Shown here one piece after another: positions 1 through 64,000 of a stretch of 64,000 nt of DNA. Source of the DNA: a virus; IMG/VR virus record IMGVR_UViG_3300027963_000066, positions 11,996-75,995 of that record; one strand, written 5' to 3'. The stretch's first letter is position 1. Each line of letters opens with the position of its first letter. Position numbers and translations under genes: made by a program. The notes beneath the pieces were generated by a model. The model made no database searches and was not told the DNA's origin. It saw only the letters and a list, made by a program, of their open reading frames with translations.

Positions 1-2069
1 GGTCCTTGTGGCCCAGTTGGTCCCTGCGCTCCCTGATTACCTTGAGAGCCAGTCGGTCCGGTGGGTCCTTGCGGCCCTTGATTACCTGGGGCATTGCTGG
101 GAGCACCAGTCGGTCCTTGTGGTCCAGTTGGCCCTTGATTACCTGGGGCATTGCTGGGTGCACCTTGTGGTCCAGTTGGTCCCTGTGGGCCACTAGCATT
201 ACTACCCGCTCCAGTTGGTCCAGTTGGTCCAGCCACATTACTGGCCGCACCTTGTGGTCCTGTCGGTCCTAGTGTATTGCTACCTGCACCAGTCGGTCCG
301 GTTGGTCCTGCCACATTACTGGCCGCACCTTGTGGTCCTGTCGGTCCAGTAGGACCGCTTGCGGTGCTTCCTGGTCCAGTCCACCCCGTAGGTCCTGTAG
401 CCCCGACGGCATTACTAGCCGCACCTGTTGGGCCCTGTGGGCCCTGTGGTCCAGTTACTCCTTGCGGCCCTGTAGGTCCAGTTACGGATCCTGCATCCAC
501 AAATCCACTGTAAGGTCCTGTGCCCGTATAGACATATAAGTGTCCGTCAGCTGTAACAATGTATGAATCACCAATTGTTGGAGTTGGTACTGTAGGAAGG
601 TTACCAGCTGTAGCAACCTGTCCTTTAATTGTAATACCTGAACCTTGTGGACCTGTCCATCCTGTAGGTCCTTGAACGCCTTGAGGTCCCTGTAATCCGG
701 TTGGACCTGTAGATCCTATTCCCTGTGGGCCAGTAGCGCCGCTAGGTCCTGTAGGGCCAGTTACACCTTGCGGCCCAGTAGCACCGGTTGGTCCCATTTC
801 AGTACTGCCCGGTCCAGTCCAGCCTGTAGGCCCAGTGACCCCTTGAGGTCCAGTCCAACCTGTAGGCCCAGTCCAACCTGTAGGCCCTGTGGGTCCTTGA
901 ACTCCAGTAGGACCAATTGGTCCACCACTAGGTCCAGTCGGCCCAGTTGATCCGGCACCTGTAGCACCTGTAGGTCCAGTTGGCCCGTCTAAACCACTAG
1001 GTCCAGTTGGTCCAATAGGTCCACCACTAGGTCCAGTTGGCCCTGTAGAACCAGTTCCTGTAGGTCCAGTTGAACCTGTAGGTCCTGTAGGTCCGGTCCA
1101 TCCGGTAGGTCCAGTTGGTCCTTGTGGCCCTGTTGGCCCCGTAGGTCCTTGTGGCCCTGTTGGCCCCTGTGGTCCTGTAGCACCTGAAGGTTGGAACAGA
1201 ACACCATTTTGATAAAGATTACCACTAAAGTAAATGTCTCCGCCTACTCCTACGCCCCCTCGAACTACTAGGGCACCAGTCGATGTGCTGTTACTAGCAG
1301 TAGTTGCAGAAACTAAAATCTTTGGAGATGTTAACAGACCAGGATTTGCTAGGAATGAAAGACTGCTATCGGCTTTTGCTCCAACATAATCGTTAGGAAA
1401 AGGAACCATGGTCAAATATTGTACTACATCAGTTGAGGTGGTAGCAGTTACATATATTTTTTGTGTTTGAGTAGCATTACCTGAAAAAATAGTTGCAGTA
1501 CTGACCCAAGTAGCAGTACTGCCATTGCTTAATAGAATATATCCGCTAGTGCCGATAGGAATAAATGCAGTGGTATCGGGCGCACTTTGGATAGGAATAC
1601 TTCCAGCCGCACCGCCTGCTATGTTGGCAGGAGTATTAGGCCCAGTGGGTCCAGTGACACCTTGATTACCCTGAGCTCCTGTAGGACCTGTGGCTCCTGT
1701 AGGACCTGTCCATCCCGTAGGTCCAGTGACACCTTGTGGGCCAGTTGCACCTCGTGGGCCAGTCCATCCTGTAGGTCCTGTAACTCCCTGTGGGCCTGTA
1801 GCACCACGCTGACCTGTAGGTCCAGTCCATCCCGTAGGACCAGTGACCCCTTGTGGGCCAGTAGGTCCTTGTTGTCCAGTCGGTCCAGTAGCACCGGTCG
1901 GTCCAGTAGGTCCAATAGGGCCAGTTGGCCCTATTGTGTTAAGTAAACTTCTAGCCTGTGGTACTGTGATATACTGGTTTACAGTAGAATCCTGAACCAC
2001 AAATAATGTTTCCCCTTCTGTAGGGTTAGTTAGTTGCGGCAGTGATGTTATATTCGGTCTTATTGTCAT
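1..2069 (-). CDS. Collagen-like (Gly-X-Y, GPT-rich) fibre protein; 3' end runs off the window
   Basis: Hand translation from ATG at 2069: [28 protein letters not shown]... then [11 protein letters not shown] repeats; missing from the ORF track because no stop lies in the window. Confidence 0.9.
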
Positions 2070-2111
2070 AATTCTGGGATATTTTTAATAGTGTATTTAT
2101 TGGAAAGTATT

Positions 2112-4484
2112 TTATCCAATTCTCCAGGCTGACCCGTCGTAATATACAGGTACTTTATAAGACCCAGTGCCTAATCCGGACACATTTGTATAGAATGTAG
2201 TGGTTGTGCAATCACTTATTGTGGCTCGCATACCTAGCACAAGATTTGTATTTGGTAACCCGGATACTGTATAGGTTGGGGGTAATAATGGCACCGCAGA
2301 CTGTACATATGTTTTATCCATCACTAGTACATTTGTTGATGATGTATAGAAAGAATATCGATAGGTACTTCTGTCAAATGTTAGATAAGAATTTTGACCC
2401 AATGACAGCAAAGGATTGCTACCATTCATTTCTAAATAATAATCATCGTCGTTGACACTTAATCGATTTACTGTGGTCCAAACAGCGCCTGTGGTTTTGC
2501 CCACAGTATTGCTTGATAGGTCAGTAGATCCACCTAATAATACCACTCCGCCTGCATTTTCAATCCCATATCCTGTATTGCCTGTTATTTTACCGCCATT
2601 AATACGGACATTATAATTGTTTATAGCCGCCCCAATTTTAATTCCACTAGCACCGCAACCTTGGATGTATGGAATGTTAAAATCAAAATCCAATCCAGCT
2701 GTAATTTCTACGCCGTAGCTAGTAGCATAATCAATTTCAATGTGATTAAATTTACCAATAGCCGGGTAAGTGGCACCGCCACTGGTATTACGAATGATTG
2801 CACCCTTGGTAGTTACTAGTCCTAGATATCCAATTTCTAAACTATGGCAGTTACCGTCCCAATCTAAACCATATTGATTATTGGCACAATCAATTACAGC
2901 AAAATTTATACGTAGAATATCTGATCTTAAAATGTCTGTTCCGTACCAAGTAATACCCTTACCGCCACAATACGCCCATAGCCAATCAACGACACAGGTA
3001 TTCGAATCCTGTATATACAATACAGAACTTGAAGTATAATTTGAACCAATATCAACGCCGTATAATTTTTTGATTGTTACCCTATCGGCATTATCAATCC
3101 TTAGCGCACATCCTGCTAGGTTTGGAGAATTAAAAGTCAAATCAACTTCTACACCTGCGCAACCACCTGTAATAGTTATTCCATTAATACTACCTGTAGG
3201 TCTTAAAACTCCAGGTCCTCCAAATCGCTGAAAAGTGTTACTTAAGATCAGCCCGGTGTTGTATTTGTAAATTTTACCTTCAGTTAATCGAACAGTTAGC
3301 CCTGAGTTTATTGCAGACTGTAGAGCAAAATAATCGTCAGCTATACCATCCCCCACTGCACCAAAATCTTCTGGTGTGACATATATGTCTTTTAATTTAG
3401 CATCAACGGTTCTTGAAGTTACGGTATTAATTTGTGTAAATGTCGACAGCCCGGTTGGTCCAGTAGGCCCGGCTGTGCCAGCACCAGTGGGTCCAATTGC
3501 ACCAGTAGGTCCTGTCACGCTAGGCCCAGTAGGACCTGTTACGCTGGGTCCAGTTGGACCTGTTGCACCCTGTACACCAGTTGGTCCTGTTGCACCGGTA
3601 TTCCCTTGTGAGCCTTGTGGCCCAGTTACACTGGGACCAGTTGGACCAGTAGAACCAAGATCGCCAGTTGGTCCTGTTGCACCGGTATTCCCTTGTGAGC
3701 CTTGTGGCCCAGTTACACTGGGACCAGTTGGACCAGTTACATTACTGGCCGCCCCAGTGGGACCTGTTACGCTAGGGCCTGTCCATCCTGTCGGACCTGT
3801 TACACTACTGGCCGCACCAGTAGGACCTGAGGGTCCAGTTGGACCAAATCCTTGTGGACCAACATTACCTTGAGCTCCTGTTGGGCCAGTAGCACCTGCA
3901 CCAGTTGGTCCAGTAGCGCCTACTCCCCCTGCACCTGTTGGACCCGTTGGACCATTAGCCGGCCCAGTTGGACCAGTAGCACCTGCGCCAGTTGGACCTG
4001 TTACACCGTTATTACCTGCAACACCTTGTGGTCCTTGTGGTCCAGTTGGTCCTCTAGTGCCTTGTGGGCCCGATCCGCTAGGGCCAGTCCATCCTGTAGG
4101 CCCAGTGGCACCTGCACCAGTTGGACCAGTCCTGCCAGTTGGTCCAGTAGCGCCAGGTTCACCTGTTAGACCTGTTGGGCCGCCCGGAGCACCTGGATTT
4201 CCTGTAGGACCTCTGACACCTTGTGGGCCTGTAGGACCAGCGCCTTGTGCGCCAGTAGGGCCTTGCGGACCCGGAGGGCCGCCGCTTGGTCCAGTTGCTC
4301 CTTGTTGACCTTGTAATCCGTCAATACCTCGAGGTCCTGTAGGGCCTGTGGCACCTTTAGATGCAGTAACCAATTGCGCCAGGGTCATTTTTTTGGTCCT
4401 AGATGCATCAGTTACATCAACTACCGGCAACACTATCTGGTTAGTTAATGTACTCACTGATGGCAAACTGGTAATAGCAGTCAT
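2112..4484 (-). CDS. Collagen-like tail fibre with C-terminal pectate-lyase-like beta-helix
   Basis: ~300 aa of GPT repeats, then [25 protein letters not shown], typical of tailspike/Pectate_lyase_3 starts. Confidence 0.85.
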
Positions 4485-4487
4485 TGT

Positions 4488-6656
4488 TTATTTCCTGGTT
4501 AATGTGACATTATCGTCGAACGTCCAAACAATATCTTCTTCCAAATATGGATCAGAAGAAATAGCGTCTCCTATGTTCTGTCGTTGTAATAATAGATATT
4601 TAGTCGTTGCACTATCCTGCGTACCTTGAATGATAATTCGATCTATTTCAAAGTCTAAAAGTTTAAAATCAAATCCGCTCAATTTAATTCTGCTGACGAT
4701 TCTTGATCCTTGACCAGGTAAAGCATAACAAATAGGCACCACTGTCATATATCCCGGGATTCGATATTCTCCTGCCTGTGGAGTCTGCATGTATAAAGGT
4801 TGATAGGAATCGTCAACGCTAATAACTGAACCGTCGGGCAATTGCAGTGCTCTTAGGCTTTTTTGCATATTTTCAATGCTTCCTGGGTAATAGGAGTCGT
4901 TATCAACATATATTACCGAATTAGCCCCGGCTTGATCATCAATCATATCGAGGTAAACTACTTCGTACAATGGTTGATTGAATGAATTTTTGGCTATGGC
5001 TATTTTAATGTCACCAAAGTAAAAACGTTTTTTATAAAAATTACGTTTTAATGCCTTTACATACTCTCTTAAAGTAAGTTTTTCTATTCCAAACTCAACA
5101 ACTAATTGAATACCTCGTTGTACTCCAAAATTATAATCGTAATACCTGTAGATTAAATTTGGATCAAAAGTAAAAGTGTTGCTGATAAATTCTCTAAATT
5201 GATCTTTCTTATCCTGAGATAAAAATGGTCTTAGACTAATACTGGTATATTCCGGTGAATCCTCACCGTTTGTCTGAACTACAAACATGCGACTAACTGA
5301 GCTTAGATCATATACATCGCCGGCGTTGATGGTAAATGTGTATGATGCGGGATTTGCATATGCCACCCTTCCATAGATACTGCCATCACTGCCCAATGTT
5401 AATCCTGGAGGCAATGTTCCGCTGGCCAAGGAATACTTGATTGAGTAATTTGAATTAATATGTTTAGCTACCACAGCCAGCTCGCTGACATGTCCAACAA
5501 ACACCTGCCCTAAATTTGAATTAGTTACCCATTGAATAGTACTTTCGACTTCTCCCTTAATGGCCAAGGTAAATGTATTAGTGGCAGTGGTTTTAGTCTG
5601 AGTAGCTGTGTCAGTTTTAGTAGCTTCTATTGTCAAGTTATAATTTTTAGTATAAGCTGGCTGATACGGCACATACCCGGACAGGTAACCTTTGTCAGGA
5701 TCTAAAGTAAGTCCTAAAGGTAAATTTGTTGCTACGGTTCCTGTATTGATTAATCTGTATTGTAATGTGCCAGAATACGGTGATGCATCATAGACTGTGA
5801 CAGGAATATCTTGACTATTATTGGCTCGAATAGTGCCAAGACTTGTGCCATTGATCCACTGCAATGGTTGCATGTAGATATTAGGTGCAGATATAGCGGG
5901 TAATACGATATCTACTGGCATGGAAGTTGTATTGTAGTTTAAAATATCTACACTGGTCACTACAATTTTAAAAAATTTTCTAGTTTCTAAAATGCCATCA
6001 GTTGCCGCTACAATAAATTGATAAATTCTAGGAACCCCGGGTATTTTACCAAAAGTAGTCGCAGAGTGATCGTATGTATATTTGTCATATGATTCTGTGT
6101 CATACCCGCCAGTAGTCGATATTTGTCCATCAACTGACACAGAATCTTGAACAAATCCGGTAATTTTTCCTAACTCAGTTAGAGTTAGCCCTGGAGGTAA
6201 TATACCACCCTTGTCTGGAATGTAGTAACGAATTTTAGCGTCACTTGGAGCTTCGGTCGGGTTGGCCTGTAGTTGAAAATCTACCCATTCGCCTGTAAAA
6301 ACATATTCTTTACCGTTGATTTTTAAGTATTGATTATTACCGGTAGTGGTAATCCATGTTGGTTGATCCGGTCCTAGGATGTCGATGCTAAATGTTCTGT
6401 CTGCTAACCCGTAGTTGTTCCTGGCTCTAATAACAAATTCGTATTTGCTTAAATTTAACGTGTTACCTGCTACACCTCTAATTAATCCTATACCATTAAG
6501 TGCAGGTGACGCCAAGCTAAGTCCTGGCGGAAGTGCTCCAGAAATCAGTGTATAACTAGTATCTGCTGTGGTAGTTCGTATGTATTCACGGACTGTATTT
6601 CCTTCGTAGGCACTGAACAAGGGTCCTGCAGGGGTAATCCAAACTGGTGAGCTCAT
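4488..6656 (-). CDS. Putative Ig-like repeat virion/baseplate structural protein
   Basis: Repeated G.LPPGL.L...G.I.G motifs (putative Ig domains); next to fibre genes. Confidence 0.7.
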   Translation of the reverse strand: MSSPVWITPAGPLFSAYEGNTVREYIRTTTADTSYTLISGALPPGLSLASPALNGIGLIRGVAGNTLNLSKYEFVIRARNNYGLADRTFSIDILGPDQPTWITTTGNNQYLKINGKEYVFTGEWVDFQLQANPTEAPSDAKIRYYIPDKGGILPPGLTLTELGKITGFVQDSVSVDGQISTTGGYDTESYDKYTYDHSATTFGKIPGVPRIYQFIVAATDGILETRKFFKIVVTSVDILNYNTTSMPVDIVLPAISAPNIYMQPLQWINGTSLGTIRANNSQDIPVTVYDASPYSGTLQYRLINTGTVATNLPLGLTLDPDKGYLSGYVPYQPAYTKNYNLTIEATKTDTATQTKTTATNTFTLAIKGEVESTIQWVTNSNLGQVFVGHVSELAVVAKHINSNYSIKYSLASGTLPPGLTLGSDGSIYGRVAYANPASYTFTINAGDVYDLSSVSRMFVVQTNGEDSPEYTSISLRPFLSQDKKDQFREFISNTFTFDPNLIYRYYDYNFGVQRGIQLVVEFGIEKLTLREYVKALKRNFYKKRFYFGDIKIAIAKNSFNQPLYEVVYLDMIDDQAGANSVIYVDNDSYYPGSIENMQKSLRALQLPDGSVISVDDSYQPLYMQTPQAGEYRIPGYMTVVPICYALPGQGSRIVSRIKLSGFDFKLLDFEIDRIIIQGTQDSATTKYLLLQRQNIGDAISSDPYLEEDIVWTFDDNVTLTRK

Positions 6657-6704
6657 ATTTTTGATAAATCCTTTACTCGGGTATTTACCAAAAATATGTA
6701 TTGA

Positions 6705-6926
6705 TTAATGCAGGGTTCTATTCCCTACATCTTCTATTCGATCGATGCCAAAAATGCTTAATATAGCCTGTATTTCTTCCGGAGGGTCTTCCATCAAATG
6801 TTCTGGATACATCATACTTTTTAGTTCACCATCTGGACCTATGATAAATCCAAAATCGTCTGGTGAATAGTCGTCGTCTCGTTCTTCTTCTATTTCTACA
6901 GCATTAGCTGGGATGTTGTTGGGCAT
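6705..6926 (-). CDS. Small acidic hypothetical protein
   Basis: ORF with upstream GGAG. Confidence 0.6.
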   Translation of the reverse strand: MPNNIPANAVEIEEERDDDYSPDDFGFIIGPDGELKSMMYPEHLMEDPPEEIQAILSIFGIDRIEDVGNRTLH

Positions 6927-6956
6927 TTTAGCACTCCAAAATTAGTTTTTGATAGA

Positions 6957-7529
6957 TTATTTTTTAAGGTTGATTCTATCGTTTATCACCGACCAGTTAA
7001 TTGCCCTCCATATATTTTTTAAGTATTTTGCCTTGTCTGCTTGGTAATCCAGAGACCAAGCATGCTCCCACCAATCTATTAACAGTATGATATCCTGTTT
7101 TACTTGATGATTTGTTATAATTTTTACTTGCCCGTTCCGAGCAAGGTATACCCACCCACTGCCTTGTATAGCCATGGCTGTTGTTTCGACAGTATTTTTT
7201 AATTCGTCAACACCGTCTTTAAAGTGTTTTTCTATAAATTCTAGACTAGCGCCGTGGGGTTGATTTCCTGAACTAGGAGATTTTAATTGCGGAAAAAAAA
7301 TGTTATGGAGAAATGCCCCTGCATGGTTAAAATCAGCATCTCCCTCGTCTCGATTGTACCGATCAACATATCCTTTGGCTAATTTTCCGTAATGATAATC
7401 TATAGTATCTTCACTCATTACTGGTGCTAGGTCTGTTCTAGCATAAGGAAGCGGCTCTAATACCAATTTGTCTTTTTTGGTATCTGCTTCAATAACCAAT
7501 CGTTTTAAATCAGATAAACTTTTTTCCAT
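6957..7529 (-). CDS. sod: Fe/Mn superoxide dismutase
   Basis: LPY..L.P..S..T..YHY.K, FLHNIFF, QGSGW and DWWEHAW motifs; start trimmed to MEKSL. Confidence 0.92.
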   Translation of the reverse strand: MEKSLSDLKRLVIEADTKKDKLVLEPLPYARTDLAPVMSEDTIDYHYGKLAKGYVDRYNRDEGDADFNHAGAFLHNIFFPQLKSPSSGNQPHGASLEFIEKHFKDGVDELKNTVETTAMAIQGSGWVYLARNGQVKIITNHQVKQDIILLIDWWEHAWSLDYQADKAKYLKNIWRAINWSVINDRINLKK

Positions 7530-7582
7530 GTAAGTATTTATGAAGGTTAAATAAAGATACAATTTTTGAAAGGAATCCTATC

Positions 7583-7945
7583 ATGGAATTAATTATTGCA
7601 GGTATTTTTGTTGTAGCAGTGGCCGCTTTCTTGATTTTTAGAAAAAAATCAGAGCCACAAGAAACTACAGCAAGTGTACCATATAAAGTAGAAACCCCCG
7701 AACCAACTCCTGTGGTTGCTGAACCAACTCCAGTAGTGGAAGTTGCTCCTATAGCAGAAGCAATCCCGGTAGTTGCTGAAGTTGCTCCAGTACAGGCAGA
7801 AGTAGTCGAAGCTCCGGCTAAGAAACCACGTAAGCCACGTACTCCTAAGGCCCAACCAGCAGTTAAAGAAAAAGCCCCGGCTAAAGCCAAGGCTCCAAAA
7901 GCTACTGCTAAAAAGCCAGCCGCAAGAACAGTTAAGAAAAAATAA
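7583..7945 (+). CDS. Single-pass membrane protein with Pro/Val/Glu linker and Lys/Ala-rich tail
   Basis: N-terminal hydrophobic helix; AAGGA RBS. Confidence 0.75.
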   Translation: MELIIAGIFVVAVAAFLIFRKKSEPQETTASVPYKVETPEPTPVVAEPTPVVEVAPIAEAIPVVAEVAPVQAEVVEAPAKKPRKPRTPKAQPAVKEKAPAKAKAPKATAKKPAARTVKKK

Positions 7946-7970
7946 ATAGTACTAACATTACAACAACACC

Positions 7971-8696
7971 ATGACTAGCATATACCCTATTATTAAAGAC
8001 CAGGACTGGATTTCTCCAGTTACATATAATCTTTTCAAAAGATTTAACTATGACGGATGTGGAATTGATTGGGCTACTGTTAGAGTGTTAGACGTTGGAT
8101 GTAATGTAGGAAATTATGTTAACTGGGCAAACAATGTTGTATCTCGGGAGAATTATGTAGGCTTAGATATAAATGAAAAATTTATTAACATTGCCCGCAT
8201 GATACATCCCGAGTATCAATTTGTACATTGTAACAAATGGCATCGTAGTTATAATCCTACAGGAATTAAGAATCTTTCAATCCGCGATTCTTTATCTGGT
8301 GAGTTTGATATTGTTGTATTGAACAGTGTATTCTCCCATGCCAATGCTGATGAAATTCGTGCAGAAATTTTAGATATTTTTACTGTATTAAAACCTGGTG
8401 GAATTTTGTTAACTACATTTTTTACAGATATTAATTTAACACCGTTCTTGGGATACATAAAAAATATATACGGAGTTGACACTGAATATTCAATTCCTGA
8501 ATATGAAACATCTGTGTATCTAATTGATTATGAGACTATTGTGGTTGATCAAGATTCTTTAAATTTAGAGACTTGCAACAGTTTCTCTAGTTTTTATAAA
8601 GAAACAAAACTTACAGAATTGTTTACAGGGGCAGAAGTGATAAACACTGCACAGCCCTTTGCTCAAGCATTGGTCAAGTTTACTAAACCGTTGTAA
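7971..8696 (+). CDS. Class I SAM-dependent methyltransferase
   Basis: VLDVGCNVG, FDIVVLNSVFSH, LKPGG. Confidence 0.85.
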   Translation: MTSIYPIIKDQDWISPVTYNLFKRFNYDGCGIDWATVRVLDVGCNVGNYVNWANNVVSRENYVGLDINEKFINIARMIHPEYQFVHCNKWHRSYNPTGIKNLSIRDSLSGEFDIVVLNSVFSHANADEIRAEILDIFTVLKPGGILLTTFFTDINLTPFLGYIKNIYGVDTEYSIPEYETSVYLIDYETIVVDQDSLNLETCNSFSSFYKETKLTELFTGAEVINTAQPFAQALVKFTKPL

Positions 8697-9708
8697 GTTT
8701 AGATTGCTCATATAGAGCAAAGCTGGCTAGATTCTTGCCTTTGGCTTCGATCATCATATCAAAGTGATCTAAGAATTGTAAGGCCCAAGCATTGACTTCG
8801 GTGTTCCACATAAAATCACTGTGGGCTCGAAGTTTTTGTTTTTTGTAGCCCGACTCTAATAGAGTAGACATTATAGGTTTAGTTGCTGTATCGTGGGCTA
8901 CTAGATAATCCTCACGGCTAACACTATAATGACAAGTTGGGCGAACACCTCGCCAGCTATCAATTACACGTTTAACTCTATCGTCGGAGGGCTGGATATA
9001 GTCTCCCGTACGGATCCAGTGATGGTGTATATCAAGTACGAGGGCGCAGTGTTTTTCGAGTTCGAGACTGCTGTCAATTCCCCAACAGTTTTCGTCATTT
9101 TCGATAGTGATACAGTTTCTTGCTTCGGGGGTAAGGCGTTGGAGGGCAGAGATAATACCTTGGGGACCTTGTTTACCCGAGATGTGTACATTGATTTTAA
9201 AGTCTTGAAAAGTCTTGCCGTATCCCATCCACCTGACCATATCTGCATGATATTCAAATTCCTCTATTGATCGTTCTACAATGCCAGGGTTCTCACTTGC
9301 CAACACAGTAAACTGCCCAGGATGCATAGACAACCTAACGTTATTCTTGCGAGCCAAAGCTCCCACGGCTCCAAATGCTCTTTCGCAATAGGCTCTAACA
9401 TCGCTACGCCGCCAAAACCCGCACCAATCCTGCTGAGTATATACAGGGAGTATATCGCTCGAGAGTCGTACCATTCTAAGATTTTCATTGAGTGAGCCTA
9501 CCTTTTCAACGAGCTTGCGAGTAGCTTCAATGTTACCTACCATTAGGTCCCACAACTTTTGTTCAGCTACTTCTTTGCTCTGTCTATTTAACCAAGCAAC
9601 GGTAGTAGAGCCTGTGTTAAAAGCCTTAGCATCGTCGGTGGGTTTAATTCCGTCCACCTGCTCTGCGTGATCAATCCACTTACAGGCAAATCCAATTCTT
9701 TTAATCAT
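8683..9708 (-). CDS. uvsE: UV damage endonuclease
   Basis: RIGFAC, RLSSD, RLSMHPGQF, IENDE, LDIHHH, AHSD, EAKGK motifs. Confidence 0.93.
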   Translation of the reverse strand: MIKRIGFACKWIDHAEQVDGIKPTDDAKAFNTGSTTVAWLNRQSKEVAEQKLWDLMVGNIEATRKLVEKVGSLNENLRMVRLSSDILPVYTQQDWCGFWRRSDVRAYCERAFGAVGALARKNNVRLSMHPGQFTVLASENPGIVERSIEEFEYHADMVRWMGYGKTFQDFKINVHISGKQGPQGIISALQRLTPEARNCITIENDENCWGIDSSLELEKHCALVLDIHHHWIRTGDYIQPSDDRVKRVIDSWRGVRPTCHYSVSREDYLVAHDTATKPIMSTLLESGYKKQKLRAHSDFMWNTEVNAWALQFLDHFDMMIEAKGKNLASFALYEQSKLTTV

Positions 9709-10312
9709 GTGATACTTTTTTTTGATACATCCAATCTAGACCATCTCGGTCTAGACCGCGACCCGCAAATTCAAAATTATATTTTTCCAAGTGTTGCTTT
9801 ACTGGTTCAGTCTGTCCGTGAAGGTTGGTGTATTCAAAACTAAGTTGATCAATATCAAATAGACTCCAATCTGTGTCAAGAATAACGTCGCCATCGACAC
9901 CTTCAATATCTAATGCTAACACATCTACATGTGAATTGCCAACAGTTTTATTGAGGAAATTGGTTAATGTTTCACAAGGTGCTTGAAATTCTACAAGATC
10001 ATCTCTTCCTGTATGATTTCTATTAACGCTGGTACATTGATAGTGAGGACCGTCACCTTTGGAATAATAAAAGGTAACTGTTTTATCTGTGTAGTAGCTA
10101 GGAATTATACCGATGTCGTAAATTTCTGCTTGAGGATAATCTTTCCAACATTCTTTTAAAAATGGAATGTTAATAGGATTTGGTTCTACTAAAATAACCC
10201 TACCAATTGTAGTAGGATCTAACGCCTTAACCATGCGAGTAAATCCATCTATAAAATTAGCACTGGGATCTCTGTCACCGGCACCGGCACCTACTTGTAT
10301 AAAAGTTTTCAT
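9701..10312 (-). CDS. FkbM-family methyltransferase
   Basis: FIQVGA, VEPNP, LALDIEG motifs. Confidence 0.85.
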   Translation of the reverse strand: MKTFIQVGAGAGDRDPSANFIDGFTRMVKALDPTTIGRVILVEPNPINIPFLKECWKDYPQAEIYDIGIIPSYYTDKTVTFYYSKGDGPHYQCTSVNRNHTGRDDLVEFQAPCETLTNFLNKTVGNSHVDVLALDIEGVDGDVILDTDWSLFDIDQLSFEYTNLHGQTEPVKQHLEKYNFEFAGRGLDRDGLDWMYQKKVSHD

Positions 10313-10470
10313 TATTCTTTCTCCATGGACCACGATCCATCTTTATTATCTGTCCATTTTAACACATCGCCTTCTTTCCATCCTTGCATTTCCAACAGCT
10401 CTGGTGGTAAAGGTAAAATAAGATCTCCGGTCTCCGGATCTTCTTCAACGGTAATAGTCCACTGTGTCAT
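10312..10470 (-). CDS. Small AbrB/MazE-like protein (52 aa)
   Basis: Hand translation MTQWTITVEEDPETGDLILPLPPELLEMQGWKEGDVLKW... Confidence 0.65.
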   Translation of the reverse strand: MTQWTITVEEDPETGDLILPLPPELLEMQGWKEGDVLKWTDNKDGSWSMEKE

Positions 10471-10472
10471 AG

Positions 10473-10721
10473 TTAATTCCTTGTAAGTGCGTGATAAACT
10501 AAAAATTCTTTAAAAGCCTTATAGACGGCGGCCGCTTCTTCTTCGTCCGCCTTGACTTTTACTCCTCGAACATAAAATCCATCTTCGGTAATTTTAAGCA
10601 TTTCTATTTGCCCACCGACAAGTGTAATATTACTTTCTGGAGGTGCCGATACAGTCAATACCGGTTCAGGCAGTGGGGTGTTAATGATAAACATTTCTTG
10701 CGCTATAATTCCGTGTGTCAT
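10473..10721 (-). CDS. Hypothetical protein
   Basis: ORF downstream of a sigma70-like promoter. Confidence 0.6.
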   Translation of the reverse strand: MTHGIIAQEMFIINTPLPEPVLTVSAPPESNITLVGGQIEMLKITEDGFYVRGVKVKADEEEAAAVYKAFKEFLVYHALTRN

Positions 10722-10751
10722 GTTATTATTATACACTGTTTGCAGGTTAAG

Positions 10752-11330
10752 TCAAATCTTATTATACCATCCAGTCAGTATATATTTTGGCTGTGTGTAA
10801 ACTGTATTGCCTCGATGCACATGGGTCATGCCTGCAGGCCAAATGACCACAGTACCTCTGGTAGGCCGAACTTTTCGATGCTGGAATAAAAACTCAGTTT
10901 CAGCTTCACCTTCGGGCATGTCATTCAAATAGATCATCCAAGTTAGTTCTCTTGAATGATAATTTATTCCGCCGTTTTCGTAATGCCAAATATGAAATCC
11001 ACCGCGTGGCGGAGTTTTCTGCAATTTCATTTCGCAGTTGTTAGTCATGTTTAAATCTTTTAATTGACTAAATTCTGCAATATATTCGGTTAGGCAATCA
11101 TGTAGATAGTACAAATATTTGCTACAGAGATCTGCTTTATTAAACACAGGATTTTGTAAGAATACAGCAATATCGGCTCTCCCTAATCCACCATTAGAAA
11201 ACTGTGTGTTATTATTAATGACATGATCTTTAAGATCCGGATTAACGATAACTGATTCAATAGTATCAATAGTTTCTTGGCAATCCTCGGAAGAGACTTT
11301 ACCAGGCCATATTCTAATAAAATCTTCCAT
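10752..11330 (-). CDS. 2OG-Fe(II) oxygenase (prolyl-hydroxylase-like)
   Basis: WHYE...MIYLND...GTVVIWPA...HVHRG...KYILTGW. Confidence 0.88.
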   Translation of the reverse strand: MEDFIRIWPGKVSSEDCQETIDTIESVIVNPDLKDHVINNNTQFSNGGLGRADIAVFLQNPVFNKADLCSKYLYYLHDCLTEYIAEFSQLKDLNMTNNCEMKLQKTPPRGGFHIWHYENGGINYHSRELTWMIYLNDMPEGEAETEFLFQHRKVRPTRGTVVIWPAGMTHVHRGNTVYTQPKYILTGWYNKI

Positions 11331-12265
11331 TATAGATGGCTTCGAAAATAATCAATAGTTTTAATTAACCCTTGCTCTAGGTTAATAGTAGGCTCCCAAT
11401 TGAGCATGGCTTTTGCTCGAGTGATATCCGGCCTGCGCTGTTTTGGATCATCCTGAGGTAAAGTTTGTTGTAATATTTGGCTCTTACTTCCGGTTAATTC
11501 AATGACCTTATGTGCTAATTCCCACATGGTAAACTCCCCAGGATTACCGATGTTAACTGGCCCAATAAAAGAGTCGTCTGGATGATTCATCATGGCTTGT
11601 ATAGCATCTAACAGATCATCAACATAGCAGAAACTGCGAGTTTGCATACCGTCTCCGTAGATAGTAATGTCGCGACCTTGCAATGCCTGTACCACAAAAT
11701 TACTAACAACTCTGCCGTCATTCTGTGCCATTCTAGGACCATATGTGTTAAAAATACGCACAATTTTGGCCTTAACATCGTGTGTGCGATAGTAGTCCAT
11801 GAACAAGGTTTCCGCGGCTCGTTTGCCTTCGTCGTAGCAACTGCGTATACCAATTGGATTTACATTGCCCCAATATTCCTCAGGTTGAGGATGAACTGTG
11901 GGATCACCGTAGCACTCACTGGTTGACGCCTGTAAGATTTTAGCACCAGTACGTTTGGCCAGTCCCAACATATTGTAAGAACCAATTACACTGGTTTTCA
12001 TCGTCTGGATTGGATCCCATTGATAATAAAATGGACTCGCTGGACAAGCAAGATTGTAGATTTCATCTACTTCTACATACAGAGGCAGGCAGATATCTTG
12101 TCGGATAACTTCAAAGTTCTTGTTATCTAACAAGTGTGCAATATTATTTTTACTGCCTGTAAAATAATTGTCTACACAAAGAACATGATGTCCTTCTTTG
12201 ACTAACCGTTCGCAGAGATGACTGCCTAAGAAACCTGCTCCGCCTGTTACTAAAATTTTTTTCAT
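11330..12265 (-). CDS. UDP-glucuronate decarboxylase (UDP-xylose synthase-like)
   Basis: [39 protein letters not shown]. Confidence 0.92.
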
Positions 12266-12412
12266 TTATCTACCTTTGCTGGCTGTATAATGCCATATTG
12301 TTTATATAACCAGCTGATAAAATTTTCAACTGGCAAACTAGGACTTACCTGCGTTTGATAAGCCCTATATGCTATACTTATTTTTTCTAACCATTCTTTA
12401 TCTGTCATTTGA

Positions 12413-12604
12413 TCACCAATGCCTTATTGTATTTGCTATAATAAAGAAGCAGGTCACTACGTGAATTATAACCCAAAAGGTTTTAAAAAATAATGCTACC
12501 CTAGCTTCTCGTAAAGTAAGAATAGGAACATCCGGACGATCGTCGTCCGTGTTCCCCATAAGATGTCCAGTTGCTCGCGCCCATACTCTCTCGATACTGT
12601 TCAT
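12413..12604 (-). CDS. Small membrane protein
   Basis: Overlaps queD stop; C-terminal hydrophobic helix. Confidence 0.65.
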   Translation of the reverse strand: MNSIERVWARATGHLMGNTDDDRPDVPILTLREARVALFFKTFWVIIHVVTCFFIIANTIRHW

Positions 12605-13053
12605 TGTGCCTCGTAAATCGCTGAATTAGCGCCATGTTCCGCACACTCAACTCTGACACAATAACAACGACCGCTAGTCTTCTCACGTATTAGTGCGTCG
12701 GCAAAGTTAAAAGCATGTTCAGCAAACTTCTCTGCACCTACACCATCAAAATATCGAATTTCAGCCAACCCCAATTCTTCTAATTCCACAAATTTGCTTA
12801 AATATGGATCTTGTCGATCCAATGCCAACTTGTGATCAAAGTGATCTTCCAACCAGGCTTTGAGAGGTTTAAGCCCGCCAAAGTCCACTGCCCAGTTCTT
12901 GTTGTCTAGGGTATCACAGCCGAATGTGAATGTGAACGCTAGACTGTAGCCATGTAGCAGGTGACAATGACTGTGATCTGCATTAGGTTGACGGAATACC
13001 GCTGACAGACCAATGTTATGTCCGTAGTGTTTTGTTGAGAAAAATTTTGCCAT
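12601..13053 (-). CDS. queD: 6-pyruvoyl/6-carboxy-tetrahydropterin synthase
   Basis: HC..LHGY, VDFGGLK, FDHKL motifs; AAGGAG RBS. Confidence 0.88.
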   Translation of the reverse strand: MAKFFSTKHYGHNIGLSAVFRQPNADHSHCHLLHGYSLAFTFTFGCDTLDNKNWAVDFGGLKPLKAWLEDHFDHKLALDRQDPYLSKFVELEELGLAEIRYFDGVGAEKFAEHAFNFADALIREKTSGRCYCVRVECAEHGANSAIYEAQ

Positions 13054-13075
13054 CTCTAGTCTCCTTTATTTAAAG

Positions 13076-13135
13076 TAGCAAGTTTGACGACATGCAGAAT
13101 TTATAAAGCGGGGTGAAAGTCGTAAAAGGCCGCTA
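13076..13135 (-). ncRNA. Structured 5' leader of queD (riboswitch candidate)
   Basis: AGCGG/CCGCT hairpin whose loop ACGAC is complementary to downstream GTCGT. Confidence 0.5.
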
Positions 13136-13140
13136 ATGAA

Positions 13141-13169
13141 ATTATATAGATATGTTTGCTATATGTCAA
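13141..13169 (-). promoter_or_regulatory. Consensus sigma70 promoter for queD
   Basis: TTGACA-17 nt-TATAAT. Confidence 0.85.
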
Positions 13170-13182
13170 TATTTATGAACAA

Positions 13183-13353
13183 TTATTTTAGTTGTTTTAT
13201 TTCTTCTTTGATGATTTTTATTTCATCTGTGATGTGGTCAAGAATTTCTATTTCATTTTGCCTTGCTGACATAAATTTATAAACTGTAAGGGCAAATAAC
13301 GCCCATCCAATAAATCCGCCTATTAATAAAGATACAATAATAAAATTTGCCAT
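13183..13353 (-). CDS. Small membrane protein
   Basis: Hydrophobic N-terminus; GGGAG RBS. Confidence 0.65.
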   Translation of the reverse strand: MANFIIVSLLIGGFIGWALFALTVYKFMSARQNEIEILDHITDEIKIIKEEIKQLK

Positions 13354-13415
13354 AATGATTCTCCCTTGAGTAGAGTATTTACAACTGCCCAAGGAAGTAT
13401 TTTACTCATAGTTAA

Positions 13416-14012
13416 TCAACGTTTTTCAATTATCTTATCACATAAGCCATAGGCCAGTGCTTCTTCGGCTGACATAAAGGTGTCACGGTCCATGTCACGT
13501 TCAAAATCGGCGTAAGATTTACCGGCAGTGTTGTGTTCAACATATAGTTTGGTTAACATTGTTTTCATCTGAGTAATTTCTTTGTATTGGATCTCAATGT
13601 CACTTTGCATGCCACGGGCGCCACCACTTGGCTGATGAATCATATGTCGAGCATGCGGTAGCATAAATCGTTTGCCGGGATGTCCTGCCTGAGCCAAAAA
13701 ACTACCCATGCTACATGCCTGGCCTAACACATAGGTACAGACATTGGGTTTAACAAACTGCATGACATCATAGATGGCCATGCCGCTGGTAATGACACCG
13801 CCTGGACTGTTGATGTAAAAGTGGATATCCTTCTCACTATCGGCACTCTCTAAATGTAAGATCTGTGCCACAATTAAATTGCTACTGTGATCATCAACTG
13901 GTCCATTAAGGAACACAATACGCTCATTAAGCAATCGACTAAAAATATCAAAGGCACGTTCGCCTTGACCGGTCTTTTCGACCACCATTGGTACTAACAT
14001 ATTAAAACTCAT
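13416..14012 (-). CDS. clpP: Clp protease proteolytic subunit
   Basis: [32 protein letters not shown] catalytic motifs. Confidence 0.96.
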
Positions 14013-14427
14013 CCTTTATTGTTTTTGTATTTGCAAGACCTGCAAGAATTTGAAACTGTTCCCAGGCTTTCTTTACTGTGATGTTACTTTCGATATCTTC
14101 TGACTGAAGCCCTGCTTCTAACCAATAGTAAGGCAACCGGCGAGGATGTGCTCCGAACTTGCGAGGCTGATGTATTTTACCCTGCTCCCATAGTTCGGTG
14201 CTAACATTGCGGAACTTGGCTTGGTCCTCTGGACTGTTAAAGTCATAATTGCTCCATTCGGGATTACTCAATCCGCCATAACAATAACCTTCCCAAATGC
14301 CCGCCCACTCATCATCGATAGTAGGATCAAAATCTGTGCGGGCAATAATCACCAACACATCGCTAATATCTACTCGACCTTCGACAATATCAAGAATACA
14401 ACGGCTATAGCTTAATCCAATTTTCAT
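14002..14427 (-). CDS. Hypothetical protein
   Basis: ORF coupled to neighbours. Confidence 0.7.
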
Positions 14428-14690
14428 TCTTCTTCCCTAAGTTGGTCACGGAATACTGCTAACTGTTCGATAAGATTTTGAACACCTGCTTTGGTCATAG
14501 TGAGGGTACTATACCCTACTTTTAAAGTCATATGCATCCCTTCAGCAGTAACACCAACACTGTATATAGTCTCTGGAGCATTTGACTCTTTTGGGGGCAC
14601 GATAGGAATTGCTCTAGTCTCTGGGAATTTAACCACATTAGAGTAATCAGGTTTCTTAAACCAATCAAACATCTTTTTTCTCCATATCAT
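14424..14690 (-). CDS. Hypothetical protein
   Basis: ORF in operon. Confidence 0.65.
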   Translation of the reverse strand: MIWRKKMFDWFKKPDYSNVVKFPETRAIPIVPPKESNAPETIYSVGVTAEGMHMTLKVGYSTLTMTKAGVQNLIEQLAVFRDQLREEE

Positions 14691-14907
14691 ACTGTTTAAC
14701 CATACGATAAAGTGGTTCCATACGTTCTTGAAATATTGATGGGCAGTTCTCAGCGGCTACTTTCATATCCCACGCACTGGGATAATGTCGCAGGCACCAA
14801 CGAGCCTGATCCTTGATTGCTTTTGGGACTCGAGGAGTATTAAGTATCTCTACTAAAAACTCCTGAGTCTTTATTACTGCACGATAACGTTCATCAGGGA
14901 GTGTCAT
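14665..14907 (-). CDS. Hypothetical phage protein
   Basis: MTLPDERYRA...LRHYP. Confidence 0.7.
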   Translation of the reverse strand: MTLPDERYRAVIKTQEFLVEILNTPRVPKAIKDQARWCLRHYPSAWDMKVAAENCPSIFQERMEPLYRMVKQYDMEKKDV

Positions 14908-15355
14908 GTGTTGGTTCGTTCATTTTATGATATTCGGCTAATTCTTGAGCTCGAGTCGCTTCTCGTTGTTCTTCGCAAGGTGTGCAAATAGTACGCACCC
15001 ATCCACCGCCGTGGGTTTCAGCTGGATTACCACAACCTTCACAAGTCACACCTGACATCGATTCTGCCATAGTAACTAAGCCGCTAATGTAGTCATCGCC
15101 ACCTGTGTAGTAAAAACGCAGTGTACCGAACTTTTCTTTAACTTGATCCAGTGTCACCTGAGGAACAACTTCGCCGTCTCGATTCTTCCAATCGATATGA
15201 TGTTGGATATTGCCCATGAGTTGATTTAGAATATTAAACCAACCGTCTCCGCATTCAAAACCCCAACACATGCAGGTTTCGGTCATAGGTAGATTACGAT
15301 TGACCATCATCTTTGGATATACCTTACACAGGTATTCGTCTAGTTCTCTTTTCAT
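14894..15355 (-). CDS. Hypothetical phage protein with Zn-binding CxxC pairs
   Basis: ECGDGW, QVKEKFGTLRFY, CEGCG, ICTPC. Confidence 0.75.
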   Translation of the reverse strand: MKRELDEYLCKVYPKMMVNRNLPMTETCMCWGFECGDGWFNILNQLMGNIQHHIDWKNRDGEVVPQVTLDQVKEKFGTLRFYYTGGDDYISGLVTMAESMSGVTCEGCGNPAETHGGGWVRTICTPCEEQREATRAQELAEYHKMNEPTHDTP

Positions 15356-15954
15356 TCTTCTTCCGATACTTCGTCGCCGAAACTATATTCTACTTTATTT
15401 TCTTTAAATTTCATTGCTCGAGCCCGAGCACCTTCTGGATCACGCTTAACTTCATCGACTAGTTCCATCAATGCATTGTTGATGTAGTCGTTGAGAGTAA
15501 TGCCTTGACGATGTGCGTTCATTGCGGCTTCCAATAACAGGTCGTCTGGCAGATCTAAAGGAACGCTGATTCGGGTATCGTAATCCTCGCCGTCTTTGAT
15601 AGCCAGGCACTTTTGAATAAAGTCATCGTCGACTTCTAAATCTATATAGTCTACATCATCCCATGCTTGATTCAAGTTGACTCCGAGTTCTTTGGCTTCT
15701 TTGGCATGCTTCTTTTGTTTGTCCTCAGCAATCATGCGATATGCACGGTCGTTGGTATAATCGCATACACTGACTTCATAGACCTTTTGTGTCTTAGTAC
15801 TGAACACAATACTAAAACTGTATCCGCCTTTGCCGTGGACACCGTTCCAACTGTCTAAGCAGTAGGCATTGTCGCCGTAGCAACTCCACCCATAATCACT
15901 GCCTTCAGTGATTTTATAGTCAACCAACTCCATCCATTCTTTCATAGTGATCAT
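15352..15954 (-). CDS. Hypothetical protein with C-terminal ribbon-helix-helix-like segment
   Basis: VPLDLPDDLL...AHRQGITLNDYI; AAGGAG RBS. Confidence 0.65.
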   Translation of the reverse strand: MITMKEWMELVDYKITEGSDYGWSCYGDNAYCLDSWNGVHGKGGYSFSIVFSTKTQKVYEVSVCDYTNDRAYRMIAEDKQKKHAKEAKELGVNLNQAWDDVDYIDLEVDDDFIQKCLAIKDGEDYDTRISVPLDLPDDLLLEAAMNAHRQGITLNDYINNALMELVDEVKRDPEGARARAMKFKENKVEYSFGDEVSEEE

Positions 15955-15982
15955 TTCAACACTCCTTTAAATATATATTATA

Positions 15983-16174
15983 CTAGATAGTAACCTTATC
16001 TGTCAATAGTTCTCGACAAATACTTTTAATCTCCGGCCTAATGTTTTGATCTGTCTGCACAGCCTCACAATCTACTTCGATGGCACTTTCATCATCTTCC
16101 TGCATTAGCCCTATAAGGAATAACAAACCTATAACAGCCAACACAGTTACAACAATATCAAAGATTTTTTTCAC
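15983..16174 (-). CDS. Small membrane protein
   Basis: N-terminal TM helix. Confidence 0.6.
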   Translation of the reverse strand: MKKIFDIVVTVLAVIGLLFLIGLMQEDDESAIEVDCEAVQTDQNIRPEIKSICRELLTDKVTI

Positions 16175-17355
16175 TTAAATACCTTCAAGATAACAATGTC
16201 CTCACTCATGCGTCCATTGCACAGAGTTTCTGTAGTCTTAATGTTTTTAACAAACCAAGTTTCAATTCGCCGCTGTGTATTCTGCTCTTTAAACTCTTTG
16301 AGTTGTTCTGCAGGTTTACGCAGAGTCTTTTGGAAACTCTTATCAGTAAATTCTGTAATGCTGGTACCTTTGACGCTTAAACCGTTTGAAGTTTTGGCAG
16401 TGTACATACCAATCTTACGAGTCTTGGTATTATAAACAACTGCCAGTTGAGCACCAATAATACCTGCTGGCGGCACTGAAGTAATACCGAGCTTGGCGTC
16501 GCTCAACATGAACTTCATTTTCTTAACCAAGTCTTCTGCTGGCTTAACTTTCTTAGCACGAGGTTTCTTAAGTACTTTCTGTTCAGCCGCAATCTGCTCA
16601 CAAGCCGCCGCAATAGCTTCATAGAAGTCGATCAATTTTTTAACATTTTTGCGGCTGACATGTTTGTAACCCTCGCGGAGTTGTTCATCAGCATTACCGC
16701 TGGCAAGCTCATGAAGTTCATCAAGGCCGCTTTGGAAGTATTGTTTAATAATACGAGCATGAGCGGCCTTGGCACCCTTGCCTTTGAGCAGATTAATGAT
16801 CTTAAATGCCTTTGGGTCAAATGCATCTGGGTCTGTGATCCAGCTGTCAATAGCATAGTCGAGTTCTTCGCCCATATCTCCGGCAGTTTCGCGCAGACGA
16901 TCTTGGATAGTAACCACCGGTGCTTGTGCAACCACTGGCTTGACTTCTGGTACTACTTCAATGTCAAACCGGCCATCTTCGATAACCTTGGCGATTTCTT
17001 TACGCAACCAATCGGCAGTGTTTTTGCCACCATTGAAATCTGTACGAACTTCGGGCATGCCTTTGATCAAACAACTAGCAACGGCGCCCATGGTTGTATT
17101 GCAACGCCAATCTTTAGTTTTCTTAAAACTTTGAATAGCATCTCGGCTGTAGCCAGCACGACCCATCCAATCAATTACCTTGGGTTTAAGATCTTTGGCC
17201 GTGGTTTCCATATTGTAATAACGCATAGCGTTACGGAAGTGTTGAGAAAATTGGTCAGCGGACCAAGAATCTGCACCATCCCACTTGGGACTGTGATCTC
17301 GTTTAGAGTTTTCTCGAATGCTTTGACCAGTAATACGTTTAGTAGCTGTTGCCAT
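16171..17355 (-). CDS. Hypothetical phage protein
   Basis: 394-aa ORF, AAGGAG RBS, consensus promoter upstream. Confidence 0.8.
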   Translation of the reverse strand: MATATKRITGQSIRENSKRDHSPKWDGADSWSADQFSQHFRNAMRYYNMETTAKDLKPKVIDWMGRAGYSRDAIQSFKKTKDWRCNTTMGAVASCLIKGMPEVRTDFNGGKNTADWLRKEIAKVIEDGRFDIEVVPEVKPVVAQAPVVTIQDRLRETAGDMGEELDYAIDSWITDPDAFDPKAFKIINLLKGKGAKAAHARIIKQYFQSGLDELHELASGNADEQLREGYKHVSRKNVKKLIDFYEAIAAACEQIAAEQKVLKKPRAKKVKPAEDLVKKMKFMLSDAKLGITSVPPAGIIGAQLAVVYNTKTRKIGMYTAKTSNGLSVKGTSITEFTDKSFQKTLRKPAEQLKEFKEQNTQRRIETWFVKNIKTTETLCNGRMSEDIVILKVFK

Positions 17356-17389
17356 GAATAGTGCTCCTTTAGTGCCTTACAATAGTTAT

Positions 17390-17418
17390 ATTATACAGGG
17401 ATCTAGGCCCTGTGTCAA
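17390..17418 (-). promoter_or_regulatory. Consensus sigma70 promoter
   Basis: TTGACA-17 nt-TATAAT. Confidence 0.85.
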
Positions 17419-17474
17419 GAGACCGGTTTTACCAAAATGTCCAATATAAATAACAGATTACCGGGAAACTTAAC

Positions 17475-18152
17475 ATGGAAAGTAATTGGGAATTAACCAA
17501 ACAAAAAAGTCAGTATCATTTTGATCCAACTATTATAGACCCTAGATGGGATTCTGTCACCCGTTTAGGCAATTTTATTCCAAATTGGGCAACAGAACTT
17601 GAAGAAATAATCCAAAGTTCCAGGCCTGCTACATGGGCAACTCGTGCAGAATTTGTAAGACCCTTAGAAGCTAGAAAAGGTAATAAAGAACTCCAAAAAG
17701 AAGAATACGATTTATTGCAGTCTGGATTATCCGCGGATCATCAAATCAGTCATTTAAGTTGGCATGTTCCTCCACTGTTTCAAAAGATGAGCGATCTGTT
17801 TGGAATGGAGGACACATGGAATCGCATGCATATCCAAAAAACTGGTGAACTTTGGAATCTGCATATTGACAAACTGGAAAAAGCCTGCCCAGAAGATCCT
17901 AGCAGAGTATTAAGAGTTTTTGTTCAACTAACTGATTGGCAACCTGGACAATTTTGGCAATATGGAAATTATAATTACTGCCAATGGCGGGCAGGCGATA
18001 TTACCACATTTGATTGGCAGAATGTTCCTCACTGTACTGCCAACGCAGGGTACCATCCAAGAGTAACATTCCAGATTACAGGATTGATCACTGACAAGAC
18101 CCGAGAATTTTTACAAGTATTAAATGCCGGATCTTACCAGGTAGATCAATAA
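17475..18152 (+). CDS. Cupin/2OG-Fe(II) oxygenase-like protein
   Basis: LHID...PHCTAN...RVTFQITG; TATAAATA upstream. Confidence 0.6.
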   Translation: MESNWELTKQKSQYHFDPTIIDPRWDSVTRLGNFIPNWATELEEIIQSSRPATWATRAEFVRPLEARKGNKELQKEEYDLLQSGLSADHQISHLSWHVPPLFQKMSDLFGMEDTWNRMHIQKTGELWNLHIDKLEKACPEDPSRVLRVFVQLTDWQPGQFWQYGNYNYCQWRAGDITTFDWQNVPHCTANAGYHPRVTFQITGLITDKTREFLQVLNAGSYQVDQ

Positions 18153-18721
18153 AAATCATCATCCCAAGGTACGGGAACCCAACCTAATTTTTTTAGATCT
18201 TCTCGAATTTCATCTGTAACTATGCCTTCTGGTACATAGTCTCGACCGACCGGATCTGGAGTAGGATCATACCCATCTAATCCGTAGCCCTTTTCTTTGT
18301 TGCCAATGCCACTACAGTACCAATCAATGTAGTCGCCCTTTTCTTGCATGTCGGCAATGATACCACCGCTATGACGCCAGCTGGCACTCCAACGTTGATC
18401 CTTGAGGATAGGCATAACATCCAATTTGATAAACTGCATGTTACACATGGCCGCATACAAGTTTTGAGCATAGTTATCACTAGCCTTTACCTTATCGCAG
18501 ATCCATTTAGTGCTACGGAGATCATACTCCATATTATCTTTTTGCCAAACAGGATCGTGAATCTTGTTAGCTTCATCGATCTTGATCTGTTCCCACATGT
18601 CAATATAATCTTGATTGAGCTCTTCACCTGCTTCTTTTGCCCGTTTGATTGCACCTTCCTTTTGGAAGGTATGACGTTCAGGACTTGATGCTACTTCTGG
18701 CTTCTTTGAATTGTTTGACAT
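18146..18721 (-). CDS. Hypothetical protein
   Basis: ORF track. Confidence 0.7.
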   Translation of the reverse strand: MSNNSKKPEVASSPERHTFQKEGAIKRAKEAGEELNQDYIDMWEQIKIDEANKIHDPVWQKDNMEYDLRSTKWICDKVKASDNYAQNLYAAMCNMQFIKLDVMPILKDQRWSASWRHSGGIIADMQEKGDYIDWYCSGIGNKEKGYGLDGYDPTPDPVGRDYVPEGIVTDEIREDLKKLGWVPVPWDDDFY

Positions 18722-19025
18722 CGGCGATTGCCTTTTTTAGTGTTTCGGAATAGTTAAGAGCCTGTTGTTCTGACATAATTAAACTGGCTTCATATTCTAC
18801 ATAACCTTTGGTCAGCAGGGTCCAAATAATTTTGAAACGATTAAGTTCCCACCATTTGGATTTTTGTTGAGTATATGTAGTTACAATAACACCAGTTTCG
18901 TCTGCTTCTACCCAAACATTGTGTTGATGTGTGGGGTCTGAACATTCGCAAGGAACCCCGTACATGACAGCGTCACCCCATTCGTTATGTTTAAAAATTC
19001 CTTCTGCTGGCAGTTGTGCTTTCAT
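18678..19025 (-). CDS. Hypothetical protein
   Basis: ORF track. Confidence 0.65.
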   Translation of the reverse strand: MKAQLPAEGIFKHNEWGDAVMYGVPCECSDPTHQHNVWVEADETGVIVTTYTQQKSKWWELNRFKIIWTLLTKGYVEYEASLIMSEQQALNYSETLKKAIADVKQFKEARSSIKS

Positions 19026-19264
19026 TGAATTTTTCTTTCTTTTGAAATACCGGCCTGTGACAGATGTTCGATAGCTTCGAGGTCTTCTTCAGTGGGGTCA
19101 TCGAAGTTAATCAATCGAGAATTTTCTTGTAGTTCACCGGATTTGATCATACGAGTGATTTCTTTAATCAACCCGTCTAGTTCTTCTTGAGAACCTTCAA
19201 AATTATCAAAGCATCCGGGAGCAAACTCGATTTTAAGTTTCTTTTCTTCAGTCATTTTTTTCAT
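19022..19264 (-). CDS. Hypothetical protein
   Basis: ORF track. Confidence 0.65.
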   Translation of the reverse strand: MKKMTEEKKLKIEFAPGCFDNFEGSQEELDGLIKEITRMIKSGELQENSRLINFDDPTEEDLEAIEHLSQAGISKERKIQ

Positions 19265-19415
19265 TTGGAGTTAGGGGACGGTTAATACAAAATTCACAAG
19301 TTGGGTCGTCACATTTGGACTCTGACCATTTATTACACTCTGCACAATAGTAAGCATCGTACTCTTTTGAGTACAATCTCTTAATATCACAACTGCAATT
19401 ATAAATTAGGTCCAT
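19248..19415 (-). CDS. Small Cys-rich protein (55 aa)
   Basis: Hand translation MDLIYNCSC...YDAYYCAECNKWSESKCDDPTCEFC...; fills the operon gap. Confidence 0.6.
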   Translation of the reverse strand: MDLIYNCSCDIKRLYSKEYDAYYCAECNKWSESKCDDPTCEFCINRPLTPNEKND

Positions 19416-20248
19416 AAGCTATCACGAGCTTTGATAAGACGGATCATCATTGCTTCGTCTTCTGCTTCGTAGGCGGCTTCGATTTCTTGTAGTAGCTGGT
19501 GTGATTTGTCACTCATTTCTTTAAGTTCGGGACTCTTATCGCCGCTGAAACTTAGCTTGCCGCCATTGGCAATACGACTTGCTTCACAGTACTCTGTCCA
19601 ACCACTGGCATCATATGGATCAGGACGATTTGGGTAGACAGTGGTCCACCAAGTATACAGTTCTTTGATCTCTCGAGCACGGATAGCTTGTCCAGTTGGC
19701 TTACCGTAGTTAGGATCACTTTCCTCTACACCCCAGTCGGAACTCATAGTCAAAGTCATTGCCCAATCAAGATGATCAAGGCCTGCTTGTGGACAACGCC
19801 ATGTACGCCAACGCCACCACCCACTGGCCCAGAATGGAGATTTGTATTTCTTACGTGCTTCTTCATCCCAGGCAATGTGACTCCATGCTTGTTCTACTTC
19901 AACAAAATCAACCAACTCATTGAATAAGCAAGGCAGAAAGCGGTTACCCACGTCGCACCATTGACCCGGTTTAATATCCCGGGGATGAGCGGTAAGACCA
20001 TGAGTACGAGTAACCCAACGGTTGTTAATGTAGTATTTGATATCATATATTTTCCTTACAGGCCAAGTGACGAAATCTTGAATGTGGCCGAGGGCTTCCT
20101 CCGCTAACCAGTAGCGAAAGTTATGCTTCATTTGGGCACGGGTAGTCCACTCGTCCCACTCTTCGGCAGTGCCTGCATCTAGCTTTTTAGTGCCACGAAG
20201 CCAATCTGCGAAAGGACTGCATGACCAGTAATTTGAATGTTGTGCCAT
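19406..20248 (-). CDS. Trp-rich hypothetical protein
   Basis: 280-aa ORF. Confidence 0.75.
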   Translation of the reverse strand: MAQHSNYWSCSPFADWLRGTKKLDAGTAEEWDEWTTRAQMKHNFRYWLAEEALGHIQDFVTWPVRKIYDIKYYINNRWVTRTHGLTAHPRDIKPGQWCDVGNRFLPCLFNELVDFVEVEQAWSHIAWDEEARKKYKSPFWASGWWRWRTWRCPQAGLDHLDWAMTLTMSSDWGVEESDPNYGKPTGQAIRAREIKELYTWWTTVYPNRPDPYDASGWTEYCEASRIANGGKLSFSGDKSPELKEMSDKSHQLLQEIEAAYEAEDEAMMIRLIKARDSLWT

Positions 20249-20685
20249 TATAGTTTCTCGTAAGTTTTTGCAAAGATATCTTTTTTAACTACACCGTAGT
20301 CGTTTTCACCGTGGCGGACAATAATGTCTACACCTTTGTTATATGCCAACTTGGCTCCGTTATATTGTAACGTAACTTCACCGTTATGATCTGCTGGCTT
20401 ACAAAGTTTTATAATCTTCTTCGGGCTAGCAGTTCCGTCACCGTTGTCACTTTTAAGTTTATTAAATGTTTCTGGACCGATAGGATATTGTTCACCGTCT
20501 GGTCCAGTCATAATATAATCACCCTTTTTATAAGGTACAGGGTTTTCAAGTGTATCGATCACACCGTCGTCTGTGGCTACCTCAAAAGGTTCACGTTTAT
20601 CGGGAATTTTAAAGGCTTCAAATGATCCGTCTTTAAACCAAGCATCGGTGATACCTTCCACAATATTGATAAATTCACGCATCAT
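20248..20685 (-). CDS. PGDYG-like protein
   Basis: TLE...KGDYIMTGPDGEQYP and a second similar repeat. Confidence 0.65.
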   Translation of the reverse strand: MMREFINIVEGITDAWFKDGSFEAFKIPDKREPFEVATDDGVIDTLENPVPYKKGDYIMTGPDGEQYPIGPETFNKLKSDNGDGTASPKKIIKLCKPADHNGEVTLQYNGAKLAYNKGVDIIVRHGENDYGVVKKDIFAKTYEKL

Positions 20686-21371
20686 TTACGATCTCCAAAA
20701 AGTTGTAACAGATTAATAAACAAGTTGATAAAGTCCATATACAGAGTTAGTGCTCCACTAACTTCGGCGGCTGGGCTGGTATCTACACTTAGTTCCTCAC
20801 GAATCTTTTGTGTATCGTAGGCAGTGAGCCCTAGGAAGATGATGATGGCTAATGCAGAGATTACCATAGCTACTGGACCGCTCTGAAGAAAGATATTAAC
20901 AATACTGGCTATAAAAATAGCAATCAAACCAACAAACATAAACTTACCAAGACTATCTAGACTCTGTTTGGTAAAGTAGCCATACACACTCATTACACCA
21001 AACAATATAGCCGCACCCATAAAGGCTGACACAATACTACCCATAGTAAACACAGCAAAAATCATAGCAAAGCTCAGTCCCATCAAGGCCGCAAAACCAT
21101 GTAAGCATAACTGTGCTATACTCTTACTTGGATTGTTGGCCAACACCATACTAACACCAAAGATTGCGGCAAGTGGCGAAAGGATCACGAGCCATTTTAC
21201 CCAACCTGTAAAAAAGAATGCCAATAACTCTGGACTGGTGCCCACAAAGTAGCTGACCATCATTGATACAATAACAGCAAGACTCATATGTCCGTAGACA
21301 CGACCCATTGCTGAATTAATTTCACTAGCAGACCGATATGATACTGCATTTTCATAAGTTGTTTCAAACAT
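20682..21371 (-). CDS. Bax inhibitor-1/YccA family membrane protein
   Basis: Multiple TM helices; GLTAYDTQ and ALTLYMDFINLF motifs. Confidence 0.92.
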   Translation of the reverse strand: MFETTYENAVSYRSASEINSAMGRVYGHMSLAVIVSMMVSYFVGTSPELLAFFFTGWVKWLVILSPLAAIFGVSMVLANNPSKSIAQLCLHGFAALMGLSFAMIFAVFTMGSIVSAFMGAAILFGVMSVYGYFTKQSLDSLGKFMFVGLIAIFIASIVNIFLQSGPVAMVISALAIIIFLGLTAYDTQKIREELSVDTSPAAEVSGALTLYMDFINLFINLLQLFGDRK

Positions 21372-21382
21372 AATTTTCTCCT

Positions 21383-21583
21383 TTAGGCTAATTTATCTAT
21401 ATTTTGACCAGGACGATTCAGAAGCCTGTTCATTTCAATTCTTTTTTGCTCGTCTACTTCGTGACGATGTTTAATGCGTTTTTCTTCTTGAATGCGATCA
21501 GTATGTCGTTGTTCTGCATGTCTGATCTCAGACCGTCTATACAATTTTGCATTGTATGCTGTAACACTGTTAATTGATGACAT
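21383..21583 (-). CDS. Hypothetical protein
   Basis: ORF track. Confidence 0.55.
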   Translation of the reverse strand: MSSINSVTAYNAKLYRRSEIRHAEQRHTDRIQEEKRIKHRHEVDEQKRIEMNRLLNRPGQNIDKLA

Positions 21584-21586
21584 ATG

Positions 21587-21955
21587 CTATTTATTTAAAA
21601 ACGGGGTCAAGTTTGGAGGCGTCCATCCTAGAGGTTTCAGGACTTTACCATCTTCACGCTTACGCACTTTTCCGGTATCTCGATCAATTTTGGCAAAATT
21701 AGTCTGCATAACTTCTTTCCATGCACCTTCGGCATCATACCCTGCACTATGGATAGCACCGACAGTTACAACAAGAATATCAATTAACGCATCTAATGTT
21801 TCTAATTGATCGTGATTGTTAATAGCTTCTTTAAGCTCTTTATATTCTTCTTCAATTAATCCAAGGTACAGTTTAAATTGAGGTTGATTAAAACCTTCAA
21901 CCGACTGGTCACAGGCCCGCATAAATTTTTCTTGATCACGAAATGGGTTTGTCAT
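21587..21955 (-). CDS. MazG-like/PRA-PH NTP pyrophosphohydrolase
   Basis: LIEEEYKEL...LDALIDILVV...REDGKVLKP. Confidence 0.85.
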   Translation of the reverse strand: MTNPFRDQEKFMRACDQSVEGFNQPQFKLYLGLIEEEYKELKEAINNHDQLETLDALIDILVVTVGAIHSAGYDAEGAWKEVMQTNFAKIDRDTGKVRKREDGKVLKPLGWTPPNLTPFLNK

Positions 21956-22364
21956 ATACTTCCTCTTGTAAATATCTTTTTAATTCTTTGTCAGTGGGAG
22001 TCACTGAATAGTTGTGTTTGAAAAATATCTCGTAACTGTCGCTACCATATTTTCCGATCCCATATAACATTGTAGCATCATCTCCATCCCAAGTCAAAAA
22101 GTCTTGACTCATTTTTACTAGACGTTTATAACGAACGTTCATCATACCTAATGGTTCAATAATACTTTTAACGAACTCCTCGTTCGACTTGAGCAAGGCA
22201 TACGGAGTAGGAAACCAATAAAGGAATTCTGGTAGGACCATCTTAACTGGCTTACGGCCAGTTTGATTAAGCATGATCACTCCGACCATATGTTGCCAAG
22301 GTCCGTCGATCTGTTGTTGTACCATTAGGTCGTCTCGTAATGGGTTGAACATATTATTCTGCAA
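21936..22364 (-). CDS. MBD4-like HhH DNA glycosylase
   Basis: PWQHMVGVIMLNQT, PLGM...R, LYGIGKYGSDSYEIF, PTDKELKRY. Confidence 0.85.
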   Translation of the reverse strand: MQNNMFNPLRDDLMVQQQIDGPWQHMVGVIMLNQTGRKPVKMVLPEFLYWFPTPYALLKSNEEFVKSIIEPLGMMNVRYKRLVKMSQDFLTWDGDDATMLYGIGKYGSDSYEIFFKHNYSVTPTDKELKRYLQEEVYDKPIS

Positions 22365-22536
22365 TCTTCAATTGTTTTTCGTTATAGATATGCAATGCAC
22401 CTGCAATCTCAGGTACAGTACATTCTACTACTACTCTACGCTCTCCGGCTAGTGTATCAAATACTGACACAACAACTCCGGGCCATTTATAGCCGCTAAC
22501 CTTTTCTACTCGATCACCTACTGCAAGTAATGCCAT
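22354..22536 (-). CDS. DfrB (R67 DHFR)-like SH3-fold protein
   Basis: GDRVEKVSG.KWPG...VVE...GALHIY resembles the R67 core GDRVRKKSGAAWQG...AVE...GSVQIY. Confidence 0.6.
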   Translation of the reverse strand: MALLAVGDRVEKVSGYKWPGVVVSVFDTLAGERRVVVECTVPEIAGALHIYNEKQLKIAE

Positions 22537-22538
22537 TT

Positions 22539-22772
22539 TTATCTCCCTGTTGATGTACGTGTTACTTTTGGGCCGGTAGTAACAAAATCCATACCGGCCA
22601 TTCTTCCCTCGTAAAGTCTACCATTCCATTTCATAGGCAACTTCACGCTTTTATTCAAGACCACTATTAATTTGTCTTTTTCTTTAAATTCAAGTATCTC
22701 CGCTGAGGCGTTCTTGCCACTATTTCCCACCTGTTGAACAATGCATGTATCTTCGTGTCTAGTAATTTCCAT
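22539..22772 (-). CDS. Hypothetical protein
   Basis: ORF track. Confidence 0.65.
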   Translation of the reverse strand: MEITRHEDTCIVQQVGNSGKNASAEILEFKEKDKLIVVLNKSVKLPMKWNGRLYEGRMAGMDFVTTGPKVTRTSTGR

Positions 22773-23376
22773 GATCTTCCTTTATGATTGAATGAAAAAT
22801 TTCCACAAGTTCTTGATCTACTGCTGTGTACAAGATTTGATTAAATGATTTCCAATAATCAAAATTCTCTTGGCTAAGGTTGTAATCTTTTACAAACCTA
22901 CCTTCAACAATATCTGCAAACTCTATATTAACACAGTTTTCAAAAGATTCAAAGTCTTCTACGACAATTTGGACATAATGTTCAGCAGGATGTTCTGGAT
23001 AAAATAATCCACGCGATTGCCACGCCCGTAAAAATCTATAGAACTTACTTTTTACTGTTTGGGTAGTAATAGAAATAACTTGATCAAAATCTGCAAGATA
23101 TTTTTTTGGAATACAGCTAGGATGGCAGTGCGAGCCTACCCAAATATCATCTCGATCGAGAATGTTCTTGATCCATTTATTTTCTAATTTGGTTTTTTGA
23201 GCCAACCATCGATCTTCGTCAAACTCTCTATAGACATGAGAATTATCGCCAATTTTAAAAACATTATGTTCTCTATTATCGACTATTTGATCTTTTATTA
23301 CAATATTAGCTTTGTTATTGAGTAAATCGCATACAAGACCGCCGGCAGTGTAGTTTGAAAAACAAACAAGATTCAT
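22759..23376 (-). CDS. Hypothetical protein (possible P-loop/sulfotransferase-like)
   Basis: N-terminal VCFSNYTAGG. Confidence 0.55.
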   Translation of the reverse strand: MNLVCFSNYTAGGLVCDLLNNKANIVIKDQIVDNREHNVFKIGDNSHVYREFDEDRWLAQKTKLENKWIKNILDRDDIWVGSHCHPSCIPKKYLADFDQVISITTQTVKSKFYRFLRAWQSRGLFYPEHPAEHYVQIVVEDFESFENCVNIEFADIVEGRFVKDYNLSQENFDYWKSFNQILYTAVDQELVEIFHSIIKEDHGNY

Positions 23377-23383
23377 TGATCAC

Positions 23384-23692
23384 CTAACTTGGGTGTCCCC
23401 ATCGAAGATAGTATTCACTTAGTTTTTTCATTTCCATTTCGGCAATGATCAAATATATGTGCCCGTATGTAAGATGATCTACATGTCGATGCCACTCCGG
23501 AGTACCATTAATTGAATTTGACATGACAAACTTTCCTGCTTCAGTCTGTTGCCATTCGTGTATAGGTTGCGCTACAAACAGGTCCGGGTCCTCAACATCA
23601 CTCATTCGGATCTTGTGAAATACTACCTTGTGAATTTCTTCAACAATTTCTTTGCCGTTTTCCTCAACAACCTGATATCTTACTGATCCCAT
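23384..23692 (-). CDS. Hypothetical protein
   Basis: ORF track. Confidence 0.7.
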   Translation of the reverse strand: MGSVRYQVVEENGKEIVEEIHKVVFHKIRMSDVEDPDLFVAQPIHEWQQTEAGKFVMSNSINGTPEWHRHVDHLTYGHIYLIIAEMEMKKLSEYYLRWGHPS

Positions 23693-24000
23693 GATAAATG
23701 AAATAGTGTAATAAATTTTTCAGCTTCTCGGCGAGATTTAAAATCCCACATGTCCCACGCCATGCGATTGCAGTTGGGCCAGTCCTTTAATTTTTCTTCT
23801 ACCCATTTAACACATTTGTCTAGAGAACCACTTGGCATAGGAGAACCCGCATCATCAACTGTTCCCCAATCTTCTACCAGTTGCAGTCGGTACCAATAGT
23901 TTGGTCCATTAGCTCTCCGATGCAATGTGGGTTTAATGGTTGAATTGGTCATCTTCGCCCACTCTTTAATCACCTTGTCTAATTCGTCAAATGCGCTCAC
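23680..24000 (-). CDS. Hypothetical protein
   Basis: ORF track. Confidence 0.7.
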   Translation of the reverse strand: MSAFDELDKVIKEWAKMTNSTIKPTLHRRANGPNYWYRLQLVEDWGTVDDAGSPMPSGSLDKCVKWVEEKLKDWPNCNRMAWDMWDFKSRREAEKFITLFHLSWDQ

Positions 24001-24509
24001 ACTTTCTTTTTCCGTGGATAATTTCGACGTTTTGGTTTATTTTCTTTAAGGTTAAGTGGTTGGTGAGTAGATGTTTGTTTGGCCCTTTCTATGGCCGCAT
24101 GTATTTGCTCGGGAGTTGGATCATTTTCATCTAGTGCATAATCATCAAACTCTTCTAGTGTAGTGTCCATGTCATCGTGCCCGTCACCCTCAAACCATTC
24201 ATCGTCAACAGTTAGTCCCATCTGAGATAGTTTTTTATTAACAGGTTCAATATCTGCCTGTGCTACCTGTTCTCTAAATGCTCCAACTGGCCCTCGGCTA
24301 TCTTGACTCATACTTTGCCAAGTTCTAACTTCTAACAATGGATCAATTTCACAAGGTATTTCAACCAAATAGTATTTTTCGTTACTGTACCCCGCATGTG
24401 TTAAATTAAAAATATGTAACACACGACCTTTGGTAAGTTTATTATTAGTTCGAGAAATACCGTAGACCCATGCTGGATCCCCTACGTTGTAAGATTTTTT
24501 AATATTCAT
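23997..24509 (-). CDS. Hypothetical protein
   Basis: ORF track. Confidence 0.7.
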   Translation of the reverse strand: MNIKKSYNVGDPAWVYGISRTNNKLTKGRVLHIFNLTHAGYSNEKYYLVEIPCEIDPLLEVRTWQSMSQDSRGPVGAFREQVAQADIEPVNKKLSQMGLTVDDEWFEGDGHDDMDTTLEEFDDYALDENDPTPEQIHAAIERAKQTSTHQPLNLKENKPKRRNYPRKKKV

Positions 24510-24516
24510 TTAACTC

Positions 24517-24684
24517 TCAAGCCGAAACTTGTTCTTTATTTTTTGTGTCTAGAAGATCTTTAACGAACTTAATGGCCTTACGATCTGTATCGTAGACATA
24601 TTCTTGATCTTCATCAGCTTCGCTTCGTAGAGTAACAATAACACCGTTACGAACTTTGCGAATTTCTATACTTTCAAACAACAT
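24517..24684 (-). CDS. Small hypothetical protein
   Basis: AAGGTGA RBS before MLFESIE. Confidence 0.65.
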   Translation of the reverse strand: MLFESIEIRKVRNGVIVTLRSEADEDQEYVYDTDRKAIKFVKDLLDTKNKEQVSA

Positions 24685-24697
24685 AGGATCACCTTTT

Positions 24698-25420
24698 TCA
24701 TTTTGGCACAGATAAATTATAATTAAAATGGAAGATACCAATGTGCGCAGTCTCGCGACTTAGCTCTTGGTCACACCAAATTTGATATCCTGCCTTCTGT
24801 GCTTGCTGGCAGAAAAATATGTCCTCCCCAATTTCTAAGTTTAGATGTGGAACATATTCTTGTAGGTAATGCGGTTGCGGAATCTTTTCGTAGACTTCTC
24901 GTTTGCACATGACCAAACCGTGTGGTAATACATCAATCAGTTCCATAGCTGGACTGTTATCTGTGGTTTGGAACTCTTGGAAAGCACCGGCACTACCACT
25001 CATGCCAGTAAAGTTTGGATTAGGAAAGCGGCGACGACGATAATTAGCACCAACAATTTCCTTATTACGTGCCAACAATCGAAGAGGAGCATCAATTGGA
25101 AATTTCATGTCACTATCTACCCAGAAGATATGAGTAAAATCACTCTTTAGGAAAATATCAACTAGATTGCGACGAGCAATGGTAATAACTGAACCAATGT
25201 TAAATGCACAATTAATTTTAATGCCATTGGCAACCATATTGGCCGCGGCCATTGCCAAGTGTTGTGCAAATTCTGCATTGACCATTTCCATGGCCGGAAC
25301 CGCAATCATTACTGACGGTGCAGTACCTCCGGGCCGAATTTGTTGTGCGGCTGGTGCTGGTTGCGGACGAGAGGCCATTGCCTGGCGGCTCGGAATGTTT
25401 AGTTTACCCTTATTTTTCAT
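24698..25420 (-). CDS. GT-A fold glycosyltransferase-like protein
   Basis: ARRNLV...THIFWVDSDM...GEDIFFC. Confidence 0.78.
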   Translation of the reverse strand: MKNKGKLNIPSRQAMASRPQPAPAAQQIRPGGTAPSVMIAVPAMEMVNAEFAQHLAMAAANMVANGIKINCAFNIGSVITIARRNLVDIFLKSDFTHIFWVDSDMKFPIDAPLRLLARNKEIVGANYRRRRFPNPNFTGMSGSAGAFQEFQTTDNSPAMELIDVLPHGLVMCKREVYEKIPQPHYLQEYVPHLNLEIGEDIFFCQQAQKAGYQIWCDQELSRETAHIGIFHFNYNLSVPK

Positions 25421-25482
25421 ATTATCCTTTAGTGTTTATTATAGTAGAGTATTGATAATTGAGCAATGATTAATTTGTCCAA

Positions 25483-26322
25483 TTACCTGGGTGCAAACTC
25501 TTGTTGGAGTTTGATGTTATCGAAGAATTCTTTTTTAGTGTTGCCATCTGTATTAAACGCACCTTTGAGTACTGTGGTCTGCGTTAAACTACTATGTGCC
25601 ATGATGCCGCGATTCTCACAGCATCCATGAACTGCCTGTACATATACAGCTACATTTTCGGAGTCTGTTGCTCGGGATATTTCCCTAGCGATATCATTAC
25701 AAAGTTCCTCCTGGAGAGTACCACGTCGGGCACACCACTGGGCGATCCGTGTATACTTTGATAGGCCAATAAGTTTATTAGCGGCAATAATACCAATATA
25801 GGCAACACCAGAAACGGGTTGGTGATGATGACTACATATAGAACGAAGCTCGCTACGCACGACCAACATACCTTCATAACGGTCTTTGCTATCATTCGGA
25901 AAAGCTGTTGCATCTGGTGCTGGATCATATCTACCTGCCATTATTTCATTAAAATACATCTTGGCAAGCCTACGGGCTGTGCCTTTACTGTTTGGATCGT
26001 TTTCACGATCAATAAGCAATCGATCCAATACTAGTTCAAATGCTTCTGTTGCTTCGTTGATTAGACGTTCTTTATCTTCTTCGCTAACATAGTCGCTAAT
26101 GTTATCACCGGCCCAAAAGCGTTTACCTTCACGCTTCATCTTGAATCGAAGATAATCTCCTATGTATTTGCCTTCTTGGTAACCACCGTCACCTGCCATG
26201 GCATCTAATGCTGTTTCTTTTTTGATGTAAACTTCTTTGCCTAGCGGCTGAAATTCGTCTTGTTTAAATTCTGGTTTAACACCGGCTTCTATTACAGGGT
26301 GTGGTTTAAATTCTGGTTTCAA
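25483..26322 (-). CDS. folE: GTP cyclohydrolase I
   Basis: SICSHHH, IGLSK, LQEEL, HGCCENRG. Confidence 0.95.
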   Translation of the reverse strand: MKPEFKPHPVIEAGVKPEFKQDEFQPLGKEVYIKKETALDAMAGDGGYQEGKYIGDYLRFKMKREGKRFWAGDNISDYVSEEDKERLINEATEAFELVLDRLLIDRENDPNSKGTARRLAKMYFNEIMAGRYDPAPDATAFPNDSKDRYEGMLVVRSELRSICSHHHQPVSGVAYIGIIAANKLIGLSKYTRIAQWCARRGTLQEELCNDIAREISRATDSENVAVYVQAVHGCCENRGIMAHSSLTQTTVLKGAFNTDGNTKKEFFDNIKLQQEFAPR

Positions 26323-26374
26323 TTATTATTCTCCGAGTTTGTGTCGAGGATGACATGATTTTTATAATACATTG

Positions 26375-27247
26375 TTATTTAGACTCTGTCAACCTGAGGA
26401 AGGTGTTTTTCCGGACAGCCGCATCTAATACCATAGGTGTTAAATTTAGTGACTCGGCAATTTTTAACAATGCACTAGTATCTTTAGGGAAACATGCACC
26501 GCCGAATCCAAATGACCCGTCTGGTCCTGGAACTTGCATATGACTGCTTCCGATTCGTTTATCGCTTGTTACCATGTGGGCAATGTCATCATAATTTAAA
26601 TTCATTGCTTGGGCCATCTGATAAAGTTCATTCATAAAAATAACTTTAGTGGCCAAAAAACTATTAATAGCGTATTTGGCAAGACTGGCTTCTCCAATGG
26701 AACAATGATGTACTGTTGTTAATTCTTTTTGGCTTAATCGAATTAATCGTTCAGCTTCATTTCTATATGCTTCAATTTTGCCTCCTATGATGGCAAATGT
26801 ACCGTTAGCATAATCTCTAACAGCATTGGCCGCGGTTAAAAATTCAGGAGCATGAACTAGGTTAGGAAATTCTTCATTTAGTTGAGTATAAACATTTGGC
26901 GGTGCTGTGCATTTACTGATAATAACACCTTGATAATTCATAGACTTTAGCTTGGCCAATACATCTTCTAAAATACTAGTGTCACATACTCCATCTTCAC
27001 CTTGCGGACTAGGTACACAGATAAAAATTCCAGCACAATCACTTAGCTCAGAGAACTGGTGAACTCCGCGAGCCGGATTGTTATCTACTAAAATTAATTT
27101 GGCTTCAAAATCGAAGGTGTGTTGAATGGCACTGCCTACAAACCCTAGTCCGACAATTCCAATCTTAGGAAGGGCTGATTTCATGGTTGTTTTGAAAAGT
27201 ATTTTGGCACCACCGATAGTGCCTGGCATGGACATATTTAAGGTCAT
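26375..27247 (-). CDS. UDP-glucose/GDP-mannose dehydrogenase family
   Basis: GIVGLGFVG, FICVPSP, PEFL, GFGGACFPKD. Confidence 0.9.
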   Translation of the reverse strand: MTLNMSMPGTIGGAKILFKTTMKSALPKIGIVGLGFVGSAIQHTFDFEAKLILVDNNPARGVHQFSELSDCAGIFICVPSPQGEDGVCDTSILEDVLAKLKSMNYQGVIISKCTAPPNVYTQLNEEFPNLVHAPEFLTAANAVRDYANGTFAIIGGKIEAYRNEAERLIRLSQKELTTVHHCSIGEASLAKYAINSFLATKVIFMNELYQMAQAMNLNYDDIAHMVTSDKRIGSSHMQVPGPDGSFGFGGACFPKDTSALLKIAESLNLTPMVLDAAVRKNTFLRLTESK

Positions 27248-27471
27248 TTAGTAAGACCCATAAAAATAAGTTCACGTTCCGTAATATTGGCCACAGGTTT
27301 AAGCCAACCGTGACGAATACATTCTAGAATGAGATCTTTGTAATTTTCCGGGCACCTTTGACTAATTTCCAATCCTGCTCGGTTAGCCTGAACTACTCCG
27401 TCGGTGATTACAAAATTAGGGTCGCCTGGTTTAAGTGTGCGAATTTGACTTTGATGTGCAGTGATATTCAT
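27244..27471 (-). CDS. Hypothetical protein
   Basis: ORF track. Confidence 0.65.
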   Translation of the reverse strand: MNITAHQSQIRTLKPGDPNFVITDGVVQANRAGLEISQRCPENYKDLILECIRHGWLKPVANITERELIFMGLTK

Positions 27472-27501
27472 ACTTTAATATAGCATGAATATGATTTTTT
27501 G

Positions 27502-28236
27502 TCAACGAATAAACCACTCTTTATTTCTATAAGGTTTGCCAAGTTCTGCATTAGGCAAATATCTAACCACCTTTTTCTTAACACGTTTAATGATTCGATG
27601 CTTGTGATCAAAATCAAATGCTTTTAGATACATGCGCCAACTGTTATGTCTACGGCGCAGTCCTCTTTGGTCTTCATTCAAATAGTTTACAACCTGTTGT
27701 CGATCATTTTGGAATTTACCCATTAGTTCACATGCTATGTTAAAACTATATGCATCGATCTCATCTGAATTTCCCAAATAACTTTGCTCTTCTCTTTGTT
27801 CTTGTTTTTCGGCAGTACTGGCATAATCCGGCAAATATTTAAATTTCCTGCGCCTATATTGTCTCATGTGCATTATTTCATGCAACAGTGTATCTGCGAT
27901 ACCCGCACACATTCTTTTGAATCTACGGGTTGACATTTTTATTTTTTCTTCAAACGGGTTGTAAGACAGCACAATCTCTATGGCAGTTTTTTTGAGCTTG
28001 TCGTCATCGCTATAGTAAGTTCCGCCAATGTACACCCACCCAAAATCAACTTTGGTGCTAGAAGTTTTGGTAACTTTGATAGGATATTGCGTTTTAAGAT
28101 GGCTGGCCAAAATTCTGTGGAATTTGGCAATGGTCATTTCTTGATTGGTTATTTTTGGAGCAATCAAGGACACGAATTCAATGATGCTATTTTTATCTAG
28201 CATTGACCAATCGAATTTATGTAGGCTCACGGGCAT
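27502..28236 (-). CDS. Putative zinc metallopeptidase-like protein
   Basis: LLHEIMH (HExxH) plus downstream EIDAY. Confidence 0.6.
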   Translation of the reverse strand: MPVSLHKFDWSMLDKNSIIEFVSLIAPKITNQEMTIAKFHRILASHLKTQYPIKVTKTSSTKVDFGWVYIGGTYYSDDDKLKKTAIEIVLSYNPFEEKIKMSTRRFKRMCAGIADTLLHEIMHMRQYRRRKFKYLPDYASTAEKQEQREEQSYLGNSDEIDAYSFNIACELMGKFQNDRQQVVNYLNEDQRGLRRRHNSWRMYLKAFDFDHKHRIIKRVKKKVVRYLPNAELGKPYRNKEWFIR

Positions 28237-28292
28237 AAACGATCCTTCTGTAGTAGTGTTATTTACACTATTTTACAGCAGAAACCGAATAT

Positions 28293-29747
28293 TTAAAATA
28301 CCTTTATTTTGTGTTTGGCTTGAAATCTTTGGGCATCTTGCCAAGTGTTTACCAACGGTTCGCCTTTTATGTTCAAACTGGTGTTCATTAGTATAGGACA
28401 TCCGGTTTTTTCATGCCAAAGTTCTAAAATTGCCCGAAATTTAGGATTATCTGAGTAGTTAACAGTCTGTACACGACTAGTACCATCTACATGGCAGACA
28501 CCCGGAAGATATACTTGATCACGACACTTGGCCACAAATTGCATGTATGGGCTGGAATCCACTGGCATTTCAAACCAGGTATTTGCATGTTCTTCTAAAA
28601 CTGCCGGTGCAAATGGGCGGAATCTTTCTCTCTTTTTAATAGAGTTCATCCGGTCTTTGGCCTTAGCCCCTCTAGGGTCGCACAACAAACTTCTATTTCC
28701 CAAGGCCCTTGGACCAAACTCTGCACGACCGTTAGCAACTGCCACAACATTGCCTTCTATCAACTCTTTGACAATTCCGTCAACATCCAGCTCCTTATCT
28801 ATGTCTGTTCCTAGATAAGGACCCTGCCAATTTAACTTTTCCTGGGTATAGGCCGCCACTGCACCGATGGCGCTTCCCGAATCACCGGGATTGGGCATGA
28901 TCCATATTTGATCATATTCTTTTGCCAGCAGACTATTTGCAACACAATTGAGAGCAACTCCTCCCATAAAAACCAAATTACGACTGGGCAATGTTGACTT
29001 CATCCATTGTGCAGTTTTAATTAGATATTCTTCCATGATGGCCTGTACACAGGCCGCAAGGTCAAACTTTGTGATACCGTCCGGAGTTGTCCACCACCGA
29101 CAGCCGTTATGTAGATTAAATCTTAATTTAAAATCTGGACAAGAGAAGTCTTTAAAAAACTCTTCTTTAAGATGATTGATCAACGAGGGTACTCGCCGAC
29201 CAATTGCGGCCATGCCCATGAGTATGTATTCTTCTTCGTTGGGCTTTAATCCCAGATACTGTGTAAATGCAGTATAAAATAGCCCCATGCTATCTGGATA
29301 GCTTTTACTCCAAATTTGATTAAGCCCCTGCTCGTCAGCATGCCATATAGTAACAGTATTCCATTCACCTATAGCATCGACCACTAAAACACTAGCGTCA
29401 TTGAATTTACTGGTGTAGAATCCCGCGGCCGCATGGCTCTCGTGATGTTTAACATAGGTAATGGGCAAATGTCCTAATTTTAAACTTTTTAATACGTCTC
29501 TGGGATTTACTAACCACGGACGCTCTCCACTATAAATTTTTCTTAGACTTTTTTGTAGAGGTTTCTCAAACCATACTATTTCTTTTGGGCTACCGTAATC
29601 ATACATTTCTTCGACCATGGCATGGTCAAGATGGCTGGTATTTTTAACTCTTGAGTACCGTTCAGAATGTCCTGCCCACAGTATATCTGGCCCGTCAATG
29701 AGAGCCATACTGGCGTCATGGTTGAGCCCATTGATTCCTAAAATCAT
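28293..29747 (-). CDS. NodU/CmcH-family carbamoyltransferase
   Basis: HDAS, ERYSRVK, HHESHAA, GGVALNCVAN, EFGPRALGNRS, LMNTSLN. Confidence 0.94.
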   Translation of the reverse strand: MILGINGLNHDASMALIDGPDILWAGHSERYSRVKNTSHLDHAMVEEMYDYGSPKEIVWFEKPLQKSLRKIYSGERPWLVNPRDVLKSLKLGHLPITYVKHHESHAAAGFYTSKFNDASVLVVDAIGEWNTVTIWHADEQGLNQIWSKSYPDSMGLFYTAFTQYLGLKPNEEEYILMGMAAIGRRVPSLINHLKEEFFKDFSCPDFKLRFNLHNGCRWWTTPDGITKFDLAACVQAIMEEYLIKTAQWMKSTLPSRNLVFMGGVALNCVANSLLAKEYDQIWIMPNPGDSGSAIGAVAAYTQEKLNWQGPYLGTDIDKELDVDGIVKELIEGNVVAVANGRAEFGPRALGNRSLLCDPRGAKAKDRMNSIKKRERFRPFAPAVLEEHANTWFEMPVDSSPYMQFVAKCRDQVYLPGVCHVDGTSRVQTVNYSDNPKFRAILELWHEKTGCPILMNTSLNIKGEPLVNTWQDAQRFQAKHKIKVF

Positions 29748-29748
29748 T

Positions 29749-29856
29749 TTAATAAATGAACGGGTCGCGTTTGCGTAATTCTTCTATACGCTTTTTAAGT
29801 GCTCGACGTTTGCGCAGATCACGTATCCAGTTGATTAGTTTTTTAAATGGGTTCAT
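29749..29856 (-). CDS. Small basic protein (35 aa)
   Basis: Hand translation MNPFKKLINWIRDLRKRRALKKRIEELRKRDPFIY. Confidence 0.55.
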   Translation of the reverse strand: MNPFKKLINWIRDLRKRRALKKRIEELRKRDPFIY

Positions 29857-29872
29857 TTTAATTTCTCAAATT

Positions 29873-29968
29873 TGGTATGGTCGGTAGGTTTCGAACCTAC
29901 AAAGGCTATGTCTAAGACTGCGCCCCGTCCTGCCTAAGCAGAGGTCTGCCAATTCCACTCACGACCAC
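29873..29968 (-). ncRNA. tRNA-like RNA with non-canonical anticodon arm
   Basis: Acceptor GTGGTCG/CGACCAT-A-CCA and T-arm GTAGG-TTCGAAA-CCTAC intact; no 7-nt anticodon loop. Confidence 0.7.
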
Positions 29969-29974
29969 ATATAT

Positions 29975-30003
29975 ATTATATATGCAATCACGTTGAAAGT
30001 CAA
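29975..30003 (-). promoter_or_regulatory. sigma70 promoter
   Basis: TTGACT-17 nt-TATAAT; predicted start at the 5' end of the tRNA-like RNA. Confidence 0.75.
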
Positions 30004-30551
30004 TAACGTTCAGTATCAAAGAAAAAAGTTTGAAACAATCGTCCGTTTTGTAGTCCATCTCCAAAGTAGTCTAGACTAGCATGGAACAGATCTCCTCGGT
30101 AAATTACCAATCGGTTATATCTGTTTCCAATTTTGTCGACCATATCCCATTTGGTATAATCGTAGGCTTCGTGATTTTCTTCACCTAGCTTCCTACATTC
30201 GCCGGTGGCCTTGTGTCGAAATAACCCTGTTCCTCCGGTGTGCGGTGCATCGGGAGTTAGATAGCATACACCTGCCCACATGTTATGGTGGTCTGCATGT
30301 ATCCAGGTTCTATCCATTGCAGTGGCAATTTGAAATGCTCCTGTGTATCCGTCGTGATCATAGCTATTTGTAATTTTACCGGCAAATTGCATATATCTTT
30401 CAATTGCGGCTTTTACATCATCTGTAAAGAAAGATTTTGTTCTAACTCCGGGATAATTTCCTCGAACACTGAACTCTTGTTGCAGGGCAAAGTTTCTAAC
30501 GGAATCCGGATCACCGTAAAAATCATCTATAATAATTAAGTTAACATTCAT
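30000..30551 (-). CDS. 2OG-Fe(II) oxygenase-like (DUF6445-type) protein
   Basis: IIDDFY.DPD.VR, NYPG.RT, WIHAD, YNRLVIY, RLFQTFFF. Confidence 0.75.
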   Translation of the reverse strand: MNVNLIIIDDFYGDPDSVRNFALQQEFSVRGNYPGVRTKSFFTDDVKAAIERYMQFAGKITNSYDHDGYTGAFQIATAMDRTWIHADHHNMWAGVCYLTPDAPHTGGTGLFRHKATGECRKLGEENHEAYDYTKWDMVDKIGNRYNRLVIYRGDLFHASLDYFGDGLQNGRLFQTFFFDTERY

Positions 30552-31615
30552 TTTAAGTACCAATCTAGGTTAGTTTTAAGTCTTTCGTTGTTGAGGTCCA
30601 TTTCTAATGCAATGGTTCCATATTCAACAGCTTTGTCTTTAAGTCCGAGATGCCATGATGACAGGGCGGCTAGGTCATAAGGGCGACTGCCCCATGCTTC
30701 TGGATCTACTGTATAGACCAATTCTTTTTCTGTAATTGACAGTGCCTGCATAGATGCATAGAAGCACTCATTCCAGAGATTTTTCATCATACAACTATTT
30801 GCAAGCCCAACCCAAGGTTCCCTAAGGTAGGGAGCTTCGAAGGTGGCCTTACGGAAAGCCATTAAGGCATCTAACCCCTTGCCTAACTCGTCGTAGCATT
30901 TTCCTTGTACCCGGCGAGCATAGGCTCTCTCATGTCCCCAGTCTACTCCTGGCATGGCCAGATACTTTTCACAAGCATCAACCGCTTGTTGCCATCGACC
31001 ATTAAAACTTAATTCTCGGGCATAATAGAATGCATTTCTCGAGTTGTGGGGATTATCTCGTACATCTGCTTCTAGTAGATCCAGATACTGCCCTCGGCTC
31101 TTGGTAGGATCAGGATGATGTACTACCATTAGCATATCAGTTTGTTCCCACTTATCTTGTACTCGGGGATCTGTGACAATTACTTCGTGACACATATTTT
31201 CCCAATGGAATCCCGACCTTGCATGGATTTTTTCGTAATAAAAAACTACACCTTCACCCCATTGATATTTGTAGCGAATTCGATTAGTTTCTCCATGCTT
31301 CCAGAGTCTTTCAATTTCTTCGCGCCATCCTGGCATCAATACTTCGTCTAGGTCGAGACTAATACAGATATCAAAATCTTTAGGAACTAGATGAAGAGAT
31401 GCGTTTCTTGCAGAATCAAATCTCCAAGGACTCACATAAATTTCATGCACCTGCATGCCGCATTGGCGAGCCAGTTCTACTGTGTTGTCTGTACTACCGG
31501 TATCTGCTAACAGCACAAGGTCTGCATCTTTGCAACTTTCGGCAAATCTTTCGACAAACATTGATTCATTTTTAGATATTGCATATACGCAAATTTTTAA
31601 TTTTTTATCTTCCAT
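30548..31615 (-). CDS. GT2 glycosyltransferase with TPR domain
   Basis: YAISKNE, DTGSTD, RFDSARN, SLDLDE followed by TPR-like helices. Confidence 0.88.
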   Translation of the reverse strand: MEDKKLKICVYAISKNESMFVERFAESCKDADLVLLADTGSTDNTVELARQCGMQVHEIYVSPWRFDSARNASLHLVPKDFDICISLDLDEVLMPGWREEIERLWKHGETNRIRYKYQWGEGVVFYYEKIHARSGFHWENMCHEVIVTDPRVQDKWEQTDMLMVVHHPDPTKSRGQYLDLLEADVRDNPHNSRNAFYYARELSFNGRWQQAVDACEKYLAMPGVDWGHERAYARRVQGKCYDELGKGLDALMAFRKATFEAPYLREPWVGLANSCMMKNLWNECFYASMQALSITEKELVYTVDPEAWGSRPYDLAALSSWHLGLKDKAVEYGTIALEMDLNNERLKTNLDWYLK

Positions 31616-31636
31616 GTTGTTATTTAAATTTTATTC

Positions 31637-31711
31637 TGGCCGGCCCTGCAGGAATTGAACCCACATCGCATGGTTCGAAGCCACGTATTCTATCCATTGA
31701 ACTAAGGGCCG
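31637..31711 (-). tRNA. tRNA-Arg(UCG)
   Basis: Cloverleaf, loop CTTCGAA, CCA; own TTGACT-17-TATAAT promoter at 31721-31749. Confidence 0.9.
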
Positions 31712-31747
31712 ATAACAATTATTATACGCTGTTAAAATAATTAAGTC

Positions 31748-31777
31748 AAAAAAATAGGACTCCGAAGAGTCCTATTT
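31748..31777 (-). terminator. Intrinsic terminator
   Basis: AAATAGGACTC-TTCG-GAGTCCTATTT followed by a T run. Confidence 0.88.
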
Positions 31778-31934
31778 AACAGGCTAGTTGTCTACTTTGA
31801 GTTTATATCGGTGTCAATATCGAAACACACCTATCTAGTTTGTCTTCAGCTATAACCTTCAAAGCCCATACAGGCTCCAGTTATAACCAACTCCCTAGCA
31901 TTCCTTTAATATTAAAGGTTGCTGAACCTAGCCT
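31778..31934 (-). ncRNA. CAGCAA-helix RNA copy 1
   Basis: AGGCTAG-GTTCAGCAA...CTAGCCT-GTT. Confidence 0.75.
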
Positions 31935-31945
31935 TATAACACTAT

Positions 31946-33337
31946 TTATAGAACGCTGTAGCGATCTACATCAACAGTGGCTAGCATGATACCGTATGGA
32001 GTCATGTCAGTACCACTTAGGATACCCTTCATAACTGCTGGACTAAACCCGCTAACCAACGCGGTACCGCGCTTGTCGAACTTAACAGGGACATTGTCCC
32101 GGCTGTTCAGGTTCCAGAATACAATGTTTGGAACTTCGTATCCTGCATCCTTGTACTTACGCTTGATCATTTGGTGAGCAGAGTCATCAAAACTTACGCA
32201 TTGATCAAACTGCATATCCGAAAGGATCAGCAAAGTCTTTGGCATGTCACTTGCGTTCACACCGCCCTTGACTGCGATGCGTAGGATTTCGTCAAACGCC
32301 GCATGTAGGTTAGTGTTCATGCCCCAGTCGCTAGAGTTCATTTGTGCCATCTTTTCAGATAGCGAACCCTTAACGACCTGTGCCTTTGGCTTAGCACTGA
32401 AAGTCAAGAATGTATCCTTGAATACACCTGTGTTCTTATCAGCACAGTACAGACCCAACGACAGGGCAATATCGATGCACATTAGGTTAGCGTTTCCGCC
32501 AACTGGGCATGACATCGAACCGCTAACGTCAACCAAAGGCATAACGCTGGCATCGCCAATGTAGTTTGGCAACGATGCCCATTGAGCATCTGCTACCACA
32601 CTGTCGCCACCATGACGCAAGGTCTTGATGACATCGTATGGGTAAACCGCACTAGCGTTTACCTTGTCAGTACCTGCAGTCAAACGAGCCTTGTAGGCAG
32701 TGTAAGACGCAGAAGCATTCTTGGCAAATGCCTTGTTGTAACGAGCACTGGCTAGACTTGGCAACTTACCGAATTCGATAGAATCCCAGTCCTTTGCACA
32801 CATCTTGCTTTCGACAACATTGGTCAACGCAACCAAACTCTTACGGTAGAACTTTGGAGTCATACCATAGAAGTTACGGATTTCAACCGCGATTGGGCCT
32901 TGACGAGGCATCCATTTGGCACACAGACCGTTGCGTTCACGCAGTGCATCACCGATTAGGGTATAGGCCATGTGTTTGAACTTTTCAGTCTTGAATACCA
33001 GCAAGTCGTCCCAACGGCCGAACTCGCTTACGAAAGGAAGAACTGCTTCCAGAGTTTCTGGATGCAACTTTTCCAGATGTACAAGTACATCACGGAACAG
33101 CTGACGTTCACCTGCGCCACCACGGACATCACGTGACCAGAACGCAATCTTCATTGCAAGGTCACTGTCTTCCTGGAAAGCCTTTTCGAAGTCTGCGGTC
33201 ACAGACTTACCACGGCTTGCACCAATCTTGTAGAACAAATCTACAAGGGCATTGCCCGAATGGGCCTTTGCCTTCATACCGTTTTCGGTACGAGCTACCT
33301 CTGGGGTAGACTTAACTGCTTCAGCGAAAGTGATCAT
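31946..33337 (-). CDS. DUF2828-like TROVE/vWA (Ro60-related) protein
   Basis: TENG, RDVRGGAGER, FGRWDDL, AKWMPR, MIDAS DVSGSM, ILSDMQFD, IVFWNL, LVSGFS. Confidence 0.85.
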   Translation of the reverse strand: MITFAEAVKSTPEVARTENGMKAKAHSGNALVDLFYKIGASRGKSVTADFEKAFQEDSDLAMKIAFWSRDVRGGAGERQLFRDVLVHLEKLHPETLEAVLPFVSEFGRWDDLLVFKTEKFKHMAYTLIGDALRERNGLCAKWMPRQGPIAVEIRNFYGMTPKFYRKSLVALTNVVESKMCAKDWDSIEFGKLPSLASARYNKAFAKNASASYTAYKARLTAGTDKVNASAVYPYDVIKTLRHGGDSVVADAQWASLPNYIGDASVMPLVDVSGSMSCPVGGNANLMCIDIALSLGLYCADKNTGVFKDTFLTFSAKPKAQVVKGSLSEKMAQMNSSDWGMNTNLHAAFDEILRIAVKGGVNASDMPKTLLILSDMQFDQCVSFDDSAHQMIKRKYKDAGYEVPNIVFWNLNSRDNVPVKFDKRGTALVSGFSPAVMKGILSGTDMTPYGIMLATVDVDRYSVL

Positions 33338-33360
33338 TTCGTTCTCCTTTCTTTAAAATG

Positions 33361-33413
33361 ACAGGATGCTTTTTTTACTATAAGAAAAGTATAAAAATTG
33401 CTGTAAGCATCCT
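33361..33413 (-). ncRNA. CAGCAA-helix RNA copy 2 (5' leader of the TROVE/vWA gene)
   Basis: AGGATGCTT-ACAGCAA...AAGCATCCT-GT. Confidence 0.75.
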
Positions 33414-33442
33414 AAAAACTTTTTGTTTCTTTCTAAGCATTA

Positions 33443-33471
33443 ATTATAGCGTATAAGTCATTGTTTGTCAA
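33443..33471 (-). promoter_or_regulatory. Consensus sigma70 promoter
   Basis: TTGACA-17 nt-TATAAT. Confidence 0.85.
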
Positions 33472-33488
33472 CAACTTTATTAGCCAAA

Positions 33489-34094
33489 TTACATTGTAGG
33501 ACCGTTCCCGGACTTAAAACCTACACTACCACCCTCTGCTTCAATGCGAGCAATAACATCTTCAAACAAGATAGGAGCAAAGTCTGGAAGTTGTTCTACG
33601 CAAACGCAGTGGTATCTAACATCAATCTCATCGCTGTACAAGACTTCTCCAGTACGGGCATCGACACCTCTCGCCTTCATAACTCTGTTGGCGTGTAAGT
33701 GTCCGTGTATATTACAACCAAACCTGCCAAGGCTTGCTTCGTGAACAGGAATATGACTTAAAATAAGTCCATTCATGACATGATACGCTCGTAATTCACG
33801 GAAGTACTGCCTGTACTCGTCATCACGGAAAATGTCGTGGTTACCACGGATCAAAACCTTGTCACCGTTTAATCGGGCCAATGTCTTTAATGCCTTTCGA
33901 TTAATAACCACATCGCCCAAATGATATATTTTATCTGTAGGCTTAACACGGTCGTTCCAAGCCTTGACCATTGCTTCGTCCATCTCATCTGCGTCATCCC
34001 ATGGCCTTAACTTTGTAACACCATCGTTACGTGTGAAGCGGCATACACCTGTGTGACCAAAGTGTGTGTCGCTGACTAAAAATACACTAGGCAT
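33489..34094 (-). CDS. Calcineurin-like metallophosphoesterase
   Basis: SDTHFGH, HLGDV, RGNHD, SHIP, IHGHLH. Confidence 0.92.
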   Translation of the reverse strand: MPSVFLVSDTHFGHTGVCRFTRNDGVTKLRPWDDADEMDEAMVKAWNDRVKPTDKIYHLGDVVINRKALKTLARLNGDKVLIRGNHDIFRDDEYRQYFRELRAYHVMNGLILSHIPVHEASLGRFGCNIHGHLHANRVMKARGVDARTGEVLYSDEIDVRYHCVCVEQLPDFAPILFEDVIARIEAEGGSVGFKSGNGPTM

Positions 34095-34104
34095 ATTCGC
34101 CCCC

Positions 34105-35130
34105 TTAAATAATGTTAACTAACGATTTTACCCACCACAAGTTTTTATCCAATGTGACCTTTGTCTTAGCTTCTATAATTATAGCATCTTTAACAATTTC
34201 TGGATAATAATTTTTATCAAAAATAATTTCTTTGGCTCTTGCTTGATTACGTATTATTTTGTCTTTAACTTTGTCATTTAGCATCTTAAGCTCACCGATG
34301 GGTGTTTGGCATAGATTCTTAAAATTTTCAATGATCATACCAAACCTTTTTTCCATATCTGGCTCTTGATCAAAACTGTAGTCAAATATTTCGTCGTATA
34401 ATTCAAACCCTAGATCTTGAATATGTCTAAAGAATCCGTGTCCAGACGCAGTTAAAAATGGTTTACCCACTAATAATGCCGTGGCAGTTTTTTCTGTTAT
34501 AAAAATATCTTTGTGAACACTTTCACTGATCAGTTGCGCAAATGATTCATGATACTGAGCGGGAATTAAGTGCTGATCAGTGTGACCAGCAAATCCATCA
34601 AGATCTAAAATTTGAGGAACAAAATATTTAAAATCATATGCAGGGTTTGGTTGTGACCACGAAACGTTGGCAAACTGTAGTAGATCATGTTTAGCAACCT
34701 GATCGATCAGATAACATCTATGCCAATGAGGTTTATGATTAAGATAAACAAAATGTTTTTTAAATTCTAAATCCGTTTTTATTTCTAATCTAGTTTTCTT
34801 TCGAATGACCAATTCGAAATATGTTTTCTTCAACCAACAAGTTGGCCAGAAATGTATTTCTACATTAGGGTGCGGCGGAGGAGCATCAACACTTGCTATT
34901 CCTGAAGTGATAACAAATAGTTTTTTGTTACTTTCAGTAAGAGCCGTTACAAGCCTATCCCAGTATTTAAAATCTTCATTGACCAATGACCAATATTGAT
35001 ATTCGTTGTGAGCAAATAAAATTACAGCATCCTTATCAGTAGTTCGGATACGATCCGGAATGGTAAGTTTAAAATCATCGGAATCCCATATATCAAAACA
35101 CAGGTATTTTAATTCTTGTGATAAAATCAT
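34105..35130 (-). CDS. Hypothetical protein (possible glycosyltransferase-like)
   Basis: LISES...FITEKT...GKPF...DYSFD. Confidence 0.6.
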   Translation of the reverse strand: MILSQELKYLCFDIWDSDDFKLTIPDRIRTTDKDAVILFAHNEYQYWSLVNEDFKYWDRLVTALTESNKKLFVITSGIASVDAPPPHPNVEIHFWPTCWLKKTYFELVIRKKTRLEIKTDLEFKKHFVYLNHKPHWHRCYLIDQVAKHDLLQFANVSWSQPNPAYDFKYFVPQILDLDGFAGHTDQHLIPAQYHESFAQLISESVHKDIFITEKTATALLVGKPFLTASGHGFFRHIQDLGFELYDEIFDYSFDQEPDMEKRFGMIIENFKNLCQTPIGELKMLNDKVKDKIIRNQARAKEIIFDKNYYPEIVKDAIIIEAKTKVTLDKNLWWVKSLVNII

Positions 35131-35150
35131 AATGATGCTATATCCTATTT

Positions 35151-35615
35151 TTATACTGCATACCAAATTTCCTTAAACCCTTCTTCTTCTGAAGGCATTT
35201 CAAAACTTGCCAGCATTCCTTCTATTACAGCATCCGGAATGTCTTTCCCAGGACGGCCGTCCAATCGACGCTTTAATTCAAGCCTTGACGGTGTTTCAAA
35301 TACCACAGCAATATGATCGTAGCCGGGCAACATGTTAAATTTACGCAGACGACTTGTTACGGTAGTACTAGTTTGATCCCAAATAATGTCTCGACCCGCT
35401 TCTCGAGCTTTAACAACATCGCCTGCCATTAGATTAACACATTCTGGCATGACCTCAGTAAAAACTTCACTGTAGGTTTTGCCCATATCTTTGGCAAATT
35501 TTTCAACATAGACATCGGTGCTGATATAGGCACAGTCGCCTGCCCAATCTTGATTAGCTACCCAGGTACTTTTACCAGAACCAGGCACTCCGACCAATTG
35601 ATAACATTTAGGCAT
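35151..35615 (-). CDS. Polynucleotide kinase-like P-loop kinase (AAA_33)
   Basis: GVPGSGKST, ISTD, IIWDQT, P..EEGF. Confidence 0.85.
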   Translation of the reverse strand: MPKCYQLVGVPGSGKSTWVANQDWAGDCAYISTDVYVEKFAKDMGKTYSEVFTEVMPECVNLMAGDVVKAREAGRDIIWDQTSTTVTSRLRKFNMLPGYDHIAVVFETPSRLELKRRLDGRPGKDIPDAVIEGMLASFEMPSEEEGFKEIWYAV

Positions 35616-35782
35616 TAATGTACCGCTTCCTTAACATTGACTTCGCACTCGATTACCCAATTGTTAAATTCGGTAAACTTGTTTACTTCTACTCCAAGTC
35701 CGACTGCTTCGTTTACAAAATGCTGTAAGAGTACATTGTACAATGCATCGGGCATTGTGTCTTTATCAAATTTAATTTTCAT
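35615..35782 (-). CDS. Small hypothetical protein (55 aa)
   Basis: Hand translation MKIKFDKDTMPDALYN...; coupled to both neighbours. Confidence 0.6.
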   Translation of the reverse strand: MKIKFDKDTMPDALYNVLLQHFVNEAVGLGVEVNKFTEFNNWVIECEVNVKEAVH

Positions 35783-36072
35783 TCTTCAACTCCAAAATGT
35801 TTTAAGATATTCTGCTCACAATGAACAGGTATGTACGTTACTGAATCTTGAACCCAATGTCGTTCTGGAGTATGCGGTAGAGTTTTAGCAACCAAAGCAC
35901 ATTCTCTCACAATCAACTCGGCGAACTTTTCGTTAAACTGTGTATGCCAACCCACGTGGCCATCTTCCCAAATCTTGCCAGGAGTCTTGCTTCTAACAGG
36001 TCCAGTATATGTTTCATTCACATAGTCACCAGCCTGTAGAGCAAGTTGTTTAATTCGTTCGTTCATTACCAA
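35779..36072 (-). CDS. Hypothetical protein
   Basis: MNERIKQLA...EKFAELIVRECA...HFGVEE. Confidence 0.7.
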   Translation of the reverse strand: MVMNERIKQLALQAGDYVNETYTGPVRSKTPGKIWEDGHVGWHTQFNEKFAELIVRECALVAKTLPHTPERHWVQDSVTYIPVHCEQNILKHFGVEE

Positions 36073-36257
36073 TTCTCCACACCAGAAATTTCAGTTTTAA
36101 ACTCGCCATCTAGTCCGTTAATGTTAGTATGTACAACTAAACTAGTAACACTACCAATTCCGCTAGAATTATCTTGCAGTAATTCGAAGCTAGTGGCATC
36201 TGGAAATTTGTCCATAGTCTCTAAAATTTTAACAACTTCTTCTCTACATAAAAACAT
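36066..36257 (-). CDS. Hypothetical protein
   Basis: ORF track. Confidence 0.65.
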   Translation of the reverse strand: MFLCREEVVKILETMDKFPDATSFELLQDNSSGIGSVTSLVVHTNINGLDGEFKTEISGVENW

Positions 36258-36820
36258 TATACATCTCCTTCTAATTTCCTACGCTCCCTGCGTTCCGCGG
36301 CCAACGTAAAAACCTTTTCGTTGTCATTAGTCCAATCAATTGCTTTTGCAGGCACAATCAAACCAGAGTCGAGCGTCACACCGTTGATGGTGTGAGGCTC
36401 GTTCTCATCATAGGTCCAACCCAAATGCCGCATCATACGATGCTTGACGCACAGATTAGGACTACGGAATACTTCGGTATCATCGAATCCCATCATGACG
36501 CCGACTTCGCAAACTGCACCACTACGGCATACACCTGCTACACAATGAACGATAACGTTCATGTGATTGTCTAGTGCATGTTGTAACAACTGTGCCAACT
36601 TGGCCGCCTGCTCATGACTACACCGCATTTCTTCGTCTAAGCATTCGTCTTTTTCTTCAATGTCCAAAAATTGGAATTGATGTACTTCTTTGAATTTGTA
36701 CAGAGGTGTTGGAAAATCACCAGGAGGATCCACAATTTGGATCAGCATGGCATTCTCGCCCGGGTTGATGTGGAACCCTTTTTTGATGTCACTCAGTGCA
36801 ACGTTTTGAATCCATGGCAT
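36257..36820 (-). CDS. Cys-dependent (PTP/DSP-like) phosphatase
   Basis: VHCVAGVCRS (CX5R). Confidence 0.85.
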   Translation of the reverse strand: MPWIQNVALSDIKKGFHINPGENAMLIQIVDPPGDFPTPLYKFKEVHQFQFLDIEEKDECLDEEMRCSHEQAAKLAQLLQHALDNHMNVIVHCVAGVCRSGAVCEVGVMMGFDDTEVFRSPNLCVKHRMMRHLGWTYDENEPHTINGVTLDSGLIVPAKAIDWTNDNEKVFTLAAERRERRKLEGDV

Positions 36821-36840
36821 ATCTTTTCTCCTTATGCACT

Positions 36841-36869
36841 ATTATACTAGGTTTTTTACCAGAAGTCAA
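36841..36869 (-). promoter_or_regulatory. sigma70 promoter
   Basis: TTGACT-17 nt-TATAAT. Confidence 0.75.
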
Positions 36870-37459
36870 CTAATTAGACTGTTGTTTCTAAACAAAAAAT
36901 TGTTTCTAGCTGTTTGATATTGTTCAACATCTAGTTCCCAAACAGTTTGATCGGTATAAAAAAGTTTTACCTTTTCCTCTAGGCATTTTACAATGCCCTG
37001 TCGTTCTAACAATTTAAACGTCCTATGGCTCTTATTCATACTGGGAATGTCTGGGTTATCCCAATTAGTTGTTACTACAAATTTAGTATACCCTACTTCT
37101 TTTGCCCAATCGATTTCTTTTGGTACATGATGTAAGAACGTTATGCTGTTCATGTGTGTTTTGGAAACCACATTTAAAAAGTTTTGATATTCTGGTATAG
37201 TGGCACCTCTAAATAATATCCTATAAACTTTTTCTCCAATTTCTGGCAATGGGTGGCATCCACTTACGGAAACAACTTGATCGTCGGCATAGGTTAAGAA
37301 AAATTGGCCACCTAGATCTAAACACCAATCTAATTTTAGTGCCTCGGCGCTGGCATTGTTTTTAAAGCCATGGGATGAGCATTTTTTAAAATATTGTTCA
37401 AGATCACACCGCAGTTGATCTCTATACTTAACAGTGGTTAGCCTTTCTGTGGGTTCCAT
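36866..37459 (-). CDS. GNAT-like acyltransferase (putative)
   Basis: VVSVSG...YRILFR.AT.PEYQ pattern. Confidence 0.5.
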   Translation of the reverse strand: MEPTERLTTVKYRDQLRCDLEQYFKKCSSHGFKNNASAEALKLDWCLDLGGQFFLTYADDQVVSVSGCHPLPEIGEKVYRILFRGATIPEYQNFLNVVSKTHMNSITFLHHVPKEIDWAKEVGYTKFVVTTNWDNPDIPSMNKSHRTFKLLERQGIVKCLEEKVKLFYTDQTVWELDVEQYQTARNNFLFRNNSLIS

Positions 37460-38175
37460 AGATCTACCTCTTTATTGGTTCGTCCAACATAATATAAAAT
37501 ATCGTTTTGTACAACAACTTGATCCTGGGTAGGGTACCATCCTTCATAAATGCAGATGTCTCCCTTGACCAGTAATTCATCATTGACTATCTTGTAGTGG
37601 CAATGTTTGTTTCTTCCCATGATAGTAGTATCGGCAGGTGCAGATTCTTTTAGATAATATACTTCATCAAGATCTTCAAATGTAATATTAATAGCAATAG
37701 GGCCTACTTCACTCATGCCCCAATTGACCATAAATTTTGCTCCCTTGGCAACAAATGCTTCTATGATATCCCAGGTCACCGGATCAGCACCGCAGGTAAT
37801 AAAAATTCCACTGAGGTCTAACTCTTGAAACCCCTTGGTTAACATAATAGCCTTGGCATGTTTGGGGGTAATGTGAGTGTGCGTGTAATTTTTAATGTCA
37901 CGTACAAAATCATATGCTGAAAAATTTACAACATCGACATGTGCTCCTACGGCCAATGCAGGCAAAGTCTGTGCCAATAGTCCACCAGCATGGGTAGTTT
38001 TGCAACAGGTATAAACTCTACTCTTTGGCCGTATGCCTTGCGCCACAGCCGCCACACGACTGCTAATGGCCAATTTGTCAGGGTTTTGAAAATAAGGTTT
38101 TGGCTCTCCGCTGGTACCACTACTATAAATGGTAATACCTTTTTCGAGAATATCTTTAAAATTAATCTGCATCAT
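37438..38175 (-). CDS. Truncated AMP-binding (adenylate-forming) enzyme
   Basis: YSSGTSGEPK, WGMSEVGP, YYVGR. Confidence 0.8.
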   Translation of the reverse strand: MMQINFKDILEKGITIYSSGTSGEPKPYFQNPDKLAISSRVAAVAQGIRPKSRVYTCCKTTHAGGLLAQTLPALAVGAHVDVVNFSAYDFVRDIKNYTHTHITPKHAKAIMLTKGFQELDLSGIFITCGADPVTWDIIEAFVAKGAKFMVNWGMSEVGPIAINITFEDLDEVYYLKESAPADTTIMGRNKHCHYKIVNDELLVKGDICIYEGWYPTQDQVVVQNDILYYVGRTNKEVDLWNPQKG

Positions 38176-38213
38176 ATAATTATAACATCTTTAAATTGGT
38201 CAATAAATACCCC

Positions 38214-38996
38214 ATGCCACAATATTTTGACTCAAATCGTTACCTTTTCATACTGGCCAACGAGGGTGCCGGAGGCCATAGGTTAGGTAGGATCATCAGC
38301 TGTCTTGACAATGTACATTGGTACTCGGATCCGGCAAACGGCCTGAATCCTTGGGATGTGTTTAACACCGACGGGGTGGCAGGGAAGAATATAAGCCCTT
38401 ACCATTATGATCGACTAGTTGACGGAAAGCATGTTCCATTATTAGGAGAACGCATTGAAAAATGGTGGGACGCATCTGACATTAGCCAATTCTATAATCA
38501 CACTTGGGCTAAGATAATTGCCCAGGAAAATTTTCAAACAATTTTAGAAACCAAATATCTGCATTGGATCCTGCATGATACTCCCGAGGTGTTGCATCGC
38601 AGATTTACACAGGCTAAATTTATTGCACTAATAGATGACGATATTGAATCAGTTGTTGATAGGTACATGGAAACCACTGCAAAATTTCCTGTTGATTTAA
38701 AATTGCCCGATGTAAGGCCTCAGTATCTCAATCGTCATGCCAAGTTAATCAAAGCATTGACCACATTGTATAAAAAACCTACAGAACAAGATCTGTGGAA
38801 AATTTACAATCAAAACTCTAAAGACACCTATCGAACTGCTATTGAAAAACGGCTGACTGCTAATAATAAACTTAGGGCCGAGTATAATTCAGACAGATAC
38901 TTAAAGGTGTCTTGGAATTCTTTTGATGCTGACCAAATCTTTAAATTCTTAGATTCAGATGACCTAGACAGTCACTGGATTAATTTAATGAAATAG
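38214..38996 (+). CDS. Hypothetical protein (sulfotransferase-like P-loop)
   Basis: EGAGGHRL; TAAATA just upstream of ATG 38214. Confidence 0.6.
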   Translation: MPQYFDSNRYLFILANEGAGGHRLGRIISCLDNVHWYSDPANGLNPWDVFNTDGVAGKNISPYHYDRLVDGKHVPLLGERIEKWWDASDISQFYNHTWAKIIAQENFQTILETKYLHWILHDTPEVLHRRFTQAKFIALIDDDIESVVDRYMETTAKFPVDLKLPDVRPQYLNRHAKLIKALTTLYKKPTEQDLWKIYNQNSKDTYRTAIEKRLTANNKLRAEYNSDRYLKVSWNSFDADQIFKFLDSDDLDSHWINLMK

Positions 38997-39341
38997 ATTC
39001 TTAAAAATAAAATAGTCGCAGATAAAGGTTAACTCTGCACCTAAGAATACTGCAACCCAATAGTTGCCAATCCACGCCCATAGTTTGCGTATCACCCACC
39101 AAGCCGCCAACACACGCAGGGTATATAATGCATCGTGCTGTAGATAATCTAACACATCAGGCAATGCTGTTGCATTGAAATAATATCCGAAGACAAAAGT
39201 ATCGTAGGCATAACTAGCCTGAGCCATAATAAAAACTGCCGCAAAAAACGGCAGGAATTTGTTTAAGAATTTAACTATAAGCCCACTGACTATGAGCCTG
39301 TAGCTAACATATATAATATTGGCAATTAGTAATTCAAACAA
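38985..39341 (-). CDS. Membrane protein
   Basis: Several hydrophobic helices. Confidence 0.7.
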   Translation of the reverse strand: MFELLIANIIYVSYRLIVSGLIVKFLNKFLPFFAAVFIMAQASYAYDTFVFGYYFNATALPDVLDYLQHDALYTLRVLAAWWVIRKLWAWIGNYWVAVFLGAELTFICDYFIFKNLFH

Positions 39342-39343
39342 TT

Positions 39344-40309
39344 TTATTCAGGCTTGATTTTTCTAGCAAATGGTTGCCATTGTTCACGTAGTCTGTGCAT
39401 GGCCGCCCGAACACCTTCTGGAGTCTGTTCTTTAGGACTAATGAATATAAATTGTTCATCATATCGTTCTTTTGTTTCTTTTGAATTAAGTACAGGAATA
39501 AAATTCTTATGATACCAATCCTGTACGTCTTCTGGGGTATTCTTTGGTAGTATTAAATTCCAGCAAGCATAAACATTTAGTCCAGGAACGTAATCTTTCA
39601 TTAGTTTGGCGTTTTCTAACCCTGGCATAGGTTGTTCCCCTGCAAGTGCAATTAATTTGATCTTTCCTGATTTGACCATCTGGGCTCCCACTGCAATAGG
39701 AAATACTCCAAATTCAACCTGTCCCGCCAATACATCAGTCATGGCCTGCGCAGGCCCTTTATACATCACAGTTTCAACAGTATCTTTGCTAGGTTTAATT
39801 TTTGTAACCATGTATTCGACTGCTAATTTATGTCCAGATCCTCCAACAGCAAAATTAATAGGACGATTACCTGCTTTAATTTCGGCAATTAATTTTTCTG
39901 GAGTATCAATATCTGATCCTAACTTGGCATAAAATCCTAATGGGCTTTTACCCATATTTGTAACAGGCGTAAAATCCATAGCATTAAATTTTACATAAGT
40001 TGGATACCAAATTTCTGCGGTAACGTATGTGCTTTGACATGCGGGGATACCAATGTGATACCCGTCATTTTTTAGGGTATTAAGATGATTCATTGCAATG
40101 GTATCGCCTGCACCTGGTTTATAATCAAATACAAATTTGACTTTTGCTTTTTCTTCCACCTGTTTAGCTAAAATTCTAAATGCAATTTCGTTGCCTGCAC
40201 CCGGTGCGTTAGGAACAACAACGGTAATAGGTGCTGTCGGCTCCCAGGCATGTGCAAATATTGTGCTAGCAGATAATAAAATTGCTGTTAAAAATTTTTT
40301 CATGTTCAT
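39344..40309 (-). CDS. Bug/TctC tripartite tricarboxylate transporter substrate-binding protein
   Basis: Signal peptide, ITVVVP.APG, KPGAG, DGY, YKG..QAMTDVLAGQV. Confidence 0.9.
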   Translation of the reverse strand: MNMKKFLTAILLSASTIFAHAWEPTAPITVVVPNAPGAGNEIAFRILAKQVEEKAKVKFVFDYKPGAGDTIAMNHLNTLKNDGYHIGIPACQSTYVTAEIWYPTYVKFNAMDFTPVTNMGKSPLGFYAKLGSDIDTPEKLIAEIKAGNRPINFAVGGSGHKLAVEYMVTKIKPSKDTVETVMYKGPAQAMTDVLAGQVEFGVFPIAVGAQMVKSGKIKLIALAGEQPMPGLENAKLMKDYVPGLNVYACWNLILPKNTPEDVQDWYHKNFIPVLNSKETKERYDEQFIFISPKEQTPEGVRAAMHRLREQWQPFARKIKPE

Positions 40310-40402
40310 GTAATCTCCTTAAATATATTTAATAAAAAATTGAAAACCAAATAAATTTTTGGTGTATCATTAAAAATATTTATCAAAAAAGGAAAAAATA
40401 CA

Positions 40403-41140
40403 ATGAATAACAAAATTTTTGCATTAATTGTGAAAAATTTAGAATTAGCCTTTAATTTACCCAAATATCAAGAAATTAGAGAAACCCTAGGTAAAGACAC
40501 AGTGATAAGTACTTTGCCCTGGACTCCGGCACGCCTTGAAAAATTTAAAGAGGCAATCAGTACTGAGTTAGACTTGCCCGTCCTTAAATTGGATGATACT
40601 CTAGAATCCATAGTCAACGATCTTGATGCAAAATACCTAGATCGATTCTTTGGTCAGATCTGGAAACCTAGTACAGATGAATTCCAATATAGTGGTTGGG
40701 CCCTAGTCGAAGAAATCAATCGACAAAATCCTCGAGCAGTATTAGACTTTGGATGTGGTTACAACCAGTTTAAAGGCAGAATTAAAAATCTAGTGGGCAT
40801 TGATCCCTACAATAATTGTGCAGACTATATGGTTGATATTTTAGAATTTAAAGTTGAACCAGAAAGTTATGATCACATACTGGTATTGGGAAGCCTTAAT
40901 TTTAACGATGAAGCACTGATCAAAGTAAGATTTGAAAGATTACTAAGTTTACTGATGTCCGGCGGCCGTATGTACTTTAGAGCCAATCCCGGGCTACCTC
41001 ATAAGACAGGACCTTATGTAGATATTTTTCCTTGGTCTTTTGAATTTGCCTACCAATTGGCTTCTGAGTATAATCTTGAATTAGAAACTTTTAAGAAAGA
41101 TTCTAAAGACCGTTTGTACTTTGTCTACAAGAAAAATTAA
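40403..41140 (+). CDS. Methyltransferase with small N-terminal helical domain
   Basis: VLDFGCG, GIDP, YDHILVLGS. Confidence 0.78.
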   Translation: MNNKIFALIVKNLELAFNLPKYQEIRETLGKDTVISTLPWTPARLEKFKEAISTELDLPVLKLDDTLESIVNDLDAKYLDRFFGQIWKPSTDEFQYSGWALVEEINRQNPRAVLDFGCGYNQFKGRIKNLVGIDPYNNCADYMVDILEFKVEPESYDHILVLGSLNFNDEALIKVRFERLLSLLMSGGRMYFRANPGLPHKTGPYVDIFPWSFEFAYQLASEYNLELETFKKDSKDRLYFVYKKN

Positions 41141-41835
41141 TCTAACAGATGACGATTGTAGATAGCAATTTCTACATCGGCTGTATGTTCGGTATGATGT
41201 AGATGCACATCGACAAATTTGCGATAGGTCTCGTCTTCAATTCTTTCCACGGTCCAATTAAATTCTTCTGCAAACCACTCTCTGGTAAATTTGTTAATTT
41301 TTACATTGCGGGCTTTGCAAAACTTTCTCATTAGAATATTGTGTTCTTGGATCATCCTATGCATGGTGTTATCGTCTTTGTAAAACGGACGATAATCCGG
41401 GTAGCTGATATCCCAACCTCCTGCACCATACCACCCTTGGGCACACTTATCATCGGGCCTGAACACCATGATGATTGGGCTAGTTGGCCAACGTTCTGCA
41501 ATAGAATCAAGATGATGACTTAAAAAATGACTCTTAACCAGTAGGCGTCCCCAACTAGGATCACGCCATTCATTAACAACCTGTTGTTCAATGTGTGAAG
41601 GATCCAAATTAGTAAAGTTATTCCAATCTTCTCCGAACCCGTGGCCTGGTCCAAAGTACACTCCAGTATGCACAATACTACGGGCTAAGGTGGTAGGTCC
41701 TACATGACGATACTCTCGTTCTGGAGTTCGATCAGTAGTATTAAAATTTAAATGCTCAATGGCCTGAAACACATTGGCAGTACCGGACCATTTAGATCCC
41801 GGAGCTCCGGTAAACCAGACAAGATTTTTATTCAT
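41137..41835 (-). CDS. Sulfotransferase-like protein
   Basis: FTGAPGSKWS...LVKSH...MVFR. Confidence 0.55.
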   Translation of the reverse strand: MNKNLVWFTGAPGSKWSGTANVFQAIEHLNFNTTDRTPEREYRHVGPTTLARSIVHTGVYFGPGHGFGEDWNNFTNLDPSHIEQQVVNEWRDPSWGRLLVKSHFLSHHLDSIAERWPTSPIIMVFRPDDKCAQGWYGAGGWDISYPDYRPFYKDDNTMHRMIQEHNILMRKFCKARNVKINKFTREWFAEEFNWTVERIEDETYRKFVDVHLHHTEHTADVEIAIYNRHLLD

Positions 41836-41838
41836 ACT

Positions 41839-42651
41839 TTATTTAAGACGCCGTTTGCAATGATCAATTAATAGTGATATCCAATCATTGGAAACTCCTA
41901 TTTCTTTTTCTAACACAGCAAGATTTTTATTATTGTAAGAGATAATTTTGTCCTGATCAATCGATATGTTAAGATGCTGTTCTATGATATATTGATTAAG
42001 TCTATTGCCGCAAATCAGTTGCCCTATATCAAAATAAAACCAGCCATCGTACTTGGTAGTAGACCATGTCTTATACCATTTGTATCTTGTTCTAATATAG
42101 TGTTCAAGATCTGCCTGCCCGTTAATCAATATTCCTAATTTGTAGGCAAGGAATTTCCAATTTTCATAAAGATCAGCATCGAGCAAGTCTGTCAGCTGGT
42201 GCGAATATTGATGCCCTGAGTATATTAGATCTTCTATTTCTTTTCGTCTTGCGGGCCAGGCCTGTGAGTCGCTGATGTTTGATTTGATCCAACTTAGACA
42301 ATAGGCACGATCGACATGTTCAGTATCCGATGAATACAATCGTATACCTTGACAGGGCAAGTTGGTCATTGAAATGTTGTTAAACCAATGTGTAGGAACA
42401 CAAAATGATTGATCACCATACGTTGATTCTAACTTGGCAACTTGTTCAGTGTTAATTGGCCATTCTTTGTTGCTGGGAAAAGTTTTTACATCTAAATTGA
42501 TGGCCGCTAAATAATTTGGAAACAGTACTCTATTAGATTCTGTAGTCGCGAGATCAGGCACGTGGTAAAAATCTTTGCCGCTTGCGTGTACAAGACTAAC
42601 AAAAAATTCACCAAACATTCCTGGTTGATAACTTACGATAATGGGCTTCAT
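41839..42651 (-). CDS. Hypothetical protein
   Basis: ORF track. Confidence 0.65.
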   Translation of the reverse strand: MKPIIVSYQPGMFGEFFVSLVHASGKDFYHVPDLATTESNRVLFPNYLAAINLDVKTFPSNKEWPINTEQVAKLESTYGDQSFCVPTHWFNNISMTNLPCQGIRLYSSDTEHVDRAYCLSWIKSNISDSQAWPARRKEIEDLIYSGHQYSHQLTDLLDADLYENWKFLAYKLGILINGQADLEHYIRTRYKWYKTWSTTKYDGWFYFDIGQLICGNRLNQYIIEQHLNISIDQDKIISYNNKNLAVLEKEIGVSNDWISLLIDHCKRRLK

Positions 42652-43251
42652 ATGATCAATTTAAAAAATTTACAATTTGATATTACTACTTATGGTCAAA
42701 ATCTAGCCTTGACATTTTCTGGAGGCTCTGATAGCTCACTGTTATTTTATTTGGCCGCACGACAAATACTAGATGAAAAATTAGATATCAATCTAAATTT
42801 ATTTGTCACAGAACGTTTTAATCAACCGGTACCCTACGCCTTTGCGGTACATAAACGAATATGTGATCTGTTGGGATGCCACCAGTTTACTTTAACAGAA
42901 ATGAAGCGTTCTGAATTACCGCAGGATGCAGTTATAGGGCCACTGGTACAATATCTAACTGATGTAAAAACTTTTGACAGTATCCTTTCTGGCAAAAACA
43001 AATATCCTGATCACATACGCCCATTCCATTTTGCCTGGTTTGAAGAAACTGAAATCCTTAGATATCCTTTTAAAGAGTATACTAAGGATACGTTAATCGA
43101 TTGTTTTTATCAGTGTGGGATAGAAGAAGTGTTATCAATGACACACTCCTGTGGTTGGCAGAGTGCAGGTTATTGTGGGAAATGTTTTAACTGTCAAGAA
43201 CGTGAGTGGGCCTATAGTCAATTGCCCCATAAATTAAACATGGGGGCATAA
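42652..43251 (+). CDS. QueC-like PP-loop protein
   Basis: FSGGSDS; THSC...CGKCFNC.ER; start probably ATG 42652. Confidence 0.75.
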   Translation: MINLKNLQFDITTYGQNLALTFSGGSDSSLLFYLAARQILDEKLDINLNLFVTERFNQPVPYAFAVHKRICDLLGCHQFTLTEMKRSELPQDAVIGPLVQYLTDVKTFDSILSGKNKYPDHIRPFHFAWFEETEILRYPFKEYTKDTLIDCFYQCGIEEVLSMTHSCGWQSAGYCGKCFNCQEREWAYSQLPHKLNMGA

Positions 43252-43796
43252 TGAAAATTTTAATCTGCGGAGATAGTTTTGCGGCCGATTGGACTGTTAA
43301 ACATAAAGGAACAGGTTGGCCAAACATGCTGGCCGATCTATATCAAGTAACCAATCTAGCTCAAGCAGGGTGCAGTGAATACAAAATTTTAAAACAAATA
43401 CAGTCGGTGGATTTGTTTGAATACGATAAAATTATTGTTTGGCATACTAGCCCTTATCGGATCTATGTTGAAGAACATCCTACGCACAATAAAGATGTTT
43501 TGCACAAAAACTGTGATTTTATCTACAGCGATGTCAAAGCTCAGCAATCAAAAGAGCTAACTCCTATAATAGATTATTTTGAAAAATATTTCAGTTTTGA
43601 ATATGCTGATTTTGTACACTCTTTAATATGTAAACAGATAGATGAACTCTTAGAGCCTGTAAAAGATAAAGTAATTCAAATACCTCAGATGATCGATTTT
43701 GATCATTTGACCAAGCCAAATCAAGGACTAAATCATTTTGACACTGATGGGAATCAAATAGTTTTCAACAAGTTAGTCAAAATTATCAACCCATAA
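43251..43796 (+). CDS. SGNH-hydrolase-like protein
   Basis: CGDSF...NLAQAGCS...NH. Confidence 0.65.
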   Translation: MKILICGDSFAADWTVKHKGTGWPNMLADLYQVTNLAQAGCSEYKILKQIQSVDLFEYDKIIVWHTSPYRIYVEEHPTHNKDVLHKNCDFIYSDVKAQQSKELTPIIDYFEKYFSFEYADFVHSLICKQIDELLEPVKDKVIQIPQMIDFDHLTKPNQGLNHFDTDGNQIVFNKLVKIINP

Positions 43797-43803
43797 ATAC
43801 AGT

Positions 43804-44553
43804 ATGAACATCAATGATCCAAAATTCCATCCAGTGTATGCGGATAGAAATACCACCCTCGAATGGTGGGGGTCAGATAACAAAAATCGGTTTAACGAAA
43901 ATTTAAAAACTAAAAAATCTGATCTCGAAAAAAACGGGTGGCTAGAAAAAGAAATTACCTATTCTATAAACAGTGAAGGATTTAGATGTCCCCAGTTTGA
44001 CAATAATGATTGTGTCATGTTCTTAGGAAAAAGCGTTTCAATAGGAATTGGTTTAGAATACGAAAGAATTTATCCTACTTTGGTATCAAAGGTATTAGGA
44101 TTAAGATGTGCAAATCTTTCTATTGCAGGCACTTCAAACGACACGTCATTTAGAATGGCATTGCACTGGATAGGCAAATTAAAACCAAAAATTCTTGTGT
44201 TTGATTCAGAGGCAAAAGATAGGGTAGAGCTGTTATCAATGGACAGTGTTATGAATTTTGTGCCATCTTTGCCCGACACACACCCTTTTTATCTAACACA
44301 TCTATCAGCAGAAGAAAATAGTGTGCTTAACTATAAGAAAAACCTGTTGGCCATTATAAAACTCTGTGATATCAACCAAACAAAATTTGTTGAAGTCTCG
44401 ACCTATAAGACCAATCTATCGAGCGACAGATGTACTTATGAATTAAAAAGACCGGATCCGGCCTCAAATCAATATGCTAGAGATTTAATTCATCCTGGTA
44501 ACTTTATTCATTTTTATAAAGCACTGGACATCCTAGATATGATAAACAAATAA
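43804..44553 (+). CDS. SGNH-hydrolase-like protein (paralogue of 50937-51635)
   Basis: NSEGFRC, FLGKS, ANL..G.SND, RDLIHPG. Confidence 0.65.
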   Translation: MNINDPKFHPVYADRNTTLEWWGSDNKNRFNENLKTKKSDLEKNGWLEKEITYSINSEGFRCPQFDNNDCVMFLGKSVSIGIGLEYERIYPTLVSKVLGLRCANLSIAGTSNDTSFRMALHWIGKLKPKILVFDSEAKDRVELLSMDSVMNFVPSLPDTHPFYLTHLSAEENSVLNYKKNLLAIIKLCDINQTKFVEVSTYKTNLSSDRCTYELKRPDPASNQYARDLIHPGNFIHFYKALDILDMINK

Positions 44554-44554
44554 C

Positions 44555-44630
44555 TGGCCTGCCCGGGAGGGATCGAACCTCCGACCCACAGCTTAGAAGG
44601 CTGTTGTTCTATCCACTGAACTACGGGCAG
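44555..44630 (-). tRNA. tRNA-Arg(UCU)
   Basis: Loop CTTCTAA, CCA. Confidence 0.92.
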
Positions 44631-44636
44631 GTAATC

Positions 44637-45431
44637 TTATTCGATGCCTAGAGATTTTCTAATCTTGGTAGCACTGATATCGGTAATTGTAGAATCAAAA
44701 GATTCTTGCTCAATTTTATACCCAACATCTCTACCATACGTGATGTTAACAATATTAGGCACTACCTGTATAGTATACTGTCCCTGGTACTTAGGGTCAA
44801 GATCTCTTCGAATAAATTTAGTAACTTTTTCAAGTTCAAACGGATTACTGCCCTGCCAGCCTTGGCAGTCTCGTATCATAATACAGACCTGTCCAGTTTT
44901 AGCGATGGCACGTTCAAATAAGGCTCGATGTCCTTCGTGCCAAGGTTGCCAACGACCCAGCATCTGTACTGTTTCTCGTTGCCAATCAAACACCGGGCGT
45001 CGACGATTGTCTAAAATGTGTGCGGCAATAAACTCGCCCCACCATTCGGCACGTTGTTCGGTGATTCTAAAGTCATAGACTTCGGGTTCTTGGAACATGG
45101 CATTGGTGTCGGCGTAACGTCCTTCACGTATTGTGTCTACCCAAACGGTCCAATCTGCTTTAAAGTTATTGCGCATCTCGGCCAAGGGTGCTACAAAATC
45201 ACAGATCACATAGTCCATATCTGACATTGCATCGGCAAGTTCACGCATACGCTTACTCTGGCGAATCCGTCCAGCTTCACTGAAATCCCAATCGTCATAC
45301 TTCTTACGTACATCGTCGGCATTGAGCCAACCAATGCGCTTGCCTTCCCGTTGAAGGTAGTCAACAACCCATTGTGCCAGTGTTGTTTTACCTGAGCCTG
45401 GCAATCCCATGATTAGTATTCGTTTAGTCAT
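44637..45431 (-). CDS. Adenylylsulfate kinase-like domain fused to HIGH nucleotidyltransferase
   Basis: GLPGSGKTT, LNADDVR, DFSEAGR; GRWQPWHEGH; start MTKRIL. Confidence 0.85.
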   Translation of the reverse strand: MTKRILIMGLPGSGKTTLAQWVVDYLQREGKRIGWLNADDVRKKYDDWDFSEAGRIRQSKRMRELADAMSDMDYVICDFVAPLAEMRNNFKADWTVWVDTIREGRYADTNAMFQEPEVYDFRITEQRAEWWGEFIAAHILDNRRRPVFDWQRETVQMLGRWQPWHEGHRALFERAIAKTGQVCIMIRDCQGWQGSNPFELEKVTKFIRRDLDPKYQGQYTIQVVPNIVNITYGRDVGYKIEQESFDSTITDISATKIRKSLGIE

Positions 45432-45447
45432 GCAGGTATTTATTTTA

Positions 45448-45524
45448 TGGTACCTCGTCTCAGATTCGAACTGAGAGCCAACAGATTTTGAATCTATCCG
45501 CACTACCAATTAGCGTAACGAGGC
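45448..45524 (-). tRNA. tRNA-Leu(CAA), short variable loop
   Basis: Loop TTCAAAA, CCA. Confidence 0.85.
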
Positions 45525-45526
45525 AA

Positions 45527-45647
45527 AACAGGTTCTCATTTTTTGTGCTACCACTACACCAACACCGCTGACCAAGCAGTGCCCAGGATTCGAACCTGGC
45601 CCGTCTTTTTTACAGAAAGATTTTAATAAGATTGCTGAAAAGAACCT
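45527..45647 (-). ncRNA. CAGCAA-helix RNA copy 3 enclosing a circularly permuted tRNA(GUA)
   Basis: AGGTTCT-TTTCAGCAA...AGAACCT-GTT around anticodon arm, T-arm, capped acceptor stem, D-arm. Confidence 0.85.
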
Positions 45648-45661
45648 AGATGGTCAAATAA

Positions 45662-45771
45662 AACAGGATGAGCTGTCATGGCCGGGAATCGAACCCTATT
45701 TCAGACAATGTCCCCAAATGGACGGCCTCGCGAAATGTGGAGCGAGTAAAATGGTTTGCTGTAATCATCCT
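45662..45771 (-). ncRNA. CAGCAA-helix RNA copy 4 with mini tRNA-like domain
   Basis: AGGATGA-TTACAGCAA...TCATCCT-GTT; internal GGG-TTCGATT-CCC T-loop. Confidence 0.75.
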
Positions 45772-45787
45772 AAAACTAAATATTTGT

Positions 45788-46288
45788 ATGAACCGACTTC
45801 TTGAATATTTGGATTTGCCTAAATTGCCTGCCGAACTGATCGAAGAAGCAAAGTTAAGCACACAGATCAATCCAAATGTTTTTATTTTTAAAGACTATTC
45901 AGCTTACAAAATCTTTGATGCTACTGAATCAATCTCAGAATACACTCGTAGTATATTTGATTTTCCGCACCATACAAAAGTACAATTGATATCAGGGGAC
46001 ATCGCCATACACATTGATTATGGTCGATCAGTAGTTTATAATTATCTAATTGACTATCCTGGAGAAATAGCTTACTCTTGCCACTATCAAACTAGCGATC
46101 CTGCTAGTTTGATCAGTAAGGAAGCATTAACACCAGACTGCTGGTCTAGATTAGATGTCAGTGTTTATCACAATCTTTTAGGAGTCAAGGTTCCGAGATT
46201 GTTTATCAGTGTTGCTCCTATAGAAAAAATATCCAAAGAAGATATTCGACGGAGCAGACAATGGTACAAAGAATTTGGAGCGGGATAG
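45788..46288 (+). CDS. Hypothetical cupin/oxygenase-like protein
   Basis: IHID...YHN...PRLFIS; TAAATA before ATG 45788. Confidence 0.6.
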   Translation: MNRLLEYLDLPKLPAELIEEAKLSTQINPNVFIFKDYSAYKIFDATESISEYTRSIFDFPHHTKVQLISGDIAIHIDYGRSVVYNYLIDYPGEIAYSCHYQTSDPASLISKEALTPDCWSRLDVSVYHNLLGVKVPRLFISVAPIEKISKEDIRRSRQWYKEFGAG

Positions 46289-46349
46289 GAGAATCGAACT
46301 CCTGACTAAACCTTGGCAAGGTTTCGTTTGACCATTAAACTAATCCCGC
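46276..46349 (-). tRNA. tRNA-Gly(GCC)
   Basis: Loop TTGCCAA, CCA. Confidence 0.92.
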
Positions 46350-46362
46350 ATGTTTTTATTTA

Positions 46363-46452
46363 TGGTCCCCCACTGAGGAATCGAACCTCATCCTGGACCT
46401 TATCTAGATTAATCGGTTATAAGCCGACCTGCTCTCCATGAGCTAGCGGGGG
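46363..46452 (-). tRNA. tRNA-Ile(UAU) with long variable region
   Basis: GTCGG-CTTATAA-CCGAT, ~21-nt variable region, CCA. Confidence 0.8.
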
Positions 46453-46465
46453 AATAAATATCGTT

Positions 46466-47332
46466 ATGATTAACATCTTAAAAGAATACACCAGTAAAGA
46501 TTTGAGTAAAAAACTGATCCTGTCATTGCATGATCAAGCCGTTGTTGAAAGTGTGATAATGCCCGAGTCTGCACTGGGACCGTCGGCACTTTGCATCAGC
46601 GTTCAGGTAGGTTGTGCAGTAGGATGTACTTTTTGCAAAACTGGTCAAGATGGTCTGAAGCGTAATTTATCCGCTGACGAAATTATCGATCAATTGACCA
46701 TCGCCGAAGAACAAAAATTTATAGATTTTATAGTGTTCATGGGCATGGGCGATTCTGCCCACAACATTGATGCTGTACTAACGGCAGTTGAAGAATTTGT
46801 TCATCGAGGAAAAAATAAAGATAAACTTCTTGTCAGTAGCATAGGCACAGATAAGTTTTTTGATAAATTAGAATCTGCAGTGGTTAAACCCAGACTAGCA
46901 GTCAGCCTGCATTCTGCAATAGATGCCACTAGAAAATCTATAATTCCCATGGCCAATTTAATGAGTGTACAAGAATTGATCGAACGCTCTCAACAGTATG
47001 CACAATTAACCAATCGAAAAATCATGTATCAATTGACCATGCTGGCTGGAGTCAATGATACCGATGAAGAGATTTCAACAGTTATAGATCAATTAACACC
47101 ATACAAACAGCATTCTATTATACAGATAATACCTTGGAATTTTATATCCGATGCAATGTTTACCTGTACACCCCAATCTAAAATTAAAGAAATAGTTGAT
47201 CGATTTAGGAATCTAGATTTTGATGTTAGGCAAAGATATTCTTTTGGACAAGATATAGGCGCGGCCTGCGGCCAACTGTCGTCACAAAATCAATTGGCTC
47301 CCCAGGGTGGGATCGAACCACCGACACCCTGA
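46466..47332 (+). CDS. RlmN/Cfr-family radical SAM RNA methyltransferase
   Basis: CISVQVGCAVGCTFCKTG, FMGMGD, AVSLHS, GVND, DIGAACGQL. Confidence 0.9.
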   Translation: MINILKEYTSKDLSKKLILSLHDQAVVESVIMPESALGPSALCISVQVGCAVGCTFCKTGQDGLKRNLSADEIIDQLTIAEEQKFIDFIVFMGMGDSAHNIDAVLTAVEEFVHRGKNKDKLLVSSIGTDKFFDKLESAVVKPRLAVSLHSAIDATRKSIIPMANLMSVQELIERSQQYAQLTNRKIMYQLTMLAGVNDTDEEISTVIDQLTPYKQHSIIQIIPWNFISDAMFTCTPQSKIKEIVDRFRNLDFDVRQRYSFGQDIGAACGQLSSQNQLAPQGGIEPPTP

Positions 47333-47370
47333 TTAACAGTCAGGTGCTTCTACCGCTGAGCTACTAGGGA
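47295..47370 (-). tRNA. tRNA-Asn(GUU)
   Basis: Loop CTGTTAA, CCA. Confidence 0.92.
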
Positions 47371-47376
47371 ATAAAA

Positions 47377-47452
47377 TGGTTGCGGGACTTGGATTCGAAC
47401 CAAGGATGGCAAAGGCTTATGAGACCTCGCTGGTGACCAGACCCTTCCCGCG
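47377..47452 (-). tRNA. tRNA-Met(CAU), initiator-like
   Basis: CGCGGGA/TCCCGCA with C1-A72 mismatch; loop CTCATAA. Confidence 0.8.
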
Positions 47453-47505
47453 ATATTCGTTTACACACTACTTATCCTATTGTACACCGTGTGTAAGGGT
47501 GACAT

Positions 47506-47582
47506 TGGTCGGAGTACAAGGATTCGAACCTTGGGCCCCTGCGTCCCAAACGCAGTGCTCTACCAGACTGAGCTACACTCCG
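47506..47582 (-). tRNA. tRNA-Pro(UGG)
   Basis: Loop TTTGGGA, CCA. Confidence 0.92.
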
Positions 47583-47589
47583 AATAAAC

Positions 47590-47664
47590 TGGTACCTCGT
47601 GACAGGGTCGAACTGCCGACATTCGCCGTGTAAAGGCGCTACTCTACCACTGAGTTAACGAGGC
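47590..47664 (-). tRNA. tRNA-Val(UAC)
   Basis: Loop TTTACAC, CCA. Confidence 0.9.
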
Positions 47665-47672
47665 AAAAACCG

Positions 47673-47906
47673 TTATCTAATTTTTTTCAAATAGTCTTTG
47701 AGAGAATAATCACCATTCTCAAATTCTTTAAGAGCAGTTACGCATGGATATACCTGATCTCTGCTTTCACTATTCTTATGTTGCCTTGCGATTTCTCTGG
47801 CTCGAGTGGCCAAGGCCAGGACCATAGAAAATCTATCATTGCCGGAATTTTTAACACATTTTTCAATATCTATCTCTGTGCCACGACTAAGTGTTTTTAC
47901 TTTCAT
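47673..47906 (-). CDS. rpoZ: RNA polymerase omega subunit-like protein
   Basis: IEKCVK...DRFSMVLALATRAREI...PCVTALKEF matches the omega NRF.LV..A.RAR....AL.E pattern; AGAGGA RBS. Confidence 0.75.
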   Translation of the reverse strand: MKVKTLSRGTEIDIEKCVKNSGNDRFSMVLALATRAREIARQHKNSESRDQVYPCVTALKEFENGDYSLKDYLKKIR

Positions 47907-47926
47907 ATTGTCCTCTTTTAAAAAAC

Positions 47927-48000
47927 TGGAGCGGGGTAAGAGAATCGAACTCTCAGCATTAGCTTGGAAGGCTAAGGTATTACCACTATACGAACCCCGC
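47927..48000 (-). tRNA. tRNA-Gly(UCC)
   Basis: Loop CTTCCAA, CCA. Confidence 0.92.
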
Positions 48001-48002
48001 AT

Positions 48003-48111
48003 ACTTTATTGAAACACATTGTTGCGGCCGCAGGATACCGAGTGATGTAGTGAGTCGGAATCAAACCTTCCCAATCTACACAGTGCTCTCCACAATGCGC
48101 TTCAATAAAGT
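48003..48111 (-). ncRNA. Long-helix-closed structured RNA (family 2)
   Basis: ACTTTATTGAAGCGCATTG...CAATGTGTTTCAATAAAGT. Confidence 0.55.
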
Positions 48112-48317
48112 GTCTAGCTACCTACACCACATAGGCCCTAGACTGAGCAGTTACTCTGTCCATAACATTTATTCTTTTGGAAAGGTGTTATACCTCACCT
48201 AATGCGTTCCCGCCACTCCTCTACAGAGTACGGATGGTCAATGCATTACACACCTGGCGCTCTCTATGGTGACTGCCCCACCCTCCTTCGCTAACGGGCA
48301 GGAGTGCCCGGGTTTTC

Positions 48318-48382
48318 AACAGGTTAATACTAGTTTAACGTCCTAGCAGACAGCCATTTTTTTTAATCGCTGTAATTAACCT
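48318..48382 (-). ncRNA. CAGCAA-helix RNA copy 5
   Basis: AGGTTAAT-TACAGCGA...ATTAACCT-GTT. Confidence 0.72.
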
Positions 48383-48387
48383 AAAAC

Positions 48388-48461
48388 TGGTGCCCCTACA
48401 CAGAATCGAACTGCAAATTGCGGATTACAAAACCGCCGTTATACCATTTAACTATAAGGGC
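48388..48461 (-). tRNA. tRNA-Thr(UGU)
   Basis: Loop TTTGTAA, CCA. Confidence 0.85.
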
Positions 48462-48467
48462 TCTAAC

Positions 48468-48561
48468 TGGCAGTGACGGAGGGATTCGAACCCTCGGACC
48501 CGGTTTATGCCGAATCGTCTTCTTAGCAGGAAGGTGGTTTAAACCGCTCACCCACGTCACT
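48468..48561 (-). tRNA. tRNA-Ser(GCU)
   Basis: Loop CTGCTAA, long variable arm, GCCA. Confidence 0.9.
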
Positions 48562-48567
48562 ATAATT

Positions 48568-48643
48568 TGGTGCCCCAGAGGAGACTCGAACTCCTAGGAT
48601 TTGGTTTCTAAGACCAACACGTATACCATTCCGTCACCGGGGC
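48568..48643 (-). tRNA. tRNA-Leu(UAG), short variable loop
   Basis: Loop CTTAGAA, CCA. Confidence 0.87.
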
Positions 48644-48746
48644 ATTATACTCTACTTATCATATAGAAACACACTTATCACTTTTCTCGACAGTGGTGTG
48701 AAGTCCTTACAACCTAAATTACATTTAGGCTAAATGTGTTTTTATA

Positions 48747-48821
48747 TGGTAGGGGCACAGAGAATCGAACTCTGATTAATAGGTTAAAAGCCTACTACTT
48801 TAGCCGTTAAGTTATACCCCC
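48747..48821 (-). tRNA. tRNA-Lys(UUU)
   Basis: Loop CTTTTAA, CCA. Confidence 0.9.
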
Positions 48822-48824
48822 ATA

Positions 48825-48899
48825 TGGTCCACGCTCTGAGAATCGAACTCAGTTAGTCCGGTTAAGAGCCGGGTACTTCGCCACTAAAGTTTAGCGTGG
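48825..48899 (-). tRNA. tRNA-Lys(CUU)
   Basis: Loop CTCTTAA, CCA. Confidence 0.87.
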
Positions 48900-48962
48900 A
48901 TGGATTCGTAATTGATTTTCTTTTACGTGCCATCCAGGACCATACGGGGGTCTAGGATGACA

Positions 48963-48983
48963 CTAACGTTTAGCACGTTTCAT
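48963..48983 (-). CDS. Micro-ORF MKRAKR
   Basis: AAGGAG RBS, ATG AAA CGT GCT AAA CGT TAG, followed by a strong hairpin. Confidence 0.45.
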   Translation of the reverse strand: MKRAKR

Positions 48984-49012
48984 GTCGTTCTCCTTTTGAA
49001 CATTAAAAAATT

Positions 49013-49087
49013 TGGCGGTCTCAAGGGGTAACGATCCCCTTCTTCAACAGTGACAGTGTTGTGTGCGTCCATGAACACTTTGAGACC
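49013..49087 (-). tRNA. tRNA-Asp(GUC)
   Basis: Loop CTGTCAC; atypical T-loop ATCGTTA. Confidence 0.85.
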
Positions 49088-49091
49088 ATTA

Positions 49092-49353
49092 ATTATATTG
49101 TCGAGTTATGGACAGTAATCGCCCTACTGTCGTTTGTCAACCGTATCATATTCTATTATGTTTAGCATAATATTATTGAAGTTCTGATACCGTCCAGGAC
49201 GCTTATTGCTAAGACCGCTAAGTCTATGATTCGTCGTCTCCGCTTCGGTTAAGGTTATAGCAGAACTAAGTTCTACAATGAGCCGGCACTCACCTATATT
49301 GCATTGAATGACACTGGGCTGGTGAACACAGCCATTTTCCTTGACAACATAAT
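49092..49353 (-). ncRNA. Unidentified ~260-nt structured RNA
   Basis: Terminal helix ATTATGTTGTCAAG/CTCGACAATATAAT; lies between tRNAs. Confidence 0.5.
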
Positions 49354-49356
49354 TAA

Positions 49357-49442
49357 TGGTACCCGAGACCGGACTCGAACCGGTACGCTTTTGAATGCGG
49401 CAGATTTTAAGTCTGCTGTGTCTACCATTCCACCACTCGGGC
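49357..49442 (-). tRNA. tRNA-Leu(UAA)
   Basis: Loop CTTAAAA, long variable arm. Confidence 0.92.
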
Positions 49443-49447
49443 AAAGT

Positions 49448-49523
49448 TGGCGTCCCGTACGAGATTCGAACTCGTGTACTCGCCGTGAAAGGGCGATATC
49501 CTAGGCCTCTAGATGAACGGGAC
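49448..49523 (-). tRNA. tRNA-Glu(UUC)
   Basis: Loop CTTTCAC, GCCA. Confidence 0.93.
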
Positions 49524-49540
49524 GTAAAAATTGCAATTAA

Positions 49541-49613
49541 TTTTTAAAGAGCTATGACAGCTATTTCTAACTGTCTAAGTATATATTGTACTGCCATTTT
49601 ACCCTTGTGTCAA
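49541..49613 (-). promoter_or_regulatory. sigma70 promoter plus rrn-like boxB/boxA
   Basis: TTGACA-17-TACAAT (49585-49613), GACAGTTA-GAAA-TAGCTGTC hairpin, GCTCTTTAAAAA. Confidence 0.75.
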
Positions 49614-49637
49614 GTCTAAAATTGCCTAAATAGTCAA

Positions 49638-50234
49638 ATGCTCTACACTGAATTTGAATCTATTGCCTTGCCCTATCTACAGTCTAAAGACCGTGTAGCA
49701 GTTATGGTCAGCGGCGGATTTGACAGTGCAGTCTTGTTGTACAGTCTGTGTCTAGTAAAGTCCTCACTCAAACTTGCTGTCAGCATCAGTACTTTTACAG
49801 TACCATTACACAATGATTCTGAACGATATTCAAGAATGGTCACCGCATGGGTGGGTAACAGATTTTGTCTAGACCTAACTCCTACAATATGTGGCGATCC
49901 CGATCTTGCACATAATCAAGTGGTCAAAAGTGGGATTGCTCATGCTGTAAGCATTTGCCCGAATATAATCATCGCCGAGACTACTAATCCGTCACATTTG
50001 ACAAATCTTAGTTCAGCTCCTGCACGTACACGAGCTCTTAAAATATTCCAACCATTTATCAATTGGACTAAAAAAGAAACTGTGAAATTATCTATTGATT
50101 TGGATCTAGACGACCTTGTGTCGCTTACACACAGTTGTACGGAAAAAACTGTGCGATGTAATCAGTGCTGGCAATGCCAAGAGCGGGCCTGGGGATACGC
50201 AGAAAACGCATACCCTGATCCGGGCTGTTATTAA
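49638..50234 (+). CDS. QueC-like PP-loop protein
   Basis: VSGGFDSA; THSC...CNQCWQC.ER. Confidence 0.78.
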   Translation: MLYTEFESIALPYLQSKDRVAVMVSGGFDSAVLLYSLCLVKSSLKLAVSISTFTVPLHNDSERYSRMVTAWVGNRFCLDLTPTICGDPDLAHNQVVKSGIAHAVSICPNIIIAETTNPSHLTNLSSAPARTRALKIFQPFINWTKKETVKLSIDLDLDDLVSLTHSCTEKTVRCNQCWQCQERAWGYAENAYPDPGCY

Positions 50235-50882
50235 TTATTTTGTAGGATAAATGTAATGCTTTTGCAGTTCTGGGCGTAACGGTTCATCCCATTTACCTGC
50301 ACGACAAATATCAACCATGCCTTTTGGCACTCCAAACTCTAGCATTTCTTCATAAGAGCTAAGTTCGTAACCTTTGGCACGAGGTTGCATCATGCAGGGC
50401 ATGCCCATGTTGGTCCACTGTCTATCGGGATCGGTCATGTCTTCGTAGTGCGTATCTCTGGTAGGAGTACGTTTGAAGATGGTCCTTCCTCGATCCGGAG
50501 TTTCAAAAATAGTATTGTTTCGATGAAAAATTTCAGCGGTGTCTTCACACTCTAGTATAGCCTGCATTCTTTGCAAATGATCTAGATAGCGACCATCCGG
50601 TCCTACGCCGTTGGTACATCGTTCTATACGTCCCGGAATTCGTTCAACAATTATGGGGTCTTCATAATTTTCTTCGTGTACACCTACAATGTCGCTGAAG
50701 TTATCACTGATCCAACGCTTCTCAACGTACCAATCGTTTTCAGTAAGCACAGTGACTTCACCTCGATAGGTTTTTTTATAACCCAGACTTCCGCCCTCAA
50801 AGGCCTCGTATTCTAAATCGTCTCCGATTTTACAAGTTAATCGTTGATTCGGTGTGTCAAAAACCCAGTCTAGTAGCATCAT
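50235..50882 (-). CDS. Hypothetical protein
   Basis: ORF with GGAG upstream. Confidence 0.7.
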   Translation of the reverse strand: MMLLDWVFDTPNQRLTCKIGDDLEYEAFEGGSLGYKKTYRGEVTVLTENDWYVEKRWISDNFSDIVGVHEENYEDPIIVERIPGRIERCTNGVGPDGRYLDHLQRMQAILECEDTAEIFHRNNTIFETPDRGRTIFKRTPTRDTHYEDMTDPDRQWTNMGMPCMMQPRAKGYELSSYEEMLEFGVPKGMVDICRAGKWDEPLRPELQKHYIYPTK

Positions 50883-50936
50883 AGTTGTTCAAACTCCATA
50901 AGTTATATGTGTGTTTATTTATTAATAAATATTTGT

Positions 50937-51635
50937 ATGGATAGACTTAATTACAATTCAATATACAAAGGATTTTCAAAAAAATCTGTAGACTGGGTTT
51001 CCGGGGACACCCAAGAAAAATACAAAGAAAATTTATTATCACACAGATCCGAACTTGAAAAGCACGGGTGGATTGATAATAAATTCAATTACTCTTTTAA
51101 TTCTGAAGGATTTAGATGTGACGAATTTTCATCAGATCCCACAGTTATGTTTTTAGGTTGTAGTTTTACTGTAGGCATCGGCATGCCTATAGAACAAACT
51201 TGGTCTTCACTGGTTGCCAAATCTCTTGATTTAAAATCAGCAAATCTTGGGCAGGGCGGCGGATCTAATGACACTGCTTTTAGATTAGGGGTTCATTGGA
51301 TCCCAAAAATTAAACCTAAGCTAGTTGTATTGTTAGTAACACCGTACCATAGGTTTGAAATAGTGTCGTCTGGAATGATACACTTGATCACGCCTCAACA
51401 CCATGCTGAACAATTTACTAATTTTATGGCCGAATGGGGATCTGATGATACTAATCCATATCATAATCGCCTTAAAAATGTATTAGCAATAAAACAGGTA
51501 TGTGCAGAAAATCAAATCAAATTTGTCAAACATGACTGTAACCTTTTTCAAAGATTGGACCTAGCCAGAGACCTGGCTCACCCTGGTGTAATGTCTAATC
51601 AAAAGTTAGCAGAAGATATATTAAAATTAATATAG
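50937..51635 (+). CDS. SGNH-hydrolase-like protein
   Basis: NSEGFRC, FLGCSFT, ANLG.GGGSND, RDLAHPG; TAAATA before ATG 50937. Confidence 0.7.
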   Translation: MDRLNYNSIYKGFSKKSVDWVSGDTQEKYKENLLSHRSELEKHGWIDNKFNYSFNSEGFRCDEFSSDPTVMFLGCSFTVGIGMPIEQTWSSLVAKSLDLKSANLGQGGGSNDTAFRLGVHWIPKIKPKLVVLLVTPYHRFEIVSSGMIHLITPQHHAEQFTNFMAEWGSDDTNPYHNRLKNVLAIKQVCAENQIKFVKHDCNLFQRLDLARDLAHPGVMSNQKLAEDILKLI

Positions 51636-51666
51636 TGGCAGGCGCATTAGGGATCGAACCTACTCC
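51636..51666 (-). pseudogene. tRNA 3' fragment (T-arm, 3' acceptor strand, CCA)
   Basis: GTAGG-TTCGATC-CCTAA-TGCGCCT-G-CCA with no 5' half. Confidence 0.7.
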
Positions 51667-51676
51667 AAATAAATAT

Positions 51677-51750
51677 TGGCAGAGGGTAATGGAATCGAAC
51701 CATTAATAGCGGAATCAAAATCCGCTGTTATACCATTTAACTAACCCCCA
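51677..51750 (-). tRNA. tRNA-Gln(UUG)
   Basis: Loop TTTTGAT, GCCA. Confidence 0.9.
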
Positions 51751-51757
51751 ACAATAA

Positions 51758-51815
51758 AACAGGTTGCTTATTTTTCAATTAAAAGTTGAATTGGTAAATT
51801 TGCTGAACGCAACCT
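51758..51815 (-). ncRNA. CAGCAA-helix RNA copy 6 with Lys(UUU)-like anticodon arm
   Basis: AGGTTGC-GTTCAGCAA...TTCAA-CTTTTAA-TTGAA...GCAACCT-GTT. Confidence 0.75.
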
Positions 51816-51820
51816 AAAAA

Positions 51821-51912
51821 TGGAGGAAGGATGGTAGAATCGAACTCCAACCGGCTCATCACCGATCCATCTGTTTTCAAGACAGTGCCGGGCCCAGCCC
51901 AGATAACCTTCC
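51821..51912 (-). tRNA. tRNA-Ser(UGA)
   Basis: Loop CTTGAAA, long variable arm. Confidence 0.85.
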
Positions 51913-51917
51913 ATGTT

Positions 51918-51993
51918 TGGTAGTGATGGTCAGACTCGAACTGACGATAATCTCCGTATGAAGGAGGCACATTAGCCGCTATGCTACATCACT
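51918..51993 (-). tRNA. tRNA-Met(CAU)
   Basis: Loop TTCATAC, CCA. Confidence 0.85.
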
Positions 51994-51999
51994 ATAATT

Positions 52000-52073
52000 T
52001 GGTGCTCTAGTCAAGAATCGAACTTGAATTTCTACTTTACCAAAGTAGTGTTCTACCATTTAACTACAAGAGC
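52000..52073 (-). tRNA. tRNA-Thr(GGU)
   Basis: Loop TTGGTAA, CCA. Confidence 0.9.
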
Positions 52074-52079
52074 AAGATA

Positions 52080-52155
52080 TGGCGTACCGCGAGAGCCTCG
52101 AACTCCCAACCCCTGGTTTTGGAGACCAGTGCTCTGCCAATTGAGCTAGCGATAC
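52080..52155 (-). tRNA. tRNA-Trp(CCA)
   Basis: Loop CTCCAAA, GCCA. Confidence 0.9.
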
Positions 52156-52161
52156 ATAACT

Positions 52162-52235
52162 TGGTAGTTCCTGAAAGAATTGAACTTTCATCTACGCCAT
52201 GTCACGGCATTGTTCTGCCATTAAACTAAGGAACT
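52162..52235 (-). tRNA. tRNA-Val(GAC)
   Basis: Loop GTGACAT, CCA. Confidence 0.85.
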
Positions 52236-52386
52236 GAATAGATTGGGCGCCCAACTATCCTCCTGGGAAGACTCGCTGGATTGTCTCGAATAGCCAAGTC
52301 TAAGACCACTCCTAACCGTTCTTGCGCTGTCACATAGCTGAGCCACTATGCTAGGTTGGGTGGGACTCTAAACTATCGTCTATCCC
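52236..52386 (-). ncRNA. Unidentified ~150-nt structured RNA
   Basis: Closed by GGATAGA/TCTATTC; internal hairpins; lies between tRNAs. Confidence 0.5.
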
Positions 52387-52391
52387 TAAAC

Positions 52392-52467
52392 TGGCACCCC
52401 CGGAAGGAATCGAACCTCCATTCCTGCGTTCGTAGCACAGTGTATGCATCCATTATACGACAGGGGT
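52392..52467 (-). tRNA. tRNA-Arg(ACG)
   Basis: Loop CTACGAA, GCCA. Confidence 0.9.
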
Positions 52468-52474
52468 AAAATAA

Positions 52475-52538
52475 AACAGGTTCCGCTTTTGAGATCAAAT
52501 TTCGAGTTTGAGTTTTTAAAGTTTGCTGTAAGGAACCT
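52475..52538 (-). ncRNA. CAGCAA-helix RNA copy 7 with Ser(CGA)-like anticodon arm
   Basis: AGGTTCC-TTACAGCAA...TCAAA-CTCGAAA-TTTGA...GGAACCT-GTT. Confidence 0.75.
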
Positions 52539-52543
52539 AAAAC

Positions 52544-52618
52544 TGGCACCGCCGACGGGAATCGAACCCGCCTAATTCTGATCGACAGTCAGGTGAACTC
52601 CCAGAGTCCTACGACGGT
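52544..52618 (-). tRNA. tRNA-Asp(GUC)
   Basis: Loop CTGTCGA, GCCA. Confidence 0.85.
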
Positions 52619-52624
52619 ATAAAT

Positions 52625-52702
52625 TGGAAGTGCGAGTCGGATTCGAACCGACGGTTTTGCGGATTTGCAATCCACTGCATTGGGCCTCTCTGCCATCGCA
52701 CT
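52625..52702 (-). tRNA. tRNA-Cys(GCA)
   Basis: Loop TTGCAAA, U73 discriminator. Confidence 0.9.
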
Positions 52703-52714
52703 ATAATTTTATTT

Positions 52715-52789
52715 TGGTGGACCAACGGGGGATCGAACCCCGACCTCCGCGGTGCAAACGCGGCGTGCTCCCATTATCACTATCAGCCC
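52715..52789 (-). tRNA. tRNA-Ala(UGC)
   Basis: Loop TTTGCAC, G3-U70. Confidence 0.92.
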
Positions 52790-52795
52790 AAAATT

Positions 52796-52869
52796 TGGTA
52801 TCGCGTACGGGGATCGAACCCGCCTACGTAAGTTGAAAGCCTACTGACCTCCCAGAAGTCCAACGCGAT
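52796..52869 (-). tRNA. tRNA-Glu(UUC)
   Basis: Loop CTTTCAA, CCA. Confidence 0.83.
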
Positions 52870-52886
52870 ATAAAAAACTTCTTAGG

Positions 52887-52957
52887 GGTGACTATCGGGG
52901 CTCGAACCCGAACTACCAGAGTCACAGTCTAGGTTGCTACCATTACAACATAGCCAC
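52887..52957 (-). tRNA. tRNA-His(GUG), no encoded CCA
   Basis: Loop CTGTGAC, C73; flanked by a 10-bp inverted repeat. Confidence 0.85.
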
Positions 52958-52973
52958 ACCTAAGAAGTCTAAA

Positions 52974-53052
52974 TGGCTCCGCATCTGGGTAACGATCCCA
53001 GCTAATCATTGATTAACAGTCAAGTCCGTGCACCATGCTCGGATTCTGCGGA
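52974..53052 (-). tRNA. tRNA-Asn(GUU)
   Basis: Loop CTGTTAA, GCCA; atypical T-loop. Confidence 0.8.
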
Positions 53053-53063
53053 ATAGAATTGAA

Positions 53064-53261
53064 TTTGTAAGTAGTTGCACCTCTGTAATCGCAACCATTC
53101 ACCCGATTCATGCAAGTCCGGACGGGAGGAGGTAAGTCACTTGGAATACTTGACATAGGTGCTCCACTGCGTTTACGGGACTTGAACCCGTCCTACTTTT
53201 GCACTAGGTTGACCTTCGAAGAATCTTCCTAGCGAGTCTTTCTCTTGCTGACACTTACAAA
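53064..53261 (-). ncRNA. Large variant CAGCAA-helix RNA (copy 8) with internal T-arm
   Basis: TTTGTAAGT-GTCAGCAA...ACTTACAAA; internal ACGGG-TTCAAGT-CCCGT. Confidence 0.6.
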
Positions 53262-53264
53262 ACT

Positions 53265-53339
53265 TGGTAGCCACGGACAATTTCGAAATGTCGACCTATC
53301 GCTTATCAAGCGAGTGCTCTTCCTCTGAGCTACGCGGCT
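53265..53339 (-). tRNA. tRNA-Ile(GAU)
   Basis: Loop TTGATAA, CCA. Confidence 0.9.
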
Positions 53340-53343
53340 AAAT

Positions 53344-53419
53344 TGGTACACCCTGTTGGAATCGAACCAACTTCCACGGCTCTTCAGGCCGCCGCTATGA
53401 CCACATCAGCTAAAGGTGC
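53344..53419 (-). tRNA. tRNA-Phe(GAA)
   Basis: Loop CTGAAGA, CCA. Confidence 0.9.
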
Positions 53420-53426
53420 ATTAAAT

Positions 53427-53504
53427 TGGTCTCCATGGTACGATTCGAACGTACAGCCTCCTGACTCCAGATCAGGCCGTCTACCAGATTGACATTACAC
53501 AGAG
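53427..53504 (-). tRNA. tRNA-Pro(UGG), atypical C33
   Basis: Loop TCTGGAG, CCA. Confidence 0.8.
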
Positions 53505-53511
53505 ATAAAAT

Positions 53512-53600
53512 TGGTGTAGCGTGATGGAATCGAACCACTTGGCAACCACCCTGCTTGACGAGGCCTACCGGGTTACAGCCGGCAACAGGGAACACACTAC
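53512..53600 (-). tRNA. D-armless tRNA-Tyr(GUA)-like RNA
   Basis: Acceptor, anticodon arm GCCGG-CTGTAAC-CCGGT, T-arm and CCA present; D region only 10 nt. Confidence 0.75.
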
Positions 53601-53605
53601 ATATT

Positions 53606-53691
53606 TGGTGGAGGCGGATGGATTCGAACCACCGCGCTTTTTAGGGGCCAGATTTACAGTCTGGTGCAATCAACCACTCTGCCACGCCTCC
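53606..53691 (-). tRNA. tRNA-Tyr(GUA)
   Basis: Loop CTGTAAA, long variable arm, ACCA. Confidence 0.93.
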
Positions 53692-53958
53692 AATTTGTTA
53701 ACACACTCTCCGCTATGCGTTTTGACACCGTCGTAAGGTGAAAGAGAATGTGTATATTAAAACATACTAATGAAATCGCACTACCCCAGTTTCACGCTGA
53801 GTTCCCAGTAGCTACAGAGGCATTGTCCTCCTGCGAATAGTATGCTTTAATATGACGAATTTTTTTATCTACAAGAAGATAAGCCATCCTCGCCACCGCC
53901 CGTTCGCCCCATGTTTATAGTGCAGGGCGTGGTCCTCGTTACCACGTATTCACACTCG

Positions 53959-53993
53959 AAAAAACAAAACCCCAGGGTTTTTAATCCTGGGGT
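53959..53993 (-). terminator. Intrinsic terminator (attenuator) upstream of the tRNA array
   Basis: ACCCCAGG-loop-CCTGGGGT-TTTGTTTTTT. Confidence 0.85.
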
Positions 53994-54020
53994 CCTTTGG
54001 AGTTATTGTGTACTTTTGCG

Positions 54021-54161
54021 TTACACTATGGTCTCCTGGGACCCCGGGCAAATCTCTGGTGTGCGATCATAACTTGACAGATTCGCAAACCAATTAGAGG
54101 GCATAAAGCCCGCCTGTTTGGCGCTTCCTTGTGTTTGTAAATGTATCGAACAGTTTTTCAT
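54021..54161 (-). CDS. Putative attenuator leader peptide (46 aa, all 20 amino acids)
   Basis: Hand translation MKNCSIHLQTQGSAKQAGFMPSNWFANLSSYDRTPEICPGSQETIV; its 3' end holds the antiterminator strand. Confidence 0.65.
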   Translation of the reverse strand: MKNCSIHLQTQGSAKQAGFMPSNWFANLSSYDRTPEICPGSQETIV

Positions 54162-54219
54162 TTGCTTTTCCAATGTTTCCTAAAATTTCATAAACGGCAT
54201 TATTGCTGTTTATGTATCT

Positions 54220-54248
54220 ATTGTACAGTTATTTAGTTCTGCTGTCAA
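54220..54248 (-). promoter_or_regulatory. sigma70 promoter of the tRNA array
   Basis: TTGACA-17 nt-TACAAT. Confidence 0.82.
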
Positions 54249-54319
54249 CCACTATTTTAAGTTTTGAACAAAAAAGTTTGGTCTACTGTGTGAACTTCTA
54301 ACTAGTCTCTAGTATAAGT

Positions 54320-55192
54320 TTATTTAGTCTCTGTGTCAACCTTGTTGTTGTAAATGTGCCACATATCTAGGAACTCCACAACATTTTTTTCAAATCCTCT
54401 TGCGATCAACCAGTCAACTAATTTCTTCTCACTAAGTTGCGGGCTTATGCTACGCTGGTGAATGCCCAGCATTCTGGTCTGATCATGGAGGGCTATCCTT
54501 GCAAGATCCATCCTATCCACTACCTGTTCGGGCGTAAAGAAGTTTTCACACATCCTACGATCGTCTTTACAGGTATCTTTGTTGAAGTATTGGTACAGGA
54601 TAAACTCACTGGGCAACACTCCCTCATAGGTAAACAATGGGATAAGATCGTAATCACTCATGCTCCTGGCATGGGCAGTGTTTATCTTAAAAGGAGGATG
54701 CGGCCTTAGAAAAAATTCAGGTCTGGGCAGTTGGGTGTTGAATTCTATCAGTCGGCAAAAGTCTTCAATCATCTCATTGAAAGGTATGTCCAGTACCTGC
54801 TTCCATGGAATTTCTGGAAGGGCAGGGAATCCGTTGCCTTCTTGTACAGCCCATTGATCCAAATCCGTAGGTTTGATAAAAAAGTTTTTGCTGTCTAGTA
54901 TTAGATACGAATCAGTATCGACTGACCAGGATACATATATTTTGGCCAACTGTTGTTGGTACCATCCGCCCATGTCATCGTTTAATCGACAGATTTCTTC
55001 TATCGAATAGAGTTTAAGTCTATGCTTTTTATAATGCGGTTTGAGATACGACCACCATTCATGCCGTGTCATTACTCTATCTTGGATAATCACAATATGC
55101 GTACATGGCTTGTCTAAAAATAATTCAAGGCTATCTGCCTGAAGTCGCATCATTTCTTTTTCTGCATGGTATGTCACTGTGACCAGAGTCAT
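54320..55192 (-). CDS. GT-A-like (DUF6492-type) protein
   Basis: GWYQQQLAK...YLILDSKNFFIKP. Confidence 0.65.
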   Translation of the reverse strand: MTLVTVTYHAEKEMMRLQADSLELFLDKPCTHIVIIQDRVMTRHEWWSYLKPHYKKHRLKLYSIEEICRLNDDMGGWYQQQLAKIYVSWSVDTDSYLILDSKNFFIKPTDLDQWAVQEGNGFPALPEIPWKQVLDIPFNEMIEDFCRLIEFNTQLPRPEFFLRPHPPFKINTAHARSMSDYDLIPLFTYEGVLPSEFILYQYFNKDTCKDDRRMCENFFTPEQVVDRMDLARIALHDQTRMLGIHQRSISPQLSEKKLVDWLIARGFEKNVVEFLDMWHIYNNKVDTETK

Positions 55193-55872
55193 TTTTCAAA
55201 TACCAATCTTATATTTCCGTTGGCTCTGCATTCATTATCGTGATAGTTTTGATCCACTATAATATAGTTAAGATCGAAATCTCGTATAACTTTATCACAA
55301 TGCATTGCGGCCTGCTCAAATGTAGTGGAATTGTTTTTGATTAACCTCGGTAAATTAAATGTAATAAACCCTCTCCCGCCGGGTTTAATTATTTTGGCAA
55401 AATCTTTTATATAGGTTTCAAATTGGGCTAGATGGTTAAAATGCAGAGAATTAATGGCCACGGCCGCATCAAATTTATTTTTGTGTTCTGTTGCCCAGTC
55501 TGTGGTAAATTCAGCCTGTTCGTCAGCTTGAGGGAATATTGGATCAATTCCATAGAGTCCGTCTATAACATGCTTGAATAAATTTTCTCCACATCCTATA
55601 TCTATTACCCTAACAGGATTTTTTTCCAATAGACGTTCGATGTAATAAAACACACTCATCGATACCGCATTCAATCGTAGCCTTGCAGTCATGTAGTGCC
55701 GTGGGTGAACATCAAATCCGTAGTCTAGGCAGAAATTTTCTTCATGTAACTTCAATGCCAACTCTGATGATCTTTTGGCGAATTCTAAAGCCCGCGGATA
55801 GAGAGGAGAGTTTGGGAATTGGGTTTCGAACTCTACTGCATTATACGGATTTAATAAAAATAAATCTTTCAT
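55189..55872 (-). CDS. Class I methyltransferase
   Basis: VIDIGCG, FDAAVAINSLHF, IKPGG. Confidence 0.82.
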   Translation of the reverse strand: MKDLFLLNPYNAVEFETQFPNSPLYPRALEFAKRSSELALKLHEENFCLDYGFDVHPRHYMTARLRLNAVSMSVFYYIERLLEKNPVRVIDIGCGENLFKHVIDGLYGIDPIFPQADEQAEFTTDWATEHKNKFDAAVAINSLHFNHLAQFETYIKDFAKIIKPGGRGFITFNLPRLIKNNSTTFEQAAMHCDKVIRDFDLNYIIVDQNYHDNECRANGNIRLVFEK

Positions 55873-55937
55873 ACAGCTACTTATCCAGTCAGAATCGTTG
55901 ACTTTAAGTTCTCAAGGTGTTTAAATAGTGCATTACT

Positions 55938-57383
55938 ATGAAAAGAAACCTACTGATTATCCTCCGAACCTGCACTCGAGTAAACATGATAAATGATACC
56001 GGAGCAGGTCGTTATATTAAAGTCCCCAAATCTCAATTGGTGAATGTATGTGTTAGTAGTCTTGTCGACAGTATCAATCATGTACAAGGTCATGACGTTG
56101 AACTAATAGTGTTAGATGACCACAGTGACGATGCCTGCGTAGCGGATATAAAAACAATATTATCGCACTGTCAATTCAAAACCTCGTTTATACCAGTAGA
56201 AGGTGGTACGGGTAATGCCTATACAATGAAGAAAGTCTTCGAACAAGTCGAAGCTAAGGCCTCAGACTTGTGGTATCATGTCGAAGACGATTACCTGCAT
56301 TATCCAGAAGCCATCCACGATATGATTGATACTGTTGATGATTTTGAAGGAAGGACTGGTAAGTATGTTGCTGTCAATCCACATGATGATGTATGGCGTT
56401 ACAAGTACGAAATTTATCCAAGTTTCTTATTACATGGTCCTTATAGACATTACAGGACAGTTAGGCATACTACCTACACCTGTTTAGCCAGCAAGGCTAT
56501 ATATGACAAATACCGAAATCACTTTCAAGATGTTGTTACTCTAACTGATCAAAAGGCAGACTATGTGGAAAATAAAAGTATCAACTTAGTCTGGAACAAA
56601 GAAGATGTTGCCTTGTTCAGTCCCATACCCGGCCTGGCATTTCACGTTATGGACGAGTCAGGAAAAGATCCCTATATTGACATTGATGAGTTATGGGACA
56701 GCGTACCTCAGTTATGGAAAGATAGTAACAAACCTAAAATGGCCATTGTTAGTATCTTTAACGAGAAGCATGCCGACCTTGCTGAACTAACATGGTATAA
56801 CAACAAAGTCAAGTACGCTGAAAAACATGGGTACCTGGCTGAGGCTAAAACAGATAACTTTAGTCCAGAACAAGTTCACTTTGACAAGTTTGTACACATA
56901 CTGGATATAATGAAAAATAATCCCGATGTTGACTGGGTATGGTGGTTAGACAATGACGCCATGATCACTAACTTTGATATCAAGGTAGAAGATCTAGTAG
57001 ACAACGATTATCATGTTGTTATGCCCACTGACATTGCGGCCTTGAACACAGGCAGTTTTATTGTGCGTAACAGTGCTCAAGGACGTGAATGGTTAGAGTT
57101 TTTACTGAGCAAAAAGAAAGAATACAAGGATGACAAGAAATGGTTTGAACAGCAGGCCGTTATTGACTTTTATCCCAAGTTCCAAGATCTATTTAAAATT
57201 ATTCCACAACAATGGTTGAACTCCTACGACTATAAAATGTATAATGTAGAAGGAATAGATCTGTTGGGGCAAGATGGTCAGTGGTATCCCGGAGACTTTG
57301 TTATACACTGGCCCGGACTACCTAACCCCGCAAGGGTACAATTGGCACAACAATGCCAACAATTTATACAGGACACAAGATGA
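55938..57383 (+). CDS. Bifunctional glycosyltransferase (GT2-like plus GT34-like)
   Basis: VLDDHS, VEDDYLH; YAEKHGY, WVWWLDNDA, LNTGSF, FEQ, GDFVIHWPG. Confidence 0.85.
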   Translation: MKRNLLIILRTCTRVNMINDTGAGRYIKVPKSQLVNVCVSSLVDSINHVQGHDVELIVLDDHSDDACVADIKTILSHCQFKTSFIPVEGGTGNAYTMKKVFEQVEAKASDLWYHVEDDYLHYPEAIHDMIDTVDDFEGRTGKYVAVNPHDDVWRYKYEIYPSFLLHGPYRHYRTVRHTTYTCLASKAIYDKYRNHFQDVVTLTDQKADYVENKSINLVWNKEDVALFSPIPGLAFHVMDESGKDPYIDIDELWDSVPQLWKDSNKPKMAIVSIFNEKHADLAELTWYNNKVKYAEKHGYLAEAKTDNFSPEQVHFDKFVHILDIMKNNPDVDWVWWLDNDAMITNFDIKVEDLVDNDYHVVMPTDIAALNTGSFIVRNSAQGREWLEFLLSKKKEYKDDKKWFEQQAVIDFYPKFQDLFKIIPQQWLNSYDYKMYNVEGIDLLGQDGQWYPGDFVIHWPGLPNPARVQLAQQCQQFIQDTR

Positions 57384-58219
57384 AAGTTTATGATTGTTTC
57401 CCGTTCTTCAATGAACTGGATGTTTTAGAAATTAGATTACAAGAACTATGGGATGTTGTTGACGTATTTGTCCTAGCAGAATCCAATATGAGTCACAGTG
57501 GCAAGCCCAAGGAATATATCTTTGAAAACAACAAAGAACGCTTTGCCAAGTACGCTAGTAAGATTCGCAGAGTACAAGTGGATGACATGCCAGACACTCC
57601 GGATAGTTGGGTACGTGAAAAATATCAGCGTTGGTCATGTACTAAAGGATTGACTGATGTTGCGGCCGATGACATCATTATTACCAGCGACCTTGATGAA
57701 ATTCCACGTGCCGATGCTATTGCTATGATCAAAGAAGATGAGAACAATTGGGATCGTTATATTTTAACCATTCCTATGTTCCAATACAAGATCAATTACA
57801 TGAAGATCCATGAGCTGATCAAACAACCTAATATCATGGTAACTCGTGCCAGATGTTACACCCATGCACAGCAAGAGCGTGAATATACTTTCCCCTGGGT
57901 ACAAAAACCAAATGATCTAGTATTCATCGATCATGCAGGGTGGCATTTTACCTACTTTGGTGATAATGATCATGCTATCACCAAAATTCAAAATTTTGCT
58001 CACACTGAAACTGACACTCCGGAAATGATTGCCAAACACGATGTCGAGTGGTTTGTAAAAAACAAGTGCGGGCACCATGGACCCAGTAATCCTGAACGCT
58101 TTGAATATGTGATAGTAGATGATTACTTCCCAGAATGCATTACACAAAATCTAGACAAGTGGCAACATATGATTGTTCCGGACGCGGCATTTCACGTAAC
58201 TGACCTGTACCGAGACTAA
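57380..58219 (+). CDS. GT17-family glycosyltransferase
   Basis: YDCFPFFNELDVLEIRL, SDLDEIP, GWHFTY. Confidence 0.9.
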   Translation: MKVYDCFPFFNELDVLEIRLQELWDVVDVFVLAESNMSHSGKPKEYIFENNKERFAKYASKIRRVQVDDMPDTPDSWVREKYQRWSCTKGLTDVAADDIIITSDLDEIPRADAIAMIKEDENNWDRYILTIPMFQYKINYMKIHELIKQPNIMVTRARCYTHAQQEREYTFPWVQKPNDLVFIDHAGWHFTYFGDNDHAITKIQNFAHTETDTPEMIAKHDVEWFVKNKCGHHGPSNPERFEYVIVDDYFPECITQNLDKWQHMIVPDAAFHVTDLYRD

Positions 58220-58935
58220 TGTTAACAAATAATTTAATTAAACAATGCACCTGTGGAAACGACAGTGATTTCTCGGTGTCGACTGTTAATCAACTAGAGG
58301 TTGTTACTTGTGAAAAATGCAATGTTATTCACCAACATCTAAAAGATTGGACACCTGAAAAGTATCTCAATTTTTATAAAAATGATTACCATTTGGTCTA
58401 TCAAAAAAATAGAGGTACAATGACATATCAGGAACGATACGATCATGATTGCAGAGTATCTGATTTGAGATTAGATGCTTACAAGTTGCCCTCGTTCTCT
58501 ATAGGATTGGATATTGGAAGTAGTAATAGTGCATTTGTCCATCAGGCTAGACGTAGAGGCCTTAGCTGTATAGGACTTGAACCAGGGTTAGACATAGGCG
58601 ATGACGATGTTACTATCCGAGGAACACTGGATAATACATATTTTAATCCTGAACATTTTGATTTTATAACCATGCATGACAGCGTTGAACACATGGTTGA
58701 CGTTAACGATGCTCTACAAAAAGTTCACACCATATTAAAAGTAGGCGGGCAGGCTATTATAGATCTTCCGGATTACTTTGCTCCGCAGGGGCAACATCAT
58801 TGGAAGCACATCGAACATCTTTGGTTTTTCACAGAAGCACAGTTTATTGATGTACTGAATAAAAATAGTTTTGAAATATCAAAGGTCACTAGGCCTATAC
58901 CCGGTAAGTTAGTTTTTTATGCAAGGAAAGTATGA
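58219..58935 (+). CDS. Methyltransferase with N-terminal Zn ribbon
   Basis: CTCG, CEKC, LDIGS, FDFITMHDSVEH. Confidence 0.85.
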   Translation: MLTNNLIKQCTCGNDSDFSVSTVNQLEVVTCEKCNVIHQHLKDWTPEKYLNFYKNDYHLVYQKNRGTMTYQERYDHDCRVSDLRLDAYKLPSFSIGLDIGSSNSAFVHQARRRGLSCIGLEPGLDIGDDDVTIRGTLDNTYFNPEHFDFITMHDSVEHMVDVNDALQKVHTILKVGGQAIIDLPDYFAPQGQHHWKHIEHLWFFTEAQFIDVLNKNSFEISKVTRPIPGKLVFYARKV

Positions 58936-59714
58936 AAACGTTTAGCCATTCAGGAACCACCGGAGACACCTTTAGCAGTTGTGTTGCTGTCAAGATACTA
59001 GGCGGTGGTGAATTTTATTTAAGATTGCATAACCTAGAAAATATGTTACATGAAAAACTAGGGTGGGGACTAACTCCAGGCAGTAGGCACAGTGGTCGCA
59101 TGACTGAACATGATTATGAGATTATGCGTGAGTTCATGTTGCATCAAAAGTACATCACAGATTTCAAACCGTGGAAGGGCGAGCATATCGACCATGAGTT
59201 AGAAAATGCGGCTCTAAATTTAGAAACAAATCGATTTCCACGCAATTTTCCAAATCAACATGCTCTAGCTCAAGGTATTGACATGGACTTGCACTACAGA
59301 GAATTACAGGTAGAGCCTTATATGGAATGTCGCGAAGTGCGTAAGTTTCCAGGACGACCTATTGTAATTGCCAGAGGCCCACATTATCAAGATGGTAATC
59401 AATTGGACAGTCCCGTTTGGCGGGATATGATTGATAGAGGGTTATGTGACCAAGCAGTATATGTTGGTTTAGAAAGCGAACATGCTTGGTTTGAAGATTG
59501 CTTTAAGGTCCGGGTACCGCATTACCGTACACCGGACTTTATGGAACTTGCTCGTGTTATACAAGGCAGTGAATTATTTGTCTGTAGTATGAGCGCACCT
59601 TGTGCTGTAGCATTAGCACTGGGAAAAACGATGTGGGTAGAGACACGTAAGAACGAACCGTTTGAACGTTTAGAAATTAATTACCCCGGAAGAATGAACA
59701 TTAGGTACTTTTAA
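58932..59714 (+). CDS. GT9-like glycosyltransferase (putative)
   Basis: HSGTTGD...LARVIQGSELFV...SAP..VALALGK. Confidence 0.6.
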   Translation: MKTFSHSGTTGDTFSSCVAVKILGGGEFYLRLHNLENMLHEKLGWGLTPGSRHSGRMTEHDYEIMREFMLHQKYITDFKPWKGEHIDHELENAALNLETNRFPRNFPNQHALAQGIDMDLHYRELQVEPYMECREVRKFPGRPIVIARGPHYQDGNQLDSPVWRDMIDRGLCDQAVYVGLESEHAWFEDCFKVRVPHYRTPDFMELARVIQGSELFVCSMSAPCAVALALGKTMWVETRKNEPFERLEINYPGRMNIRYF

Positions 59715-59716
59715 AT

Positions 59717-60286
59717 ATGGAACACTTTTACGAAAATATTGATGGATGGTTTAGTTACGATTATCTTTATAAAGATGCAGTAGCACGAGCAGAGGATGGT
59801 GCAGTCTTTGTTGAGATCGGAAGTTTCAAAGGACGAAGCACTGCCTACATGGCGGTAGAAATTGCCAACAGCGGTAAAAAAATCAACTTTAATTGTGTTG
59901 ATCCGCAAGAACTATTATCGCACTATGCAGAGTCTGCCAAAGAACAGCCCGCAGTGTTTGAAGGTTATAGTGAAACAGACTTTCACAAGAGACTGGAACC
60001 CGTTAAAGGTTATTACAATCTTATCAAAGAGAAAAGTAGTACCGCTGTACATCAATTCCAAGATAGGACTATTGATTTTTTAATGGTCGACGGCGATCAT
60101 ACATATGAAGCTGTTAAAGAAGACATCCTAAACTTTTTACCTAAAATGAAAGTTGGTGGAGTCATTACAGGTGATGATGCTTTTGCCGAAGATGTTCGAA
60201 GAGCGGCATTCGATGCTGTTGAAGGCACGGGATTGGAAGTACATATAATTGATGGCATACATTTTTGGATTGAAATTACAGAATGA
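59717..60286 (+). CDS. Methyltransferase (Methyltransf_24-like)
   Basis: VEIGSFKGRS, VDGDHTYE, KVGG...GDD. Confidence 0.88.
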   Translation: MEHFYENIDGWFSYDYLYKDAVARAEDGAVFVEIGSFKGRSTAYMAVEIANSGKKINFNCVDPQELLSHYAESAKEQPAVFEGYSETDFHKRLEPVKGYYNLIKEKSSTAVHQFQDRTIDFLMVDGDHTYEAVKEDILNFLPKMKVGGVITGDDAFAEDVRRAAFDAVEGTGLEVHIIDGIHFWIEITE

Positions 60287-61041
60287 GAGTTGCCCTGATC
60301 GCCGGCGGACAGCCTAGATTTACCCACGAATTTTTAGTCTTGCTCTCACAACTGCAGGGGTTTGACCAAGCAGATTTGTATTTTAGCTTTTGGAATATTG
60401 GGTGGACCAATGATGTCTATGAAGGTGCTAGAAGGATACAAACAATTCTGCCTGAAAAATATAGGCTAGCTAAGTTACAAATTATTGATCAACCACAGTA
60501 TGATCTTCCTCCGCACAGGTTAAATCACCCTCCGGAGTATTATCCTAATGTTCACTGGGCATATAAGAGACGATTAGGCATGTGGCAGTCGACTCAAATG
60601 GCATTCAATTTAATTGATCAACAATACGATGCAATTATAAAGGTACGACCCGACGGAATGCTTGAAAAAAATTTACATGTTGATCAGTTAGATCTAGTAA
60701 ATAATGAACTAGTGTTTCCTTTGGGACCTGTGCATGGTATACCGGGACATGAAGTATGTGATCAATTTGTTGTAGGCACACACGATGGAATAAAATTTTA
60801 TTCTGAGATGGCAGACAACTTTGGCAAATATGTTCCAGAAGTATGTCCTCAATGGGAAGAAGATATTCACTCATGGGCATCGGAACATATACTAGGATAT
60901 CATTTGGCAGTTAACGGAAAAAAACAAACTCGCGGAGATTTTTATCATATATTGGCCGGGACTTCACCGGCTGTTACCAAAGGTAGATCTCAGTATACCG
61001 ATAACCACTATCATCATCCTGTAGTGGCAGGAATAATTTAA
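60283..61041 (+). CDS. Putative glycosyltransferase-like protein
   Basis: VALIAGGQPR, YDAIIKVRPD, CDQF. Confidence 0.6.
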   Translation: MRVALIAGGQPRFTHEFLVLLSQLQGFDQADLYFSFWNIGWTNDVYEGARRIQTILPEKYRLAKLQIIDQPQYDLPPHRLNHPPEYYPNVHWAYKRRLGMWQSTQMAFNLIDQQYDAIIKVRPDGMLEKNLHVDQLDLVNNELVFPLGPVHGIPGHEVCDQFVVGTHDGIKFYSEMADNFGKYVPEVCPQWEEDIHSWASEHILGYHLAVNGKKQTRGDFYHILAGTSPAVTKGRSQYTDNHYHHPVVAGII

Positions 61042-61063
61042 GTTAAAAATAAAGGAAATATGT

Positions 61064-61681
61064 ATGAGATGGGTTCAAGACTTAACACACGACATTAGAA
61101 CACACAGCGGGTTTGACGACTCTGATTTTGAACACGGAAGGATACAAACACCAGCGGGATGGACATATCCTTCTATTGAAGTTTCTTCCGATAACTGTGC
61201 CGCATTAAAAGAGCGGTTATTACGTGTTAGAGATAAGTGTCAGGCAATATTAGAAATTGGTGTTAACCGAGAATCTAACAAAGAAACAACTACCAGTGTT
61301 ATCTTGGATAATAAACACCCTGATACAATTTATATAGGTATAGACGTATTGGACAAGTCTTACCTTAATGATCCTTCTAAAAATATTTACACAATACAAG
61401 CGTCAAGTATGGAAGTAGAAAGTAACCTTGCTAAAATTAAAGAATTCGGTGTTACAAATTTTGGGTTTATTTTTATCGATGGCTGGCACAGTATTAATGC
61501 TGTATTGACAGAATGGGATTATACTCAATTGTTGACTCAAGATGGAATCGTTGGGTGGCACGATACAACTCAGCACCCTGGCCCGCACTATTTTGTCAAA
61601 GCATTAAACAGAGACAAGTGGCATGTGGAAGAAAATGTATGCCCAAATGACTGGGGAATAGGGTTTGCTTGGCGAAAATAA
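61064..61681 (+). CDS. Methyltransferase (Methyltransf_24-like)
   Basis: ILEIGV, IFIDGWHS, GIVGWHD. Confidence 0.82.
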   Translation: MRWVQDLTHDIRTHSGFDDSDFEHGRIQTPAGWTYPSIEVSSDNCAALKERLLRVRDKCQAILEIGVNRESNKETTTSVILDNKHPDTIYIGIDVLDKSYLNDPSKNIYTIQASSMEVESNLAKIKEFGVTNFGFIFIDGWHSINAVLTEWDYTQLLTQDGIVGWHDTTQHPGPHYFVKALNRDKWHVEENVCPNDWGIGFAWRK

Positions 61682-61699
61682 TATTTGTGCAATGTGAAA

Positions 61700-62479
61700 A
61701 TGATTAAAATTTTTATATTGACTTATGCCAGCCCCAGCGACCTGGATCAAAACTTAACCAGTTTGTTTAACAGTTATGTTGATCCCAGAGAGATTGATGT
61801 ACATATAATTAATAATCATTCAACTAAATTCGAGTTGAATGACCGATTTAAAGACAAAGTTACGGTACACCATCAATCTTTACGGGCAGATTGGGGATGC
61901 GGCAGTCCAGGCCGAGATTGGAATCAGGCCTTGGTATTGGGGTTTAAAGATCTTAAAGATCCTGCCTGCGAACAAATTATTCTTTGTCAGGACGACTGTG
62001 TGTGGCATCAGGACTGGAGACCAAAGCTTCGAGAGGTACACAAAAAATATACCCTTTATCAGTGTAGCTGGGGTGATTGTTTCTTAAGCATACTGCCCGA
62101 TGCCATTAAGACTATAGGGCTGTTTGATGAAAGTATGTGTTCTCTAGGATATTACGAAGCTGATTTCTTATTAAGAGCATGGTTGTTTAATAGGGATAAA
62201 ACTACCATTAATGATTTTTATCATTATCGAATGTTAAACATTACCACTACAGTGGCCACTAGGATTGATCGTAAACCGGGCGATGCTAGAGGTTATAGAT
62301 ATCAAGATCACAGCGCCAAAGTATTCTCTACCAAATGGCCCGGCGTCGAAGCCAATGGATGGTATCATAGTTTGTTCAGGAATCCGCCAACTGGACCTGC
62401 TACGCCTGTGTTTATGAATTATCCATATTTTGAATATGATGTAGAAGATTTAGAAAAGAAAGGATTTGTAGTAAGATGA
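61700..62479 (+). CDS. GT2-like glycosyltransferase
   Basis: IINNHS, ILCQDD, IGLFDE, YEADF. Confidence 0.72.
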   Translation: MIKIFILTYASPSDLDQNLTSLFNSYVDPREIDVHIINNHSTKFELNDRFKDKVTVHHQSLRADWGCGSPGRDWNQALVLGFKDLKDPACEQIILCQDDCVWHQDWRPKLREVHKKYTLYQCSWGDCFLSILPDAIKTIGLFDESMCSLGYYEADFLLRAWLFNRDKTTINDFYHYRMLNITTTVATRIDRKPGDARGYRYQDHSAKVFSTKWPGVEANGWYHSLFRNPPTGPATPVFMNYPYFEYDVEDLEKKGFVVR

Positions 62480-62940
62480 AATTAATTGCACACCGAGGGC
62501 TAATAAATGGCCCAGACCAAAAATTAGAAAACTTACCCAGTCAAATTATATTGGCATTACATAACGGGTATGATTGCGAAATTGACCTAAGGGTCATTGA
62601 CGGCAAGTTTTATCTAGGACATGATAATCCTGACTACCAAGTAGAAGAAGAATTCATACAAAGACCGGGGCTATGGATTCACGCTAAAAATCTAACCGCA
62701 CTACACTATCTATCTACTACAGACCTTGCTTATTTTTGGCATCAGAATGACGATTGTGTTATTACCAGCAACGGTTACATTTGGACATACCCAGAAAAAG
62801 AATTAACTGATCGTAGCATCAGACTAATGCCAGAATGGAAAGATCCAGAACTTAAAACAGTTTTAGGGCACCAGTGTTATGCTATCTGTAGTGATTACAT
62901 AGAAGCTATCAAAGAGATTATTGCCAGCGCCCAAAGTTAG
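62476..62940 (+). CDS. GDPD/PLC-like phosphodiesterase
   Basis: IAHRG, EN, CEID, LGHD, ICSDY. Confidence 0.8.
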   Translation: MKLIAHRGLINGPDQKLENLPSQIILALHNGYDCEIDLRVIDGKFYLGHDNPDYQVEEEFIQRPGLWIHAKNLTALHYLSTTDLAYFWHQNDDCVITSNGYIWTYPEKELTDRSIRLMPEWKDPELKTVLGHQCYAICSDYIEAIKEIIASAQS

Positions 62941-63745
62941 AATGGTACTCACATTGTACCCAGTCGGGCGATTCAGTTGATTTAAATGTTTGGCCAGTGG
63001 TTCGATTATGCCAAAGGCCAAACCATCGAAACTCTATACCAAAGTTATAAGATCCGTAATTTAAACCGTTATGCCTTAGATGATGAGCTAACATAGTTTC
63101 AGGATGAAACTTGCAACCGCGAGCATGATGATCTAATGCCTGATTGTAGATATCTGTGTATATGGTCATGTTCTTCGATGACCCCATACCAAACAAGTCG
63201 CATATAGCAACTCCATAACCGCATAGATGATCCCGTGGCATCAATACCAGATTAGGCTGTGTATCCAGCAATTGCTTAACCGATGGTAAATGTATTTGAT
63301 CGTTTAACGCAACATCTGGCCGTGTTCTGATCACAAGATCATACTCAAACCCCATAGCTTGTTCATGAGCCACTCTTAGCTCATTAGCTTTGAATTGGCT
63401 GTACCACATTTTCCAAACATTAGGCTGTTGGCTTTCACTTGCATAATTGATTAATATAGGGGGCCAGGATAAATGTTTTTGCTCTGCTAGTGTAAACCCT
63501 ACCACAGTATGGTTGGCGGGCAGATTACTTTGAAGCTTGTTTAACGCCCATACAGGATCGGGCTGTTGCCAGGCCGGCGCTATAACTCTATGCCCGCTAC
63601 CGTTGACTAAAAATGAGGTAGTATCGTTATCACCCCATAGATAACAGAACCAATCTACTTGATCATAACCGGATAATTTTTCCAAAAAATGATCAAATTC
63701 TAAACAAAACCTCGGGTCACCTTGCAGTAAAACAGCTATTTTCAT
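62918..63745 (-). CDS. Putative glycosyltransferase-like protein (paralogue of 60283-61041)
   Basis: IAVLLQGDPRF, YDLVIRTRPD, CDLF; start MKIAV. Confidence 0.62.
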   Translation of the reverse strand: MKIAVLLQGDPRFCLEFDHFLEKLSGYDQVDWFCYLWGDNDTTSFLVNGSGHRVIAPAWQQPDPVWALNKLQSNLPANHTVVGFTLAEQKHLSWPPILINYASESQQPNVWKMWYSQFKANELRVAHEQAMGFEYDLVIRTRPDVALNDQIHLPSVKQLLDTQPNLVLMPRDHLCGYGVAICDLFGMGSSKNMTIYTDIYNQALDHHARGCKFHPETMLAHHLRHNGLNYGSYNFGIEFRWFGLWHNRTTGQTFKSTESPDWVQCEYHSNFGRWQ

Positions 63746-63760
63746 TATTATTTTATAAGT

Positions 63761-63835
63761 TGGTCCAACTAGCAGGAATCGAACCTGCATTTACTCTTTA
63801 GGAGAGAGCCGTTCTATCCATTGAACTACAGTCGG
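63761..63835 (-). tRNA. tRNA-Arg(CCU)
   Basis: Loop CTCCTAA, CCA; TTGACA-18-TACAAT upstream. Confidence 0.9.
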
Positions 63836-63933
63836 ATTATACATTGTACACTTATTTAATCCGGCATGTCAAGTTAACTGCGTATATTTTTTCTATTAAC
63901 TATACAGTAAATAACAGTACACTGGAGCAAAAA

Positions 63934-64000
63934 ATGGGAGACTTTTTCAAATTAGTAGCAGAGTTAGGATTTCCTATAGCCGGAGCCTGTGCGGCTGGAT
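63934..64000 (+). CDS. Membrane protein N-terminus (runs off the window)
   Basis: GGAG RBS, MGDFFKLVAELGFPIAGACAAG. Confidence 0.6.
   Translation, partial: MGDFFKLVAELGFPIAGACAAG

Follow-up and report, generated by a model that had tools for sequence, protein, structure and literature searches.

How a phage controls the transcription of its tRNA genes, and whether it could couple this transcription to decoding, is the question raised by a locus on the minus strand of a giant phage from lake water that has not been cultured. The common view of tRNA genes in phages is that they are expressed constitutively and either assist with codon usage or replace tRNAs cleaved by defence systems, and to our knowledge the control of their expression is largely unknown; in the literature, we came across no report of phage tRNA genes being regulated through a leader peptide. 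At this locus, a promoter, a short leader open reading frame (ORF) encoding all 20 amino acids and two overlapping RNA hairpins, one of them an intrinsic terminator, precede a block of tRNA genes. We consider it probable that the element is a ribosome-operated transcription attenuator which heads the first tRNA block and senses general decoding capacity. This reading rests on the anatomy of the locus and its conservation, on covariation, on selection for leader composition, on the tRNA genes found in synteny and on thermodynamic logic; the translation of the leader, the direction of the regulation and its trigger are inferred, without any experiment.

The window, by which we mean the whole stretch of 64,000 nucleotides that was analysed, represents bases 11996-75995 of a 76-kb IMG/VR virus record. 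The completeness of this record was estimated at only 21%, and the phage genome is thus probably several hundred kb in size. Besides tail-fibre genes and glycosyltransferases (Pfam/PHROG annotation), the window carries 33 tRNA genes identified with ARAGORN and a few additional tRNA-like Rfam matches, covering all 20 amino acids. The stretch was also present in lake and freshwater DNA sequencing runs from several studies.

All features of the switch lie on the minus strand. The leader promoter consists of TTGACA (54248-54243) and TACAAT (54225-54220) separated by 17 nt and scored 11/12 in the promoter scan, and the start of transcription is inferred to lie at around 54213. An upstream promoter-like site at 54311-54339 (TTGACA-17-TATACT), which likewise scored 11/12 and overlaps the preceding gene at its end, could act as a tandem promoter, a function that is inferred only. 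According to the predicted fold, the leader transcript opens with a hairpin (AUAAACAGCAAUAAUGCCGUUUAU, 54189-54212), for which we infer a role in mRNA stability. The 5' untranslated region (UTR) of most relatives spans 38-66 nt and likewise starts with a hairpin; judged by eye and without a pair count, these hairpins differ in sequence and occupy the same place. For 26 loci, the -10 box is situated just 6-12 nt from the ATG, resembling a leaderless arrangement. The ribosome-binding site of the window, GGAAAAG at 54165-54171, is purine-rich and weak and lies 3 nt from the ATG, and similar purine-rich tracts precede the ATG in the relatives. The leader ORF itself (54021-54161, with the ATG at 54161 and the stop codon TAA at 54023-54021) has 46 codons plus the stop and encodes the peptide MKNCSIHLQTQGSAKQAGFMPSNWFANLSSYDRTPEICPGSQETIV, in which all 20 amino acids are represented.

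The end of this ORF takes part in the first of two alternative hairpins. The antiterminator (53986-54050, dG -27.0) is the minimum-free-energy fold of the leader and includes three helices: P1, in which CCCGGGGUCC (54048-54039) pairs at 9/10 positions with GGACCCCAGG (53995-53986); P2, joining GGAG (54036-54033) and CUCC (54002-53999); and P3, joining GUGUA (54026-54022) and UACAC (54012-54008), with the stop codon UAA (54023-54021) at its top. The second hairpin is an intrinsic terminator (53959-53994, dG -16.2) with the stem GACCCCAGG (53994-53986) and CCUGGGGUU (53976-53968), the loop AUUAAAAAC and a U tract to 53959. The core of its stem is formed by ACCCCAGG (53993-53986) and CCUGGGGU (53976-53969), after which UUUUGUUUUUU extends to 53959. 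The 5' arm of the terminator shares the strand GGACCCCAGG with the 3' side of the antiterminator, and the two helices are mutually exclusive. That the leader folds into the antiterminator and not the terminator was accompanied by z-scores of -3.4 (259 nt) and -2.6 (106 nt) in comparison to dinucleotide shuffles. A simple terminator scan did not list the hairpin at 53959-53994, because its 9-nt loop exceeds the 3-8-nt limit of that scan. A preliminary description of the locus had placed the promoter TTGACA-17-TACAAT at 54248-54220, a 46-codon ORF at 54161-54021, a terminator with a U tract at 53993-53959 and, from 54048-54039, a 9/10 pairing extended by GGAG/CTCC and GTGTA/TACAC, while cautioning that the ribosome-binding site (GGAAAAG) is weak; every one of these elements was found on the minus strand as described, including the weakness of the site.

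The arrangement is not confined to this phage. Pattern searches of viral contigs recovered more than 140 related loci combining a near-consensus sigma-70 promoter (109/110), the leader ORF, the antiterminator and the overlapping terminator. An exact search with the 30-nt terminator yielded 45 loci and a search with the 17-mer ATGATCGYACACCAGAG at least 120, the two together providing at least 110 distinct sequences (alignment A1). A promoter site of the form TTGAC[A]-N16-18-TAnnnT was located no more than 150 nt 5' of the leader ATG in 109 of the 110 distinct related loci, and a covariance model of the switch detected a single copy at each of 100 loci and likewise a single copy in this virus record. 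Three of the relatives are on contigs of 346-383 kb that represent complete or near-complete genomes. Among GenBank phages, blastn and tblastn searches returned no member of the family, whether the query was the leader, its peptide or the 290-aa protein encoded next to it, only the tRNA-Tyr being matched, and a protein-based locus search with the neighbouring gene gave no match. Rfam contained no family for the switch at E-values up to 1 (13 kb searched) or up to 10 (571 nt searched); for 53690-54260, nothing, T-box RF00230 included, came near the Rfam gathering score, the best match having E = 1.5 and 20.5 bits against a threshold of 54. When alignment A1, made with MAFFT, was folded, only the terminator and a 4-bp GAUC:GGUC pairing appeared; the latter was not relied on, as it is without covariation.

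Both hairpins are maintained across the family. When each hairpin was folded on its own, every one of the 109 relatives formed the antiterminator (mean -27.2 kcal/mol) and essentially every one the terminator (mean -15.2 kcal/mol), and the antiterminator is the more stable of the two in every case. Based on pair counts in a model-based alignment (A4), 93.5% of antiterminator cells are paired, and changes on both sides occur in 12 of its 18 pairs. These double-sided changes amount to 161 cells compared with 34 in shuffles, none of 500 shuffles being as high, and slid controls are far lower. For the terminator, 99.3% of cells are paired over 100 relatives and the U tract is conserved. Column 130 of the alignment, on the shared strand, is CG in 55, UG in 30 and UA in 14 sequences with its terminator partner and GC in 53, AU in 39 and GU in 4 with its antiterminator partner; it covaries with both and thus represents a three-way covariation. 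Covariation in both helices, anticipated in the preliminary description, is accordingly present, and its coincidence with a whole layout recurring in more than 140 viral loci places the switch beyond chance.

The conservation pattern nevertheless calls for an alternative to be weighed, namely that a genuine switch is operated in trans by a factor that binds to the leader RNA (for example a protein of the phage or the host, a small RNA or a tRNA), with the ORF only resetting or fine-tuning it. P1 (GGGUCC/GGACCC) is near-invariant and the loop of the terminator, AYUAAAMAC, shows more conservation than is usual for terminator loops, and the two could form a binding site; a second conserved structured RNA just downstream and the weak ribosome-binding site point in the same direction. 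The invariance of the shared strand is, however, already accounted for by its serving two pairing partners, as the three-way covariation illustrates, and no T-box or other Rfam match was obtained. A trans-acting factor would further leave unexplained both the fixed position of the stop codon and the selection for 20 amino acids described below, and we regard this explanation as improbable.

A ribosome-operated attenuator would depend on the leader being read, and the leader alignment carries signs of a translated frame. Leader ORFs of relatives comprise 42-53 codons, their ATG is invariant among aligned relatives, and the frame is open in 107/107 leaders with an aligned ATG, whereas of the two remaining frames one is closed in 98 leaders and the other in 107 (open in 9 and 0, respectively). 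Gap runs between the ATG and CCAGAG are a multiple of 3 in 415/427 cases, and the stop is TAA in 105/107 leaders. Over the antiterminator, the reading frame varies among relatives and the C-terminal peptide (the last quarter) is not conserved, yet the RNA helix is kept and the stop codon is positioned at the top of the antiterminator in all relatives, regardless of frame. The first ~20 residues vary freely except in composition. A conserved frame without frame-breaking stops had been expected for related leaders, and this expectation is borne out, the ATG and the stop position being conserved as well. Translation of the leader ORF is inferred from these features and there is no experimental evidence for it.

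The composition of the leader peptides agrees with a sensor of general decoding. All 20 amino acids are present in 96/104 distinct leader peptides and 19 in the other 8, while a complete set is reached by 4.3% of random windows from the proteins of these phages and by 3.1% of draws from the leaders' own composition. Shuffling of residues within alignment columns, a test that ignores phylogeny, resulted in 24.7 +/- 3.9 complete leaders and never in more than 38 over 2000 shuffles. Cys, His, Trp and Tyr each occur in exactly one copy in 85-92% of leaders, and no clustered regulatory codon runs were found in the 104 distinct leaders, in which the rare amino acids are single-copy. Ser is enriched (5.8 per leader) and Ala is not (5.7% of residues). 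Leaders contain on average 36.0 distinct codons, compared with 28.7 +/- 2.8 in random windows of genes from the same phages.

The window leader, in which 20 amino acids are specified by 36 different codons, among them all six for Ser, matches the preliminary description, whose caveat that 36 codons are only modestly above random was too cautious, since 0.6% of random gene windows reach this number. The prediction of amino-acid diversity despite peptide divergence also holds, with heavy positional turnover underlying the high number of complete leaders. The use of all six Ser codons was rejected as a conserved feature, being present in 5/104 leaders.

Completeness might also have been inherited from a single ancestor without having been selected, in which case the element would be an ordinary terminator following a short ORF; all members are related, and the shuffle tests do not take phylogeny into account. 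Turnover within the family speaks strongly against this. Tree parsimony requires at least 47, 46 and 44 single-column gain/loss events for Cys, His and Tyr, respectively, yet the residue types are almost never lost, with only 3, 0 and 0 leaders lacking them. Cys occupies 19 different alignment columns, and Tyr switches between YW and SYDR positions. In addition, the neighbouring ORF2 of the same phages, which serves as a control, has ordinary diversity, mostly 14-18 amino-acid types with a mode of 17 and all 20 in only 2/83 cases. Inheritance alone is for us barely credible, and comparative evidence indicates that selection keeps the leader complete for all 20 amino acids.

Within the leader ORF, a further hairpin, P0 (54057-54092), is predicted, in which the Asp-Arg-Thr-Pro codons contribute UCGCA and ACCA as partners for UGG(U) at the Trp codon and for UGCGA. 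The Trp codon TGG is invariant and GATCGYACACCAGAG (Asp-Arg-Thr-Pro-Glu) near-invariant, and the two are mutually complementary. The UGG:CCA pairing is included in the minimum-free-energy fold of 87/98 leaders, with a mean dG of -12 kcal/mol and a mean z of -1.9. P0 pair counts are not above shuffles and covariation is absent, the 3' arm being invariant. P0 does not overlap region 2 of the switch. A function as a pause hairpin is plausible and possible, without support from covariation, and P0, as a constraint on the RNA, probably underlies much of the conservation seen in the peptide (W, DRTPE).

The position of a ribosome on the leader was modelled by masking a 30-nt footprint at each codon and folding the transcript up to the terminator stem. 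In the window, the antiterminator is favoured without any ribosome and with A-site codons 1-34, and the terminator with codons 35-47, including the stop; these results represent a thermodynamic model and not a measurement. From this model, the following sequence of events can be proposed. Host RNA polymerase would start at the sigma-70-type promoter and transcribe the 46-codon leader, the last ~9 codons and stop of which lie in the 5' half of the antiterminator (~-27 kcal/mol) competing with the weaker terminator (~-16). A ribosome keeping pace would reach the end of the leader and cover the 5' arm of the antiterminator, upon which the terminator could form and transcription would stop at ~53960. 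In the absence of a ribosome, or with a ribosome stalled within about the first 34 codons, the antiterminator would form and permit read-through across the downstream structured RNA (element X) into the tRNA genes. With every amino acid present, the switch would report the general supply of aminoacyl-tRNA and not that of one amino acid, and the likely outcome would be a feedback in which slow decoding leads to more phage tRNAs and fast decoding to fewer. As no anti-antiterminator is evident, an untranslated transcript would read through, so that the default state would be on, unlike in trp.

How many amino acids such a switch could sense depends on where their codons lie. The amino-acid set is complete upstream of the antiterminator core in 92/104 leaders, and in 61/104 leaders it is completed by a Glu codon only 7-12 nt before the core. 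It had been proposed that a stall at almost any earlier codon allows read-through; the model agrees for codons 1-34, but Glu and Val of the window leader are found only at codons where a stall favours the terminator, and therefore ~18 of the 20 amino acids would be sensed in the window.

The footprint model also bears on the possibility that the leader encodes a nascent arrest peptide of the TnaC, SecM or SpeFL type, answering to one specific ligand or factor and not to tRNA supply. Arrest in such peptides is often dependent on W, D and P, and in the leaders Trp is invariant and followed ~9 residues later by NDRTPE, just before the antiterminator. P0 probably accounts for these invariant codons at the RNA level, and for a ribosome stalled on the Pro or Glu codon of NDRTPE the model predicts the terminator and not read-through. 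An arrest peptide does not predict 20-amino-acid completeness, and the N-terminal 20 residues are free except in composition, which leaves us giving this possibility very little weight. The ribosome-operated switch sensing all amino acids and gating tRNAs, as originally proposed, is instead supported by the conserved ORF, both helices, the composition, the synteny and the fold under the footprint. Starvation or host anticodon nucleases as its triggers, likewise part of the original proposal, are an inference only. A more far-reaching version, in which the switch is a universal tRNA-pool sensor acting in counter-defence, such that host anticodon nucleases or phage-induced turnover, by depleting any tRNA species, cause stalling in the leader and thereby the production of replacement tRNAs until recovery turns it off, is tentative and in our judgement rather doubtful. 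If true, ~250 nt would encode closed-loop homeostasis of the entire tRNA set.

The genes under presumed control follow directly downstream. A same-strand tRNA array is found 216-990 nt past the terminator in 134/141 loci, with up to 22 tRNAs in 3 kb, and the 7 exceptions lack downstream sequence or have little of it (62-703 nt). In the window, the first tRNA block (51677-53691, minus strand; ARAGORN and extra tRNA-like Rfam matches) extends from tRNA-Tyr (53691-53606) to tRNA-Gln (51750-51677) and is presumed to be the regulated unit. The idea that the switch gates the tRNA array as a whole stands for the family-wide synteny but has to be narrowed for the window, where only this first block is downstream and the second block has its own promoter (49613-49585) and no leader.

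Between the switch and the tRNA genes, about three quarters of the loci have ORF2, which encodes 49-65 residues, has a strong ribosome-binding site and directly follows the terminator; it belongs to no Pfam or PHROG family, and no homologue of it was found in the window. An ORF followed by its own terminator and then by another well-initiated ORF could also suggest that the leader ORF (ORF1) is a functional small protein, that the upstream hairpin stabilises the 3' end of its mRNA or tunes translation termination, and that the tRNAs form the next unit; conservation of the frame and length and of the W...NDRTPE core would fit with this. The conserved core, however, coincides with P0, the C-terminal quarter shifts frame among relatives while the RNA helix stays, and the hairpin covaries with the terminator with which it has a strand in common. 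One each of Cys, His, Trp and Tyr at shifting positions has no protein-level reason, and ORF1 has no Pfam or PHROG family. Further, the promoter scan of the window identified no strong minus-strand promoter-like site within 53955-53691, between terminator and tRNAs. We find a functional small protein very unlikely and retain the attenuator heading the tRNA block as our reading.

Element X (53844-53956, minus strand) is a conserved structured RNA, identified by folding and alignment, which lies between the switch and the first tRNA and whose function is unknown. In it, AGUGU pairs with GCACU around the GGNAACGNGGNCC hairpin, followed by the ACGGGCGG segment and a covarying helix. It is present in 75 distinct loci, after the terminator or ORF2, including every ORF2-bearing locus inspected and the window. 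Of the 18 pairs that the alignment fold predicts, 9 show compensatory changes, and there was no Rfam match for element X. A boxA-like reading of GCACUWWAAACA was dropped, as GCACU pairs with AGUGU.

Among known systems, the closest working analogue is the whiB7/wblC upstream ORF (uORF) attenuator of mycobacteria and other Actinobacteria. There, stalling from many amino-acid, tRNA and synthetase defects leads to read-through, the composition of the uORF sets which shortages are sensed, and the uORF of M. smegmatis encodes 19 of the 20 amino acids; it varies between species, is enriched in Ala and lacks several amino acids in M. tuberculosis (Poulton et al., PMC10274678). Both systems have a promoter-proximal uORF followed by an antiterminator/terminator pair, and a stall anywhere in the whiB7 uORF results in read-through. 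In contrast to whiB7, which regulates a drug-resistance transcription factor of the WhiB family, the phage element precedes a tRNA array, and its leader is kept complete for 20 amino acids without Ala enrichment. No sign of sequence relatedness between the phage leader and the whiB7 uORF was seen.

The attenuators trpL, hisL, pheL and leuL and the multivalent thrL and ilvL likewise share a promoter, a short ORF, exclusive 2:3/3:4 helices and an intrinsic terminator with the phage element, as well as a stop codon at which a ribosome completing the leader prevents the antiterminator from forming. Unlike these, the phage leader has no regulatory codon runs, each amino acid occurring about once, no 1:2 anti-antiterminator is evident, and the target is tRNA genes instead of biosynthetic enzymes. 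T-box riboswitches resemble the phage switch in using a terminator/antiterminator pair that reports tRNA charging state, but they bind one uncharged tRNA directly, contain no ORF and control synthetase or biosynthesis genes. An accessory tRNA array that is turned on when translation is impaired is known from Anabaena sp. PCC 7120, whose trn operon is silent and induced by translational stress (PMC8421152, PMC10272220); unlike the phage array, it resides on a cellular megaplasmid. Its control is by a DNA-binding repressor, TrcR, at the promoter, and the paper reporting this has no 'attenuat' or 'leader' wording (PMC10272220).

If our reading is true, a compact and widespread switch couples transcription of tRNA arrays to the decoding of every amino acid, which would widen the reach of trp-type attenuation beyond a single amino acid to all of them, and beyond biosynthetic genes to the decoding machinery. 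The complete 20-amino-acid set in ~46 codons would then be a rare and clean signature of a peptide that matters by its composition and not its fold. Once confirmed, the element could be used as a natural portable sensor of overall translation capacity, as a marker for tRNA islands in metagenomic phages, and for a direct test of whether phages adjust tRNA supply to host tRNA depletion.

Small parts of the stretch were also present in six lake metatranscriptome runs. Logan contigs from four RNA runs match 53975-54076 without a difference and 54047-54280 with 2, one 49-nt RNA-run contig of very high depth sits on the terminator hairpin, and RNA-run contigs of relatives extend beyond 53958. Logan contigs do not provide transcript ends, strand or level, and DNA carry-over is possible; termination at 53960 is thus neither supported nor contradicted. 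With regard to possible hosts, bacterial and archaeal genomes representing 185,579 species contained 61 exact matches to the 17-mer, which is about the chance expectation. The covariance model confirmed one of these matches, on a 6.2-kb contig binned as Polynucleobacter.

Element X, a conserved RNA with secondary structure and a length of about 110 nt (window 53844-53956, minus strand), is situated between the attenuator and the first tRNA of the array. It is also present in related loci including L002, L007, L014, L036 and L066, and follows either the attenuator directly or, in relatives, a small open reading frame, ORF2. Its fold consists of a GGNAACGNGGNCC hairpin enclosed by an AGUGU:GCACU pairing, followed by ACGGGCGG and by a helix with compensatory changes; no match to element X was found in Rfam. 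ORF2 is located directly 3' of the terminator in approximately 108 of the 141 surveyed loci (for example L014:6000-6179, plus strand, and L007:6618-6776, minus strand) and is absent from the window. It encodes a small, conserved product of 49-65 aa with the motif ..EHTL[ST].E...K[LM]I..K.ERA, which could not be assigned to any Pfam or PHROG family, and has a strong ribosome-binding site. Expression of ORF2 would be limited to transcripts that read through the terminator.

A contig of 49 nt covering the terminator hairpin (window 53959-53997) reached a word depth of about 690 in one metatranscriptome run from a lake, compared with at most 60 on the flanks of the hairpin. This signal could originate from stable, terminated 3' ends, or it could reflect many related phages collapsing onto the same conserved 39 nt.

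A further near-consensus promoter (TTGACA-17-TATACT; window 54311-54339, minus strand) is located 91 nt upstream of the one that serves the leader. It overlaps the stop codon of the preceding gene, and the two sites may form a tandem promoter. The 5' UTR is about 52 nt long and carries a 5' hairpin in the subfamily of the window, while in another subfamily of 26 related loci (e.g. L007, L047 and L069) just 6-12 nt separate the end of the -10 box from the leader ATG downstream, and the leader mRNA would therefore be leaderless or almost leaderless. At 49585-49613 (minus strand), about 55 nt upstream of the tRNA-Glu at 49523, there is a second promoter that matches the consensus (TTGACA-17-TACAAT). 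As the tRNA block behind it has no leader ORF, the attenuator precedes the first tRNA block only.

Within the array, Rfam additionally matched three tRNA-like sequences on the minus strand (53431-53503, 53515-53601 and 51825-51912) that were missing from the ARAGORN output. One scored 31.5 bits as tRNA and two were tRNA-Sec-like with below-threshold scores of 26.6 and 45 bits; all three may represent unusual tRNAs.

The sole match in bacterial and archaeal species genomes (L196:5841-5926, plus strand) was on a 6.2-kb contig in a Polynucleobacter MAG bin; either a phage fragment was binned wrongly here, or the contig hints weakly at the host. Elsewhere in the window, a minus-strand gene (31946-33337) encodes a 463-aa protein matching PHROG 850 ("RNA-binding protein", E = 1e-150) as well as DUF2828/DUF7788, and this gene adjoins a lone tRNA-Arg (31637-31711).
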